DNA from: Polyangiales bacterium
GTDB lineage: Bacteria; Myxococcota_A; Polyangia; Polyangiales; Ga0077539
Length of the DNA: 64,000 nucleotides
Reading direction: 5' to 3'
Assembly: GCA_044229975.1 (NCBI GenBank)
Contig: JBGARZ010000004.1
Location: forward strand, 256,001-320,000
Shown: positions 1-64,000 of the stretch, in pieces
Layout: each line of letters starts with the position of its first letter
Numbering within the stretch: position 1 is the first letter of the stretch
Made by a program: the position numbers and the translations under genes
Notes under the pieces: generated by a model
Seen by the model: the letters and a program-made list of their open reading frames with translations, nothing else
What the model was told of the DNA's origin: nothing
Databases searched by the model: none

Positions 1-3
1 CGG

Positions 4-711
4 ATGGCCACACTACCGCACGACGCCTGGTACGACGTACCGGTCCCCGACGTGAGCGGCCTTGTCACGGAGGACGACACCCCGGTGGACAACCTCTACT
101 CGGAGAAGCAGCAGCGTCTGCTCACCGCGCCGTTGTACGCCGGATGGAAGGCGCCTCCCGGTGACGACGGCGCCCCTGCGACCTTTGTCGCGATGGCCAA
201 CATCGGCCTCTTTGCGACGGCGAAGGAGCCGCCGCTCGTCCCCGACGTGCTGGTCAGCGTCGACGTGCAGGCCCCCGATGACATCTGGCTCAAGGAGCAC
301 CGATCGTACTTCGTCTGGGAGTACGGCAAGGTGCCCGACGTCGTCATCGAGGTGGTCTCCAACCGCGAGGGCGGCGAACTCTCGACGCAGCTCCGGCGCT
401 ACGCCCACATGCGCGTGCCGTTCTATGTGGTGTGGGATCCGGCGAAGATCCTGGGCGGCGCTGAGCTCCACGCTTTTCAACTCGACGGCAGGGTGTATGC
501 GCCCGTCGAGCGGGCGTGGGTCCCGCAGCTTCAACTCGAACTCCTTCCCTGGGATGGCGTCTTCGAGACCTGTCCAGAGCGCTGGTTGCGTTGGCACGAC
601 AGTCAGGGCGCGGTGGTGCCCACCGGCGATGAGCGCGCTGACGTCGAGCGCACCCGCGCCGAACGGCTCGCCGCGAAGCTCCGCGAGCTCGGCATCGACC
701 CCGACGAGTAA
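4..711 (+). CDS. Uma2 (DUF820) family putative endonuclease
   Basis: EDDTPVDN, VPDV, YGKVPDVVIEVVS and YVVWDP motifs; C-terminal RAERLAAKLRELGIDP typical of Uma2. Confidence 0.9.
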   Translation: MATLPHDAWYDVPVPDVSGLVTEDDTPVDNLYSEKQQRLLTAPLYAGWKAPPGDDGAPATFVAMANIGLFATAKEPPLVPDVLVSVDVQAPDDIWLKEHRSYFVWEYGKVPDVVIEVVSNREGGELSTQLRRYAHMRVPFYVVWDPAKILGGAELHAFQLDGRVYAPVERAWVPQLQLELLPWDGVFETCPERWLRWHDSQGAVVPTGDERADVERTRAERLAAKLRELGIDPDE

Positions 712-743
712 CCGTCAATGCCGGTGGCTACGTAGCCCACCGC

Positions 744-1520
744 ATGCCCGCTGACGTCCTCCGCTCCGCCGCCGCGCTCTCGTCCCTCGTCGTCGTCGCT
801 GCCCTCATGGTCACGGCCGGCGTCGGTCACGCCCAGCCTCGCCCGTCGCCGCGCCCCTTCGCGCTGGTCGAGCTCTTCACCTCCGAGGGGTGCAGCAGTT
901 GCCCTCCCGCCGACGACGCCCTCGCGGCGATCGCCGACGACGCGCGACGCTCCAGCGCGGAGGTCTACGCGCTCTCGTTCCACGTCGACTACTGGGACGA
1001 GATCGGCTGGCCCGACCCCTTCAGCTCGCCCGCCAACACCCGCCGACAGCAGGCGTACGCGCGCGCCCTCGGCGGCGGAACCTACACCCCCGAGATGGTC
1101 GTCAACGGCGCCGAGGCATTCGTGGGCAGCGACCGCGCGCACGCCCGGCGATCCATCGACGCGGCCCTCGCCCAACCGACGGGCGTCGCCATCGCGCTGT
1201 CCGTCGAACGCGGCGCCGATCAGCTCACCGCCCACTGCCGCGTGACGGGGTCTCCGCCCGGCGCCGTCGTCGGCGTGGCCTGGGTCGAGGCGTCGCGGGA
1301 GGTCGACGTGCGCCGCGGTGAAAACGCCGGGCGCCGGCTGCGACACGTCAACGTCGTGCGCGCATGGTCGACGCTCCCACTCAACGCCGACGGAACCACC
1401 AGCCACACGCTCACGGCTCCGGCCGGGGTGCGTGGCGACGAGGTCGTCGCGTGGGTGCAGCAGGGCGCCGCGGGACGGGCGCTCGCGGCGACACGATGGG
1501 TCAACGTCGCGCGGCGATGA
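744..1520 (+). CDS. DUF1223 thioredoxin-like secreted protein
   Basis: Signal peptide; VELFTSEGCSSCPPAD, FHVDYWD, YTPEMVVNG and V.RGENAGR.LRH.NVVR motifs. Confidence 0.9.
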   Translation: MPADVLRSAAALSSLVVVAALMVTAGVGHAQPRPSPRPFALVELFTSEGCSSCPPADDALAAIADDARRSSAEVYALSFHVDYWDEIGWPDPFSSPANTRRQQAYARALGGGTYTPEMVVNGAEAFVGSDRAHARRSIDAALAQPTGVAIALSVERGADQLTAHCRVTGSPPGAVVGVAWVEASREVDVRRGENAGRRLRHVNVVRAWSTLPLNADGTTSHTLTAPAGVRGDEVVAWVQQGAAGRALAATRWVNVARR

Positions 1521-2325
1521 TGAAGTCCGCGATGACGCCGACCACGCCGGGCTGCGGGACGAACATCCCGGTGCCATGCGCACCAGGGTCGTACTCGCGA
1601 AACACCCAGCGCTCGGGCGCACCCGGCTGAAGTCCGGCGCTCCAGGCGCGCTCGACCCGCGAGTACACGAAGAGCGTGGGCGTGACGTCGAGGCGCGACC
1701 GGCGGCTGGCGTAGGGCGTCTGCGCCTCGGTGTACGAGCCGCCCGTCAAGAACACCATCGCCGCCGGGCGCTCGCCCTCACCCGCCGAGACTGTGTAGTC
1801 GACGACGGAGGCGGAGCCGTTGGAGGCGCCGACGAGGGTGACGCGCGCCGGGTCGACGGCGCATGGCAGCGACGTGAGAAACGCCACCGCCGCCCGCACG
1901 TCGAGCGCCCCTCCGGGCCCGAGGTAGGCGTCGCGGGGGTTGCCCTCGGACTGACCCGCGCCGCGGCGATCGAGGTTGAGCACGGTGATGCCGCGCGCGA
2001 CGAGAGCCTCGACGACGGAGCCGGGGTAGTTGGCGCGGTCGTTGGCGGGCGGAATCATGTGCAGCAGCACGGCGGCGGGCCCGTTGGCGCTACCCGTGGT
2101 CGCGAGGTCGGCTTCGAGGCGCACGCCGTCGCTGGTGGTGAACGAGACGACCGAGGTCGCGGCCTCGCAGCGCGCCGGGATGTCCTTGGCGACGCCGACG
2201 TCCACCGCGACCGGTGCATCCACCACGGCGGGGACGTCCGCGGTCATCGGGACGTCGCGGGGCGGGTCGGGCGTTCGCTCGCAGGCGTTGAGGGCGAGGG
2301 CGAGGGCGAGGGGGCGGGCGTTCAT
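1501..2325 (-). CDS. Alpha/beta hydrolase lipoprotein
   Basis: Lipobox-like LALNAC; LDRRGAGQS, nucleophile elbow GASNG, C-terminal GAHG; ATG start chosen at 2325. Confidence 0.75.
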   Translation of the reverse strand: MNARPLALALALNACERTPDPPRDVPMTADVPAVVDAPVAVDVGVAKDIPARCEAATSVVSFTTSDGVRLEADLATTGSANGPAAVLLHMIPPANDRANYPGSVVEALVARGITVLNLDRRGAGQSEGNPRDAYLGPGGALDVRAAVAFLTSLPCAVDPARVTLVGASNGSASVVDYTVSAGEGERPAAMVFLTGGSYTEAQTPYASRRSRLDVTPTLFVYSRVERAWSAGLQPGAPERWVFREYDPGAHGTGMFVPQPGVVGVIADFIIAARR

Positions 2326-2333
2326 GGGCGTCG

Positions 2334-3305
2334 GTGCCATACGCGGTGGGGGTGTCATCGGTTACGACGCTGTCAGTCGTCGCAGGCGTCGCCGCGACGA
2401 CGAGGTGCTCCACGGACGCGCCCGACCTGCCTCGGGGCCCATCGGGGCAGGCTGCGGCGTCTCATGAAGTGCTCACCTGGGAGGCGCTCGTCGCCAACGT
2501 GTCGATGGGGCGGTGCCGCCCCACGCCGGGCGGTGCGTGGTCCCTGCGGCTGGTGTCGACAGAGTACGGCGAGCGGCGCTACGAGCTGCTGCACGTCGAT
2601 CGCGAGGGGCGCGCGGTCGTCGCGCGGGAGCCGGCGTGGCGACGGCCGTCGGTGATGGTTCCGTGGAGCTTCGAGACGCACGGCAACGAGTGGGACGAGA
2701 ACTTTCGCGTCCTCCAGGGCGCCAGCGACTTCGACTTCGACGACGACGGCGAGCCCGAGCTCGTGCTGTGGGAGCACTGGGATGGTCGTCGCGGCGGTGG
2801 CTTCTCGCTGAAGGCGTTTCGCTACGCGCGGGGGCGGGCGCTGCCCTTCGCACTGCCCGCGGGCGCCCAGGGCATGCACGACGTCGACGGGGACGGCCGG
2901 CCCGACGTCGTCATCGAGCACCACGGCTTCGACTGGCTCGGGTGCGAGGGGAGCGACGACTGGGAAACCGAGAGCGTCGAGGGGCCGACCACCGTCGCGC
3001 GCTCACTGCCGGGCGGGGTCTTCTCCGTGCGCGACCCGGCGGTCGAGAACCTGCGCGAGTGCGGGCCGCGGTCGGTGCCCATCGTGGTGCGCGCCGAGAG
3101 GACCGTGGTGGACGAGGCGGCGACGGCCCGCAACGTGGTGTGCGCGGGCGCGTGGGGCGTTCCGCGGGCGCAGATCGTGGCGGCGCTGCGGGGGTGCAAC
3201 GAGTTCTCGTCGGCGCGGGAGTGCGATGAGGAGGGAATGGCGTCGAGGGCCAATGAGTGCCGCCACCGGCGCCTGCTGCTGGAGTGGGCGTCGTGGTTTC
3301 CGTAG
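2334..3305 (+). CDS. Hypothetical protein with DxDxDG Ca-binding-like motifs (start uncertain)
   Basis: High-GC3 reading frame; DFDDDGEPE and DVDGDGRPD motifs. Confidence 0.6.
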   Translation: MPYAVGVSSVTTLSVVAGVAATTRCSTDAPDLPRGPSGQAAASHEVLTWEALVANVSMGRCRPTPGGAWSLRLVSTEYGERRYELLHVDREGRAVVAREPAWRRPSVMVPWSFETHGNEWDENFRVLQGASDFDFDDDGEPELVLWEHWDGRRGGGFSLKAFRYARGRALPFALPAGAQGMHDVDGDGRPDVVIEHHGFDWLGCEGSDDWETESVEGPTTVARSLPGGVFSVRDPAVENLRECGPRSVPIVVRAERTVVDEAATARNVVCAGAWGVPRAQIVAALRGCNEFSSARECDEEGMASRANECRHRRLLLEWASWFP

Positions 3306-3319
3306 ACCGTCGCATCATA

Positions 3320-3553
3320 GGGGACTCGGAGCAGGCGATGGCGGCAGGGGAATGTTGAGGGGCCGCAAGGGCGCGAGGGTCGCAAGGGGTGTGCTGTTCA
3401 AGAGGGCGGGTGAGCGGAGTGGGCTTCCGTGCCAACAACTTCACGACCCTCGCGCTCGCCTGCACCCATCACTCCTCAACAACACCCCTTGCGACCCTTG
3501 CGCCCTTGCGGCCCATCATCGCTCCTCTGCCGCCAACGCCGACTCGGACCCCC
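3320..3553. repeat. Imperfect long inverted repeat (REP/MITE-like palindrome)
   Basis: GGGCCGCAAGGGCGCGAGGGTCGCAAGGGGTGT (~3360-3392) is mirrored by ACACCCCTTGCGACCCTTGCGCCCTTGCGGCCC (~3482-3514); arms extend imperfectly to ~80 bp. Confidence 0.85.
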
Positions 3554-3609
3554 GCTCTAGCTCTGCGCGCAGTTGACCGCCGACCCGCCGTCCGTGATCG
3601 ACTCGCACG

Positions 3610-4428
3610 ATGACCACCGACATCACGACCTCCATCGACGCGTGGCTGCGAGCCGACGCCGACGCCCGACGAGAAGCCACCGCGCGCGTCGCGGCGCGCG
3701 TGGGCGGCGCAGCAGCGGAGCGCGACGGGCGCCCCGTCGTGGTGCTCGACGGCGTGGTGATGGCCATCGTCCCTGGTGGCACCGTCACGCTCGGTTGGGA
3801 CGCTTCGCGACCCCTCGGGCTGACCGACGATCAGCGTGAGGCCATCGCCGAAGATCCCGACACCATGGAGCCCATCGAAGGGACGATGGCGTACTACCTG
3901 ACGCCGACGCGCCGGGTGACCATCGCGCCCTTCCTCTTGGAACTCGAACCGCGCCCCATCGCTGAGTGGTCGGCGGCGCTCGACGGCTCGGCCGACCTGC
4001 TGCGCAGCGTGGCGGAGGCGGTCGCCCAACGCGGGTTTCGCCTGCCCACCGATGACGAGTGGGAGCACGCCGCGCGGGCGGGGACGGAGACGTTGTTCCG
4101 TTGGGGAGACGTGTGGCCGGATGGGATTCCGTTCGGAGACGAGACGACCTTCGCGGGGCATCGCGAGCGCAACGCCCTCGGGCTGCGGTTGCTCGACGAC
4201 CCCTATCAGGTCGAGGTGGTGTCCGCGCCGCTCGGCTTTCGCGGTGGCGATGGCGGAACCGCGGTGTGTGGCGGCCGACCGCAGCCGGAGACGTGGATGA
4301 CCTTCGCGTCGGCGTTTCGCTGGCCGCGCGCCCTCTGGGAGGACGTCGTTGCGGAGACCGCCGAGTCGGCGTGGATACGTCGCGCGCGCGCGATCGATCG
4401 GGTGATGCTCAGCGCCCCGCGGAGTTGA
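3610..4428 (+). CDS. Formylglycine-generating enzyme (SUMF1) family domain protein
   Basis: VPGGTVTLG, FRLPTDDEWEHAARAG, FRWGD and NALGL motifs. Confidence 0.75.
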   Translation: MTTDITTSIDAWLRADADARREATARVAARVGGAAAERDGRPVVVLDGVVMAIVPGGTVTLGWDASRPLGLTDDQREAIAEDPDTMEPIEGTMAYYLTPTRRVTIAPFLLELEPRPIAEWSAALDGSADLLRSVAEAVAQRGFRLPTDDEWEHAARAGTETLFRWGDVWPDGIPFGDETTFAGHRERNALGLRLLDDPYQVEVVSAPLGFRGGDGGTAVCGGRPQPETWMTFASAFRWPRALWEDVVAETAESAWIRRARAIDRVMLSAPRS

Positions 4429-4909
4429 AGCGCTGCACCGTGCCCGTCCAGGTGCCGTCGCTCCACGCGATGTCTTCGAAGTCACCGCCCGTGTACGCGC
4501 CGATCACGCGTCGCCAGAACGCCGTCGCCGCCACGTTGCTCACCTGCTGGCGCACCTCCCAGGGCCCGCGAAAACGCTCAAACGCCGCGACCGCCGCGCG
4601 CTGTCCCACCCCGCGCCGCCGATGCCCACGCGCCACGAAGAACTCCACCATGTCGTGCACGCCGCTCGCGCCCGTGAGGCGGCTGCGCTCCTGGATGAGC
4701 GCGAAGCCCGCGAGCCCGCCATCGACGCGTAGCAGGAAGGCGTGGCGCCACGGGTCGGCCCAATAAGCATCGAACGCGCGCCCCTCGAAGCGACCATCGT
4801 CGCCCAGCGGGAGGTGCATCTGCTCGCTGAAGTCATGGACGTAGAGCTGCCAGAGCTGGTCGAGGACGACGCGATCCGCAGGGGTCGTCGGGGCGAGCGT
4901 GACGTTCAT
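4409..4909 (-). CDS. GNAT family N-acetyltransferase
   Basis: EFFVARGHRRRGVG acetyl-CoA motif; LYVHDFSE; N.AA.AFW. Confidence 0.85.
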   Translation of the reverse strand: MNVTLAPTTPADRVVLDQLWQLYVHDFSEQMHLPLGDDGRFEGRAFDAYWADPWRHAFLLRVDGGLAGFALIQERSRLTGASGVHDMVEFFVARGHRRRGVGQRAAVAAFERFRGPWEVRQQVSNVAATAFWRRVIGAYTGGDFEDIAWSDGTWTGTVQRFNSAGR

Positions 4910-4955
4910 GGAGTGGTCCCGATCGTAGTCCAGGTCGGTGCTACGGTCGGCCGCG

Positions 4956-5175
4956 ATGCCCTCCGACGACGCGCCCGCGACCATCGACTTCTACGCAGTG
5001 GGTGACGAGTACGGCGAGTTCTCCAACTTCGCGCCGTACCCCATTCGCGTGAGCGGGAAGTCGTGGCCGACGCGCGCCTCGTGGAGCACACCGACAACGA
5101 CGTGTTCTGGGGCGACGGCGGCGACGGCAGTGGCCACAACATGCTCGGTCGGCTCTTGATGGAGCAGCGGCCGGG
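4956..5175 (+). pseudogene. NADAR/YbiA-family N-glycosidase remnant (internal deletion plus frameshift)
   Basis: N-terminal IDFY...YGEFSNFAPYPI...WPT is joined out of frame to C-terminal ARLVEHTDNDVFWGDGGDGSGHNMLGRLLME; the central region is missing. Confidence 0.85.
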
Positions 5176-5200
5176 CGCGATGGCATCGTATGGCTGCGCC

Positions 5201-6472
5201 TCACCCCCGCAGCCGAACCTCCACCGCCCGCGCGTGCGCTTCCAGCCCTTCGGCCCGCGCGAAGCTCGCGATCGCGCCCGCGTGCTTCTCCAATGAAGCC
5301 CGGTCGTATCGGATGACCGACGTTCGCACCATGAAGTCGTACACCCCGAGCGGCGAGCTGAAGCGCACCGCCCCTCCCGTCGGCAACACGTGCGACGGCC
5401 CCGCGAGGTAGTCCCCCGCCGCCTCCGGCGTCCAGTCGCCCAGAAACGCCGCGCCCGCCGCGCCCACGCGCGTGAGCATCGCCTCCGGGTCGCGCACCAG
5501 CAGCGCCAGGTGCTCCGACGCGAGCGCCGTCACCACCCGCGCCGCTTCATCGAGGTCACCCACCACGAAGGCATGTCCATTGGACCTCACCGACGCCTCC
5601 GCGATGTCCCTTCGGGGAAGCGCCGCGAGCTGCGTCTCCAGCGCCGCCAGCGCCCGCCGCGCGACGTCCTCGGTCGTCGCCACGAGCAGCGGATACGCCG
5701 CCTCGTCGTGCTCGGCCTGCGACAACAGGTCGGCCGCCACCACCTCCGGGTCGGCGCCCTCGTCGGCCACCACGAGGATCTCCGACGGGCCGGCGATGCC
5801 ATCGATGGCGACGCGCCCGAAGACCATCTTCTTGGCGCACGCCACGTAGAGGTTGCCAGGCCCGACGATCTTGTCGACGCGCGGAACCGTCGCCGTCCCA
5901 TACGCCAGCGCCCCGACGGCCTGCGCGCCGCCCATGTCGAACACCCGCGCCACGCCCGCGATGGACGCCGCCGCGAGGATCTCCGCCGTCGGACGCGGCG
6001 TCGCCAGCAGCACCTCGCCGACGCCCGCGACGGCCGCCGGAATCGCCGACATCAGCACGCTCGACGGGTACCGCGCCTTGCCGCCCGGCGCGTACACGCC
6101 GACCCGCGAGAGCGGTCGCACGCGCCAGCCCAGCGACACGCCGTCGTCGTCGGTGTAGCGAAGGCCGCGCTCCACCTGCCGCTCGTGGAAGGCGCGGATG
6201 CGATCGGCGGACAAGCGCAGCACCGCGACGAGCGCCGGGTCGAGCGTGGCGAGCGCGCGGGCCATCTCGTCGGGGCCGTAGACGAAGGGCGCGGGGACGG
6301 CGCCGTCATACTTGAGGGAGTATTCGCGGAGGGCCTCGTCGCCGCGCGTTCGCACCGCGTGGAGGATCTCGGTGACGGCGGGTGTGACCCGGTCGAGGTC
6401 GTCGTCGCCGCGGTCGGTGAGGCGGGCGAGGGTGGCGTCGTAGTCGGGCGTCGCGCGGAGGTGCAGCTTCAT
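5201..6472 (-). CDS. hisD: Histidinol dehydrogenase
   Basis: GVYAPGG.A.YPSSVLM, KIVGPGN.YV, IAGPSEI, LLSQAEHD, EAAGDY.AGPSHVLPT, EGL.AHA. Confidence 0.97.
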   Translation of the reverse strand: MKLHLRATPDYDATLARLTDRGDDDLDRVTPAVTEILHAVRTRGDEALREYSLKYDGAVPAPFVYGPDEMARALATLDPALVAVLRLSADRIRAFHERQVERGLRYTDDDGVSLGWRVRPLSRVGVYAPGGKARYPSSVLMSAIPAAVAGVGEVLLATPRPTAEILAAASIAGVARVFDMGGAQAVGALAYGTATVPRVDKIVGPGNLYVACAKKMVFGRVAIDGIAGPSEILVVADEGADPEVVAADLLSQAEHDEAAYPLLVATTEDVARRALAALETQLAALPRRDIAEASVRSNGHAFVVGDLDEAARVVTALASEHLALLVRDPEAMLTRVGAAGAAFLGDWTPEAAGDYLAGPSHVLPTGGAVRFSSPLGVYDFMVRTSVIRYDRASLEKHAGAIASFARAEGLEAHARAVEVRLRG

Positions 6473-6516
6473 CGGGGTGCGGAGAGTGGAGGCGACCGGG
6501 TCGGGTCGCAACCACT

Positions 6517-6882
6517 TCAGCGCTTGCGAGCAGTGCCCGCGTCGGCGGTCGCCGGTGGCGGCAGTCGCGGCGGCGGGGCGCCGTAGACCTCCGCGCTACT
6601 GCCGGGGTCGTCGGGCGGGGAGCGCGGCGTCGTGGTGGCTCCCGCGTCGACGGCGATGGGCGGCGGGGCTCCATACACCGCGGCCACCTGCGGCTGTCGG
6701 CACGCTTCGGCGAGCGCGGCCGAGCCGAGCAGCAGCATCGCCGAGCGGGACAGCCGCGGCCCATCGACGCGCGGCGCCTCGGGGACGTCGGGCGTGAGGG
6801 CTGCGGCGCAGAAGGGGCACGCCGACTCGGTGTGCCGCACGTGACGATCGCAGGCGGGGCAGGGGCGGAGCGGCTGGTACAT
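6517..6882 (-). CDS. Small myxobacterial protein: Zn-ribbon, hydrophobic segment, repeated VYGAPP motifs
   Basis: CPAC-x9-CPFC; LLLGSAALAEAC; AVYGAPP and EVYGAPP. Confidence 0.75.
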   Translation of the reverse strand: MYQPLRPCPACDRHVRHTESACPFCAAALTPDVPEAPRVDGPRLSRSAMLLLGSAALAEACRQPQVAAVYGAPPPIAVDAGATTTPRSPPDDPGSSAEVYGAPPPRLPPPATADAGTARKR

Positions 6883-6997
6883 GGCGACGAGTGGAGCAAC
6901 GGACCGAGCGCGGCGTCAATGCACGCGCGCCGCGACGCTCACGGCACGACGGTCGGTGCCCGCTCGCAGTTGGCGACGACTCGGCGATACTCGCGCG

Positions 6998-7561
6998 ATG
7001 CCGGTACTCGCTCTGATCGAACCCGCCGCGTGGCGCACGCAGCCGTGGGCCAACGGCGCGGGTGTCACCCACGAGATCGCCCGCTGGGGCGACGGCGCTG
7101 CCTTCGACGCGCGGTTGAGCGTGGCCGAGCTCACGGCGCGCAGCCCCTTCTCGCACTTCGCGGGCTACGACCGCTGGCTCGCGCCCGACGGCGTCGTGGC
7201 GCTGCACCTGCCCGACGGACCGCGGCGATTGTCACGCGGCGAGGCGCTCACCTTCGCGGGCGAGCTCGACGTCACGGGCGAACCCGCCGCGCCGACGTGG
7301 GAGCTCAACGTGATGGTGCGCCGCGGGGTCGCGTGGTCGGCGGAGATCGTCATGGGTCGCGTCGCGCGCGTCGCGCGGCCGGGCGTGACGGCGGTGTTCG
7401 CGTTCGGTGGGGGCGTGAGCGTGGAGGTCGCGGGACGGACCATCGGGTTGCCCGAGCGCGCGACGCTGCTCGCGACGTCGAGCACGGAGTTCGCGCTCGC
7501 GGTGGATGCGGTCGACGACGCGCGGGTCGCGCTCGTCTTCCTCGGCCGCACCTGGGACTGA
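6998..7561 (+). CDS. HutD/Ves family protein
   Basis: PWANGAGVTHEIA, RLSVA, PFSHFAGYDR, LNVMVRR motifs. Confidence 0.85.
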   Translation: MPVLALIEPAAWRTQPWANGAGVTHEIARWGDGAAFDARLSVAELTARSPFSHFAGYDRWLAPDGVVALHLPDGPRRLSRGEALTFAGELDVTGEPAAPTWELNVMVRRGVAWSAEIVMGRVARVARPGVTAVFAFGGGVSVEVAGRTIGLPERATLLATSSTEFALAVDAVDDARVALVFLGRTWD

Positions 7562-7720
7562 CGCCTCAGCGAGCTCAATCGAAGGGCCACGGCACGACCC
7601 GCGTGGAGTGCTCGACCGGCGCCGTGAGCGGCGCGGCGTCTCCGTCGAGTCGTCGGAGCGTGACGGCGGGCGCGCGGCGCGCTGTGATAGCGTCGCGGCC
7701 CTCAACTGGAAGGGAGTCCC

Positions 7721-9628
7721 ATGCGACTGGTCAAGATCGGCCTCGGCAGCGTCAACCCCACCGTCGGATCGGTGCACTCCAACACCGCCCGCTGCATCGC
7801 GCAGGCGAAGGCCATGGCCGCCGCCGACGTCACCGTCGCCGCGCTCCCCGAGCAGGTCATCGGCGGCTACCCCGCCGAAGACCTCGTCCAATGGAACGGC
7901 TTCGTCAAAGCCCAGTGGGACGAGCTCCTGCACTTCGCGAAGGAGACCGCGTCGCTCGCCACGGTGTTTGCGCTCGGCGTCACCGTCGCGCGCAGCGGGC
8001 ACCTCTACAACGCCGCCGCCGTGGTGCACCGCGGGGCCGTGCTCGGGCTCGTGCCGAAGGAGAAGCTGCCCACGTACAACGTCTTCTACGAGGCGCGAAC
8101 CTTCTCGCGGGGTGTTCCGGGGCAGAGCGATACGGTCGAGGGGATTCCCTTCGGCGACCTCGTCTTCACCTTCGACTTCGGCACGCTCGCGGTCGAAGTG
8201 TGCGAGGACGTCTGGTCGCCCGACGGCCCGATGCGCCGCCGCTGCTACGCGGGCGCCGAGCTGGTGCTCAACCTCTCCGCCTCTCCCTACCGCATGGGCG
8301 TCATGGGAACGCGCCGCGAGATGCTCGCCACGCGCTCGGGCGACAACCAGTGCACGCTCGCGTACGTCAACAGCGTCGGCGCCAACGACGGCCTCGTCTT
8401 CGACGGCGGCGGCTTCGTCTTCCAGTGCGGCAAGCCCATGCTCGAAGCCCCACGCTGGGTCGAGTCGTGGACCGCGACCGTGGTCGACCTCGATCGCACG
8501 CGCCGCCTCCGCACCGAGAACACCACCTGGCGCAACGACTGCCTCGACGCCGCCCAATCACCCATCAAGCCGACGGTCGTCCCGGCCTTCGGCAAGGGCG
8601 CCGAGCGCGGGTCACTGGCGTACCCGACGCCCTCGCATGGGAGCTTCTTCCTGCCGGGGTCGTTCGCGTCGCGCAACGCCCGCGAGGACTTCTGTGATGA
8701 CCTCCTCGACGCGCTTGGATTGGGCGTCTGGGACTATTACGAGAAGACCAGGGCCTTCAAGGGATTCGGGCTCGCGTTGTCGGGTGGGCGCGACTCGCTG
8801 CTCACGCTGCTCATCACGTGGCGCGCGATCCAGAAGCGCTACGCCGACCTCCCCGACGACGCGCGCAAGGTGAAGACGGGGGAGATGCTGCACGCGTTCT
8901 ACATGCCGTCGCGGTACTCGACGGATCACACCTCGGAGAGCGCGCGCATCATCTGTGAAGAGCTGGGTGTTCCTTTCAAGGTTGTGCCCATTGAAGAGGC
9001 TTTCAAGCGTGAGGCGGAAGCGGCGCAGACCATGGTGGGCGGCGGTCTGTCCGAGCTGACCATGCAGAACATCCAGGCCCGCGTGCGCGCCCAGCGCATG
9101 TGGAACTGGTCCAACACCACCGGCCGCCTCTTCCTTCAGACGGGCAACATGTCCGAGAAGGCGATGGGCTACACCACCATCGGCGGCGACCTGGAGGGCG
9201 CGCTCGCGGTGCTGGCCAACGTGCCGAAGACGGTGGTCATCTACCTGCTTGAATACCTGTTGGAGAAGCACGGCTTCGAGGGCATCTGGAAGACGCTGTC
9301 GGCGCCCGCGGGGCCCGAGCTGGCGCCCAACCAGAAGGGCGAGGACGAGCTGATGCCCTTCAGGGTGCTCGACGCGTGCTTCCACCTGTACGCGGCGGAG
9401 AAGCTGTCGCCGCCGGAGATCGTGCAGGCGCTGGGGAGCATGTTCCCGGACGACGAGCTGGTGGAGCGTGAGCGCTGGGTGGCGAAGTTCGTGAAGATGT
9501 TTGTGCAGAGCATCTACAAGTGGGTGCAGGCGCCGCTCTCGCTGCACGTCGGCAACCTCGACCTCGACCGCGAGCGCGCGCTGCAACTGCCCGTCGTCGA
9601 GACGACGGAGTGGACGCGGAAGGCGTAG
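7721..9628 (+). CDS. nadE: Glutamine-dependent NAD+ synthetase
   Basis: CN-hydrolase triad (LPEQ, PKEKLPTY, VCED) plus synthetase domain (LSGGRDS, QNIQARVR, TGNMSE.AMGYTT..GD). Confidence 0.95.
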   Translation: MRLVKIGLGSVNPTVGSVHSNTARCIAQAKAMAAADVTVAALPEQVIGGYPAEDLVQWNGFVKAQWDELLHFAKETASLATVFALGVTVARSGHLYNAAAVVHRGAVLGLVPKEKLPTYNVFYEARTFSRGVPGQSDTVEGIPFGDLVFTFDFGTLAVEVCEDVWSPDGPMRRRCYAGAELVLNLSASPYRMGVMGTRREMLATRSGDNQCTLAYVNSVGANDGLVFDGGGFVFQCGKPMLEAPRWVESWTATVVDLDRTRRLRTENTTWRNDCLDAAQSPIKPTVVPAFGKGAERGSLAYPTPSHGSFFLPGSFASRNAREDFCDDLLDALGLGVWDYYEKTRAFKGFGLALSGGRDSLLTLLITWRAIQKRYADLPDDARKVKTGEMLHAFYMPSRYSTDHTSESARIICEELGVPFKVVPIEEAFKREAEAAQTMVGGGLSELTMQNIQARVRAQRMWNWSNTTGRLFLQTGNMSEKAMGYTTIGGDLEGALAVLANVPKTVVIYLLEYLLEKHGFEGIWKTLSAPAGPELAPNQKGEDELMPFRVLDACFHLYAAEKLSPPEIVQALGSMFPDDELVERERWVAKFVKMFVQSIYKWVQAPLSLHVGNLDLDRERALQLPVVETTEWTRKA

Positions 9629-9709
9629 TCAGGCGCAGCCTGCGGTCGAAGGGCTTACGCCGCAGCGTCAGCGCGGCGCGCGATGGCGAGGCGATCGCAG
9701 TGAGTACAT

Positions 9710-10231
9710 GTGGACGAATCTCCGAAGACACTCTTCGCGCTGCACCTTCGCACCTCGGGTCCCGGGATCGTCGCGGGGGCCGCGCGTCGAGCAACCACCG
9801 AGTCCAGGTGTGAGGCCGCTGCCATACGGTGGTCGGGTTGTCGCACCTTCGGCACGACCACGCGCGCCGAGCTGGTCGCGCTCCTGGGAGCACCCGACAG
9901 CGAGGATGGCGCCACCGTGGGGTACCTGCTCGAAGGCTGGCCGGGCTATCGCTACCAGTTTCGATTCGACCGCAACGGCCGGCTGCGCGACGAAGGCTTC
10001 GAGCGAACACGCGCGACCCTGAACACGTGCGCGATCCGAGAACACCCCGACTGGCAGCACGTGCTCGTCTCGATCGGCGCGACCCGGTCGGAGGTCCGCG
10101 CGATTCTTGGCGCGCCCGACGACGAGTCGGGCTGGTGGCCCATCGAGGACTGGCAATACGGCAACGAACTCGTCGTCGAGTTTCGGCACGGCATCGTGGA
10201 GTGCGTCGCCGCTCCGCCTCCGAAGCTGTAA
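9710..10231 (+). CDS. Hypothetical protein with two SmpA/BamE-like repeats
   Basis: TRAELVALLGAPD and TRSEVRAILGAPD duplication. Confidence 0.6.
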   Translation: MDESPKTLFALHLRTSGPGIVAGAARRATTESRCEAAAIRWSGCRTFGTTTRAELVALLGAPDSEDGATVGYLLEGWPGYRYQFRFDRNGRLRDEGFERTRATLNTCAIREHPDWQHVLVSIGATRSEVRAILGAPDDESGWWPIEDWQYGNELVVEFRHGIVECVAAPPPKL

Positions 10232-10248
10232 TCCCTTCGGGCCTCGGC

Positions 10249-11055
10249 TCACATCTCTGCGGATGAATCGTCGTCGGCTTCGTCGGACCCGACCACACAC
10301 CTGAGCGCCGCCCGATCGACCCACAGCGGTGCGTTGTGGCCGTCGAGGGTGAGCGACACCCAGCGGACGCCGCGCCGATCGAACACCTCATTGGAGAGAG
10401 GGACCACGTCTCCAGGCGCCAGCGTCGCAGCCACGGGCGTCACCGGAAGGCCCCGGCGCCAACCCCGCTCGCTACCGCGCTCGACCCACCGCGAGACCGC
10501 GATGTCGGCAGCCGGAAGCGGCAGCGCGGGCGCGTGGCGCAGGGCGCGAGCGCGCCGACACTCCGACGGGGGGCCGAGTGCGCCGAGCTGCCTGCGCGGC
10601 AGGTGATCGAGCGCGCTCTCGTAGGCGGTGCCCGTCCAACGGAACACCAGGAGGTAGCGAAGGCGCGCATCCTGATCCCACTCGGCAAACTCCAGGTCGA
10701 CGACGCCGTTGGTGCGGGAGGTCAGGGCCCAGGCGTCGTCGGCGCGCTCTTGCAACACGGCTCGCCACCCGTCGGCCGTGCCGAACTCGACGACGTGGTC
10801 GGCGTTGCCCCCGCCGCGGGAGTCGCGCATCAAGACCACCCGGTCGGTGCGCCCGTCGCCGTCGAAGTCGCCCTTCTCCTCCGTGGTGAATTCGCAATCC
10901 TTCCAACACTGCTCCTCGTCGAGGTCGGCCCGGGTCATCACGTGCGGCCTCGGCGTTGCTGTCGGAGTCGGCGCATGCGCGGGGAGCACGGCCGCCGTCA
11001 CCACCAGGAGCGCGGCCGTGTGGAGACCGAAGAGCATTGCGAACGGTCGGAGCAT
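10249..11055 (-). CDS. Hypothetical secreted protein
   Basis: Signal peptide MLRPFAMLFGLHTAALLVVTAAVLPAHA; GDFDGDG motif; the real start lies inside the longer called ORF. Confidence 0.6.
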   Translation of the reverse strand: MLRPFAMLFGLHTAALLVVTAAVLPAHAPTPTATPRPHVMTRADLDEEQCWKDCEFTTEEKGDFDGDGRTDRVVLMRDSRGGGNADHVVEFGTADGWRAVLQERADDAWALTSRTNGVVDLEFAEWDQDARLRYLLVFRWTGTAYESALDHLPRRQLGALGPPSECRRARALRHAPALPLPAADIAVSRWVERGSERGWRRGLPVTPVAATLAPGDVVPLSNEVFDRRGVRWVSLTLDGHNAPLWVDRAALRCVVGSDEADDDSSAEM

Positions 11056-11108
11056 TGGTCGGCGATTGAGCGCGCGTCGGGCAGGTCGCGCAAGTTCCGG
11101 CAAGGCAC

Positions 11109-12791
11109 TCACGCATCGGGGTCCGCTGAAGCGCGGGCGGCGACGGTGATCTCGTCGTCCGTCGGGTTCTCCGCCGCGAGCCTCGCGAGCCGGGCGCGCG
11201 CTTCGTCCGCGTGGGCCTCGCTGCCGCGCGCGATCGCCTGGAGCACCTGCGCGAACACCCGCCGCCCGAGGCCCTCTCCCGGTGGGAGCGACGTGAGCGC
11301 GTCGACCCGCTGCGCCCAGCGCCACGCCGCCTCGCAGTCGCCCGCGGCGAGCCACGCCTCCGCCCGCGACCTCGCGCCGTTGACGAAGAAGCGCATCAGC
11401 ATCGCCTCGCTCAGGTGCGCGCGGAGGAGCGCCTCCAGCGCGTCCACGCTCGCGTCGGCCGGCTCGGGCTCGCCCCGCAGGCGCCGCGCCTTCTCGATCG
11501 CGCAGAGCGCCTTGCCCAGCGCCTCGCGGGTGACGGCGTCGTCGCGGCGCCCGGCGCACTCGACGACCGACTCGGCGGTCGCGATCGCGCCGTCGAGGTC
11601 GCCGCGGTCGACCAGCGAGAGCGCGCGGCTGCCGACGGAGAGCGCCCAGTAGCGCTCGGCGGCAGAGCGCGGGCGCCTGGCGACCAGACGGGTGAGCCGC
11701 GCGTGCCAGCGCGCCTCGCGGGCGTCGTCGCGGGCCACGCGGGCGCACCAGGTGAAATCCTGGATGGCCTCGGCCAGCAGGTCGGTCGCGCGCGTCATCG
11801 TCGTCCGCGTCGCCGCCGACCACATCGCCGCGAGCTGGGCCTCCGCGCGGTCGAGGTGCTCGCACGCCTCGGCGACGGGCTCCGCGCGGCCCGCCCCCCA
11901 GCACCAGCTCTGCTCGCCGTACGCGACCACCAGCGACTTCGCTCCGACGGCCCACTCCACGACGAACTCCCGCCGCCGCAGGTCGCGCCGCCCCGTCGCC
12001 TCGTCGCGGAGCGCCCGCAGCGCGTCGACCTCACGAGCGAGGCCGGGGAGGTCGTCGTTGGCGGCGAGGTCGAGGGCGACGTTGCGGGTCGCCCGCGCGA
12101 GGTCGAGGGCAACGAGCGCACGCGTGCTTTCGGACTCTGCGTCGCGGGCGAGCTGGTCGCGCCAGGGGGCGATCTCCCCCCAGCGCTTCTTCCGCCGCAG
12201 CCGGTCGGTGCACAAGAACGCCGTCCACGCCCAGCGCCCGCGCAGCCCGGTGTCGTCAGGAGCGCGGTCGACCTTCCGACGGAGCGAGCGGGCGAGCCGG
12301 ACCATCGCGTCGGGGTCGCCCGCGGTGAGCGCCTCGGTCGCGTCGGCGCACGAGGCCAGCACCAGCCCATCTTGGGGATGGGCGGCGTGGAGCGCCTCGG
12401 CCCGCGCGAGCACGTCGCCGCGCGCCGCGACGTCGAGGCAGGCGGGCTCGCGGGCTACGGTCGCCAGCGCGTGCCCGTAGACCTGTGCGACGGCCGGGCG
12501 CCGCGCGAGCGCTTCGTGCAGCCGGTCGAGCGCGGCGAGGTGCGCGACGAGGCCCGCGCCGTCGCTCGCTCGCAGGAGCCCGTAGGTGAGCGTGACCGAG
12601 GCCACGCGGAACGACCGCGCGGCTTGCGGTGACCGCGGGTGTCGCGCGCAGAGCGCGGCGGCGTCGTCGAAGACCGCGCGGAGCTCGCCGACGTCGGCGG
12701 CGCGGTAGCAGCGCGCGCGGAGTCGCTCGGCCTCGTCGCGGAGCGTCTTGCGCGCGGAGGCGCCGCCCCGGTGGTCGTCAGGTTCGCCCAT
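11109..12791 (-). CDS. Hypothetical alpha-helical (TPR-like) protein
   Basis: Long ORF with typical codon bias; Ala/Leu-rich amphipathic helices. Confidence 0.65.
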   Translation of the reverse strand: MGEPDDHRGGASARKTLRDEAERLRARCYRAADVGELRAVFDDAAALCARHPRSPQAARSFRVASVTLTYGLLRASDGAGLVAHLAALDRLHEALARRPAVAQVYGHALATVAREPACLDVAARGDVLARAEALHAAHPQDGLVLASCADATEALTAGDPDAMVRLARSLRRKVDRAPDDTGLRGRWAWTAFLCTDRLRRKKRWGEIAPWRDQLARDAESESTRALVALDLARATRNVALDLAANDDLPGLAREVDALRALRDEATGRRDLRRREFVVEWAVGAKSLVVAYGEQSWCWGAGRAEPVAEACEHLDRAEAQLAAMWSAATRTTMTRATDLLAEAIQDFTWCARVARDDAREARWHARLTRLVARRPRSAAERYWALSVGSRALSLVDRGDLDGAIATAESVVECAGRRDDAVTREALGKALCAIEKARRLRGEPEPADASVDALEALLRAHLSEAMLMRFFVNGARSRAEAWLAAGDCEAAWRWAQRVDALTSLPPGEGLGRRVFAQVLQAIARGSEAHADEARARLARLAAENPTDDEITVAARASADPDA

Positions 12792-12928
12792 CAACGAGAC
12801 CCTAACAGAGCGCCTTCCTCCGTCGACCGGTTGCCATCGGCACGGATGCTTCTCGCGGCCTCGTTGAGGTACCTATCAGCGATCGTCGCCTTCGGCTGAC
12901 TCGACAGATCTCTTCAGGAAGACCCTGG

Positions 12929-13870
12929 ATGTTCAAGCGCGATTGGTTCTGCTGGAGAGAGTTCGCTACGACCCTGCTGTCTCGGCGCGTACGCGTCTCG
13001 TTCCCGACCGCTGACGGGTACACCGTCGTGTCCGAAGAAGGCGGCCACGAGGTGGCGACCCGTCGCGTACACCCCGACTTCGACGCGGCCCTCGCGGCCT
13101 ACCGTGCCGAGATCGCGGCGCTCACCAGCGGAGACTTCTTCGAGCACCCGCGGCCTCGCGTCATGGAGCGCGTGCACGAGGGCGTACGCCAGGCCTTCCT
13201 CATCCGCTGGCCAACGACCGCGCGGGTCGAGTGGACCCTCTCGCGCTGGGACGGCACCGACCCGCTGCGATGGAACATCGAGTTCCCCGAGACGCTCGGC
13301 GGCGCGATCGCAGAGTTCGACGACCGCTGCCTCGCGGCCCGGAACATCGGGTTTCGCGACTGGGTTCCGCGCTGGCCCGAGGGCTTCGAGGTCGTCGCGT
13401 CGGACAGTCTCTTCACCGAGCACACGACGTGGACCGACGACACGCCGCCCGCCGCGAAGCACCGCTGGTTCAGCGCGCCGGGTCACCCCGAAGTCGGCCC
13501 GGAGTGGCACGCGCAGCGCGACGGGATCTTCATCGTGCTGTGCCAGATCGATGGGCGCGCCGAGGGTCCCACGGTCTACTTCGGCGCCGACCGCTTCGCC
13601 GGAGTGATGATCCATCAGGCGGGCAGGAGTCAGGGCCTCACGATCTTCCCGAAGGCCGACGGCGGCATCGAGTCGATGACCGTCTTCGACGCCGACGCGA
13701 AGCGCTTCTCGATCGTGTGCAGGGACACCGGCCGGACCGCCACCGCGTCCCTCCGCTGGACCCCCGACGATCGGCCTGACCTCAGGGTCCCGGAGCGTGA
13801 CTTCGGCGCCCTCGACCTCGCATACAGCGCCCGGTATGGCTGCGACGTCCGCGTGACACGTGTCCGCGGC
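12929..13870 (+). CDS. N-terminal part of a WGR-like/LRR protein (probably frameshifted into 13860..15011)
   Basis: Protein-like sequence up to ~13860 with two WGR-like helices (FDAALAAYRAEIAAL..GDFFE; AIAEFDDRCLAARNIGF), then off-frame Arg-rich read-through. Confidence 0.5.
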
Positions 13871-15011
13871 GCTCACCGACGCGCCCGACGTCGCGGCGTT
13901 TCAGCGCGCCTGCGTTCTGTTCGCGCGGGCCTACGCCAGGGACCCTGCGCGCGCGCTCGCCGAGAGCCTGCTCCCCTTCGTCGAAGCGACGAGCGCGTGG
14001 CCTCCCGAGACGCGCGTGGCGCCCGCGTTCTGGATCAACGACCTCGTCGAAAGGCGCCTTCCCAACGAAGCGCTGCGCCCCATCGCGGCCCTTCGCGTGC
14101 TCGACCTCGCGGTCGACACCAGGGACCACTACCTCTGCACGCGGCAGGTCTTCGCGGCGCGGCTCGATCGGCTGCGTGCGTGGCTCTCGGCGCTCCCCGA
14201 CGACCCGAGCTTCGCGCTCGACGTGCTCGACCTCAGCCTCACCGCGTGGAGCGCGCACTCGCACTCGCTCCCTCCCGCGGCGTGCAACGACGGCTTCGAC
14301 CTGCGCACCCGAGACTTCGACGCGTCGCTCGTCGAGCAGATGCTCCGCAGCCCGCTCGCGCCGAAGCTCCGCGCGCTGGTGGTCTCGCGCCTCCCGTGGT
14401 CCGACGCCTCGCCCGGCAATCACGACAGCTACCTCGATGCCGAGGGTCGGCAGCAGGGCCCCGCCGTGGAGTACGACCGCCGTCCGGGCTTCCTGGAGCG
14501 CCTCGCGCGCATGCCTTGCGCCGCGACCCTCCAGACGCTGATCGCGCGCAACGCCGAGCTGATCGATCCGTCCGCCGGCGTCGCGCTGCCCGCGCTCAAG
14601 ACGCTCGACGTCGGGTTCGGCTCTAGCCAGCCGAACGAGCTGCTCACGTCGCTCGCGAAGGGATGGGCGCCGAAGCTCAAGACGCTGCCGCTGGAGCCGT
14701 CGCCCAGCGTGCGATGGGCGTTGGCGCTCGAAGACCCGAGGCAGCGGGCGCGCCTTCGGGAGGACGATGATGGGTTCTTCTCGCACGACTACTGCTGCGA
14801 ACCGCGGGAGCTGCTGCTGACGCGCGCTGCGATCGCGCCGCTGCTCGCGCGAAAGGGTGTGCCGAAGCTCGCGACGATCGTCGGCGGCGGCGAAGCGGGT
14901 CGCTTTGCCACGCCCAGCGGCGGACCGAAGCTGGCGCGGAAGCCGTCGGGGCGTCGCGGCCTCCTCGACCTCGGCGTGGTGCCTTGGGGCGTTCCGTCGA
15001 CGTCGGGCTGA
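13860..15011 (+). CDS. Leucine-rich-repeat-like protein
   Basis: Repeated LxxLxL motifs: LRVLDL, LDVLDL, LRALVV, LQTLIA, LKTLDV, LKTLPL. Confidence 0.6.
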   Translation: MSAALTDAPDVAAFQRACVLFARAYARDPARALAESLLPFVEATSAWPPETRVAPAFWINDLVERRLPNEALRPIAALRVLDLAVDTRDHYLCTRQVFAARLDRLRAWLSALPDDPSFALDVLDLSLTAWSAHSHSLPPAACNDGFDLRTRDFDASLVEQMLRSPLAPKLRALVVSRLPWSDASPGNHDSYLDAEGRQQGPAVEYDRRPGFLERLARMPCAATLQTLIARNAELIDPSAGVALPALKTLDVGFGSSQPNELLTSLAKGWAPKLKTLPLEPSPSVRWALALEDPRQRARLREDDDGFFSHDYCCEPRELLLTRAAIAPLLARKGVPKLATIVGGGEAGRFATPSGGPKLARKPSGRRGLLDLGVVPWGVPSTSG

Positions 15012-15112
15012 TCTGCTCCAGCGGGTCGCTCCGGTGGAACACGCAAGGCGTAGGCAGGCGAGCGATGTGTGGTTTGTCGGAACCATCCCGAACCGCTAAC
15101 GTCGACCCGAGG

Positions 15113-15307
15113 ATGGCCATGAGCGCGAACGCCAACGACGACTTCGATCCCAAGGCACGGGCTGCCGAGAAGCAGGCGTCGCGCGACGAGGACGACGCGG
15201 ACCTGGCGTCCGGCGCGAAGAGCCGTGACGACTTGCGACGCGAGAATGGTGCGCTCGCCCAGCTACGAGTGAGGCCAGACTTCGCGGCGGCGCACGCCCG
15301 CCGCTGA
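15113..15307 (+). CDS. Small charged protein, putative antitoxin/partner
   Basis: 64-aa helical ORF (ARAAEKQASRDEDDADLASGAKSRDDLRRENG); its TGA overlaps the next ATG. Confidence 0.7.
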   Translation: MAMSANANDDFDPKARAAEKQASRDEDDADLASGAKSRDDLRRENGALAQLRVRPDFAAAHARR

Positions 15308-16110
15308 TGCCTCCGCCAATCTCGGCGCGTGACGTTCTCGCGCTCCTCGCGAGGCTCGGCGATGTTGCCGAACGCATCGTCCTGGTTGGTGGTCAGGCGG
15401 TGAACTTCTGGAGCGAATTCTACCTCGCGCAAGGGCGCGCCCCCGAGCTCCTTGCGGACGCGCCGTTCACCAGCAAGGACATCGACTTCTGCGGTAGCCA
15501 CGAAGCCGCGCGGCTGTTCGCCGCGAGGGTACGCCAGGGTCGCGCGAAGCTGGCCACGCTTGACGACGCCACACCCAACGTCGGTGTCGTGCTCTTCGTT
15601 GACGACGACGGTCACGAGCGCGTGGTCGACTTCCTCGGTGCGCCGTTCGGCATGAAGGCTCGCGAGGTCGAGGGCAACAGCGTGCGCCTCGACGTACTCG
15701 ATGACGCAGGCGCCACCACCGGGGTGACGTACCGCGTGATGCACCCGCTCGACTGCCTGGAGAGCCGCGTGCACAACGTCGTGGGGCTCGCTGACGCCTA
15801 TGACACCCCTCGGGGCCGACGACAGCTCCACGCGTCCCTGATCTGTGCTCGCGAGGCGCTGCGCGACATCATCGAGACTCTCGCAACGGACGCATTCGAC
15901 CCGGTGCGTGCGGTCCTCGATCTCAACGAGCGGATCTTCTCGCTGTGCCACCAGAGTGCCCACGGTCGGGTGGTGTTTCAGCGCACGGGCATCGACCCCT
16001 TCGATGCGGTACTGGTCGATCCTCGGCTCGGGGAGAAGTTCATCAAGGTCCGATGGCCGCAGATGCGACAGCGGCTGTCGGCGCGGCGCGCGAAGCTCGC
16101 GAACCGGTAG
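15307..16110 (+). CDS. Nucleotidyltransferase-fold (Pol-beta superfamily, AbiEii/DUF6036-like) protein, putative toxin
   Basis: VLVGGQAV, TSKDIDF and downstream VVDFL motifs. Confidence 0.75.
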   Translation: MPPPISARDVLALLARLGDVAERIVLVGGQAVNFWSEFYLAQGRAPELLADAPFTSKDIDFCGSHEAARLFAARVRQGRAKLATLDDATPNVGVVLFVDDDGHERVVDFLGAPFGMKAREVEGNSVRLDVLDDAGATTGVTYRVMHPLDCLESRVHNVVGLADAYDTPRGRRQLHASLICAREALRDIIETLATDAFDPVRAVLDLNERIFSLCHQSAHGRVVFQRTGIDPFDAVLVDPRLGEKFIKVRWPQMRQRLSARRAKLANR

Positions 16111-16163
16111 CGGCCGAAGGATGCGAAGCACCGCCGCTGGCGGGCACGCGTGCAGAGCTTCCC

Positions 16164-16952
16164 CTATTGGACCTGCACGTCGAGCGTGCGCGTCACCGAC
16201 CCGGCGCGCGCCGTGAGCGCCACCGAGCCTGGCGCGCGGCCCTCCACGTAGACGTGGTCGTCGACGATGCGCGCGCCCGACTGCCGCGCCCAGTTCAGGT
16301 TCACGTGCGTCGTGTCGGGCACCGTCCACTCGACGCCGTTGTTGGCGTAGAGCGGCTCGCCGTTGGCGTCGTACGGGACGCCGTTCATCGACCAGCTCTC
16401 CCCCGTCCGCAGCGCGACCTGATCGACGGCTTCGGTGGGCGAGGGGTTGCCGGTCGGCTCGCGGACGACGACGAGGCGCGCGGGCGTCGCGACCCGCAGG
16501 ACGAAGGCGCCGAGCGTCACGCCCGCGCGGGTGAGGGTGATGGTCGCCGACCCGGGTGCCAGGGCGTGCACCGCGAAGAGGCCGCGGTAGGTCGAGCCTT
16601 CGAGCGCGCCGGACACGTCGGCGTGGACGACGCCGACCACCCGCGGGTCGGACGACGTGGCGATGGCGTCGTCGTTGCGATGAACACCCGCGACGTCGAA
16701 GCGGACAAACTCGTCGACGCCGGTCATCAGCGGGTGATCGACCGGGCAGGCGTCGCCCTCGAAGGGGTTGCACCCGCGGCTCATGCCGAAGTGGAACGAC
16801 GCGCCCGTCGGCTCATCAGGCGCCGCGGTGGCTGGGTCGGTGATGCCGGGTCGGACGACGGGCGCGCTCCCCGAGTCGTCGCCGAGACAGCCTCCGAGCG
16901 AGTGCGAGAGAAGGAGCAGACCGAAGGTCCCGATGACGTGGTGGCGGTTCAT
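16164..16952 (-). CDS. Lipoprotein with Ig-like domains
   Basis: Lipobox LGGC; SSDPRVV, ALAPGSATITL and GRAPGSVALTA beta-sandwich (Big_2-like) motifs. Confidence 0.7.
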   Translation of the reverse strand: MNRHHVIGTFGLLLLSHSLGGCLGDDSGSAPVVRPGITDPATAAPDEPTGASFHFGMSRGCNPFEGDACPVDHPLMTGVDEFVRFDVAGVHRNDDAIATSSDPRVVGVVHADVSGALEGSTYRGLFAVHALAPGSATITLTRAGVTLGAFVLRVATPARLVVVREPTGNPSPTEAVDQVALRTGESWSMNGVPYDANGEPLYANNGVEWTVPDTTHVNLNWARQSGARIVDDHVYVEGRAPGSVALTARAGSVTRTLDVQVQ

Positions 16953-16989
16953 GATGTGGTGCCTCGCTTTGGGGGTCTGCGGCACCCAT

Positions 16990-17005
16990 TGCAGCGCATG
17001 GGCCA
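16990..17005 (-). promoter_or_regulatory. Putative sigma54 -24/-12 promoter
   Basis: Minus strand TGGCCCATGCGCTGCA with exact GG-N10-GC spacing, ~40 bp upstream of the 16952 ATG. Confidence 0.55.
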
Positions 17006-17156
17006 CGTCGTGAGATGCTGCCAATCCGCCTGAAAACAGCGGACCCGGCGCGCCCGGCTCGGGTCGGGATCCGGCGCGGCGCGTGGCCACCCCAACGACC
17101 CACGCGTGGCGGGTCGCGTAGCCGCCGCGCGGGAGAGATCGCAACGTCACGCCGAA

Positions 17157-17192
17157 ACACTTTCACAGTGACCCGACTCACTGTGAAAGTGT
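17157..17192. promoter_or_regulatory. Perfect 15-6-15 AT-rich palindrome (operator/UAS candidate)
   Basis: ACACTTTCACAGTGA-cccgac-TCACTGTGAAAGTGT. Confidence 0.6.
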
Positions 17193-17403
17193 CTCGTGCG
17201 CCTCCGGCGATTGTCGTCTCTGGGCGCTGGACGAGCGAACCAGCCCTTTCAACGTGGCTCAAGCGAGCCTGCGAGGAACCGGCGTTCGTGAGAACGCCGG
17301 AACTTTGTGGGGACGACGACATGGCCGTCCTCGCCCACTGCCGCCAACACCTACTTCGAACCCCAGTTTTCGCGGCGATGGTCGATCGAGTTAGCCTGCC
17401 GCC

Positions 17404-18069
17404 ATGTCCATCACCTTTCCTCGTCTCGTCGTCCTCGCGCATGGCCACATCGACTACGAGCGCGACCTCTGTCGCCCGCTCCTCGGCGTGAGGGGCGCGA
17501 AGAACCCGCACGTCGCCGTGGCGACCGGGATGCAAGACAGGTCCTTCGTGCTGGCGCCACGCAGCGGAAACCGCGCGGCCGACGAGGCGTTGATCGCGCA
17601 GGCCACCAGCGCGGTGCGCGCCCAGACGTGGTCGTTCAGCGTCGCCGAGATGGGAGGGTTCTTGTTCTGGAAGAAGCCCAGCATGCTTCGCGGGATGGGC
17701 GATGCGAGCGTCCCCATCGCGCAGATGACCACCGACGGCGGCGGCATCGACGACCTCGCCACCGAGCTGCTGCTCATCCCCGAAGCGATGGCCGAGGCGT
17801 CGCGTCAGCTCCGCTCGGACACGCTGTTCTGCGCGGTGCCGAAGCGCGGCTGGCTGCTCGTCTCGCGCGGCGAGATCGGCAACCCCTTCGCCGCCCAGAA
17901 CCTGCACGCCGCGGCCAGCGGCATCGCATCGCGGGGCGGCGCCTCGGCCATCGCCGGCGACGTCGTGCTGCTCTGGAGCGGTGGGAAGCTGGTCGGCGTC
18001 GACGGGCGCGACGGCAGCGGCGGCTACATCTCGATGCAGGGCGAAGACGAATCGACCTGGTGGCCCTGA
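17404..18069 (+). CDS. Hypothetical protein
   Basis: Strong codon bias; globular composition. Confidence 0.65.
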   Translation: MSITFPRLVVLAHGHIDYERDLCRPLLGVRGAKNPHVAVATGMQDRSFVLAPRSGNRAADEALIAQATSAVRAQTWSFSVAEMGGFLFWKKPSMLRGMGDASVPIAQMTTDGGGIDDLATELLLIPEAMAEASRQLRSDTLFCAVPKRGWLLVSRGEIGNPFAAQNLHAAASGIASRGGASAIAGDVVLLWSGGKLVGVDGRDGSGGYISMQGEDESTWWP

Positions 18070-18124
18070 CCGATCGAACCACCGGGAGTTGCAGGGACGC
18101 AACCCGCGGGTTGAACATCGCGCG

Positions 18125-18727
18125 ATGTCCATGTCCTCCGGTCCAGAACCGCAGATCCCCCCGGCCGCCTACGCCTCGACCGCGGCGCCCGTCGGGCCGT
18201 GGTCGCCCCCGCAGGCGAGGACCGTCCCCGGCCCGCTGGCCAGCTGGGGCAGCCGTGCGGCGGCCACGATGATCGACGGCGTCATCATCCTGCTGCCGTT
18301 CTGTGTGTTGGGGGGCGTGGCCGTGGCGATGATCGACAACAACCGCGCCGCGAGCTACCCGAGCTATTCGAGCTCCTCGTCGAGCGACCCCATGCTGCTC
18401 ATGATCCTGCTCGGGATCGGCGGGCTCGCCTTCCTCGCGGTGAGCTTCCTCTACGCGCCGCTGCTGATGGCGCGTGATGGCGCGAAGAACGGCCAGACCT
18501 GGGGCCGGGAGATGGTCGGCATCCGGGCGGTGCGCGACAACGGTCAGCCCTGGGACTTCGGCACGGCGCTGCTGCGCGAGTTCGTCGTGAAGGGCCTCGC
18601 CGTGTCCGTGGTGTCGTCGATCGTCCCGTTCGTTCCTTGGATCCTCAACTACGGCTGGCCCCTCTGGGACCGCGAGAACCGCGCCGTCCACGACATCGTC
18701 GTGTCGAGCCACGTCATCCGCGCCTGA
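18125..18727 (+). CDS. RDD family membrane protein
   Basis: LASWGSRAAATMID, GQTWGREMVGIR, WDRENRAVHD. Confidence 0.9.
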   Translation: MSMSSGPEPQIPPAAYASTAAPVGPWSPPQARTVPGPLASWGSRAAATMIDGVIILLPFCVLGGVAVAMIDNNRAASYPSYSSSSSSDPMLLMILLGIGGLAFLAVSFLYAPLLMARDGAKNGQTWGREMVGIRAVRDNGQPWDFGTALLREFVVKGLAVSVVSSIVPFVPWILNYGWPLWDRENRAVHDIVVSSHVIRA

Positions 18728-18770
18728 CCCGCGCGAGTCCACACACCGAAGCGCGTCGCTTGCTCGCTCG

Positions 18771-20060
18771 CTACGGCAGGTCGCGCGCGTAGGTCGGCGC
18801 CGATCGGGGGAAGCCCGCCCCGTCGCCCAGGGCGACGTCTTCGCCCCAGCAGCGAACGGCGCCCGACACGTCCACCGCGCACGCGTGGGTGGTGCCTGCC
18901 GCGAGCGGGCCGTCCGTCACCTCCAGGTCGACCACCGCCGCCGCGGCCTCGGGCCCCGTCATGGACGTGCCCCGTCCGAGCTGGCCGAAGCGGTTTTCGC
19001 CGAGGCACCCGGCGCCCGACCCCGACACCGCGCACAGCACGCGCGCCGTGAGCGAGAGCCCGCGCCACCCCTCCGTGCCCGCGACCTCCTGCGGCACCAA
19101 CGCGCTCGCCTCGCCGAGGCCCACCATGTCGAGCGAGCCCCAGCACGCCACCCGTCGGCGACCCCCGAAGGCCGCGCAGGAGATCCGCGCGCCCGCCACC
19201 ACCTCGACGGCCCCGGCGGTCACGGCGTCTTGTCCCAATACGTGCGCGCGGCGGTCGGCCAGGGTGCCGTTGCCAAGCTGCCCTCCGCCGTTGGCGCCCC
19301 AACACCGCACCGCCCCCTCCGCCGAGCGAGCGCACAGGTGGTTGGCGCCGACGGCCATGCCCTGCACCGCCCACGCGACGTCGAGCGGCAGCGCCATCGC
19401 CGAAAACGTCGGGTAGCCCCCGTCAGCGGCGCGCCCCCCGAACGCGTGCAACGACGTCCCGCCCCAACATCGCGCGACGCCGTCCCCGCCCTGCGCGCAC
19501 TGAATCTCTTCGCCCGCGTACACCCGCGTCGCTCCGTCGACCCCGAGCACCCGCGCCGGCGCTGTGACCACCAGCTCGTCGGAGCCGACGCCCAGTCGAC
19601 CCGTCGCGCCGCGGCCGTTGACGTTCTCGCCCCAGCACCACACCGCCCCGTCGCCGCGCCGCGCGCACGTCGCGCCGCGCCCCGCGGCCACCTCCTGCAC
19701 CCCGTCGAGGCCCGCGACGAGCGTGGGCGTGCGCACCGTCGCGGGCGCACCCTCGCCGACCCCGAGCTGTCCCTGCTCGTTGGCGCCCCAGCACAGCACC
19801 CGCCCCGAGGGCGCGAGCGCCGCGCAGGTGTGGTCGCGCCCCGCGGCCAACGACGCGACGCCATCACACCGCCCCGCCACGCACGCCTCGCGCGCGCCGC
19901 ACGCCCGGCCGCACGCGCCGCAGTGGGACTCGTCGCGCTGGAGGTCGGCCGCACACGCAGGCACGTCGGCCGTCGCTGCGTCGTCGCGCGCCAGGCGCAC
20001 GGCGCTCGGCGTGTAGCACCCGACCACCCACGCGAGCGCGAGGCCCCACCGTGGTCTCAC
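18771..20060 (-). CDS. RCC1-repeat lipoprotein with a Cys-rich (HCGACG) segment
   Basis: Repeated AAG..HTCA...G.V.CWG.N..GQLG; GTG start overlaps the upstream TGA. Confidence 0.85.
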   Translation of the reverse strand: MRPRWGLALAWVVGCYTPSAVRLARDDAATADVPACAADLQRDESHCGACGRACGAREACVAGRCDGVASLAAGRDHTCAALAPSGRVLCWGANEQGQLGVGEGAPATVRTPTLVAGLDGVQEVAAGRGATCARRGDGAVWCWGENVNGRGATGRLGVGSDELVVTAPARVLGVDGATRVYAGEEIQCAQGGDGVARCWGGTSLHAFGGRAADGGYPTFSAMALPLDVAWAVQGMAVGANHLCARSAEGAVRCWGANGGGQLGNGTLADRRAHVLGQDAVTAGAVEVVAGARISCAAFGGRRRVACWGSLDMVGLGEASALVPQEVAGTEGWRGLSLTARVLCAVSGSGAGCLGENRFGQLGRGTSMTGPEAAAAVVDLEVTDGPLAAGTTHACAVDVSGAVRCWGEDVALGDGAGFPRSAPTYARDLP

Positions 20061-21043
20061 AGCGCCCCGCACACGCCGACGGTGCGCCCGATCGCGCACG
20101 GCGCCCACCACGCGCGCCGCGTCGGGTGCGCCCGCCGGTCGAGCAGCAGCCACACCCCGCCCGATGCCGCCACGGCGGCGCCCACGAAGGCGCTCACCTG
20201 CGCCGAGTCACCGAGCGCGGCGGCGGGCTGGGCGCGCGACACCGACGCCTCCGAAGGGCAGAGCAACGCGTCGCCCGAGATGGCGCAGTCGCCCACGGCG
20301 ACGTCCCGGCGCCACCACAGCAGGGCGCCCGCGGCGACGGCGGCGAGGCCGGTGGCGCTGACGATCCATGGGCCCGCGGACGCACGGCGCGCTGGCGTCG
20401 TAGGAGCCGGTGGCGGGGCGACCGTGGTCGACGCGATGGGCGTCGCGACGGGTCGCGGCTGTGGTGTTGGTGGTGTTGGTGGCGGCGGCGGGACGTCCAC
20501 CTCCGCACTCTCCCCCGCCCGGAGCGTCGCGGTCTGCTCGAAGTAGCCCTCGTCACCGACACGCGCGCGCACCGTGATGGCGCCTGGTCGCCGCGGCGTC
20601 GCCACGCCGAAGAGCGCCGACGACAGCACCGCGTCGTCCACGAGCACCACGACGCCCTCGCGCGGGGCCCTCACCGACAGCGTCGCGGTCTGCGCGCGGG
20701 TGCGCGTCGCGAGCGCTCGGCACTCGTCGAGGAGCGCCTCGCGCTGCCGCATCGCGGGGTCGGTCTCGGCCTCGCGGGCGCAACGTTCGGCGCCGTCGAG
20801 GGCCTCCAGCACCTGCCCGAGCGCGGCCTGCTCCTGCGCGATGAGCAGCCGCAGCGAGGGCGTCATGCGCAGCGCCCCGGCGCGCGCGGCGAGGTCGAGC
20901 GCGCGGGCGTGGTCACCCCCGTCGCTGGCGGCCTCGGCGTCCACGATGAGGGCGCGTCGGGCGGTCTCCTGCGAGGCGTCCTGGGAGGAGGCCACGCTCG
21001 CCGTGAGGGCCACGATCACAGCAACGAGGAGGGCGCGACGCAT
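20057..21043 (-). CDS. TPR/PEGA-type secreted or membrane protein
   Basis: Signal peptide, helical TPR-like N-terminus, beta (PEGA-like) domain, Pro linker, C-terminal TM helices; typical partner of myxobacterial kinases. Confidence 0.7.
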   Translation of the reverse strand: MRRALLVAVIVALTASVASSQDASQETARRALIVDAEAASDGGDHARALDLAARAGALRMTPSLRLLIAQEQAALGQVLEALDGAERCAREAETDPAMRQREALLDECRALATRTRAQTATLSVRAPREGVVVLVDDAVLSSALFGVATPRRPGAITVRARVGDEGYFEQTATLRAGESAEVDVPPPPPTPPTPQPRPVATPIASTTVAPPPAPTTPARRASAGPWIVSATGLAAVAAGALLWWRRDVAVGDCAISGDALLCPSEASVSRAQPAAALGDSAQVSAFVGAAVAASGGVWLLLDRRAHPTRRAWWAPCAIGRTVGVCGAL

Positions 21044-21088
21044 CCGCGGGGCTCATCGAACGGCACCACCCGCCACAGCGTCAAGCGC

Positions 21089-22381
21089 CTACTCGGCGTG
21101 CACGCGGCGCCCCACAGGCGGCGGGTCGGGCGCGACGGGGGCTGCGCTCGCGGCAGGAGACACGCGGGGCGCGGCGCGTCGGCGTGGTGCGGCGACGGGA
21201 GTCGGCGTCGGCGCCGCGACGGGCGGCTCGACCGTCGGCGCGACGGGTGCGGCGACGGGCGCGGCGACGGGTGCGGCGACGGGTGCGACGCGGGGCGGCG
21301 GGCTCACACGCGTCGGCGCAGGCGGTGGAGCGACGGCGGCGAAGCGCGCGGCGGCGACGAGCCCGGCGCCCGCGAGCAGCGCGATGGGGACCACCACCCG
21401 CAGCGCGGGGCGGGGTCGGGGCGTGCGTGCGGCGCGCGGCTGCTCCTGGGTGGTGTCGGGCTCCAGCGGGCGCAGCGCGGACGGCACGGCGGCGCGCAGC
21501 GCGGCGAGAAAGGACCCCGCGTCGGGGTAGCGATCGGAGGGCCGCAGGCTGAGGGCGCGCGCGAGCACCCGCTCCCACGGGCCCGCGTCGAAGCCGAGCC
21601 GGGCGGGCGTCGGGCGCACCGGGGAGAGCACCTGCTGATGGAGCAGCATGGGGTCGTCGGCGACGAAGACGGCGCGGTCGAGGAGAAGCTCCGTGAGCAG
21701 GAGGGCGAGGGCGTGCACGTCCGTCCACGGGCCGGTGCGGGTGCGGCTGAGCTGCTCGGGCGAGGCGTACGGGAGCGAAAACGCGGACACGGTCGACGCG
21801 GTGGTGGTGAAGCCCCCGGTGAGCTGCTCGGGCGGGGACTCCTTGGCGATGCCGAAGTCGAGCACGCGCAGCCCCGGGTCGGAGGTCGACGCCGGGCGGT
21901 CGAGGATGAAGACGTTGGCGGGCTTCACGTCGCGGTGCGCGATGCCCTGCGCGTGGGCGTGGGCGACGGCCTCGAAGGCGGGCGTGAGGCGGGCGAGGCA
22001 GGCGGCCGGGTCGCGGGGCCCTTCGCCGCGGCGGGCGCGCAGCTCGGCGGCGAGGGTGCGCCCGTCGAGCCACTCCATGGCCATCCAGGCGACGGGCGCC
22101 CGGGACGTGTCGGTCACGCCCACGTCGAGCACGCGCACGATCGCCGGGTGCTCCAGGCGGGCGATGAGCCGGGCCTCGCGCTGCGCCGCCTCGCGCGGGT
22201 CGGTCGCCCCGTCGGCGCCGCGCGCGGGGTGCAGCACCTTCACCGCCACGGAGCGGTCGAGCGCCACGTGCCGACCGCGGTACACCACGGCGAAGCCGCC
22301 GCTCGCGACGGCGCGCTCCAGGTGGTAGCGCCCGTCGAGCGTCGAGCCCACGAGGCCAAGGTCATCCTCCACGGGTCCCAT
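21089..22381 (-). CDS. Serine/threonine protein kinase (Hanks type), membrane-anchored
   Basis: GGFAVVY, VAVK, HRDVKPAN, DFGIAK, YASPEQ, TDV; TM helix and PVAA repeats. Confidence 0.95.
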   Translation of the reverse strand: MGPVEDDLGLVGSTLDGRYHLERAVASGGFAVVYRGRHVALDRSVAVKVLHPARGADGATDPREAAQREARLIARLEHPAIVRVLDVGVTDTSRAPVAWMAMEWLDGRTLAAELRARRGEGPRDPAACLARLTPAFEAVAHAHAQGIAHRDVKPANVFILDRPASTSDPGLRVLDFGIAKESPPEQLTGGFTTTASTVSAFSLPYASPEQLSRTRTGPWTDVHALALLLTELLLDRAVFVADDPMLLHQQVLSPVRPTPARLGFDAGPWERVLARALSLRPSDRYPDAGSFLAALRAAVPSALRPLEPDTTQEQPRAARTPRPRPALRVVVPIALLAGAGLVAAARFAAVAPPPAPTRVSPPPRVAPVAAPVAAPVAAPVAPTVEPPVAAPTPTPVAAPRRRAAPRVSPAASAAPVAPDPPPVGRRVHAE

Positions 22382-22458
22382 GACGGCAGCGTGGGCGATG
22401 AAGCGCCCGGTGGTGAGATCGCGTCAAGGGCTGGTATGGTGCCGACCAGACCCTCCCC

Positions 22459-23838
22459 ATGGCGGACCACACCGCGCAGACGCAGCCGGCGACCCACGCG
22501 CCGCGGACCGAGGGCGCGCTCCGGCTCGTGGTGATCACCGACGGCGGCGTCACCGTCTGGCCGCTCGCCCCGCGGGCGCGGCTCGTCATCGGTCGCGGCG
22601 CGCAGGCGGATGTCCCGCTCGATGATCCGCAGGCCTCGCGCGCGCACGCCGCCCTGTCGCTCGTCGACGGCGCGGCGACGCTGCAAGACCTCGGCAGCTC
22701 CAACGGCACCCGCGTCGACGAGCGCGCGCTGCGCCCCAACGAGCGCGTCGCCCTGCGGCGCGGGGAGGTCGTCGAGATCGGCCGCACGATGCTCACGCTC
22801 CAGGGGCCCGCGCCCGCGGTCGAGCCCGGCGCGCCGGCGCCCGTCGTGGCGCCCGAGGCGCTGCCCCGCGGCGAGTTTCGGGCGGAGGTGGTCGTCGCGT
22901 CGCCCGCCACGCGGCGGCTCCAGCGGCTCATCGAGCGCGTCGCGCCGGGGGACATCAGCGTGCTGCTGCTCGGGGAGACGGGCGCGGGCAAGGAGGTGTT
23001 CGCGGAGATGGTGCACCGCCTGTCGCCGCGGGCGGCGGGCCCGATGGTGCGGCTGCACTGCGCGGCGCTCAACGCCTCGCTGCTGGAGAGCGAGCTCTTC
23101 GGGTACGAGAAGGGAGCGTTCACGGGGGCGACGACCTCGAAGGTCGGGCTGTTGGAGAGCGCCTCCGGCGGAACGGTCTTCCTCGACGAGGTGGGCGAGC
23201 TCCCCGCGTCGGTGCAGGTGACGCTGCTGCGGGTGCTCGAAGACCGGCGGGTGACGCCCGTGGGCGCGGTTCGCTCGCGCCCCATCGACGTGCGCTTCGT
23301 CGCGGCCACGCACCGCAACCTCGACGCCGCCGTCGCCGCGGGAGCGTTTCGCCACGACCTCTACTTCCGCCTCGCGGGCATCGCGCTGGAGGTCCCGCCG
23401 CTGCGGGCGCGCGGCGACGAGATCGACGCCCTCGCGCGGCTCTTCCTCGCCGAAGCCTGCGCGCGGGCCCGCCTCGCCCCGGTGCCTCGCCTCGACCCCG
23501 CGTCCCTCGCGGCGCTGCGGTCCCACCCCTGGCCGGGCAACCTCCGCGAGCTGCGCAACACCATGGAGCGCGCGGCCCTCTTCGCCACCGACGGCGTGCT
23601 GCTGCCCGAGCACCTGACGCTGTCGCCCGCGGTGTCACCCGCGGACTCGCCCGCGCCGCTGCCGGGTCTGCGCGGCGCGCGCCGGGCGGCCGAGCGCGAA
23701 GAGATTCTCGCGGCGTTGAGCGCGTGCGCGGGCAACCAGACGCGCGCCGCGGAGAGGCTGGGCATCTCGCGGCGCACGCTGGTCGATCGGCTCGGGGCCT
23801 ATGGCATCGCGCGCCCCCGCAAGGGCGCCGAGGGCTAA
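22459..23838 (+). CDS. FHA-domain sigma54-dependent enhancer-binding protein (Fis-type HTH)
   Basis: FHA (IGR, SRAHA, DLGSSNGT); GETGAGKE, GAFTGA, FLDEVGE, WPGNLREL; C-terminal HTH. Confidence 0.95.
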   Translation: MADHTAQTQPATHAPRTEGALRLVVITDGGVTVWPLAPRARLVIGRGAQADVPLDDPQASRAHAALSLVDGAATLQDLGSSNGTRVDERALRPNERVALRRGEVVEIGRTMLTLQGPAPAVEPGAPAPVVAPEALPRGEFRAEVVVASPATRRLQRLIERVAPGDISVLLLGETGAGKEVFAEMVHRLSPRAAGPMVRLHCAALNASLLESELFGYEKGAFTGATTSKVGLLESASGGTVFLDEVGELPASVQVTLLRVLEDRRVTPVGAVRSRPIDVRFVAATHRNLDAAVAAGAFRHDLYFRLAGIALEVPPLRARGDEIDALARLFLAEACARARLAPVPRLDPASLAALRSHPWPGNLRELRNTMERAALFATDGVLLPEHLTLSPAVSPADSPAPLPGLRGARRAAEREEILAALSACAGNQTRAAERLGISRRTLVDRLGAYGIARPRKGAEG

Positions 23839-23843
23839 ACGTC

Positions 23844-24152
23844 TCAGCGGGAGCCGCGGCCTCCGGGGCCCGGCGTCGGCTGGGCCGTCGGGGCAGGGGC
23901 GTTGGTGTTGGTGGCCGTCGAGGAGCGGGCACGACCGCGGGACTGCATGCGCGTCGCACCGCCGCGACCACCGCGCGGCGCCGCGCAGTAGAAGTGACCG
24001 CCCGCGGCCTCGTAGCGGCAGATCTGGCCCGCCGGGCAGGCGGGGTTGCACCCGGCCATGGCGTCGGGGGCGAAGGCCAGGGCCGCCGCGGCGGCGAACA
24101 TCCCGGCGACCATCTTCACTGCGTTGTTCTTCCAGAACGGGAGGGTGTGCAT
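23844..24152 (-). CDS. Small secreted Cys-containing peptide
   Basis: AAGGAG RBS; signal peptide ending in AMA; mature GCNPACPAGQICRYEAAGGHFYC followed by a basic, disordered tail. Confidence 0.7.
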   Translation of the reverse strand: MHTLPFWKNNAVKMVAGMFAAAAALAFAPDAMAGCNPACPAGQICRYEAAGGHFYCAAPRGGRGGATRMQSRGRARSSTATNTNAPAPTAQPTPGPGGRGSR

Positions 24153-24210
24153 AGGGGGGAGTCACTCCTTCGGTGATGCCACGCCTGCCATGGCGGGCTC
24201 CGCAGTGGAG

Positions 24211-24226
24211 TGCACCCGTGGTGCCA
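24211..24226 (-). promoter_or_regulatory. Putative sigma54 -24/-12 promoter
   Basis: Minus strand TGGCACCACGGGTGCA, near-consensus TGGCAC-N5-NTGCA. Confidence 0.7.
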
Positions 24227-24427
24227 TGCGTGCGGATCAACGTCCGCGTGGGTGGAGTCGCAGGGTCATTGCGCGAAGATCTGCGCGGGTTGCGCGACGC
24301 TCGCGCACGACGCGCAAGCGCTCGGCCGTGTTGGAAGGGGGGAGGAGGCGGGCGCGACGGTCCTTCCTCGGCACCGTCTCGCAGGTCGGCGGCGCCGCCG
24401 GGTTTGGGAGTACATAGAGCGCCTCCG

Positions 24428-26872
24428 ATGAAGACCCTCCAGAGCCAGGAGCTCGTCACGCTGCGGATCATCGACGCCGGTCGCGAGATGGTCGTCGCGC
24501 TGGGCTCGACCCCGGTCGTGATCGGCCGGCATCCCGACAACGACGTCGTGCTGCAATCGCTCTGGGTGTCCGGGCGCCACTGCCGCGTCGAGGCCCACGA
24601 GAAGGGCCACCGCATCGTCGACGTGGGCTCGCGCAACGGCCTGCTCTTCAACGGGCAGCGCGTGACCGAGCAGGCGCTCGTCGACGGGGACGTCCTGCGC
24701 GTCGCCGACCCGACCACCGGGAGCGTGGTGACGCTCACCTACGTCAACCAGCTCTTCCCCCGCGTGGCGAAGGCCGCGACGGTGGCCTTCCACATCCCCG
24801 TCGCGCCGGGCTGTCCCCCGGTGACCATCGGCCGTACGGGCGCGGCCGTGGTGCTCGACAACCCCCAGGTGTCGGCGCTCCACGCCACCATCTCGTCGAG
24901 CGGCGCGACCCACATCCTCCACGACAACCGCTCGACCAACGGAACCTTCCTCAACGGCCGACGCGTCGTCGGCACCGCCTCACTCAAGCCGCGGGACGTC
25001 ATCCAGATCGGGCCGTTCAAGCTCCACTACGACGGCGAGCGCCTCGACTCGTACGACCAGCGCGGGGCCCTGCGCATCGACGCGACCACGCTGCGCCGCG
25101 AGGTCCCCGACTCCCGCGGAGCAGGAACCAAGGTCCTCCTCGACGACGTGTCGCTCTGCATCGACGCGTGCGAGTTCGTCGCGCTGGTGGGCGGTTCGGG
25201 CGCGGGCAAGTCGACGTTGATGATGGCGCTCTCGGGCTACCAGCCCGCCGACTCCGGCGAGGTGCGCGTCAACGGCGACGACTACTACCGCAACTTCGAC
25301 GCCTACCGCGCCGTGCTGGGCTACGTGCCACAGGACGACATCATCCATCGCATGCTGCCCGTCGACCGGGCCCTCGCCTACGCGGCGCGCTTGAAGCTCC
25401 CGTCGGACACCCTCGACTCGGAGATCGCCGCGCGGGTCGAGAAGGTGCTGGCTGCGGTCGAGATGAGCGCGCACCGCGACAAGCTCGTCGACCAGCTCTC
25501 CGGCGGTCAGCGCAAGCGGGTGTCCATCGCCGCGGAGCTGCTCATCGACCCGTCGCTGCTCTTCCTCGACGAGCCGACGTCGGGGCTCGACCCGGGTCTT
25601 GAGAAGAAGATGATGTTCACGCTGCGCCGCCTCGCCGACGGCGGGTGCACCGTGGTGCTGGTCACCCACGCCACCGCGAACATCACCCAGTGCGACCACG
25701 TGGTGTTCATGTCCGCGGGGCGGATGGTGTACTTCGGCCCGCCCGCCGAGGCGCTCGACTTCTTCCACGTCACCAGCGGCGACTTCGCGGACATCTACAC
25801 GAAGCTCGACGGCGTCGCCGACCCCGAGAGCGCGCTCATCCGCAAAGACCTCCGCGACGAGTACGCCCGCTGGGTCGAGCAGAACCCCGGCGCCGCGACG
25901 CGCCCGCACTACTCCGTGCTCTGGCAGATGCGCTACCTCCGCTCGGCGCAGCACCGGCGCTACGTGGTCGAGCGCCTCGCCCGCGCGCAGCAGGGCCCCG
26001 GCGTCGACCGCGCGAAGGCCATCGCGGCTCCCGCGACGCGCGCGCGGCACTCGCCGTTGAGGCAGTTCGGCATCCTCGCGCGGCGCTACATCGACCTGCT
26101 GGGCCAGGACCGTCGCAACCTCGCGCTGCTGCTCGCGCAGGCCCCGTTGATGGGCGCGCTGCTGGTGATGGTCTCACCCGCGACGGCGCTCTCTCCCGTC
26201 CGGGGCGACGCCACCGAGGCGCGCAAGCTGCTCTTCATGCTCTCGACCGTTGGGGTGTGGTTCGGGATCATCAACGCCGCGCGCGAGGTCTGCAAAGAGG
26301 CGACGATCTTGCGGCGTGAGCGCCTCGCCGACCTGCGCGTGGGGTCGTACGTGCTGTCGAAGGTGGCGGTGCTGGGCGCGCTGGTGCTCCTGCAGTCGGC
26401 GCTGCTGCTCACGGTGGTGAGCCTGTGGGTTCCGCTGCCGGCGCGGACGGTGGTGATCGACCCCGCGGTGGACTTCTACCTCACCACGGTGCTGTCCTCG
26501 GCGGCGGGCCTGGCGCTGGGGCTGCTGATCTCGGCGCTCGCGTCGACGCCCGACAAGGCGATGAGCGTGGTGCCGCTGGCGCTGGTGCCGCAGATCCTCT
26601 TCGCGGGGATGATCTTCGATCTGGAGGGCGCGACCACGGTGGCGTCGTGGTTCACGGTGAGCCGCTGGTCGATGGACGCCTTCGGCTCGCTCGCGGCCGT
26701 CAACGACCTGCCCGCGAAGGTCGGCGGGGTCAGCGTCGCGCGAATGGGGCTCGCCAACCTGCACTACGAGAGCACCGCGCAGCATGTGCTGAAGTGCTGG
26801 GCGATCCTCGCGGGCTACGCGACCGCGTGCGTGGGGCTCACGTGGGCGGTGCTCGTGCGGCGGCGTGAGTAG
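24428..26872 (+). CDS. FHA-FHA-ABC transporter (ATPase plus ABC-2 membrane domain, Rv1747-like)
   Basis: Two FHA domains; GGSGAGKST, LSGGQRKR, FLDEPTSGLD; C-terminal TM helices. Confidence 0.93.
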   Translation: MKTLQSQELVTLRIIDAGREMVVALGSTPVVIGRHPDNDVVLQSLWVSGRHCRVEAHEKGHRIVDVGSRNGLLFNGQRVTEQALVDGDVLRVADPTTGSVVTLTYVNQLFPRVAKAATVAFHIPVAPGCPPVTIGRTGAAVVLDNPQVSALHATISSSGATHILHDNRSTNGTFLNGRRVVGTASLKPRDVIQIGPFKLHYDGERLDSYDQRGALRIDATTLRREVPDSRGAGTKVLLDDVSLCIDACEFVALVGGSGAGKSTLMMALSGYQPADSGEVRVNGDDYYRNFDAYRAVLGYVPQDDIIHRMLPVDRALAYAARLKLPSDTLDSEIAARVEKVLAAVEMSAHRDKLVDQLSGGQRKRVSIAAELLIDPSLLFLDEPTSGLDPGLEKKMMFTLRRLADGGCTVVLVTHATANITQCDHVVFMSAGRMVYFGPPAEALDFFHVTSGDFADIYTKLDGVADPESALIRKDLRDEYARWVEQNPGAATRPHYSVLWQMRYLRSAQHRRYVVERLARAQQGPGVDRAKAIAAPATRARHSPLRQFGILARRYIDLLGQDRRNLALLLAQAPLMGALLVMVSPATALSPVRGDATEARKLLFMLSTVGVWFGIINAAREVCKEATILRRERLADLRVGSYVLSKVAVLGALVLLQSALLLTVVSLWVPLPARTVVIDPAVDFYLTTVLSSAAGLALGLLISALASTPDKAMSVVPLALVPQILFAGMIFDLEGATTVASWFTVSRWSMDAFGSLAAVNDLPAKVGGVSVARMGLANLHYESTAQHVLKCWAILAGYATACVGLTWAVLVRRRE

Positions 26873-26942
26873 TACCCCATCTGGAAGGGGCACCTCGACC
26901 CACGGGACGCACGGTGATACGACCGCCTCGAGGATCTCGGCA

Positions 26943-27377
26943 GTGCCCGCTCGCGACCGATTCCACGAGGCAGTGCGCCGCGCGCTTACCGCGGACGGCT
27001 GGACGATCACCCATGACCCGTATCGCCTGGTGTCTGGCCGCCGCAACCTCTACGTCGATCTCGGCGCCGAGCGCCTCATCGCTGCCGAGCGTGGAGTCAC
27101 GCGTGTCGCTGTGGAAGTGAAGACCTTCCAGGGGCTCTCAGACATCAGCGACCTTGAGCAGGCCGTCGGGCAACACGCGATCTACCGCATCCTCCTCGAT
27201 ACACAGGAACCCGCGCGCAAGCTCTTCCTTGGTGTCCCCGAGGAGGTGTGGAAGACGCTCTTCGTCGAGCCACTCGGCGCCGCGGTGCGTGAGCGCCTCC
27301 TCGATCGCATCGTGCGCTTCGACCCCCAACAGGAGAGGATCATCGAATGGATGCCCCCGCCGAGTGGCGAGACCTGA
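26943..27377 (+). CDS. xisH: XisH family protein
   Basis: PARDRFHEAVRRAL..DGWTITHDP, DLGAERLIAAE, AVEVKTF, AVGQ..IYR. Confidence 0.88.
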   Translation: MPARDRFHEAVRRALTADGWTITHDPYRLVSGRRNLYVDLGAERLIAAERGVTRVAVEVKTFQGLSDISDLEQAVGQHAIYRILLDTQEPARKLFLGVPEEVWKTLFVEPLGAAVRERLLDRIVRFDPQQERIIEWMPPPSGET

Positions 27378-27673
27378 TCGAGCGCCTGCTGCGCGAGCAC
27401 GCCCGCGACCCCGTGTCGCACGGCGCGATCGACCTCATGACCGTCGGCGACCGCGTCGGCGACCACTACCTGCTGATGGCCGTCGGGTGGGACGGCTACC
27501 AGCGCATCCACGCACCGCTGCTCCACCTCGACATTGCCGACGGCCGAATCTGGATACAGCACGACGGCACGGACACTGGCATCGCGGCGGAGCTGCTCGC
27601 GGCGGGCGTTCCGGGCCACCGCATCGTGCTCGCGTTCAAGCACCCGAGCCGGCGCAACGAGATCGCTGCCTGA
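27347..27673 (+). CDS. xisI: XisI family protein
   Basis: DHYLLM.VGW, HLDI.DG.IWIQHDGTD.GIA.EL..AGVP...IVLAF. Confidence 0.9.
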   Translation: MDAPAEWRDLIERLLREHARDPVSHGAIDLMTVGDRVGDHYLLMAVGWDGYQRIHAPLLHLDIADGRIWIQHDGTDTGIAAELLAAGVPGHRIVLAFKHPSRRNEIAA

Positions 27674-27712
27674 CGCGATCAGCACGCGACGCAGTGACGG
27701 CGTTGAGAGCGC

Positions 27713-27979
27713 ATGGGTGACGAGCGACGTTTGGTGGGTCACTGCTCCGACATCATCACGCTCACGCCCGGCAAGCGCTCGGGCAAGCCGTGCGTCCGCG
27801 ACCTCCGCATCACCGTCTACGACGTCCTGTCCTACCTCGCGGCAGGCATGACCGAGACGGAGATCCTGGGGGAGTTTCCCGAGCTCACTGTCGAGGACCT
27901 GCGTGCCTGCCTCGCGTTCGACGAAGACACGGAGGCCGCAGAGCTGACGGTCACAAGGTCGGCCGAGCCGTCCACGTAG
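27713..27979 (+). CDS. DUF433 family (VapB45-like antitoxin) protein
   Basis: PGKRSGKPCVR.LRITVYDVL.YLA.GMT..EIL..FPELT.ED..ACLAF. Confidence 0.85.
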   Translation: MGDERRLVGHCSDIITLTPGKRSGKPCVRDLRITVYDVLSYLAAGMTETEILGEFPELTVEDLRACLAFDEDTEAAELTVTRSAEPST

Positions 27980-28025
27980 ACGTGCGGCGCGCTGTCGCGG
28001 GTGTCGTAGCCTCGCCAGGATTTTC

Positions 28026-29144
28026 ATGACGACCTCCGCCCCTCCGGTGATCGTGCGCGGTCGCTTCGCCACCTCGCGGCGGCGGCTCTCCCGCTGGCTT
28101 GGCCTCCTGGGCTACGTGGCGATCAACGTCCTGGTCGTCGCGCTCCACTTCTTCTCGACGCCGATCGACAACACTCCGTGGCTGCTGATTTTCGTGGTGC
28201 TGGTCGTCACGGCGTTCGCGACGCTCGGCGGGCCGCTGCTGCTCCTGCTCGGGTTTTTCCTCCAGCGATCGCGTTGGGCGAAGGGCACGCTCCGCGTCGT
28301 CGAAGGAAGACTCGGGCGTCACTTCGCGCACGACGCCGAAGGCGACCCGATTGGTGTGTGCTTCCCGCTCGGGGAGGTCGTGCAGGGCGTGCGTCGGAGC
28401 GCGAACCGCGACGGCTTCGAGCTCACGCTGGCCAACGGCGACGTCCTCCTCGGCGAGTGCGATGACGACGTCGACGAGCTCCTGCACGCGCTCGGGGTCG
28501 GCCCCTCGCAGCGCGTCGCGACGATGCGTACCTCGGCCGCCACGACGCCGGCCTACCGCGCGCTGTGGCTCTACTGCGCCATGGTCCCGGCGATCATCGT
28601 CGCGCCGTTGTCGACCACGCTTCGACCCGCGCTGTCGGTGTTCGCGGGGCTGCTCGCGTGGGTGCTCGCCAACGCGTCGCGTGGACCCGAGGTGACCGTC
28701 GGCGTCGACGGGATGCGCGTGAACGGGCTGTGGGGAGAGACGTTCTATTCGTGGTCGACGGTGAACGAGGTGCGCATCCTCGGAGGAGCGCTGCGGGCGA
28801 CGCTGACGAACGGCCGCATGGTGAGCCTCGGGAGCGCGCTGGGGACGGCGGCAGAGGGGGCCGCGACGCTGTGGGTACGCGTCGAGATGGCGGGCGTGGT
28901 CGGGTCGCGACGCGGACCATGGCTCGAAGCGGCGACGGCGCAGCACAGGCCCACGGTGGCGCCGAAGCAGCCCGAGGCGCGGCGCGAACCCGAGGGGCCA
29001 GTGAGCGAGCCAGTGAGCGAGCCAGAGAGCGAGCCGGAGGGCGACACGACGGGGGTGCGCGTCGCTGCATTGGACGAGATGGGGGAGGGGATGGCGGAAG
29101 ACGCGGACGAGCGCGGGACGGAGCAGGCGGCACGGCGGGCGTGA
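28026..29144 (+). CDS. Hypothetical membrane protein
   Basis: Two pairs of TM helices; VTVGVDG...W...FYSW segment shared with 49120..50340. Confidence 0.65.
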   Translation: MTTSAPPVIVRGRFATSRRRLSRWLGLLGYVAINVLVVALHFFSTPIDNTPWLLIFVVLVVTAFATLGGPLLLLLGFFLQRSRWAKGTLRVVEGRLGRHFAHDAEGDPIGVCFPLGEVVQGVRRSANRDGFELTLANGDVLLGECDDDVDELLHALGVGPSQRVATMRTSAATTPAYRALWLYCAMVPAIIVAPLSTTLRPALSVFAGLLAWVLANASRGPEVTVGVDGMRVNGLWGETFYSWSTVNEVRILGGALRATLTNGRMVSLGSALGTAAEGAATLWVRVEMAGVVGSRRGPWLEAATAQHRPTVAPKQPEARREPEGPVSEPVSEPESEPEGDTTGVRVAALDEMGEGMAEDADERGTEQAARRA

Positions 29145-29169
29145 GCACGGCCAAGGGGCCTTCGATCGC

Positions 29170-29757
29170 CTACGGGAGCTCGTCCGCGCGCTCGATGATG
29201 CGCCCGGCGAGCCCGTAGGCCACGGCCTCCTCGGCGCTCATCCAGTGGTTGCGCTCGGTGTCGCGGGCGATCTTCTCCTCGGTCTGCCCGGTGGCGCGCG
29301 CGAAGATGGCGTTGAGCCGCGCGCGCATCGCGATCACCTGCCGCGCCTCGATCTCGATGTCGGCGGCGGGGCCGCGGATGCCGCCGCTGGGTTCATGCAG
29401 CAGGAAGCGCGTGTTGGGCAGCGCGTAGCGGTTGCGCCGCTCACACGCCGCATAGATGAGGGCGCCCGCGCTGGCGACCCACCCGCTGCCGACGGCGTGC
29501 ACCTCCGGCCCGATGAAGCGGATCACGTCATGGAGCGAGTCGCCCGACTCCACGTGGCCGCCGGGCGAGTTGATGTACAGCCGGATGGGCTCCGGACCCG
29601 CGGCGGCGAGGGCGAGGAGCTGCGACGCGACGCGCTCGGCGAGGGCCGCCGTCACCTCACCGAACAAGAGCACGGTGCGCGCGGCGAAGAGGCGCTCCAG
29701 CGCGAGCGGACTGACGGCGGGCGGTGTGGCGGTCGGCGGGTCTTCGGTGGTGGGCAT
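29170..29757 (-). CDS. clpP: ATP-dependent Clp protease proteolytic subunit
   Basis: YINSPGG, VASAG (Ser), LLHEP (His), RDTERNHWMSAEEAVAYGL. Confidence 0.93.
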   Translation of the reverse strand: MPTTEDPPTATPPAVSPLALERLFAARTVLLFGEVTAALAERVASQLLALAAAGPEPIRLYINSPGGHVESGDSLHDVIRFIGPEVHAVGSGWVASAGALIYAACERRNRYALPNTRFLLHEPSGGIRGPAADIEIEARQVIAMRARLNAIFARATGQTEEKIARDTERNHWMSAEEAVAYGLAGRIIERADELP

Positions 29758-29894
29758 CACCGCATCTGTGCGCGATCGCGGGGCGGTGGGGCCATTGCCG
29801 GGACGCTCGATGATTTGTCCAAGGCTCTCGAACTGCGTCGGAGGATGGCGTGGCACTGGACGAGGGCCGCGGAGCGTCGACACTCTCCGACTCC

Positions 29895-30314
29895 ATGGAG
29901 ACGCGCCGTCGCAGCACCCGGGATCATCTGCAACTCGTTCCGCCCGTCGAAGCCCGCGCGCCCGATGAGGCCGTGCGTCGCGCCGTCGAGCTGATGAAGG
30001 GCGACCTCGCCGCCGCGTGGACGGTCACCTCGCTCGCGCGCCGCGTGGGGCTGTCGCGGCCGGTCTTCGCGCGCCGCTTCCGCGAGAGCGAAGGGGTGTC
30101 GCCCGGTCGCTACCTCGCGGCGCTGCGGCTCGACGAGGCCGCGCGGCTGCTGCGGGTGACGGACGACGGGCTCGCGGGCGTGGCGTCGCGCGTGGGCTAT
30201 GCGTCGGAGTTTGCGTTCAACCGGGCGTTCAAGCGGCACCACGGACAGGCGCCGGGTGTGTACCGCCGGGGCGCTCGCACGAGCGGGCCGATGGAGTTTC
30301 GCGCCGCGGCGTGA
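29895..30314 (+). CDS. AraC family transcriptional regulator (HTH domain only)
   Basis: WTVTSLARRVGLSR..FARRF; VA.RVGYASEFAFNRAFKR..G..PG.YR. Confidence 0.9.
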   Translation: METRRRSTRDHLQLVPPVEARAPDEAVRRAVELMKGDLAAAWTVTSLARRVGLSRPVFARRFRESEGVSPGRYLAALRLDEAARLLRVTDDGLAGVASRVGYASEFAFNRAFKRHHGQAPGVYRRGARTSGPMEFRAAA

Positions 30315-30417
30315 GGCGCTGCCACTCACGGCGGTCGCACTCTTCCATTGATGCCCACCAACGCGTCGGGCCGCGGTCACCCGCCACGGCTCTCGCGGTA
30401 GAGTCCGTGCCCTCTCC

Positions 30418-32100
30418 ATGACGTCCCCGTTTCGTCAGCGCCCCGACGAGGGCCCCGCGCTCACCACCGCCGACGCCGTCCACGACGCCATCCACCAGAT
30501 GGTGCGCCAGTTCGCCGACCCGATGGCGTGGCTGCGCGAGCTCGTCCAGAACGCCCTCGACGCCGACACCACCACCATCGACGTCCGCCTCGACTACCAG
30601 CCCGACCGCGCCAACGATCGCGGAACCCTCCTCGCCTCCGTCACCGACGACGGCCGCGGCATGGACCAGGACACCATCGAGCGCTGCCTCGTCGTCCTCT
30701 TCCGCTCCACCAAAGACCGCGACCCCGCCAAGATCGGGAAGTTCGGCGTCGGGTTCTTCTCGGTCTTCGGCGCCGGGCCTTCCGTCGTCACCGTCGACAC
30801 GGGCCGCGCAGGCGCCGCCGAGGGCCTGCGCCTCACCTTCCGCCCCGACTTCACCTACGAGCTCGAATCCGCCCCGCCCTCCCGCGGCACCACCGTCTCT
30901 CTCACGCTCACGCTCACCGCCGCCGGGGCCGACGCCTTCGCCGAGGCCGCCCACGCCGCCCTCTCCCGCTGGTGCCCGCACGTCGCCGCGCCCTTGCAGC
31001 TCCGCACCCACGGCATCCCTTCGGGCGATCGCGACGTCCGCATCGATCGCCCCTTCGACATCGACGGCGCCGTCACGCTCACCCACCGCGTCGACGCGCG
31101 CACCGTGCTCGCGCTCGCCGTCGACCCGGTCGCGCACGTAGCCTTCTACAACCGCGGCATCCTCCTCTACGAGACCGCCGAGAGCCCTCTCCCTGGCGTT
31201 CGCTGGAAGGTCGACGCGCACGACCTGCACCACACCGTCTCGCGCGACAACGTCCGTCGCGACGCCGCCTTCGACCGCGTCCAACAGCTCGCGGCCGATC
31301 TCGCCCGCACCGCTCTCCGCGAGCGCTTCGTCGCTGCCTTCGCCGCCGTCACCGAACGCTTTGCCGTCGCCCGCCACACCAGCTACGCGCTCCCCGACGC
31401 CGAGCTCCTCACCACCTTCGCGCGCCTCGCGCTCGTCGCCCCCTACAAGCTCAAGCCCGCCGAGGTCGCGTGGCCTCTCGCGCACCCGCTCGCGTCGTCG
31501 CCCGAGCGCAACACGGCCGTGCTCTCCACGGGCATCCTCCAGCGCCCCGATCGCCGCTGCACCCACGTCCTCTCCAACCTCACCGCTGCCCTCGCGCGCC
31601 GTGACGTCCCCGTCGTCGACCTCGGTCCTCCGGGGTCCACCGCCGACGCGCTGCTCACCCTCCTGCGCGCCCACCACCACGAAGACCGCGTCGCCGCCGT
31701 CGAGGCCCGCTACCTCCTCGCGCGCGTCGCGCCCGCCGACGACCGCGCCCGCAAGCTGCTCGACGCCGTGCGCCCGCTGCTCCCTGCGCTCGACCTGCGC
31801 GACGTCGCCCTCGGCACCATCGAGGGCTGCGGCGGGACGATGGCCTTCGCGTGTGTTCCACACGATGGGCGCACCACCGAGTGGCTGCTCGACGCCACGA
31901 AGGACGAACCCTTCGCGCTCGACGACGACCGCGCCCTGCTGCTCCACACCGCGCACCCGCGGGTGGTCTCCGCCATCGCCGCCGCGAAGGTCGACCCCGC
32001 CCTCGCCGCGCTCGCCCTGGTGCGCGCCATCGCCCTCGACGCGAAGGCCCTCGACGCGAAGCGCGATGTTGCGTTGTTCAGCCTGGGTCTTCCGTCGTGA
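30418..32100 (+). CDS. Hsp90-like GHKL ATPase
   Basis: LRELVQNALDA, DDGRGM, IGKFGVGFFSVF, GTTVSL; HTVSRDNV; C-terminal LLLHTAHPRV. Confidence 0.88.
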   Translation: MTSPFRQRPDEGPALTTADAVHDAIHQMVRQFADPMAWLRELVQNALDADTTTIDVRLDYQPDRANDRGTLLASVTDDGRGMDQDTIERCLVVLFRSTKDRDPAKIGKFGVGFFSVFGAGPSVVTVDTGRAGAAEGLRLTFRPDFTYELESAPPSRGTTVSLTLTLTAAGADAFAEAAHAALSRWCPHVAAPLQLRTHGIPSGDRDVRIDRPFDIDGAVTLTHRVDARTVLALAVDPVAHVAFYNRGILLYETAESPLPGVRWKVDAHDLHHTVSRDNVRRDAAFDRVQQLAADLARTALRERFVAAFAAVTERFAVARHTSYALPDAELLTTFARLALVAPYKLKPAEVAWPLAHPLASSPERNTAVLSTGILQRPDRRCTHVLSNLTAALARRDVPVVDLGPPGSTADALLTLLRAHHHEDRVAAVEARYLLARVAPADDRARKLLDAVRPLLPALDLRDVALGTIEGCGGTMAFACVPHDGRTTEWLLDATKDEPFALDDDRALLLHTAHPRVVSAIAAAKVDPALAALALVRAIALDAKALDAKRDVALFSLGLPS

Positions 32101-32118
32101 GACGACTCGCATCAGGTC

Positions 32119-32596
32119 GTTGCGCCCGGTCGCCGCGGGGTTTCAACCCTTTCGCCTCTACACATCCACAGCACCGGATTCCGCAAGGGAGCCGTCGGCC
32201 GAAGAGCGCCCACTGCGCGGTTGCGGACGGCCCGAAGACGGGCCTGCAACCGCTGAAGTGGGAGCCTGGAGCTGGGCGTCCCGCCTGCGCGGGACTTGCT
32301 GGCGGAGCGCCGAGCGCTCTGCGCTCGACGAGTGGAAGTAGGAGTTCACCGAACGGCTCGGGAGCGGACACCTTCACCCTCTCGACGGTCGCTCCAGCGA
32401 CCGGCGCCCCGCCAGGAAGTCCCGCGCAGGCGGGACGCCCATCTCCAGGCTCCCACTTCAGCGGTTGCAGGCCCGTCCGCGGGCCGTCCGCAACCGCGCA
32501 GTGGGCGCTCTTCCGCGGACGACTCCATCCGCAAAACGGGCGTCGCTCACTGTGTAGAAACGAAAAGGGTTTCAACCCGCGGCGGCCGGGCGCGAC
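32119..32596. repeat. Large inverted-repeat element (~190-bp arms), REP/MITE-like
   Basis: 32201-32312 is nearly identical to the reverse complement of 32402-32513; outer arms carry GGGTTTCAACCC. Confidence 0.9.
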
Positions 32597-32617
32597 GTCT
32601 TCCGAAGGGCCACCCCC

Positions 32618-35600
32618 ATGACCCAACGCAAGCTCCTCTCCCGCGGCACCGCCCTCGTCGACCCGCGCGCCGCCGTCGAGCGACTCCGCAGCTTCCAGCT
32701 CGCCGAGCCGCTGCTCTACGTGCTGGAGATCGTTCGCGCCGCGGTCGCCGGCGACGCCACCGCGGTCGATCTCTACAACGACGCCGACGACCTCATCCTC
32801 ACCTTCGACGGCGCCGCGCCCGCGGTCGACGACCTCGCGCACCTCCTCGATCACCTCTTCAGCACCGCCCAGCCCCGCCTCCGCCTGCTCGCCATCGCGG
32901 TCAACACCGCCCTCGGCTTCGGCCCGCGCCACGTCGACCTCTACACCACCCACGAGGCCCCGCCCGGCCAGTGCCACCGCGTGCGCTTCATCGTCGGCGC
33001 CACCCACGACCCCGACGCGCGCGTCCCCGCCGCCGTCGAGAGCGCCCGCACCGAGCTCGTCGCGCGCCCCACTGACCTGCCCGCTGAAGGCGTCCGCGTG
33101 CACCTGCGCGAGTCCTTCGGCATGCCCGTCGTGCGCGAGTGGTTCGCCCGCGACCCGGCCGAGACCATCCTCCTCCGCGATCGCCTCGTCGCGCTCCCCA
33201 TCCCGTTGCGCCGCGACGGCGTCGTCCTCGTCACCGGGCCCGCTGCACCGCCCCTCGTCGCCGTCGCCCTCGACCTCGGCAGTGATCTCCGCGGAACCCT
33301 CCAGCTCCTCCGCCCCAACCAGCCCAACCGGCTCGTTCTCTCCGAGCTCGGCGTCACCCTCGAAGAGCGCCCGCTCACGCCCGCCGTCGACGGCGTCCCG
33401 AGTCCTCCGCTGCGCCTCCACCTCGACGCGCGCTCGCTGCCCACCAACGCATCGCGCTCCCAGGTCGACCTCTCCGGCGGTCTCTCCCACGCCCTCCGCC
33501 GCGCCTGGAACCAACACCTCCCCGAGCTCCTCACCGCCGCCCACGCGCGCCTCGCGACGCCTGATCTCCCCGACGCCGAGCGCGTCGCCCTCCACGAGTC
33601 GCTGCTCGCGTGGCTCCACCACGGCCTCGGCAACGACTGGCCCGTTCGCAAGCTCCCATCGGGCCATGACCAGGACGTCGACCTCGGGCGCACCCCTTCG
33701 TCGACCGTCTACACCCTCGCGACGTGGCCACTCATCCCCACCGCCGCGGGTGGTCTCATCTCCCTCGCGGCCATTGCCGCGTCGACGTCGTCGCTGGTGT
33801 GGCGCGGCACCGAGGCGCTCCCCGTCGACATCGCCCCGTGGATCACCACCGTCCTCTGGTGTCCCCCCAACCGCCCACGCCTCGGTGCGCTGCTGTGGCC
33901 CCTCGACGCCAAGCCCGCCGACGCCGCCATCGAGGCCGCCCGCGAAGCCCACAAGCGCCGTCAGCGCTTCCTCGGTCTCACGCCTCGCGACACGCGCCTC
34001 GCGCCCTCCGACGACGTCGTGCTGCGCGCGCCCTTCGGCGACGCCTCCACCGACGACAACCCTTCCCTGCCCGTCACGCTGCCGGGGCTCCGCGGTGAGC
34101 TCGTTCTGCGCTCGCGCGGCCTCGGCGCACCGGGCCCGTTGCTGGTCACCGTCTTCGTCGAGCAGCGCCCGCTCACCACCGAGTCGCTCGACACCGCGGG
34201 CGTCCCGGCCGAAGTCGCCATCGAGGCGCCCGGCGTCATCGCCGACCGCGTCTTCCAGAGCATCGAACGCAACGCCTCCCTCACCGCCGCCCTGCGCGCC
34301 GTGAAGCTCGTGCTCGCCGAGGCCCTCGCGGTGCTCGCCGTCGACCTCGCGGGCGCGCTCTCTGTCACCGACCCGCGACGCCAGTGGTTCGGCCCCGAGC
34401 TCGACCATCTCCCTGGCGCCACCCGCCGCGCGATGGCCTCCGCCGTCTTCGACACGCTGCGCGCCTCCACCGAGGACGCCCGCGCCCAGCGCGAGCTCTG
34501 CGCCGATGTTCTTCAGCGCCACCCCGCGCTCGTCGAGCTCCCGCTGTGGCCCACCACCGACCCATCGACGCTGCTCTCCACGCGCGAGGTGATCGCCCTC
34601 GCGGTCTCCTTCGAACACGCCGTGCTGGTGAGCAACGCCGCGCGGGGCGTGCGCGCCGACGGTCGTCCCGTGCTGCTCCTCGACTCGACGGCGCAGCGCA
34701 AGCTGGCCGCGGTGCTCCCCGACGCCACGCGCTTCGTCAACGTGAGCAACACGCTGCCCACCAGGGTGAGCGAAGACCCCCGCTGGCTGGCGCCCACCGC
34801 CGACCGCCGCAGCGTCCCCTGGATCGTCACCTCCTCTGCGCACTCCCGCGTAGCGGTCTCTCCGGCGCCCTCCAGCAAGGACAGCTCGACCCTCGGCCAC
34901 TCGGGACAGGCCCTCGACGCCCGCAACCTCGCTGGTCGCTTCGGGCCGCTCCAGGTCGTCGTCGAGGACGACCGCCTCGTCGTCCCCGCGGGCGAAAAAT
35001 CCCCGCTGCTCCAGAGCATCCCGGACGACCTCAACGCCCTCGTCCACGCCGCCGAAATCGCTCTCGCCACGAGGCTCGCCCTCGCGTGGCAGGGCGACGA
35101 CGAGTCCCTCGACACCCTCAACGCCGACAGCGTGGCCCTCCGCAGCAACGCCTCCCGGCGCATGCTCCTGCACGCCTACGCGCACGTCATCATCCGTCCC
35201 GACGCGCCCGCCCTCCAGGCACTGCGCACGGCCCTCGCCGCGACGCCGCTGATCCCAGTGCGCTCCGTCGACGGCGTCGTCCGCGACGTCACCCCGACGG
35301 CCTTCCGCGCCCGCACCACCGACCTCCATCCGCGGGTGCTCCCCTACCTCGCCGAGGCGCCTGACCAGCTCGAAGGCGAGGACTTCACCCCGGTCATCGT
35401 GTCCGACCGCGAGATCCGCGCGCTCATCGAACGCTGCTTCGACCTTCGCCTCCGCTCGATGCACGAGCAGCTCCCCGCGCTGCGCGACGCCCGCGCCCGT
35501 CGCCTCGCTCGCGCCCGCCTCGCCGAGCGCCCACGCGTTCGCGCTGAGCACCTCGTCGGGCTCGCGGCCGCCTCCTCCGTCCGAACCCTCGCCCAGCAGG

Positions 35601-38260
35601 ACGCCGGAACCCTCCACGCCGCCATCGTCCGCGAGCCAGCGTCGGCGCGTGTGGAGGTCGTCGTCGACGGCGCGTTGGCCTTCGCGCTGGACGGCGCGGC
35701 GCTGCCCTTCCCCGTCGTCGGGCGCTTCGTCCCCGAGGACGACGCGGTGCTGACCACCTCCTTCGACGCGCTCTCCGACGCCGGCCGCAAGGCCTTCGAG
35801 TCGCTGCTGCGCGCGATGGTCTCGGTGCTGCTCGACGCGATGGTGGACGACGCGGCGGCGGCCACCGACGGCGCCGCGGCGCTGGCGCTGCGATGGGCGC
35901 TCGCCGAGGGGCCGAAGGGTCTCGCGCGGCACACCTCCCTGCGCGAGCGGCTGCGTGGCGTCGCGATGTGGCGGAGCCCATCGGGCGAGCGCATCTCCCT
36001 GAAGACGCTGACGCTCTTCTCGCCGCGGCCAGGGTTCTGTCGCCCGCGCACGACGCCGTGGGTCGTCGCGGCGGCGGGAGAGGAGCCCGACATCGCCGCG
36101 GTGGTGCTCGACGGCGCCGACGACCCGCGCGCCCTCGGAACGCTCGTCGGCGAAGCCTCCGTCGACCAGAGCGCGGAGATCGATCGGTCGCAGCGTCGGC
36201 GCTCGCTGCGGCTGGCGGGGGCGAAGCGGGTGGCGGTTCCGGGCGAGCCGGAGTGCGCGGCGTTGTCGGTGCGGGTGGAGGCGGCGGCGCCGAAGCTCGG
36301 GTTCGGCGAGCTGCGGCTGACGGACGGCGAGGCGGCGCTCACGCTGCGGGTGCACGCGCCGGGGAGCAGCGCGCGGGTGCTGACGATGCCCGCGCCCTTC
36401 GCGATGGCGGCGGCGCTGGCGTGCGTCGACCTCGACCTGACGGACATCGATCGATCGGTTCAGTCGCTGGAGCTGGGAACCCGCATGCTCGACCTCGCGC
36501 GCGGGCTCTTGCAGAGGGCCGCCGCGGCGGGCGAAGCCCTTCCGCCATGGAGCAACGCGGCGCTGCGCTGGATGCTGCTGACCACGCGCGGACTATCGGG
36601 CGCGGCGGTGGGTCGCGCGGTGTTTGCGGACACCGAGGGGAAGCCGATGTCGCTGGCGGACCTCGACGCGCAGGCGGCGCAGCACCGGGCGGTGGGCTAC
36701 TGCACGGCGGCGCCGGACGAGCCCTGCGCGCTGGCCGAGCCGGGTGTGCGTGCGGTGGTGCTGACGACGCGCGAAGTGGGCTGGCTGGAGACGCTGCGCA
36801 AGGGGCGTGACCTGACGGCGTGGGTGAAGGCGGCGCTGCGGGCGCTGGCGTGGGACCGCTCTCCCCCCGCGACGAAGATCGAGGCGCCGCTCGATGGTTC
36901 GCTGGGCGTACGACTGCGGTGTCCATTGAAGGAGCCCGGGGCGGAGGGCGAGGTGTACTGGCTCGACGACCGCGCGGCGCCCGTGAGCACGGTGGCGTGG
37001 TACCGCGGCCGTCGGCGGCTGGGCGAGAGCGACCTGGCGCTGCCGTGGCCTGCGCGGATGGCGCTGGAGGCGCCGACGCTGACGCCCGACGCGACGCGGG
37101 CGGGGCCGGTGGACGACCTGGCGCTGGCGCAGGCGAGACAGCGTGCGACGACGCTGGCGCTGGCGGCGTTGCAGCGGGTGCTGGGCCCGACGGAGGCGGA
37201 GGCGCCGTGGGGCACGGTGGCGGCGCACAACGAGAAGAGCCCGGCGTATCGCGGTGGGATGGGGGCGATGACGGGCTGGCTATGGCTGCGTACGGACGCC
37301 GCGCCCGGAACGATCGAGCTGATGGTGGGCGATCGGTTGACGACGGTGAAGTCGCGGGCCGGGGGGAAGTACCCGTGTGACGCGCCGCTGATGGGTCGGC
37401 TGTGGGTGTGGCGCGGCGTCGAGGGGGCCGAGCGCACGGCGTTGCTGGAGGAGGTGGTGGGCTGGGCGTGGCGCCGGTTGCTGGATGCGTGGGTGACGAC
37501 GGCGCAGCGCGGGTCCATGGACGAGGGGGTGAGGGCGCTGCTGCTGACGCGCTCGGCGCTGGCGGGCGCGCTTGGTGGTGGCGCGATGAAGGACACGGCG
37601 CGCGGGCTCAAGCTCCCAGGGACGAAGACGACCTTCCAGCAGTTGCAGCAGGCGCGGAAGGACGACCGGAAGCTGCGGGTGGTTCCGGTCGGGGACGGGC
37701 GACTGGAGCGGCCGTACATGGTCGCGGCGGGGCGCTCGGCGTGGATGACGGTGCTGCACGACGCGGCGATGCTGGAGTACGACGACGGGCCGGCGGCGAC
37801 GATCGCGGTGGCCCCGACCGCGACGACGAAGGAGCCGCCGCGGGTGGAGGCGCCAGCGGCGAAGCCGCCGGAGGCGCCACCGCGCGAGACGGCGCGGACG
37901 GAGCCCGCGAAGAAGGTGAGCGCGGCGCGCGAGGCGGCGTGGCCGTGGGCGTCGCGGGTGGAGAGCGAGCTGCGCGCAATGGGCTTGCCCGCCGAGGCGC
38001 TGCACACGCTGGCGGGCGCGGAGTCGTCGCGGGGCGCGCGCGACGCGATGGTGGACTACCAGGCGGGCGCGCGGACGGCGCTGGTGCAGGTGAAGCACCC
38101 GGTGGTGGCGCGGTGGCTGACGGGCGATCCGCGGCGCGGGGCGACGCTGCTGGCGATGGCGGTGTACGGAGCGATCCGCAGAGAGCGCGACGACGTGTTG
38201 GCGACGGAGGAGTGCGCGGCGATGGACGCGGTGCTCGCGACGATCGCGGCGCGGGGGTGA
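32618..38260 (+). CDS. 1880-aa protein: degenerate GHKL N-domain, tandem Hsp90-middle-like modules, HtpG-like C-terminus
   Basis: Uninterrupted ORF; FQLAEPLLYVLEIVRAAV head, LPTNASRSQV, repeated PL.pT..G..SL motifs, terminal VQVKHPVV helices. Confidence 0.7.
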   Translation: MTQRKLLSRGTALVDPRAAVERLRSFQLAEPLLYVLEIVRAAVAGDATAVDLYNDADDLILTFDGAAPAVDDLAHLLDHLFSTAQPRLRLLAIAVNTALGFGPRHVDLYTTHEAPPGQCHRVRFIVGATHDPDARVPAAVESARTELVARPTDLPAEGVRVHLRESFGMPVVREWFARDPAETILLRDRLVALPIPLRRDGVVLVTGPAAPPLVAVALDLGSDLRGTLQLLRPNQPNRLVLSELGVTLEERPLTPAVDGVPSPPLRLHLDARSLPTNASRSQVDLSGGLSHALRRAWNQHLPELLTAAHARLATPDLPDAERVALHESLLAWLHHGLGNDWPVRKLPSGHDQDVDLGRTPSSTVYTLATWPLIPTAAGGLISLAAIAASTSSLVWRGTEALPVDIAPWITTVLWCPPNRPRLGALLWPLDAKPADAAIEAAREAHKRRQRFLGLTPRDTRLAPSDDVVLRAPFGDASTDDNPSLPVTLPGLRGELVLRSRGLGAPGPLLVTVFVEQRPLTTESLDTAGVPAEVAIEAPGVIADRVFQSIERNASLTAALRAVKLVLAEALAVLAVDLAGALSVTDPRRQWFGPELDHLPGATRRAMASAVFDTLRASTEDARAQRELCADVLQRHPALVELPLWPTTDPSTLLSTREVIALAVSFEHAVLVSNAARGVRADGRPVLLLDSTAQRKLAAVLPDATRFVNVSNTLPTRVSEDPRWLAPTADRRSVPWIVTSSAHSRVAVSPAPSSKDSSTLGHSGQALDARNLAGRFGPLQVVVEDDRLVVPAGEKSPLLQSIPDDLNALVHAAEIALATRLALAWQGDDESLDTLNADSVALRSNASRRMLLHAYAHVIIRPDAPALQALRTALAATPLIPVRSVDGVVRDVTPTAFRARTTDLHPRVLPYLAEAPDQLEGEDFTPVIVSDREIRALIERCFDLRLRSMHEQLPALRDARARRLARARLAERPRVRAEHLVGLAAASSVRTLAQQDAGTLHAAIVREPASARVEVVVDGALAFALDGAALPFPVVGRFVPEDDAVLTTSFDALSDAGRKAFESLLRAMVSVLLDAMVDDAAAATDGAAALALRWALAEGPKGLARHTSLRERLRGVAMWRSPSGERISLKTLTLFSPRPGFCRPRTTPWVVAAAGEEPDIAAVVLDGADDPRALGTLVGEASVDQSAEIDRSQRRRSLRLAGAKRVAVPGEPECAALSVRVEAAAPKLGFGELRLTDGEAALTLRVHAPGSSARVLTMPAPFAMAAALACVDLDLTDIDRSVQSLELGTRMLDLARGLLQRAAAAGEALPPWSNAALRWMLLTTRGLSGAAVGRAVFADTEGKPMSLADLDAQAAQHRAVGYCTAAPDEPCALAEPGVRAVVLTTREVGWLETLRKGRDLTAWVKAALRALAWDRSPPATKIEAPLDGSLGVRLRCPLKEPGAEGEVYWLDDRAAPVSTVAWYRGRRRLGESDLALPWPARMALEAPTLTPDATRAGPVDDLALAQARQRATTLALAALQRVLGPTEAEAPWGTVAAHNEKSPAYRGGMGAMTGWLWLRTDAAPGTIELMVGDRLTTVKSRAGGKYPCDAPLMGRLWVWRGVEGAERTALLEEVVGWAWRRLLDAWVTTAQRGSMDEGVRALLLTRSALAGALGGGAMKDTARGLKLPGTKTTFQQLQQARKDDRKLRVVPVGDGRLERPYMVAAGRSAWMTVLHDAAMLEYDDGPAATIAVAPTATTKEPPRVEAPAAKPPEAPPRETARTEPAKKVSAAREAAWPWASRVESELRAMGLPAEALHTLAGAESSRGARDAMVDYQAGARTALVQVKHPVVARWLTGDPRRGATLLAMAVYGAIRRERDDVLATEECAAMDAVLATIAARG

Positions 38261-38268
38261 GCGGGGCG

Positions 38269-38316
38269 CTTCCGCGATTCGAGACCGAGGCCCTTCCGCG
38301 ATTCGAGACCGAGGCC
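38269..38316. repeat. Perfect 24-bp tandem duplication
   Basis: CTTCCGCGATTCGAGACCGAGGCC x2. Confidence 0.9.
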
Positions 38317-38425
38317 GTCGGCGACCACGCCAGACCCTGAGCGTGAGCGAGGGGAAGCACCCACCCACGTCATCAGCGCGGATTTCCCGCCGCTGACAGT
38401 CGACGAGCGAACATGGCAGGGTCCC

Positions 38426-39709
38426 GTGCCGCCCGTGCCTCCCCCGCGAAACGCAAGCCGTCTGCTCGTCGGTTGGGTTCTCTCATCCGCGGCGATCACG
38501 TCGTGCGCGATGGGCGTGTCGATCGACGAGAGCGCCCTCGATGGCGGGTTCGTCGCCGACGACGCCGACGCGTCCGACACGCCCCCTCCGCACGACGCGC
38601 CGCACGTCATCGACACGCCTCTCGCGACCGACGCTCCCGCCGCGACCGACGCTCCCCTCTCGACCGACGCTCCCCTCGCGACCGACGCACCCCTCTCGGT
38701 CGACGTCGCTACCGTCGATGTGCCTGCGTGTCCGTCGGGCTCCTCGCTCTGCGCCGCCGCCTGCGTCGACCTCTCTCGCGACCCGGCGCACTGCGGCGCG
38801 TGCGGCCAGCGTTGCCCCGCGTCGCCCAACGCAGCGGCGTCGTGCGGTGCCGGTCGCTGCGGCGTGACCTGCGCCGCGGGCTACGGCGACTGCGACGGCA
38901 TGGTGACGACCGGCTGCGAGGTGACCTTCGCGACGAACGTCGCCCATTGCGGCGCGTGCGGCACCGCCTGCACGTCGCCCCACGGAACCCCGGCGTGCGC
39001 GGCCGGTTCCTGCACCGTCGCTTCCTGCGAAGCGGGCTACGGCGACTGCAACAGCGCCGTTTCGGACGGCTGCGAGGTCGAGCTCTCGACGAGCGCGGCC
39101 CACTGCGGCGCGTGCGGACGGGCGTGCGCCACCGGTCAGAGCTGCGCCGCGGGCGTGTGCACGTCGCCCGTGTGGGAGAGCTTCGAGAGCGGCGCGTGGC
39201 CCTGGACGCCCTGGACGCGCGGCGGCAGCGGCAGCACCCCCGATTGGACGGCGGCCGCGGCGTGCGCTCACGACGGCGCGCGTGGCCTCACGGGCCCGAG
39301 CATCGGGTCGCGCTGGTACTACCGCACCGACCGCACCTTCGGCGCCGCGGGCGAGCGGATCTCGGCGTGGGTCCGCGCGACGAACGCGGGGCGGGCGTAC
39401 CTCGGCTTCGGCGCGTCGTCGGCGGGCGCGTGGTCGTTCGGCTTCGCGCCCAACACGCGGCAGGTGGTCTTCTTCCGCCACGCGGCGTGGGGCTTCGTGC
39501 AGATCACCGCGTCCGCCGCGACCTTCTCCGAGAACACCTGGTACCGCGCCGAGGTCACCTTTGGCGCGGGCGGCGCGGTCACCGGTCGCGTCTACAGCGA
39601 GGCGGGCGCGACCGTCGCGACCCTCACGACCACCATCGCGGACCTCCCGACAGGGGGCGTCGCGCTCTACGCCTTCAACGCCTGCGTCGACACGATCGAG
39701 CTCCGATAG
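38426..39709 (+). CDS. Cys-rich (Stig1-like HCGACG repeat) surface lipoprotein with a C-terminal beta-sandwich domain
   Basis: ITSC lipobox; TDAPL repeats; three HCGACG repeats; GDC...DGCE motifs. Confidence 0.75.
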   Translation: MPPVPPPRNASRLLVGWVLSSAAITSCAMGVSIDESALDGGFVADDADASDTPPPHDAPHVIDTPLATDAPAATDAPLSTDAPLATDAPLSVDVATVDVPACPSGSSLCAAACVDLSRDPAHCGACGQRCPASPNAAASCGAGRCGVTCAAGYGDCDGMVTTGCEVTFATNVAHCGACGTACTSPHGTPACAAGSCTVASCEAGYGDCNSAVSDGCEVELSTSAAHCGACGRACATGQSCAAGVCTSPVWESFESGAWPWTPWTRGGSGSTPDWTAAAACAHDGARGLTGPSIGSRWYYRTDRTFGAAGERISAWVRATNAGRAYLGFGASSAGAWSFGFAPNTRQVVFFRHAAWGFVQITASAATFSENTWYRAEVTFGAGGAVTGRVYSEAGATVATLTTTIADLPTGGVALYAFNACVDTIELR

Positions 39710-39713
39710 GGCC

Positions 39714-40226
39714 CTACTCGAACTCGTTGGTGATCACGAACGGCGCCCGCTGGATCTCGCCCTGGTTGAGCGCGCCCGACAAGCTGAACGTCGACCCGAC
39801 GCCGTCGCCGTCGAGGTCGCCGAGGGCCTCCGCGCGCACGTCCGTCGCCGTCCCCACCGCGCGGTACGCGTAATAGAACGGCGTATCGATGGAGAACCCG
39901 ATGGCGCTCCAGTTGGAGTTGCCGGTGAACGACGTGGGCTGCGTCGGGTACTTCGACGCGCTGGGCGCAGCGCTCGGCGTCGTGCTGGCCGAGATGAACG
40001 ACGCGAGCGACTGCTCGGAGTTCTGATTGAAGTACGCGACCTCGCCCATGTAGATCTTGCCGACGTTGTTCATGGCCTCGCTGGTCTTGGCGCGTCGGAT
40101 GTAGCGGGAGTACGCGGGAAAGGCGACCGCCGCGAGGATGCCCAGCACCACCACGGCGATCATCAGCTCCACCAGGGTGAAGCCCGCGCGAGCGTGACTC
40201 CCTCGGACGTGCCCACAGCGTCTCAT
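39714..40226 (-). CDS. Type IV pilin-like protein
   Basis: G|FTLVELMIAVVVLGILAAVAFP prepilin motif; RAKTSEA; GDLDGDG as in myxobacterial PilA. Confidence 0.9.
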   Translation of the reverse strand: MRRCGHVRGSHARAGFTLVELMIAVVVLGILAAVAFPAYSRYIRRAKTSEAMNNVGKIYMGEVAYFNQNSEQSLASFISASTTPSAAPSASKYPTQPTSFTGNSNWSAIGFSIDTPFYYAYRAVGTATDVRAEALGDLDGDGVGSTFSLSGALNQGEIQRAPFVITNEFE

Positions 40227-40285
40227 GCGCGCAGTAGGACACAGCCCTCCGCCGCAGGCCGATGGCAGCCCGGTGGCAGCGAACG

Positions 40286-40687
40286 CTACAGATCGTTGGC
40301 GCGCGTCTGCGTCCGGGCGCCGTCCGCGCGGGTGCAGGTGCAGGCGAAGAAGCTCACCGGTCGTCCACCGCCCGCGGGCGTCTCCTCGGCGGGGCCGAGC
40401 GAGCTCTGCGTGTAGCCCTGCTGGACGCAGTACGCCTGGCACCGCTCGCCGCGCCCCGCGTCGCGCGAGGCCACGCCCGCGAAGGTGGTGAGCATGCCGA
40501 TGCCCAGCAGCCCGAAGCCCGCGAGCATCGCGAGTCGGCGCCCCGAACCCTGTCGGCCGGACATCACCTCGCCGATGACCTGAAACTGCTTCGACTTGTC
40601 GACGCCACCGCCGCCGAAGAGCGTCCCGGCGAAGAGGAGGAAGCCGACCGCGGCGAGCGCGAGTCCGACGAGCATGGTGGGGTTCAT
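40286..40687 (-). CDS. Hypothetical membrane protein
   Basis: Two TM segments plus C-x3-C and C-x-C. Confidence 0.6.
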   Translation of the reverse strand: MNPTMLVGLALAAVGFLLFAGTLFGGGGVDKSKQFQVIGEVMSGRQGSGRRLAMLAGFGLLGIGMLTTFAGVASRDAGRGERCQAYCVQQGYTQSSLGPAEETPAGGGRPVSFFACTCTRADGARTQTRANDL

Positions 40688-40776
40688 ACGGCGGAGGGTA
40701 CGCGGCCGGTCGCCGCCGCTCCAGGGCCTCCATCGTCGCGGTCGCCGCCGCTCTGTGGCACCTTCGTCGCCCAGCG

Positions 40777-41472
40777 ATGAACACCACAGCGCGGCGCGTT
40801 CACACGGTGCACTACCCGGACACCGATCACATGGGGGAGGACTTCCTGCAGTGCCTCATCGCGGAGGCGCTGCGCCCGCTCATCGCGCGCTGGCTGCGTG
40901 CCCAGCGGGTGCGTGCCTTCACGGGCGCCGAGCAGTTCATCTACTGGGTGCCGGGCGACCCCACGCAGCGCCTGGCGCCGGACGTCTACGTGCTGCCCAA
41001 GGTCGACCCCGACGCGGTGCCCTCGTCGTGGCAGTTGTGGGAGGTAGGGACGGCGCCGTCCTTCGCGCTGGAGATCGTCTCGCGCGATGTCCAGAAGGAC
41101 TACGACGACGCGCCCGTGCTCTACAACGCGATGGGCGCGAAGGAGCTGGTGATCTTCGACCCGGGCGCGACGGCGCGCAGCCGTACGCGCGTGCGGTGGC
41201 AGGTCTACCGTCGCCTCGCGCGGCGGGGATTCGTTCGGGTGGCGCAGACCATGGACGACCGCGTCGAGGTCGCCTCGCTCGGGTGCTGGCTCGTGGCGGT
41301 GGGCAGCGGTCGCGCCGTGCGGTTGCGCCTGGGCACCGGCGTCGGAGGAGAAGAGCCGTTTCTCACCGAAGCCGAGGAGGAGCGCGCCGCGAAGGAACAG
41401 GAGCGCGCCGCCCGCCTCGCAGCCGAAGCCGAGGTCGCCCGCCTGCGCGCCCTGCTCGCGTCGCGCGGCTAA
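40777..41472 (+). CDS. Uma2 (DUF820) family putative endonuclease
   Basis: YPDTD.MGE, LAPDVYV, PSFALEIVS, LVIFDP; C-terminal coiled coil. Confidence 0.88.
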   Translation: MNTTARRVHTVHYPDTDHMGEDFLQCLIAEALRPLIARWLRAQRVRAFTGAEQFIYWVPGDPTQRLAPDVYVLPKVDPDAVPSSWQLWEVGTAPSFALEIVSRDVQKDYDDAPVLYNAMGAKELVIFDPGATARSRTRVRWQVYRRLARRGFVRVAQTMDDRVEVASLGCWLVAVGSGRAVRLRLGTGVGGEEPFLTEAEEERAAKEQERAARLAAEAEVARLRALLASRG

Positions 41473-41483
41473 ACCCTCTGTCC

Positions 41484-41972
41484 CTACTTCCCCGTCACAT
41501 GCGTCAGCTCGTCGAGCTCCGCGCCCGTCACCCGGTAGGCCCGCCCGAAGCCCATCACGAACCCGCCGCTCCCCACTGGTGTCAGCTCCACCCAGTGGAA
41601 GTCCGCCAGGCCCAATAGCGTGTCCGCTATCGGGAACCTCTCCCGATACGCTCGCTCCGCACCCGCCTCGCGCGCCTCGTCGCGCCCGACGAACCTCGCG
41701 TCTGCGGTCAGCATCACCCGGGTCAGCGCGTGGTTGCTCCGCGGGTCGTCCACCCGCCACGCCTCGCTCACCATCACCCCGCAGCGCCCGCTCTTGCGCA
41801 GCGCCGCCGTGTGCGCCGACAGCTCGCTCACCAGCATCCAGAGCCGCGTCGGCCCGCGCGTCCGCGCCCACGCGACCAGTGACACCGCCGGCCCCTCGTC
41901 CCCGCCCACCGCCAGGCTCGCGACCGGAACCTCCGCCAGCAACCCCTCCAACACCTCCCTCGGCTCAGCCAT
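41484..41972 (-). CDS. Pyridoxamine-5'-phosphate oxidase-like (HugZ/HutZ-type) protein
   Basis: VSELSAHT, LADFHWVEL.P..G.FVMGFGRAY. Confidence 0.8.
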   Translation of the reverse strand: MAEPREVLEGLLAEVPVASLAVGGDEGPAVSLVAWARTRGPTRLWMLVSELSAHTAALRKSGRCGVMVSEAWRVDDPRSNHALTRVMLTADARFVGRDEAREAGAERAYRERFPIADTLLGLADFHWVELTPVGSGGFVMGFGRAYRVTGAELDELTHVTGK

Positions 41973-42966
41973 CGCGCAGCACCCGCCTCGCGAGCTCGGC
42001 TTCGCGCGTCCGGTGTTCGTATCCCTCCGGCCGGTCGCCCGCCGGGTACGCCAGAAACGCCGCCACCACCCGGTCGATGTATTGCCACAACGGTGTCGGT
42101 TGAAACCCCAGCTCCGCCTTCGCCTTCGCCCCATCCATGAACGACATCCACCGCTGCGTAAACGGCGACACCTCGCGCATCACGAGCCCCGCCGTCGTCA
42201 CCTGCTCCGTCGTCACGTCCACCAGCGTCGGCCGCGCGCCCACGCGCTCGGCCATCCCCTCCAGCAGCTCGCGCAGCGTCGGCGTCTCGTCCTGCACGAT
42301 GTTGTACGCCTGCCCGTAGGTCCGCTCGTCGCCCAGCATCGCCGCGACCGCGCGCGCCACGTCCTCGCTGTACACGTGCCGCATCGGCGTCCCCCCACCA
42401 TCCGGCAGCAGCACCTCCGCGCCATCGAGCAGGCGCCACAGGTACGACTCCACCCGTCGCTGGTTGTCGCGCGGTCCGTTGACCACCGGGATGCGAACGC
42501 GCGTCGCCCGCACCTTGTCGGCGCTCACGATGTCCTCGCACAGCCGCTTGCCGTGGCCGTAGTCCCACTGCGGCCCGTCGGTGTCGTCCGCGGGGCGCGC
42601 CATCACCGGGCCGTCGTAGTCGCTCTCCTTCGCGGGGCGCGGACAGCCCTCGCGCACGAGGTACACCTGCCCCGTGGAGATCATCACGTAGTGACCCAGC
42701 GCGTCGCGCAGGGTGGTCCCCACGAGCGGCTCGACGTCCGATGGTTCGTACGCCCCGAAGTCCACCGTGGCGTCGAACTCGCGCCCCTTGAGGAGCGACG
42801 GCAGCACGCCCTTTGCGCGATCACCGAGGAGCGTCTCGACCCGGTCGGCGAAGGGCGGCGTCCGCGTCCCCCGATGGAACAGCGTCACCCGATGCCCGCC
42901 CGCCACCAGCCGCCACGCCAGCAGGTGTCCCATGAAGCGGGTCCCACCCAGGATCAACACCTTCAT
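41965..42966 (-). CDS. NAD-dependent epimerase/dehydratase family protein
   Basis: MKVLILGGTRFMG, ISTGQVY, YGHGK. Confidence 0.9.
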   Translation of the reverse strand: MKVLILGGTRFMGHLLAWRLVAGGHRVTLFHRGTRTPPFADRVETLLGDRAKGVLPSLLKGREFDATVDFGAYEPSDVEPLVGTTLRDALGHYVMISTGQVYLVREGCPRPAKESDYDGPVMARPADDTDGPQWDYGHGKRLCEDIVSADKVRATRVRIPVVNGPRDNQRRVESYLWRLLDGAEVLLPDGGGTPMRHVYSEDVARAVAAMLGDERTYGQAYNIVQDETPTLRELLEGMAERVGARPTLVDVTTEQVTTAGLVMREVSPFTQRWMSFMDGAKAKAELGFQPTPLWQYIDRVVAAFLAYPAGDRPEGYEHRTREAELARRVLRDG

Positions 42967-43049
42967 CGTCACATCGACCTCCAGACCGGCGGTCGCGATG
43001 GCGCCGCGCGGCCCAGTGGTAGCGCGCCATGCGATACCTTGAAACGACG

Positions 43050-43823
43050 ATGAGCAACGCCAGCGACTGGTCACCCGAGGTCTACCGTCGCTTCGAGGAC
43101 GAGCGCACCCGCCCGGCGCGCGACCTCCTGGCGCAGGTTCCGATCGAGGCCCGCGGGCGGGTCGTCGACATGGGCTGCGGGCCGGGCAACTCGACCGAGC
43201 TGCTGGTGGAGCGCTTCCCGGAGGCGACGGTGGTGGGACTCGACACGTCGCCGGCGATGCTGGCCGAGGCCCGCCAACGTGTACCGCGAGCGAGCTTCGC
43301 CGAGGCCGACGCCGCGACGTGGTTGCCCGACGCGGGGACCGACGTGCTCTTCGCCAACGCGATCTACCAGTGGGTGCCCGATCACCTCGCGGTGCTCACA
43401 AGACAACTGGCCGCGCTCGAGCCCGGCAGCGTGCTGGCGGTGCAGATGCCGGACAACTTCGCCGAGCCCACGCACGCGCTGATGAGGAAGGTCGCCGCCG
43501 CGGGACCGTGGGCTGAGCGCCTCCGTGACGCCGCGCGCGACCCGCTGCCTGCGGTGTCGGTCTACTACGACGCGCTGCGGCCGTGGGCGCGTCGGCTCGA
43601 CCTCTGGCACACGGTCTACAACCACGTTCTTGCCGACGCGGAGGCGGTGGTGCAGTGGGTGAGGGGAACCGGGCTGCGGCCGTTTCTCGACCCGCTCACG
43701 ACGGAGGAGCAGCGGGCGTTTCTCGACGACTACCAGCGGCGCATCGCCGCGGCGTACCCGGCCGCGCATGACGGCAAGGTGCTGCTGCGATTCCCGCGGT
43801 TGTTCGTGGTGGCAGTGCGCTGA
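43050..43823 (+). CDS. tam: Trans-aconitate 2-methyltransferase
   Basis: [57 protein letters not shown]. Confidence 0.93.
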
Positions 43824-44018
43824 CGACACTGGCGGGCCCAGGCGTGCTCATGACGTGGTTGCGCGAAGGGGTTGCCACCCGGAATGGCAGGCTTTTGAGC
43901 CCCTGAACAAGCCCCACGGCGGCGTGGGATCAATACGTACGGGTGAGCCGCAATTGGGGAAACCCCCGCGGCATCTCGCTCGCCCTGGACGCAGGGCCGG
44001 ACGTGCTGCCCGCTGCAC

Positions 44019-44233
44019 ACCCCTCGCACCGCCCCTTCGACGACCCTCGCCCGCCGTTCTGACCCCTCGCACCGCCCTCCCATCGTCCGTCGTCGCCCGC
44101 TTCGACCCCTCGCACCACCCCGTTTTCGCCCTCAACCACCATCTGCCGACGGCTGCTACCGGTCCCATTCGCAGCAACCCGTCTCTCGCGACGGCTCGCA
44201 CCGCTTCGTCGAACCAGCGCACGTCTTCCAGAA
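44019..44233. repeat. Degenerate ~43-bp tandem repeat array
   Basis: ACCCCTCGCACC at 44019, 44062, 44105; ACGGCTGCTACC at 44149; ACGGCTCGCACC at 44191. Confidence 0.65.
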
Positions 44234-44345
44234 TTCGGTCGCGCCCCCGAAACATCCCTCCGCCCTCGTTCCGAGAAGGCAGCGCGCGCTGATCCACGGC
44301 ATCGCGCACCCCTCCAATCCCCCTTCGACCGTGAACGAGGCCCCC

Positions 44346-45173
44346 ATGAAGAACTCCCGCACCCAGTCGACCGCCCCCTCCACCACCACCTCCTCCACCA
44401 CCGCTCCCGCCCCGCGCGGTCGCGTCGCCCTGGAGGCCCTGCGCGCCGCCATGGCCGCCCTCGCGCCCGAGACGTTGCACCCCATCAACGTCGACATCCC
44501 GCACGCCGTCTCCCGCGCCCTCGGCGTCGCCCCGACGCTGCGCTCCCTCCGCCCGCGCATCGTCGCCGAGTGCCCCGCCGTCGACCTCGACGCCATCGAC
44601 GCCATCGAGACCCGCGCGCTCGCGGTCGAGTACGCCCACGCGGTCTACGTCACTGCGCTCTCGCCGCTCCCCATCGTCGCCAAGGTCGCCGCCGACGCCA
44701 CCGGAGCTCGCACCCGCCTGCTCTCGCTCGCCAGCAACCTCGTCATCTGGGAACTCCTCAAACCCAGCACCCTCGAACACATCCCCTCCGGCAAGGCGTA
44801 CCTCGACATCGCCAACGACCTCATCGCCCTCACCTCGCTCTTGCGCGCCCAGGCGAAGTTGCTCGAAGGCAAGGTTCCCGTCACGCCCGCGCAGCTCGAT
44901 GCCTGGCACCTGCTCGGCGAGCGCCTGCTCCAGCTCGTGGGCGAGCGCGAGGAGCAGCCCCCGCTCGCCGCGCAGGCTCACGCCGACCGCCAGCGCGCCT
45001 TCGCTCTCTTCGACCGCGCCTACGAGGAAGGCCGCCGCGTCGTCGCCTTCCTCCGCTGGCACGACGGCGACGCCGACACGCTCATGCCCTCCATCCGCTC
45101 CCGCGGTGGCGGCGGCTCTCCCCGCCGTGACGAGGAACCCCCCGCCGACCCGACGCCCGACGACCCGGTCTAG
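44346..45173 (+). CDS. Hypothetical all-alpha protein
   Basis: GAGG RBS; Thr/Ser-rich N-tail; helical body ending RAF.LF.RAYEE.RR...FLRW. Confidence 0.75.
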   Translation: MKNSRTQSTAPSTTTSSTTAPAPRGRVALEALRAAMAALAPETLHPINVDIPHAVSRALGVAPTLRSLRPRIVAECPAVDLDAIDAIETRALAVEYAHAVYVTALSPLPIVAKVAADATGARTRLLSLASNLVIWELLKPSTLEHIPSGKAYLDIANDLIALTSLLRAQAKLLEGKVPVTPAQLDAWHLLGERLLQLVGEREEQPPLAAQAHADRQRAFALFDRAYEEGRRVVAFLRWHDGDADTLMPSIRSRGGGGSPRRDEEPPADPTPDDPV

Positions 45174-46693
45174 ACGCTCCCCTCCCGCAGCCACTCGCCA
45201 AAGCGCTCGCCGATCATCAGCGTCGGCAGGTGCGTGTTGGCCGTCGGCACCGTCGGCATCAGGCTCGCATCCGCGACCATCAACCCCTCCGTCCCGCGCA
45301 CCCGCCCGTAGCCGTCCGTCGCCGCGTCCGCGTCGTAGTCGGCCCCCATCGGAACCGTCCCGCACGGGTGATACCCCGAGTCGCAGAACGCCCAGATCCA
45401 CCGGCTGAACCGCTCGCTCCGCAGCACCCCCGGCGGCGGCCACACCACCGTCGCGAGGTCCTTCATCACGGGCGTCTCCACCATGGTGCGACCCACCTCC
45501 AGCGCCTCCAGCGCCCGCGCCCGATCGGTCGGGTGGTCGAGGATGCGCGACTCGATCACCGGCTTCGCCCGCACGTCTGCGCTCGGATACCGGATGAGCC
45601 CGTGCCCCTCGGGCTTGCCCACCTGACACATCACCCCGACCAGCGGCAGGCTCATCGTCGGCAGCAGCACCGCCGACCCTGCCTGGAGTTGCAGGTCGTT
45701 TTCGTGCGCGCCGTCCTTCGAGCGCCACCGCAACACCGTCTGGATCAACGGGTGCGACAGCGAGCACACCCCCTTCTTCGGCCACATGAAGAACGCCGCG
45801 CCCGGGTGATCCAACAGCTTCGCTGCCACCGCCCGCACGTCCGACACCATCTCCACGCCCAGCCGATCGAGCTCCGCCTTCGGACCAACCCCCGAGCGCA
45901 GCAGCACTCCCGGCGTGGCGATGGCCCCGGCGCACAGCACCACCCGCTTCGCCCTGATGCGATACACCGCGCCGCCTGGGTGCTCCACCTCGACGCCCAC
46001 CACGCGCCGCCCCTCGAAGAGCACCCGACGCACCAGGGTGTTGGGCCGGATGGTGAGGTTGGGCCGCCGCCGAACCTCCCGCGTCAGGTAGCAGCGCGCC
46101 GCGCTCATGCGCTCGCCGTTGATCTTGTTCATGGCGTGGGGGGCGTACCCGCGCGCCTCGGGGTGGTTGGTGTCGTCGCAGCGGGGCATCCCGATGGCAG
46201 CCGCGCCTTCGAGAAAGGCCGCCTGCCACGGCACCAGCTCGTCGGGCGTGTGTCGGCGCAGTGGCACTGGCCCACTGGCACCGTGCCACTCGTCGTGTCG
46301 GTCGAGGTCCGTCTCCAGCCGCTTGAACGCGGGCAGACAGTCCGCCCAGCCCCAGTGTTTCAAGCCCCGGGCCGCCCACTCGTCGTAGTCCGACGGAACA
46401 CCCCGCAGCGCGATGCACGTGTTGACCGCCGACGACCCGCCGACGACCTTTCCCCGCGGCAACGGAAACTTCATCTGCCGGGCGTTGGGCTTGTGCTCGT
46501 ACCCCCAGTCGTGGGCCTTCAGGGAGTTGCGGGTGCCGTCGCGCAGATCCTGCGGGAGGTCCGCCGGGCTCGCGTAGTCGGGGCCCGCTTCGAGCAGCAG
46601 CACCTCCCGGTCGGAGCGCTCCGTCATCCGCGCCGCGATCACCGCACCTGCTGCCCCGGCGCCTACCACCACCGTATCGAAATGCTCACTCAC
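45170..46693 (-). CDS. GMC family oxidoreductase (choline dehydrogenase-like)
   Basis: VVVGAGAAG, LLEAGPD, RGKVVGGSSAVN, YHPCGT..MG, VADASLMP...ANT. Confidence 0.93.
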   Translation of the reverse strand: MSEHFDTVVVGAGAAGAVIAARMTERSDREVLLLEAGPDYASPADLPQDLRDGTRNSLKAHDWGYEHKPNARQMKFPLPRGKVVGGSSAVNTCIALRGVPSDYDEWAARGLKHWGWADCLPAFKRLETDLDRHDEWHGASGPVPLRRHTPDELVPWQAAFLEGAAAIGMPRCDDTNHPEARGYAPHAMNKINGERMSAARCYLTREVRRRPNLTIRPNTLVRRVLFEGRRVVGVEVEHPGGAVYRIRAKRVVLCAGAIATPGVLLRSGVGPKAELDRLGVEMVSDVRAVAAKLLDHPGAAFFMWPKKGVCSLSHPLIQTVLRWRSKDGAHENDLQLQAGSAVLLPTMSLPLVGVMCQVGKPEGHGLIRYPSADVRAKPVIESRILDHPTDRARALEALEVGRTMVETPVMKDLATVVWPPPGVLRSERFSRWIWAFCDSGYHPCGTVPMGADYDADAATDGYGRVRGTEGLMVADASLMPTVPTANTHLPTLMIGERFGEWLREGSV

Positions 46694-46851
46694 GACCGGT
46701 GGCTGTCGCACAGCCTTGCAACGGTGCTCAACCACTTTCGCAACCACCGCCCGTGGGCTCACGCAACCGTTGCGCGAGCCCTCCGCCCGGCCACGAAACA
46801 AGTGCCGCCCAACCCGAGCATCAAGAGGGTGGCGTGCGAGCGAACGGCGCG

Positions 46852-46867
46852 TGGCACCCACCATGCA
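46852..46867 (+). promoter_or_regulatory. Putative sigma54 -24/-12 promoter of the sigma factor gene
   Basis: TGGCACCCACCATGCA with exact GG-N10-GC spacing; AGGAG RBS at 46923. Confidence 0.65.
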
Positions 46868-46934
46868 CAGGCGTCGATCGCGTCGGAGGGAGTCGTCATC
46901 GACCGCCCTCGAAGCGACGCACAGGAGTCACGCC

Positions 46935-47741
46935 ATGGGATCGCTCGGATCGGTCACTGCGCTCGAGGCCTATCGACACTCACTCGCCGGGGTTGCGCCC
47001 CTCTCGGCAGAAGAAGAACGGGTGATGGCGCTGCGCTGGCGCCACGGTGACCAGCGTGCGGGACAGCGTCTGATCGAGTCGAGCCTGCCCTTCGTCATCA
47101 CGGTCGCGACCGAGTACCGGCGCTGGGGGGTTCCGCTGGAGGACCTCATCCAGCAGGGCAACCTGGGGCTGCTCAAGGGCGCGATGCGCTACGAGGCCGA
47201 GCGCGACTGCCGGCTCATCACCTACGCCGTGTACTGGATCCGCGCCGAGATCCGCGAGTACGTGGTGAAGGCGTACCGCCTCGTCCGCATCGGCGGCAGC
47301 AAGGGCGAGCGGCGCGCGCTCCGGGCCTACCGTCGCACCCGCGAGGACGACCCCCAGAAGCTCTCGGAGATGTCGGGCGTCCCCGTCGAGCGCATCGAGA
47401 GACTGCTGCCGATGCTGAAGCAGCGCGACGTCTCGCTCGACGCCTCCATCGACGGAGAGTCCCCCGCGGTCGATCGCCTGCGCGACCCCGGTGACTCACC
47501 CGAGGAGCTCGCCGACCAGCACTCCGTCGCCGACTCCCGCCGCGACCGCATCGAGCTGGCGCTGAGCGCCCTCAACGACCGCGAGCGCTGGATCATCGAG
47601 CGCCGCGTGCTGAGCGAGGACGACGTGACGCTGGAGTCGCTCGGCCAGGTGCTCGGCATCTCCAAGGAGCGCGTTCGTCAGATCGAGGCCCGCGCGCTGG
47701 AGAAGCTCCGCGGCAACCTCAGCGACCTCGCCGCAGCCTGA
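46935..47741 (+). CDS. Sigma-70 family RNA polymerase sigma factor (RpoH/SigB-SigC-like)
   Basis: EDLIQQGNLGLLK, TYAVYWIRAEIREY, SLD, LNDRERWII..R, TLE.LG..LGISKERVRQIE. Confidence 0.92.
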   Translation: MGSLGSVTALEAYRHSLAGVAPLSAEEERVMALRWRHGDQRAGQRLIESSLPFVITVATEYRRWGVPLEDLIQQGNLGLLKGAMRYEAERDCRLITYAVYWIRAEIREYVVKAYRLVRIGGSKGERRALRAYRRTREDDPQKLSEMSGVPVERIERLLPMLKQRDVSLDASIDGESPAVDRLRDPGDSPEELADQHSVADSRRDRIELALSALNDRERWIIERRVLSEDDVTLESLGQVLGISKERVRQIEARALEKLRGNLSDLAAA

Positions 47742-47817
47742 GCCTCACCCACCACCCGGTGGTCGATGGTGTACACGGGAAGCCCGCGCGCTCCCGACTC
47801 GTTGCACCACCCACCCG

Positions 47818-49092
47818 ATGTCCCCTTCCACTCGTCGCTCACCCTGGCTCCCGCTCACGGCGTCGCTCCTCGTCGCGTGTGTCGCCGAGGAGGAGCCCAC
47901 CCCCGGCTGCACCCCGACCGAGCTCGCGACGCCGCCCACCTGCGAGACATGGCCGTCGCTCTGTGGGCTTCGCCTCCAGTCCGACATCCGCCGCCCTGAC
48001 GTGGAACGTGCGGTCGACGTGGTGTTCATCCCCGAGGGCTTCGCCGCCGACGAGATGGGCGCCTTCCACGAGCGCGTGACCGGGCTCCTCGCCGACCTCG
48101 AAGACGACCGCGGCACCATCCTCGGCCGCGAGCCCTCGCTCTTCAACCGCCACACCCTCGACCTCGCCTCCTCCACCGGAACCGTCTCCGACCCCGACCC
48201 CCACAACACCCCGCTGCACGGCTGCTTCCAGCGCGACACGCTCGACCCCAACGGAACCCCTCTGCTCGCGGTGCAGCCCGAGCTCGCGATCTTCGCCGCG
48301 CGCCAGGCCGTGCCCTCGGTCGATGTCGTCGTGGTGGTGTTCAACACGAGCGGCGGGCGCATCAACGCGCCTCGTACGGTGGAGCCATTCTCGCCGGTCG
48401 GGCTCGTGGCCTTCGACCTCGGCGCCGACGCCCAGGTGCTCGACCACGAGCTCGGCCACGCGCTGGTGCACCTCGGCGACGAGTACAGCGACGTCCCCGG
48501 GTGCTTCGGCGACGACGACAACCGGCCGCCCGCCCCGTATGCCCCCGGCGACTGGTGGAACACCCTGGCCTTCGTCCCCAACCTCACGACCGACGCGAGC
48601 GGTGCACGGTGGCGTGGTCTCGTCACGGGTGCTCTCGTCGGCGGCCGTCGCTACCAGGGCTGCGTCTACCACCCGACGGCTCGTTGCCGCATGGGCGACG
48701 ACGCGTCGCAGCCGTTCTGCCCGGTGTGCGAGGCCGCCATCGCGCGCACGCTGCGGCGCTACCGCGACGGCGTCGACGAGACCCCGCCCGCCTGCGGGCT
48801 CTATGTGGCTGCGTCCCAGGGTGATCGCTTCGCGGTGTGTCCACGGGCCGTGGCCTTCACCGGCGCCGCGCGCTTCAGCGTGAGGGGGCCCAGTGACGAG
48901 GTGCTGCTCGATGGGGTCAGCGAGGTCGCCGTGGCCCCGACACAGCCCTCGCTGATGCTCGGTCGGGGCTGCGCTCAGGTCGACGCGAGCGCCTGGAGCG
49001 AGGGGGAGCACAGCGTCCGCATCGAGTGCCGCAACGCCGCGGACGTGCGCGCGACCAACGCTCTCACGCTGACGGTGCGTCACGGGCCGTGA
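47818..49092 (+). CDS. M64-family-like zinc metallopeptidase lipoprotein
   Basis: Lipobox LVAC; DVVFIPEGF, HELGH...LGDEY, YHPT..C.M....PFCPVC. Confidence 0.8.
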   Translation: MSPSTRRSPWLPLTASLLVACVAEEEPTPGCTPTELATPPTCETWPSLCGLRLQSDIRRPDVERAVDVVFIPEGFAADEMGAFHERVTGLLADLEDDRGTILGREPSLFNRHTLDLASSTGTVSDPDPHNTPLHGCFQRDTLDPNGTPLLAVQPELAIFAARQAVPSVDVVVVVFNTSGGRINAPRTVEPFSPVGLVAFDLGADAQVLDHELGHALVHLGDEYSDVPGCFGDDDNRPPAPYAPGDWWNTLAFVPNLTTDASGARWRGLVTGALVGGRRYQGCVYHPTARCRMGDDASQPFCPVCEAAIARTLRRYRDGVDETPPACGLYVAASQGDRFAVCPRAVAFTGAARFSVRGPSDEVLLDGVSEVAVAPTQPSLMLGRGCAQVDASAWSEGEHSVRIECRNAADVRATNALTLTVRHGP

Positions 49093-49119
49093 GCGGGGCA
49101 GTGCGTCGACGGGCGTTCG

Positions 49120-50340
49120 GTGGCATCCACTAAGCCCGTGGAACCCGACGAGATCGTCGTGCGCGGCGTCGCCGTGGAGTGGCGGCTCCCGTGGCTTGGG
49201 TTGGCCATCACCGCGGCGGTGCTCGCCGTCCTCGTCACGGTTGGGTTGATCGCGGGCGAAGGGGCCGTGTGCGGAATCGTCGCAGTGGCGCTGATCGCTT
49301 CGGCAGTGACTGTTCCCCTCCTCGAATGGCGGAAGGATCGGATGACGCTGCGGGTGACACGCGCGGGTGTCCGTCTCGGCGAGGGGAAGACCGAGCGCTT
49401 CATCTCGCGCGAGTCCATGCGGCGGGTGCTCGTCCTACCAGACGAGCGCGACGTGACGCTGCTGATCGAGGTGGGTTGGGAGCGCATCCTGCTCAAGCTC
49501 CCGAGGCCCATCGAACGCGGGCTCGCGACCGCCAGACAGTGCGTCGAACGCCTGGAGATGGCGCCTCACCAGCGAGTGTTGGTGTTTCGCGACTTCGTCG
49601 GCCTGGCGCGTTGGGTCACGACGGGTGTGCTGGGGCTCCCGCTGGGCATCGTCGCCGCCCTGTGTGTGGGTGCGATGGTGGGACCCGCGCTGCCGCGCGC
49701 GGTGTCGTGGGTCGTGGGCGCGCTCGAGGTGTGGGCGTTTAGCCGGGTGGTGCGCCCCACCGATGTGGTGATCGGCGCCGATGGCATGGAGCTTCGTGGG
49801 ATCTGGCGAACGCGGTTCTTCTCCTTCGCGACCCTGCACGGAGTGGCCTGGCCGATGCCCGGCAGCGAGCTGGAGGTGAGGGAGATCGGCGTTGTCACGA
49901 CGCGCTATGGGTGGACGTCGCTGGTCGACGACGATGAGGGACGGCGCGGGTTTGCCTTCGCGCTCGATTGGGCGCGCGAGCGGTACACCGCGCGTCGGCG
50001 CGAGTCGGAGCTGGCGCCGCTGCTGACAAGGGGTGATCGCACGTTGGCGGCGTGGCGGTCGTCGCTGCATGAGCTCGCCCAGGGAGGAGCGGCGTATCGC
50101 GCGTCGGCCCTCGATGGTGACGAGGTCGCGCGGCTGCTGGACGACCCGTCGGCCGAGGGAGAGTCGCGCGTCGGGGCGGCGCTGGTGCTGACCGCCGAAC
50201 CATCCTCGGAAGCGTCGACGCGGGTGCGGGTGGCAGCCGAGGCGTGCGCCCACGCGCCGACGCGGGTGGCGCTGGAGCGGGTGGCGGAGGGAACGCTCGA
50301 CGACGCGGCGCTGGTCGCGTTGGCGAGGGCCCGCCGCTGA
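49120..50340 (+). CDS. Hypothetical membrane protein
   Basis: TM pairs; VVIGADG..W...FFSF; C-terminal RVGAALVL...RVRVAAEACA helices. Confidence 0.65.
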   Translation: MASTKPVEPDEIVVRGVAVEWRLPWLGLAITAAVLAVLVTVGLIAGEGAVCGIVAVALIASAVTVPLLEWRKDRMTLRVTRAGVRLGEGKTERFISRESMRRVLVLPDERDVTLLIEVGWERILLKLPRPIERGLATARQCVERLEMAPHQRVLVFRDFVGLARWVTTGVLGLPLGIVAALCVGAMVGPALPRAVSWVVGALEVWAFSRVVRPTDVVIGADGMELRGIWRTRFFSFATLHGVAWPMPGSELEVREIGVVTTRYGWTSLVDDDEGRRGFAFALDWARERYTARRRESELAPLLTRGDRTLAAWRSSLHELAQGGAAYRASALDGDEVARLLDDPSAEGESRVGAALVLTAEPSSEASTRVRVAAEACAHAPTRVALERVAEGTLDDAALVALARARR

Positions 50341-50361
50341 TCTCGGACCTCGCTTGAGGTA

Positions 50362-51228
50362 ATGCTCCCGTCGATGACACCGCGCCGCGCCCCGCTGCTT
50401 CTCCCGCTCGCCTTCCTCGCCGTCGCCCCTGCGCTCCCCGCGCAGGAGCGCTCCGACACGCCGCCGCCCGCCGATCGTGTGCGCGTCGCGGCGGGGCCCT
50501 TCGTCATGGGCGACGACACCCGCGGCGAGCCCGACGAGCGCCCGCGGCACACCCGAACGCTCCCCGCCTTCGACATCGATCGCACCGAGGTCACGCGCGC
50601 CCACTACGAGCGCTGCGTCCGCGCCGGGCGGTGCACGTCGCCGCGACCGCTCGACGCGCGCTTCCGCGATGAGCGCCAACCCGTGGTCGGCGTGAGCTGG
50701 TTTCAGGCGACGGCGTACTGCGCGTGGGTCGGCGCCCGCCTGCCCACCGAGGCCGAGTGGGAGAAGGCCGCGCGTGGCAGCGACGGGCGCACCTTCCCGT
50801 GGGGCGAGACGTACCCCACGCTGCGCATGGCCACCTTCGGCCACGACGAACACACGGGGCACCCCGACCCCGTGGGCTCACACCCGGGCGCTCCCTCTCC
50901 CTGCGGCGCCCTCGACCTCTCGGGCAACGTCTGGGAGTGGGTCGCCGATCCGTACGATCCGTACGCCTACCGCGAGCCCACCGTCGAGCCCACCTGCGAG
51001 CGCGCCCTCGCTTCGCTGGCCGACCTCCGCGCCAACCGCGTGCGCGGCTTCACCGGCTCCAACCCGCTGCCCACCACCTGCGAGCGCGTCCTCCGCGGCG
51101 GCGGCTGGAACTACGGCGGCGCCGGCCTCCGCTCCTCCAACCGCGTTCATCATGCGCCCAGCTACCGACTGGTCATGTCGGGCTTCCGCTGCGCCGCTTC
51201 CGTCACCGCCGCAGCGCCGGGCTCGTGA
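50362..51228 (+). CDS. Formylglycine-generating enzyme (SUMF1) family secreted protein
   Basis: GPFVMG, IDRTEVT, PVVGVSW, RLPTEAEWEKAARG, DLSGNVWEWV, RGGGW, GFRCA. Confidence 0.92.
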   Translation: MLPSMTPRRAPLLLPLAFLAVAPALPAQERSDTPPPADRVRVAAGPFVMGDDTRGEPDERPRHTRTLPAFDIDRTEVTRAHYERCVRAGRCTSPRPLDARFRDERQPVVGVSWFQATAYCAWVGARLPTEAEWEKAARGSDGRTFPWGETYPTLRMATFGHDEHTGHPDPVGSHPGAPSPCGALDLSGNVWEWVADPYDPYAYREPTVEPTCERALASLADLRANRVRGFTGSNPLPTTCERVLRGGGWNYGGAGLRSSNRVHHAPSYRLVMSGFRCAASVTAAAPGS

Positions 51229-51514
51229 CCCACGCGTAGATCGCCGCGACCAGCACGGCCGCCGCCGCGCCCGCCGTCCGCAGCGTCGACACCCTCCACG
51301 CCGCGAGCCCCGCTTCGCCCGCCATGCTCAACGCGACGCCCAGCGCCACCGCGCGTCGTGCGCCGGTCGACGTCCGCTTCGCGACCCGCACGGTGCGCAG
51401 CGCGCCGAGCAGCGCGAGCGCCGCGCAGGCCAGCGTCACGTCGCCGCGGACCACCGCCAGCAGCCCCAGCAGCAGCGCGTCGACCAGCAGCGTGGACGCG
51501 AGCGGCGGAGGCAA
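51203..51514 (-). CDS. Small hydrophobic membrane protein
   Basis: 3-4 hydrophobic segments directly downstream of infC; TTG start. Confidence 0.45.
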   Translation of the reverse strand: MPPPLASTLLVDALLLGLLAVVRGDVTLACAALALLGALRTVRVAKRTSTGARRAVALGVALSMAGEAGLAAWRVSTLRTAGAAAAVLVAAIYAWVTSPALRR

Positions 51515-51521
51515 CCGGGGG

Positions 51522-52142
51522 TCAGTCCTTGTCGTCGTCGTCGTCGTCGTCGTCGTCGGGTTCGGCGGTAGCGGGGGTCGGGGGGCGCTTGATGGCGCCG
51601 GGGCGCGGCGCGATGAGCATCGTCATCGCCTTGCCTTCGAGGGCGGGGTTGCTCTCGATGATGATGAGCCCTTCGAGCGCCTTGATGACGTCGTCGAGCA
51701 CCTCGCGGCCCTTCTCGGGGTGCGTGATCTCGCGGCCGCGGAAGCGCACCGTCACCTTCGCCTTGTTGCCCTCTTCGAGGAAGCGACGGATGTGGCGGAC
51801 CTTCGTGGCGAGGTCGTGGTCGTCGGTCTTCGGGCGGACCTTGACCTCCTTGATCTCGACGACGGTCTGCTTCTTCCGCGCGTCGTTGGCGCGCTTCTTC
51901 TCCTCGTACTTGTACTTGCCGAAGTCCATGACCTTGCACACGGGCGGGTCGGCCTTCGGGTTGACTTCGACGAGGTCGAGGGACTCCGACTGTGCGAGCC
52001 GGAGCGCCTCCTGGCTGGTCATGATGCCGAGCTGTGTTCCGTCCGATCCGATGACTCGAACCTCGGGCACACGGATACGGTGGTTCACCCGCACCTGCGG
52101 TTGACGCTGCTGGTTTCGGTCGATGGGTCCCTTGAGCGCTAT
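51522..52142 (-). CDS. infC: Translation initiation factor IF-3 (non-canonical AUA start, acidic C-terminal tail)
   Basis: RVNHRIR.PEVRVI, LDLVEV.P.ADPPVCKVMDFGKYKYE, KEVK.RP, RFRGRE; AGGAG 7 nt before ATA at 52142. Confidence 0.95.
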   Translation of the reverse strand: MALKGPIDRNQQRQPQVRVNHRIRVPEVRVIGSDGTQLGIMTSQEALRLAQSESLDLVEVNPKADPPVCKVMDFGKYKYEEKKRANDARKKQTVVEIKEVKVRPKTDDHDLATKVRHIRRFLEEGNKAKVTVRFRGREITHPEKGREVLDDVIKALEGLIIIESNPALEGKAMTMLIAPRPGAIKRPPTPATAEPDDDDDDDDDKD

Positions 52143-52375
52143 CGGAATACTCCTGTGGTCGGGGGATCGGTCAGATCCCCACAATGGGTACGGCGGACAA
52201 CCCGCGGCGCGGATGGTGTTCGTGAACGGGTGCGACCGTCAACCCGGGCGCCCCACCATCGTTCGACCGCGCGGTCACGACGAGTGACCGAGGCGCAGTG
52301 ACGAGTGGGGGCGAAGCAACATCCCGGAAGGTCGAACCTGTGTGTGCAGAGAGGAGGGAGAGGGAGGGAATTCAG

Positions 52376-52447
52376 TAGGCGCGACTGGGGTTGAACCAGC
52401 GACCCTCACCGTGTCAAGGTGATGCTCTACCACTGAGCTACGCGCCT
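52376..52447 (-). tRNA. tRNA-Val (GAC); CCA not encoded
   Basis: AGGCGCG/CGCGCCT acceptor stem, TAGCTCAGTGGTAGAGC D-arm, TCACC-TTGACAC-GGTGA anticodon arm, GGTTCAACCCC T-arm. Confidence 0.95.
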
Positions 52448-52510
52448 GAAGGAGCCGCGGGTACTACCTCCCCTTCGCAGCTCCTGTCAACACCTTCGCG
52501 CATCAGTCAT

Positions 52511-52960
52511 TCACTGCACGCGCACCACGCCGACCATCCCCGCGGCCGCGTGCGCTTCGCAGACGTACGGAAACGTCCCCGCCGCCGTGAAGGTGACGGT
52601 GACATCGCTTCCGGTCGCCATGCGGGGCACCGGGTTGCCCGCCGTTCCTGCCGTCGCGTCGCCGTTGATGCCGGGCCCGAGCGGGTGCACGCCGAAGTTG
52701 CTGGAGGTGCCGCCGGTGAAGGTCACGGTCTGTCCCACCGCGACGGTGATGCACTTGGGCGAGTAGCTGAAGAGGGTGCTGCCGCTCGCGCCGCCGTAGC
52801 CCACGACGCGCGATGCGCTCGCCGCGGTGCGGTCGACGAACTGCGCCGCCGTGCACCCATTGAAGTCGCCGTCGCTGCTCCCTCCGCAGCTTGACGCCGC
52901 GACGCACAGCACCACAGCAAGGCCCGTTTGAGCCCTATTCACTCGTACCTGATCGCGCAT
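52511..52960 (-). CDS. Cupredoxin (plastocyanin/azurin-like) lipoprotein
   Basis: Lipobox ASSC; PKCITVAVGQTVTF, His (GVHPL), C-x2-H-x4-M (YVCEAHAAAGM). Confidence 0.88.
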   Translation of the reverse strand: MRDQVRVNRAQTGLAVVLCVAASSCGGSSDGDFNGCTAAQFVDRTAASASRVVGYGGASGSTLFSYSPKCITVAVGQTVTFTGGTSSNFGVHPLGPGINGDATAGTAGNPVPRMATGSDVTVTFTAAGTFPYVCEAHAAAGMVGVVRVQ

Positions 52961-53078
52961 GATGTGCCTCCCATCGGGTGGTTGCCGACGGGCCCCCGGA
53001 TGAGGCAGCATCCTGCCCGCGCCCAGTCACGGGGGCAATGGGGTACCACCCACGTAACGCTGCTTCGGAGGTCTACTC

Positions 53079-53744
53079 ATGTCTGAAGATCACGTCTCTC
53101 GTCGCGAGGCCCTGACCGGGGGCGCCGCGGCCATCGCCGGTGTTGGCGCCGCGCTCGCGGTCTCCACCGTCACCCGCGAGGCTCACGCCGATAACGCCAG
53201 CGACGCCACCGCGCTCAACCTGGTGCTCACCAAGACCTACGAGATCATCGCCATCTACGACGCGGCCATCGGGTATCTCACCGACCCGACCCGCCCCGAG
53301 GGCGCTGTCCCCGGCGCGCTGCTCACGCGCTTCCGCACCCAGCACCGCGACCAGGCGACGCGGCTCGTGGCGCGCATCACCGCGCTCAGCGGCACCGCCG
53401 TCAGCGACGGCGCCGTCACCGTGCCGGCCAACCCGACGGGCTTCATGCGCAGCGTCGGCAACTACGTGAAGTTCGCGGCCGACCTCGAGCGCAAGGCCGC
53501 CATCGCGAGCGTCGCCACGCTCAACACCATCGGCAACAAGGACGCCGCCGAGCTCGTCGCCGCCATCGTCGGCACGCAGACGCAGCAGTTCACCGTGCTC
53601 TACCTCCTCGCCCGCGGCATCGCGATGCCGGGCGCCATGGCCGCCACGGCGCTCGACCAGATCGTCCCGCGCTCCTTCGTCAACCTCGTCGAGGAGCCTG
53701 CGGTGAGCCTCTTCTCCGTGGCCCCCCTTACCTTCACCCCCTGA
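53079..53744 (+). CDS. Tat-exported ferritin-like protein (degenerate metal site)
   Basis: SRREAL Tat motif; four-helix pattern paralogous to the next gene. Confidence 0.72.
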   Translation: MSEDHVSRREALTGGAAAIAGVGAALAVSTVTREAHADNASDATALNLVLTKTYEIIAIYDAAIGYLTDPTRPEGAVPGALLTRFRTQHRDQATRLVARITALSGTAVSDGAVTVPANPTGFMRSVGNYVKFAADLERKAAIASVATLNTIGNKDAAELVAAIVGTQTQQFTVLYLLARGIAMPGAMAATALDQIVPRSFVNLVEEPAVSLFSVAPLTFTP

Positions 53745-53765
53745 TCTTCGAGGACGACCTACACC

Positions 53766-54440
53766 ATGACCACCAACGAACTCCTCTCGCGTCGCGCCCT
53801 CCTCGGCGGCGTGGCTGTCACCGGATCGGCCCTCGCGCTCGAAGCCTGCGGCGAAGACGCCGGCCCGGCCGTCCCCAACCCCGACATCATCCCGCTCAAC
53901 AACCTCCTCGCGGCCGAGTACGGCGCCATCAAGGCCTACGAGGCGGGCATCCCGATCCTCACCATGCCGGCCGTGGGTGACCCGCTCGCCGCCAGCGGCC
54001 CGATCCTCGCCGCCATCGCCACCAACTGGCAGAACCAGCACCGCGAGCACGCCCGGCAGCTCGCCGCCGCCGTCACCGCCATCGGCGGCACGCCCGTCAC
54101 CGAGGCGAGCGTCACGTTCACGGCGCCCAACGGCTTCACTGGCACCGTGCGCAACGTGATGGTGCTCGCGTGCAACGCCGAGAAGGACGCCGCCGTCGCC
54201 TACAACACCGCGGTCAAGAACATGAACTCCGCCAGCTCGCGCTACCTCGCCACCAACATCGAGGGCGCCGAGACGCAGCACTTCGTGATCCTGTACACGC
54301 TGCTCCAGCAGGCGGTCGCGCCGAGCGTCGCGATGATCATCACCATGACCGGCGAGGTCGCCCCCAAGGCCTTCGTCGCCAACGTGGGCGGCATGACCAA
54401 CGGCCTCACCGCCATCGCCGACTTCACCTACACCGCCTGA
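53766..54440 (+). CDS. Tat-exported ferritin-like lipoprotein
   Basis: SRRALL and LEAC; LNNLLAAEY, QHREH, NAEK..Y, AETQH. Confidence 0.8.
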   Translation: MTTNELLSRRALLGGVAVTGSALALEACGEDAGPAVPNPDIIPLNNLLAAEYGAIKAYEAGIPILTMPAVGDPLAASGPILAAIATNWQNQHREHARQLAAAVTAIGGTPVTEASVTFTAPNGFTGTVRNVMVLACNAEKDAAVAYNTAVKNMNSASSRYLATNIEGAETQHFVILYTLLQQAVAPSVAMIITMTGEVAPKAFVANVGGMTNGLTAIADFTYTA

Positions 54441-54470
54441 TCGCCCGCGGTCACCCGCTCCGGGTGATCG

Positions 54471-56168
54471 TCACGCCTCATCCATCGCCAGCAGCCGCGC
54501 GTCGTCCAGGTCGGGCGACGCGCCCAGCAGGTCGACGCCGTTGCGCGCAAACCGCAGCGCCGCCGCGCGCGCCCGCGGGTCGTTCTCGTGCGAGAGCGAC
54601 CAGTCGGCGTGTCGTGCGAGCAGCGCCAGCGCCAGCGATCGTCCCAGCGTCAGCGCGATGCGTCGCGCGTCGGCCTCCAGTCGCGCGAGGCCCTCGATGC
54701 CCGACGCTGCGCTCGCGATGTGTTCGCGCGCCGTGCCGAGCGCACGGTCGACGCTCTTCACCGCGAGCCGCGATGCTTCGACGAGCGCCGGTTCGCGCAC
54801 CGACGCCGCGAGTCCGGCGACCTCCGCGCGCAGCGCAGTGACGGCCGCGGTCTGGCCCATCGCCTTGAGCGCGTCGAGCGACAGGACGTTGGTGGTCCCC
54901 TCCCAGATGGGCAGCACCTGGGCGTCGCGGAGCAGCGTCGGGAGGCCGGTGTCTTCCACGTAGCCCGCGCCGCCGAAGCACTCGATGGCCTCGCTGGTGA
55001 CCTGCACCGCCTGGCGTCCGGTGGTGAGCTTCACCAGCGGCGTGACGAGTCGGAGCAGATGGCCGTCGTCCTCGGTGGCCTCGCCGCTCTCGTCGCGACC
55101 GAGCAGCTCCACTGCGCGGAACGTGAGATGAAACGCGGCCTCGGCCTCGGCTTGAAGACCCGCGAGGGTGTCGAGGTGCAGGGGCTTCTCGGAGAGCGTC
55201 GCACCGAAGGCGCGGCGGCGGCGGGCGTAGTCGCGGGCGAGGGCGACGGAGCGGCGCATGAGGGAGGAGGCGCAGACGGCGTTCCAGGTGCGGGTGATGT
55301 TGAGCATCGGGCTGATGGCGCGGATGCCGTCGTTGAGCCCGGTGACGGCGAGCGCGGGCGTGCCGTCGAGGGTGAGCTCCGCGGTGGGGACCTTGCGCGT
55401 GCCGAGCTTGTCCTTGAGGCGGTTGACGCTGATGCGCTGGAGCCGTCCGTCGGCGTCGCGGGTCTCCACATAGAAGAGCGCGAGCCCGCGACCACCCGCG
55501 GGATTGCCCTCGGGGCGCGCGAGCGTGAGTGCCATCTGCGACGTCGTCGCGCTGGAGAACCACTTGGTGCCGTGCAGGCGCCATGTTCCGTCGTCGTCGC
55601 GGCGCGCGACGGTCTCGGTGAGGCCCACGTCGGAGCCGCCGGTGCGCTCGGTCATCCACTGGCCGGAGGTCCACATCTGCGCGGGGTCGCGGCTGGTGAG
55701 GTGGGGGAGGGCGCGCTCGGTGATGTTGCTGTTGTTGTGGAGCGTGAGGGTGCGCGCGGCGCCGTCGGTCATCGCGAGCGGACACGAGTAGACGTCCGTC
55801 GACGGGTTGAAGAGGTGCACCCGCGCGAACTGATCGACGCGGGAGAGCGAGCCGTGGCGGCGTTCGTAGGCGACGGCGACGAGGCCGTACTCGGCGGCGA
55901 CGACGGCGGCGCGCTTCCAGAGGGGCGTCACCTCGATGTGGTCGACGCGGTGGCCCCAGGCGTCCCACGGGGTGAGCACGGGCTCGTTGAGGCGATCGGC
56001 GGCCTGGAGCTGGTAGAGCTCACCGGCCGCGAGGGCGCCGAGCTCGGAGAGGGCGGGTGTGATGTCGTGGCGGGCGTCGTCGGGGAGCACGCGCGCCAGG
56101 TACGACCGCAGCACGCGGTCTTCGTCGAACTGGTTGCCGAGAGAAGGAGGGGGCTGGAAGAACGCCAT
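54471..56168 (-). CDS. Acyl-CoA dehydrogenase family protein (AidB-like)
   Basis: CPLAMTDGA, GQWMTE.TGGSDV, GTKWFSSA, RLKDKLGT..VPTAE, GGAGYVE, IWEGTTNV. Confidence 0.92.
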   Translation of the reverse strand: MAFFQPPPSLGNQFDEDRVLRSYLARVLPDDARHDITPALSELGALAAGELYQLQAADRLNEPVLTPWDAWGHRVDHIEVTPLWKRAAVVAAEYGLVAVAYERRHGSLSRVDQFARVHLFNPSTDVYSCPLAMTDGAARTLTLHNNSNITERALPHLTSRDPAQMWTSGQWMTERTGGSDVGLTETVARRDDDGTWRLHGTKWFSSATTSQMALTLARPEGNPAGGRGLALFYVETRDADGRLQRISVNRLKDKLGTRKVPTAELTLDGTPALAVTGLNDGIRAISPMLNITRTWNAVCASSLMRRSVALARDYARRRRAFGATLSEKPLHLDTLAGLQAEAEAAFHLTFRAVELLGRDESGEATEDDGHLLRLVTPLVKLTTGRQAVQVTSEAIECFGGAGYVEDTGLPTLLRDAQVLPIWEGTTNVLSLDALKAMGQTAAVTALRAEVAGLAASVREPALVEASRLAVKSVDRALGTAREHIASAASGIEGLARLEADARRIALTLGRSLALALLARHADWSLSHENDPRARAAALRFARNGVDLLGASPDLDDARLLAMDEA

Positions 56169-56227
56169 GGCGGCGCGGACTCTACCGCGGGGGGAGCTTC
56201 ATCCCCACAGCCTCACGGTCGCGAACC

Positions 56228-56395
56228 GACGGTTGGCCCCCTCACCGCGCTGCCGCGCGCCCTCACCCCCGCGGGAGCGGGGGCAAGGGCTCAGGATGCT
56301 GTCAGGTGCGCGCCTGGGTTGCAGCCACCGGAGCCCTTGCCCCCGCTTTCGCGGGGGTGAGGGCGCGCGGCAGCGCGGTGAGGGGGCCGACCGTC
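56228..56395. repeat. Inverted-repeat REP-like element (65-bp arms)
   Basis: 56228-56292 is nearly identical to the reverse complement of 56331-56395; CCCTCACCCCCGC..GCGGGGG internal hairpins. Confidence 0.9.
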
Positions 56396-57410
56396 AGCGA
56401 CGGCAGACCGCGTGGGCCTCTTCGCACGCGACGAAGCTCATGTACTGGCGACCGCAGTCGGCGCCCGCGCAGCGGCAGCCGCTCACGCCGACGCAGCGGT
56501 TGCTCATCCAGTACACGCCGAGGAAGAGGTCGCAGAGGCCGTCGCCGCGCGCGTCTTGCGAAGCGCACACGTCGCCCGCGTCGGGAACGCCCACGTCGCG
56601 CAAGCTCGCGTCGGTCACCGGGCCGCTGCCCGTGTCCGTGGGGACGGTGCCCGCGTCGGTTCCGATGACGCGGCACTCGGGGCGGTCGGGCGCGGCGCAG
56701 TAGCAGGCCACATCGGGCGATACGCGGCAGGTTGCTCCGACGGGGCAGGTCACGCCTCGAACGGTGCAGCTCCCGGTGTCGGTGGGGCGCACCGGGACGT
56801 CGCGGAGGAAGCCCGCGTCGCGGCACGCGGGATTACTTGCGCATTCGAGGCCGCGTGCGGTGCAGCGACAGAGGGTGCACTCGTCGACGCGGCAGGTCTC
56901 GCCGAGTCCGCAGAAGGCCCCGTTGGCAAGAACGCACCCGGTGGGGGTCGGTCCGCCGCCGTCGATGGGGGTCGTCGTGCCGCAGGCGCCGCGGGACTGG
57001 TACGGGCGGTCGGGGCAGGTCGAGCTGCCGACGAAGGTCTGGCCGTCGCAGCCGCAGAAGCGCGCGATGTCGTCGGTGCAGAGGCGGCCGGGCTCCAGGG
57101 TGCAGATCCACGGGACGCCACAGCCGGGCATGCCGAGGCACACCTCGTTGCGACCGCACTGCGACGTGCTGGTGCAGGTGCGGCGGGCGTCGTCGAAGGG
57201 GCGCCCCACGTCGGTGAGGAGGGGGACGTCGACGGGGGTGATGGTTCCGCGCTCGTTGGTGAAGCCGGGGACGTCGGTGACGCTGAGCGCGTCGGTGACG
57301 GTGGACCCGGCGTCGGAGTCGGGCGGCGTGCCGACGATGATCGTCGAGCTGCAACCGAAGGTGAGGGAGGTGAAGCAGAGGAGGGAGAGCGCGCGCCGGA
57401 GGTGAAGCAT
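56394..57410 (-). CDS. Cys-rich lipoprotein
   Basis: Lipobox TFGC; CGCDGQTF and other Cys clusters; DAG linkers. Confidence 0.75.
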   Translation of the reverse strand: MLHLRRALSLLCFTSLTFGCSSTIIVGTPPDSDAGSTVTDALSVTDVPGFTNERGTITPVDVPLLTDVGRPFDDARRTCTSTSQCGRNEVCLGMPGCGVPWICTLEPGRLCTDDIARFCGCDGQTFVGSSTCPDRPYQSRGACGTTTPIDGGGPTPTGCVLANGAFCGLGETCRVDECTLCRCTARGLECASNPACRDAGFLRDVPVRPTDTGSCTVRGVTCPVGATCRVSPDVACYCAAPDRPECRVIGTDAGTVPTDTGSGPVTDASLRDVGVPDAGDVCASQDARGDGLCDLFLGVYWMSNRCVGVSGCRCAGADCGRQYMSFVACEEAHAVCRR

Positions 57411-57446
57411 CGAGCGGGTTATACACCCGTTGATAAGAAACCGTCG

Positions 57447-58346
57447 TTACGGCGGCGCCACCGGAGCGATCGTCGTCACCGCCGCGCCCCACCACGCGAC
57501 GCTGCTGCGGGCCACCTCGGTCGCGCGCCCGGTGGTGATGTCCAGCGTCACCACCGCCCCGTCCGCCGTGAACCCGAACACGATCGACCGCCAATACCCG
57601 ACGCCCCACGTCCGGCTCACCCCGGTGGGCCCGATGCGCACCGCGCGCCCCGTCATCGGGTTGATGCGCGCCAGATACTCCACCGGCTCCAACCCGGTGT
57701 CGTTGTCGATGACCGTCGCAAAGGTCCCGCCGCTCGCCACCGAGACGATGTCCCCCGACGACCCGAGCGCGCCGCCGTAGGTCCCGATCTGCCGCGTCGC
57801 TCCCGTCGCCGTGTCGACGCGGTGCACCCCGCCGTTGCGGTTGGCCGCGACGAGCACCTCGCCCGCCTCCAGCTCGCCGCCCGGAATGAACGACAGCCCG
57901 TTGAAGAGCGACCCCGAGAAGGGCGCGACGTAGGTGCACTGCGCGTTGGTGAGGTCGACCCGGTAGAGCGACGTGAACGTGATGCCCCACGCCTCGCCCG
58001 CCGCGTTGATGGCGAGGTCGGTCATCTCGTTGGTTCCGCCGCCCGTCGCGGGCCAGCGGAAGTCGCCGATGCGCGTGACGCTGAACGTCCGCGGGTCGAC
58101 GACGTAGAGCGCGTCGGCCGTGTGGGCGTACACGCGCACGTTGTCGAGCACCGGCGGCAGCCGCGGGACATCCACCGCCGCCGCCGCATCGGGGCGCGTG
58201 ACCAGACCGACGTCGAGCAGGAAGCCGGCGTCGCGGGCGGGCGTTCCGGCGTCGCTGACGAAGCGGGGGCTCTCCTCGCCACCACACGCGGCGAGGCCGA
58301 GGGCACAGAGCAGGGCGGGGCGGAGGCGGGCGGTTGTCTTGGACAC
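57447..58346 (-). CDS. Lipoprotein with a probable beta-propeller domain
   Basis: Lipobox LAAC; repeated LYxVDxxT blades, MTDLAI, SSGDIV, terminal WWGAAVTT.AP. Confidence 0.75.
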   Translation of the reverse strand: MSKTTARLRPALLCALGLAACGGEESPRFVSDAGTPARDAGFLLDVGLVTRPDAAAAVDVPRLPPVLDNVRVYAHTADALYVVDPRTFSVTRIGDFRWPATGGGTNEMTDLAINAAGEAWGITFTSLYRVDLTNAQCTYVAPFSGSLFNGLSFIPGGELEAGEVLVAANRNGGVHRVDTATGATRQIGTYGGALGSSGDIVSVASGGTFATVIDNDTGLEPVEYLARINPMTGRAVRIGPTGVSRTWGVGYWRSIVFGFTADGAVVTLDITTGRATEVARSSVAWWGAAVTTIAPVAPP

Positions 58347-58467
58347 GGCGCCGCGCAGGCTCGCGACAACGGGGCACCGGGTCAAGCAACCCGTGAGGCG
58401 GCGGACAGCCCGCAGACGGCGGGATCTTGCAACCGCAGGGGGTTCGCATAGGGTGGCGCCACTTCCT

Positions 58468-59478
58468 ATGCAGCGCTGGCTACGAACGATCGGGTGTGTC
58501 CTGGCTCTCTCCGCGGTGTCGTGCGGCGCGCGCGGCAACGCGGGCAACGACTTCATCGACCCCGATACGTGCACCGCCGGGCAGAGCGAGGCGTGCGTCT
58601 GCGAGAGCACCATGGCCGACGGGGTGCGCCTCTGCGGCGCCGACCTCCGGCTGACGGCCTGCATGTGTGACGGCGTCGACGGAGGTCTGTCCGGCTTCGA
58701 CGTCGCAGTGGGCCTCGACCGCGCCGCCCCGACGGACATCCCGACGACGAGCGTCGACCGCGGCGGCTCCGCGGGCCCCGGAACGCTCGGCTCCACCTGC
58801 ACCCGCCTCGACCAGTGCATGAGCGGCGTGTGCCTGCCGACGGGTCGCTGCTCGCGCTCGTGCACCGGCGCGGCGGACTGTCCCACCAGCATCGGGTGGA
58901 CGTGCACGGCGCTGCCCGGCCTCGGCCCGGTGTGCGGCTGCACCCCGCGCGGCGTCGAGACCTGCAACGGCCAGGACGACGACTGCGACGGCGTCGCCGA
59001 CAACGGCATCACCCGCTGTGGCGGCGCGTGCGTCGACCTCCAGACCGACGCCGCCAACTGCGGCGGCTGCGGCATCGCGTGCGGCGGCGGCACGAGCTGC
59101 GTGCGCGGCATGTGCCTCTGCCCGACGTCGCTGCCCACCGCGTGCGGCGGGCGCTGCGTCGACAGTCGGGTCGATCCTGCCAATTGCGGCGCGTGCGGGA
59201 CGACCTGCGCCGCGGGGCAGCGCTGCGAGAGCGGTCGCTGCTCGACGACGACCACGGGCATGTGCCCGTCGAGCTGCGGGGCGAGCTCCGAGTGCGGGTC
59301 GTGCCGCACGCCGAGCGACCCGGCGGGCTCGACCTACTGCTGCCTCTCGGGGCTGTGCATCTACTCCAGCACGTCGACGTGCAGCACCGACGCGGGCCTC
59401 GTCGACCTGCCCTCGCTCGACTCGCTCCCGAGCGACACCGGGTCGGGCGGCGGATCGGACGGCGCGGGCATCGACTGA
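58468..59478 (+). CDS. Cys-rich lipoprotein (Stig1-like NCGxCG and ETCNGxDDDCDG motifs)
   Basis: Lipobox AVSC; D.ANCG.CG repeats; CNGQDDDCDG. Confidence 0.8.
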   Translation: MQRWLRTIGCVLALSAVSCGARGNAGNDFIDPDTCTAGQSEACVCESTMADGVRLCGADLRLTACMCDGVDGGLSGFDVAVGLDRAAPTDIPTTSVDRGGSAGPGTLGSTCTRLDQCMSGVCLPTGRCSRSCTGAADCPTSIGWTCTALPGLGPVCGCTPRGVETCNGQDDDCDGVADNGITRCGGACVDLQTDAANCGGCGIACGGGTSCVRGMCLCPTSLPTACGGRCVDSRVDPANCGACGTTCAAGQRCESGRCSTTTTGMCPSSCGASSECGSCRTPSDPAGSTYCCLSGLCIYSSTSTCSTDAGLVDLPSLDSLPSDTGSGGGSDGAGID

Positions 59479-59566
59479 GCACCAGCTCGGCCTTGGATCA
59501 ATGCGGGCGCGGGTGACGTTCCGCGCGACAGTCGGGCGGTCGCGTCACTAGAATCGCTGCCCCCCA

Positions 59567-63352
<3,786 letters not shown>

Positions 63353-63384
63353 AGGGCCGCAGCATTCATTCAGGCGGTCGGTGA

Positions 63385-63635
63385 CCTCGTCCGGTGGGGG
63401 CCGGAGTTCGCGTAGCACCATGAGTCGGGGTGCAGTCGCTCACTCCGGGCTATTTCAGGTCGTCACCCCGCTGCGCGGGGTTGCAACCCCGGAGCGCCTC
63501 AACCGCCCGGCCTCGGAATGACGGTCGGATTCGTTGCAACCCCGCGCAGCGGGGTGACGACCTGAAATAGCCCGGAGTGAGCGACTGCACCCCGACTCAT
63601 GGTGCTACGCGAACTCCGGCCCCCACCGGACGAGG
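63385..63635. repeat. Perfect 103-bp inverted repeat with a 45-bp spacer (REP/MITE-like)
   Basis: 63385-63487 is the exact reverse complement of 63533-63635; GGGGTTGCAACCCC core. Confidence 0.95.
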
Positions 63636-63648
63636 CAACCTCCGCACT

Positions 63649-64000
63649 CTACGTCGCGTCGCTCTCCAGCTCGCGGAAGAGCGCGTCGAGCTCGGCCCGC
63701 CCCCGCATCGCCGTCGTGAGCTCGCTCGCGGCGCGCACCAGGATGGCCTCCATGTCCGCGAGCTGCCCGGCCAGCGCCTCCACCCGCGGCTGCGCCTGAC
63801 CCCGCTCGTCCTCGCTCGCGTGCGACACCCGATCGAGCTGCGCCCGCAGCGCCTCGATCTGGAACTCGAGGTCCTTCACCTCGGCCTCACCGAGCTGCAC
63901 TTCCTCCTGGGCGCCGCGCAGCTCTTCCGCCTTCGGCAGCAGCGCCTCCAGCTCTGCCATCGCCGCCCGGTACCGGTCGGCCGCTTCGACCGTCGGGGCC
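63649..64000 (-). CDS. C-terminus of a coiled-coil protein (partial; runs off the window)
   Basis: Heptad-rich ORF (EVKDLEFQIEALRAQL) open to the window edge. Confidence 0.6.
   Translation of the reverse strand, partial: APTVEAADRYRAAMAELEALLPKAEELRGAQEEVQLGEAEVKDLEFQIEALRAQLDRVSHASEDERGQAQPRVEALAGQLADMEAILVRAASELTTAMRGRAELDALFRELESDAT

Follow-up and report, generated by a model that had tools for sequence, protein, structure and literature searches.

A giant protein of probable Hsp90 descent, with a degenerate ATP site and seven predicted middle-domain modules, is encoded next to a small Hsp90-like ATPase in myxobacteria

What is a protein of 1880 residues, encoded by a single reading frame in a genome of 10 Mb, when the usual family libraries do not recognize it? 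The window (the whole stretch of DNA that was analysed, 64,000 nucleotides) carries such a gene. Scans of its product against Pfam, NCBIfam and PADLOC gave no family match, the Pfam HSP90 and NCBIfam HtpG models staying below their thresholds, and a sequence search of the PDB gave no match. As a lead only, the ESM Atlas returned Myxococcota clusters at 0.96–0.98 and an Hsp90 cluster at 0.88. An earlier note, made from the sequence, had proposed that the protein hides a periodicity of Hsp90 middle-domain-like modules. We now consider it almost certain that the giant protein is a paralog of Hsp90/HtpG, built of a degenerate ATPase head, seven predicted middle-domain modules, a linker and an Hsp90-like C-terminal domain, as follows.

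32618 to 38260, plus strand: gene for the giant, a very probable Hsp90 paralog of 1880 aa, single ORF; AlphaFold halves with mean pLDDT 88.7 each
32618 to 33217, plus strand: degenerate GHKL head, aa 1–200 (HHalign 98% to the partner's ATPase domain; column counts)
33239 to 33973, plus strand: predicted module M1, aa 208–452 (HHalign 42% to the HtpG middle domain, loop aligned)
34007 to 34813, plus strand: putative module M2, aa 464–732 (HHalign 96.1% to M3, 97.9% to M5, 98.4% to M6; same secondary-structure order)
34817 to 35524, plus strand: predicted module M3, aa 734–969 (fold match to the HtpG middle domain 2gq0)
35570 to 36217, plus strand: predicted module M4, aa 985–1200 (fold match to whole middle domains; missing in Sorangium homologs)
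36260 to 36859, plus strand: putative module M5, aa 1215–1414 (HHalign 94.6% to M1, 96.3% to M4, 97.9% to M2; same secondary-structure order)
36899 to 37186, plus strand: predicted half module M6, aa 1428–1523 (S5-like sheet and long helix only, from secondary structure)
37211 to 37783, plus strand: predicted module M7, the most divergent, aa 1532–1722 (same predicted secondary-structure order)
37784 to 37942, plus strand: Pro/Ala-rich disordered linker (pLDDT below 50 at aa 1724–1771)
37943 to 38260, plus strand: Hsp90-like C-terminal (dimerisation-type) domain, the last 105 residues (profile and fold matches)

The periodicity had been read from two recurring motifs, and all ten copies were located in the ORF 32618–38260 exactly where they had been claimed: a strand motif at 33287, 34088, 36302, 36944 and 37268, and a hairpin motif at 33725, 34538, 35243, 35966 and 36620. 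Regular-expression counts of the two motifs (5 and 4) exceeded the means of 2000 shuffles (0.53 and 0.07), a comparison that is not independent, since the patterns were written after the motifs had been seen. BLAST of the giant against itself detected no repeat, a DNA repeat search in the gene gave short GC-rich matches and nothing of module scale, and sequence identity between modules is 10–24%. Self-alignment by profile, the check that the earlier note had called for, placed all 15 pairs of M1–M6 in register with HHalign probabilities of 64–98%; the repeat was first seen with 19 sequences and then with an alignment of 68 full-length homologs, which include near-duplicates and 18 Sorangium sequences. 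With one side reversed, the same pairs reached at most 1.2%, and slices of the head or the C-terminal domain reached at most 2.2% against the modules; M7 reached at most 3.8% against the other modules by profile. Together with the repeated predicted structure, the in-register matches bear out the claimed periodicity, and the array spans ~33239–37783, slightly more than the range of 33280–37660 first given for it.

Modelled by AlphaFold as residues 1–975 and 976–1880 (mean pLDDT 88.7 each, pTM 0.57), the giant shows a repeated pattern of a five-stranded sheet, a long helix, helices, a hairpin, a small alpha/beta subdomain and a linking helix. M6 is modelled as sheet and helix only, and M7 with the full secondary-structure order. 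In a Foldseek search with the headless half (the note had called for one per module), all 40 matches listed were Hsp90-family structures, isolated middle domains included, and 22 had E values up to 0.001. In its main point the earlier proposal holds, the units being very probably tandem Hsp90 middle-domain modules, six of them full and one half. M4 matched whole middle domains of GRP94, HtpG and Hsp90 (Z up to 8.7, rmsd ~5–6 over ~190), model residues 716–950 (M3) matched the middle domain of HtpG taken alone (2gq0; Z 7.4, rmsd 6.5 over 209) and M6 matched TRAP1 297–429 (Z 8.4, rmsd 2.5 over 99), such single-module values of 7.4–8.7 being middling by the fold tool's own scale. M6 also matched the S5 domain of MORC3 at Z 10.4, and M7 with the C-terminal domain matched HtpG residues 233–624 at Z 8.0 but with an rmsd of 20.6. 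The head with M1 matched closed Hsp90 at Z 16–17, where the preference for closed forms may reflect AlphaFold's training set. It is the agreement on one family across the modules, together with the head–M1 match, that points to Hsp90 as the source of the modules. In none of the fold-search matches listed did M2 or M5 give the best-aligned stretch, and their assignment as putative modules comes from profile links.

Direct profile comparison with HtpG middle domains gave 42% for M1 and 18% for M6, and at most 0.4% for M2–M5 and M7, which are therefore tied to Hsp90 through M1, M6 and the models. The alignment of M1 to HtpG places the catalytic loop and the hairpin motif correctly; the hairpin falls on the HtpG 'L.F.ST...SL' motif, as had been suggested. 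The head gave fold matches to Hsp90 N-domains at Z 11.3–11.5, and a direct profile match to HtpG N-domains of 2.5% only. For the C-terminal domain, HHalign gave 52.5% to the HtpG C-domain, over 22 columns, and the fold match to the HtpG C-domain 1sf8 (Z 7.6) is tied with minimal zincin-like folds (Z 8.2); its position and the paralogy favour the Hsp90-like identity.

The number of modules varies among homologs. All seven are found in 48 of the 68 sequences, M4 alone is missing in 18, all from Sorangium, and two differ otherwise; the spacing from M3 to M5 is 23–60 aa in Sorangium against 215–293 aa elsewhere. To judge from these alignments, the module is a unit of evolution, with whole-module loss in Sorangium. 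A generic module HMM found 11 matches in a 2982-aa open frame of a distant locus (L188) and seven in three other distant proteins; only such matches outside the training set are counted, the seven in the window protein being circular. The same HMM gave at most one match per HtpG protein (12 of 28, up to 15.5 bits), and at most 5.5 bits in reversed controls. Frameshifts break the giant homologs of L040, L044 and L080, which were excluded from the alignments; these are probably sequencing errors.

Beyond the periodicity, two features of the locus had been overlooked: a degenerate ATP site in the head, and a gene for a partner ATPase directly upstream. The ATP-binding motifs of Hsp90 are known as ExxxN, DxGxG and GxxGxG. 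In the head of the giant, Glu37 is kept, the Asn is replaced by Ala41 and the adenine-binding Asp by Phe63, and the glycine box is lost. Glu37 is invariant in 68 of 68 giant homologs, the Asn position holds Ala, Val, Cys or Gly in 67 of 68 rows, and the Asp position holds Phe in 57, Trp in 10 and Leu in 1. Having lost its ATP-binding residues, the head is, on the face of these columns, a pseudo-ATPase. The same substitutions recur further afield: of 86 distant heads, 75 are aromatic where the Asp would be, and all lack the Asn, this second result being partly built in, as the heads were counted after active RE-x-x-QN rows had been dropped.

Conservation in the giant is concentrated at its N-terminal end, with a mean identity of 43% in the head and 33% in M1 against 23–27% in M2–M7. 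The loop Arg280 (codon at 33455) is kept in 67 of 68 giants. A catalytic-loop Arg is consistent in M1 only (25 of 25 M1 rows); the column is mostly aromatic in M2–M4 and M6, and unconserved or gapped in M5 and M7. There are few conserved columns in M2–M7, and so no conserved client site is evident there. Despite their conservation, residues 1–14 are disordered in the model of the monomer, which fits the expectation for a strand that is swapped between subunits.

The upstream gene encodes a smaller paralog of the giant.

30418 to 32100, plus strand: partner gene, 560-aa Hsp90/HtpG-like ATPase (Pfam HATPase_c_3, E 1.5e-11)

Its GHKL ATPase motifs are intact, and it has a single middle domain along with a C-terminal domain; residues E41, N45, D77, G79, G81, G107, G110, G112 and R276 are present in 51 of 51 homologs. 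In the PDB, the partner's profile finds its best sequence match in HtpG of E. coli (E 2e-18), and a further stretch matches over the middle and C-terminal parts. Its three parts align to the giant's head (HHalign 98%), M1 and M6 (86% and 91%) and C-terminal domain (49%). A canonical HtpG is also encoded in the same genome, as it is in other genomes that have the pair of giant and partner; in one genome (G056, 100% complete), the pair is present and a canonical HtpG was not found.

The two genes are closely coupled. The partner lies upstream of the giant in 56 of 60 loci, and three of the four others have fewer than 830 bases upstream; the genes overlap by the four bases ATGA in 41 of 51 loci, with starts taken as nearest-codon calls. 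Conversely, of 56 metagenome loci with enough sequence downstream of the partner, 54 carry a dead head there, one a weaker head and one a fusion of both genes. Among 401 genomes of the phylum, the giant occurs in 82 and the partner in 87, with the partner in 82 of 82 giant carriers and the giant in 82 of 87 partner carriers, kin among these loci and genomes not being independent. The giant is single-copy in nearly all carriers of the window's order. On one metagenome contig (L270:5350–10836), partner and dead-head giant form an in-frame fusion of 1829 aa, which could be real or an assembly error.

How do these proteins compare with known systems? In canonical Hsp90s two identical subunits pair, each with a single middle domain. 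With the Hsp90 family (HtpG, TRAP1, GRP94, Hsp82/Hsp90) the giant shares a GHKL N-domain, a two-subdomain middle domain with a catalytic-loop Arg, and probably the C-terminal domain, and its M1 loop aligns to the HtpG loop with an Arg of the yeast R380 type. It differs in that the ATP-binding residues are lost, the middle domain is predicted to be present seven times, and a separate active paralog stands alongside. Intact ATP motifs are found in the partner (51 of 51) and not in the giant, and the giant's middle domain is not single, so we do not file it as a canonical Hsp90; it is better described as Hsp90-derived, with a putative Hsp90-like mode of working.

The earlier label 'sacsin-like' fits loosely, in that the protein is very large and made of repeated Hsp90-derived units, while the repeat unit and the C-terminal domain differ. 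The accessory domains of sacsin are of the J, HEPN or UBL type. None of these was found in the giant by Pfam, and the models contain no unassigned folded region. Sacsin SR1 matches the giant's head at Z 9.6. As described in PMC9880540, sacsin repeats an N-terminal domain and a partial middle domain three times and has no homology to the Hsp90 C-terminal domain. In contrast to sacsin (SIRPT/SRR), the giant has one dead head, repeats only the middle domain and has at its end a C-terminal domain like that of Hsp90; no module gives a match to the head profile, and each protein has one head, which differs from a repeat of the N and M supradomain. A literature search, outside which lay subscription papers and supplements, found no paper on the giant's architecture.

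The need for both ATP sites of Hsp90 has been studied with engineered heterodimers. Those with one live and one dead site (D79N, E33A) hydrolyse ATP at the live site, as reported in PMC9138868. They are laboratory mutants, whereas the asymmetry of the giant and its partner appears natural and conserved. If the two proteins do form a natural live/dead pair, it would test the role of the second ATP site and of the Glu–Arg latch, as well as how the size of the clamp relates to that of the client. The work also provides a predicted fold, and a hypothesis open to testing, for a family that is large and lacks annotation (726 representatives at 50% identity). Some of its members belong to myxobacteria that can be cultured, including Sorangium cellulosum So ce56, where the pair WP_012241108/WP_012241109 is labelled hypothetical and ATP-binding protein.

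Our main reading, to which we give a probability of about one half, is that the giant supplies the ATP-dead half of a heteromeric Hsp90-type clamp, the small upstream ATPase being the other subunit. In such a clamp, the head of the giant would be fixed in an ATP-like, middle-domain-docked shape without nucleotide, held by the Glu37–Arg280 pair and by the aromatic residue that replaces the adenine-binding Asp. Once the small subunit has bound ATP, its N-domain could pair with the giant's head via the N-terminal strand that is conserved there; the C-terminal domains of the two would associate as in HtpG. The six extra modules would make up an extended arm and set the two subunits further apart, leaving room for a large protein or complex, which could be held in the clamp and let go once the one live site hydrolyses its ATP. 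We infer the locked head from the retention of the Glu–Arg pair and the N-terminal strand, with an aromatic residue at the adenine-binding position. For Hsp90 itself, PMC9138868 describes Arg380 as bridging the gamma-phosphate and Glu33, thereby docking the N and M domains, describes closure as involving a swap of N-terminal strands, and states that a wild-type site is not affected when its partner cannot bind ATP.

Several points count against the clamp. A one-module and a seven-module subunit could touch each other at either end only with the arm looped out, and the geometry of the arm is left unfixed by the monomer models (pTM 0.57). In addition, yeast wild-type:D79N heterodimers do not support viability, according to PMC5018835, so that a protomer dead for ATP binding fails in canonical Hsp90. 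Further points are the armless orphan heads of another phylum taken up below, the scarcity of conserved columns in M2–M7, the middling Z values of single modules and the canonical HtpG that the genome encodes as well. With a little less confidence than in the clamp, and at slightly under even odds, we would extend the idea to a natural, obligately asymmetric Hsp90, in which a small ATP motor works with exchangeable ATP-dead partners, their nucleotide-mimicking head serving as a docking plug. Gain or loss of whole middle domains (from none up to at least 11) would set the length of the arm, to give a modular clamp for very large clients apart from canonical HtpG.

The alternative that survives best, although we consider it unlikely, is that the small ATPase forms its own dimer, and that the giant belongs to a set of interchangeable partners, its dead head docking transiently on that dimer in the manner of a co-chaperone, the array being a spacer that reaches the target. 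The wider family provides much of its appeal. Among distant myxobacteria, a single active gene precedes between one and three dead-head genes, whose open frames measure 842–2982 aa; the active gene was seen in 17 of 20 fetched regions, and two or three dead-head genes follow a single active one at L172, L174, L175, L178 and L179. In the phylum of genome G737, 29 of 101 genomes match, many of them 8–9 times, against three active genes in G737, and no active gene was found near the dead heads in 20 of 20 fetched regions (L302–L321). About half of these 20 regions are reduced to a head and an S5 half, and many of the dead heads lack the arm, nor could a C-terminal domain be detected in them. They stand alone (~300–420 aa) or, in single cases among the 13 of 20 regions covered by the Pfam scan, carry tails of TPR (L321) or zinc-ribbon (L315) type. 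Armless orphan heads away from an active gene are easier to reconcile with a docking module than with a fixed clamp, and the variable number of modules (6 in Sorangium, 7 in the window, 11 in L188) would suit a spacer. However, in the window's order the giant is translationally coupled and single-copy in nearly all carriers, and its conserved Hsp90-like C-terminal domain points to a stoichiometric partner.

Could the pair instead be a conflict system, a nucleic-acid clamp of the MORC/MutL/Tiamat type with a defensive role, by which DNA or phage proteins are sensed or held? We regard such a GHKL machine as quite improbable. The best match of half module M6 is to MORC S5 domains (Z 10.4), the partner has weak matches to TmtA (Tiamat), confined to the ATPase region, the distribution is patchy (99 of 401 and 82 of 401 genomes), and outside the window's order another gene, of family A, co-occurs tightly with the partner. 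According to the preprint 10.64898/2026.09.30.754977, Tiamat combines a GHKL head, an S5-like fold and a long middle region, with an active ATPase, TPR-like repeats in the middle and a nuclease at the C-terminus. The giant has the GHKL head, the S5-like fold and a long middle region in common with Tiamat and MORC defence ATPases, but neither TPR-like repeats nor a C-terminal nuclease or other effector was detected in it. Scans with Pfam, NCBIfam and PADLOC found no nuclease or effector family in the giant, and none was found in 22 of 22 homologs scanned; these 22, dead-head proteins of distant loci, gave no Pfam family at all. Moreover, the second middle subdomain is present in the full modules, the C-terminal domain resembles that of Hsp90, the neighbours are lineage-specific genes kept across Sorangium loci, and none of five weak matches on viral contigs is a full-length relative of the partner.

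It is very unlikely that the giant works by itself as an ATP-independent homodimeric holdase or scaffold, with the operon reflecting co-regulation after duplication and nothing more. Its own putative dimerisation-type C-terminal domain and seven potential binding modules would equip it for this role, but the dead head and the N-terminal strand are its most conserved parts, and among 82 genomes it never occurs without the active gene. Finally, a protein rich in Ala, Arg and Leu, and GC-rich, might show the periodicity as an artefact of its composition, and the lack of a BLAST self-match and the low identities between modules (10–24%) might speak for this; the idea is effectively refuted by the reversed controls (at most 1.2%), the repeated structure predicted at pLDDT 88.7 and the clean deletion of one module in Sorangium.

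The window strain departs from its relatives in the junction between the two genes.

32101 to 32617, no strand: strain-specific nested palindromic insertion (MITE/REP-like), 517 bases between partner and giant

The insertion sits in the last codons of the partner gene, and six close relatives have the ATGA overlap in its place. Its arms lie at 32188–32318/32396–32526 and 32118–32164/32551–32597, and it folds at a z of -23. The inner element of ~309 bp occurs at 12 places in the genome, and the outer arms contain a 12-bp palindrome found 14 times. The insertion may uncouple the translation of partner and giant in this strain, and is not part of the conserved system. A consensus scan found no promoter-like site.

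Other genes accompany the pair in some lineages. In distant relatives, two genes were seen upstream of the ATPase, in 17 of 144 and 9 of 144 loci (for example, family A at L266:5770–6825 and family B at L191:2070–3176). Family A is present in 69 of the 401 genomes, all of them partner carriers: 69 of 72 partner carriers outside the window's order have it, and 0 of 15 inside. Neither family was found in the window's genome (93% complete). At L278:4363–7497, a related active GHKL ATPase is fused to a transglutaminase-like domain and followed by a weak dead-head gene. In the window, a ClpP-like protease gene (29170–29883, minus strand) and a stand-alone AraC-type HTH gene (29850–30314, plus strand) lie just upstream of the pair; both are absent from the recurrent neighbour clusters listed. 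Further upstream, a pair of XisH and XisI genes (26865–27673) follows an FHA–ABC transporter gene.
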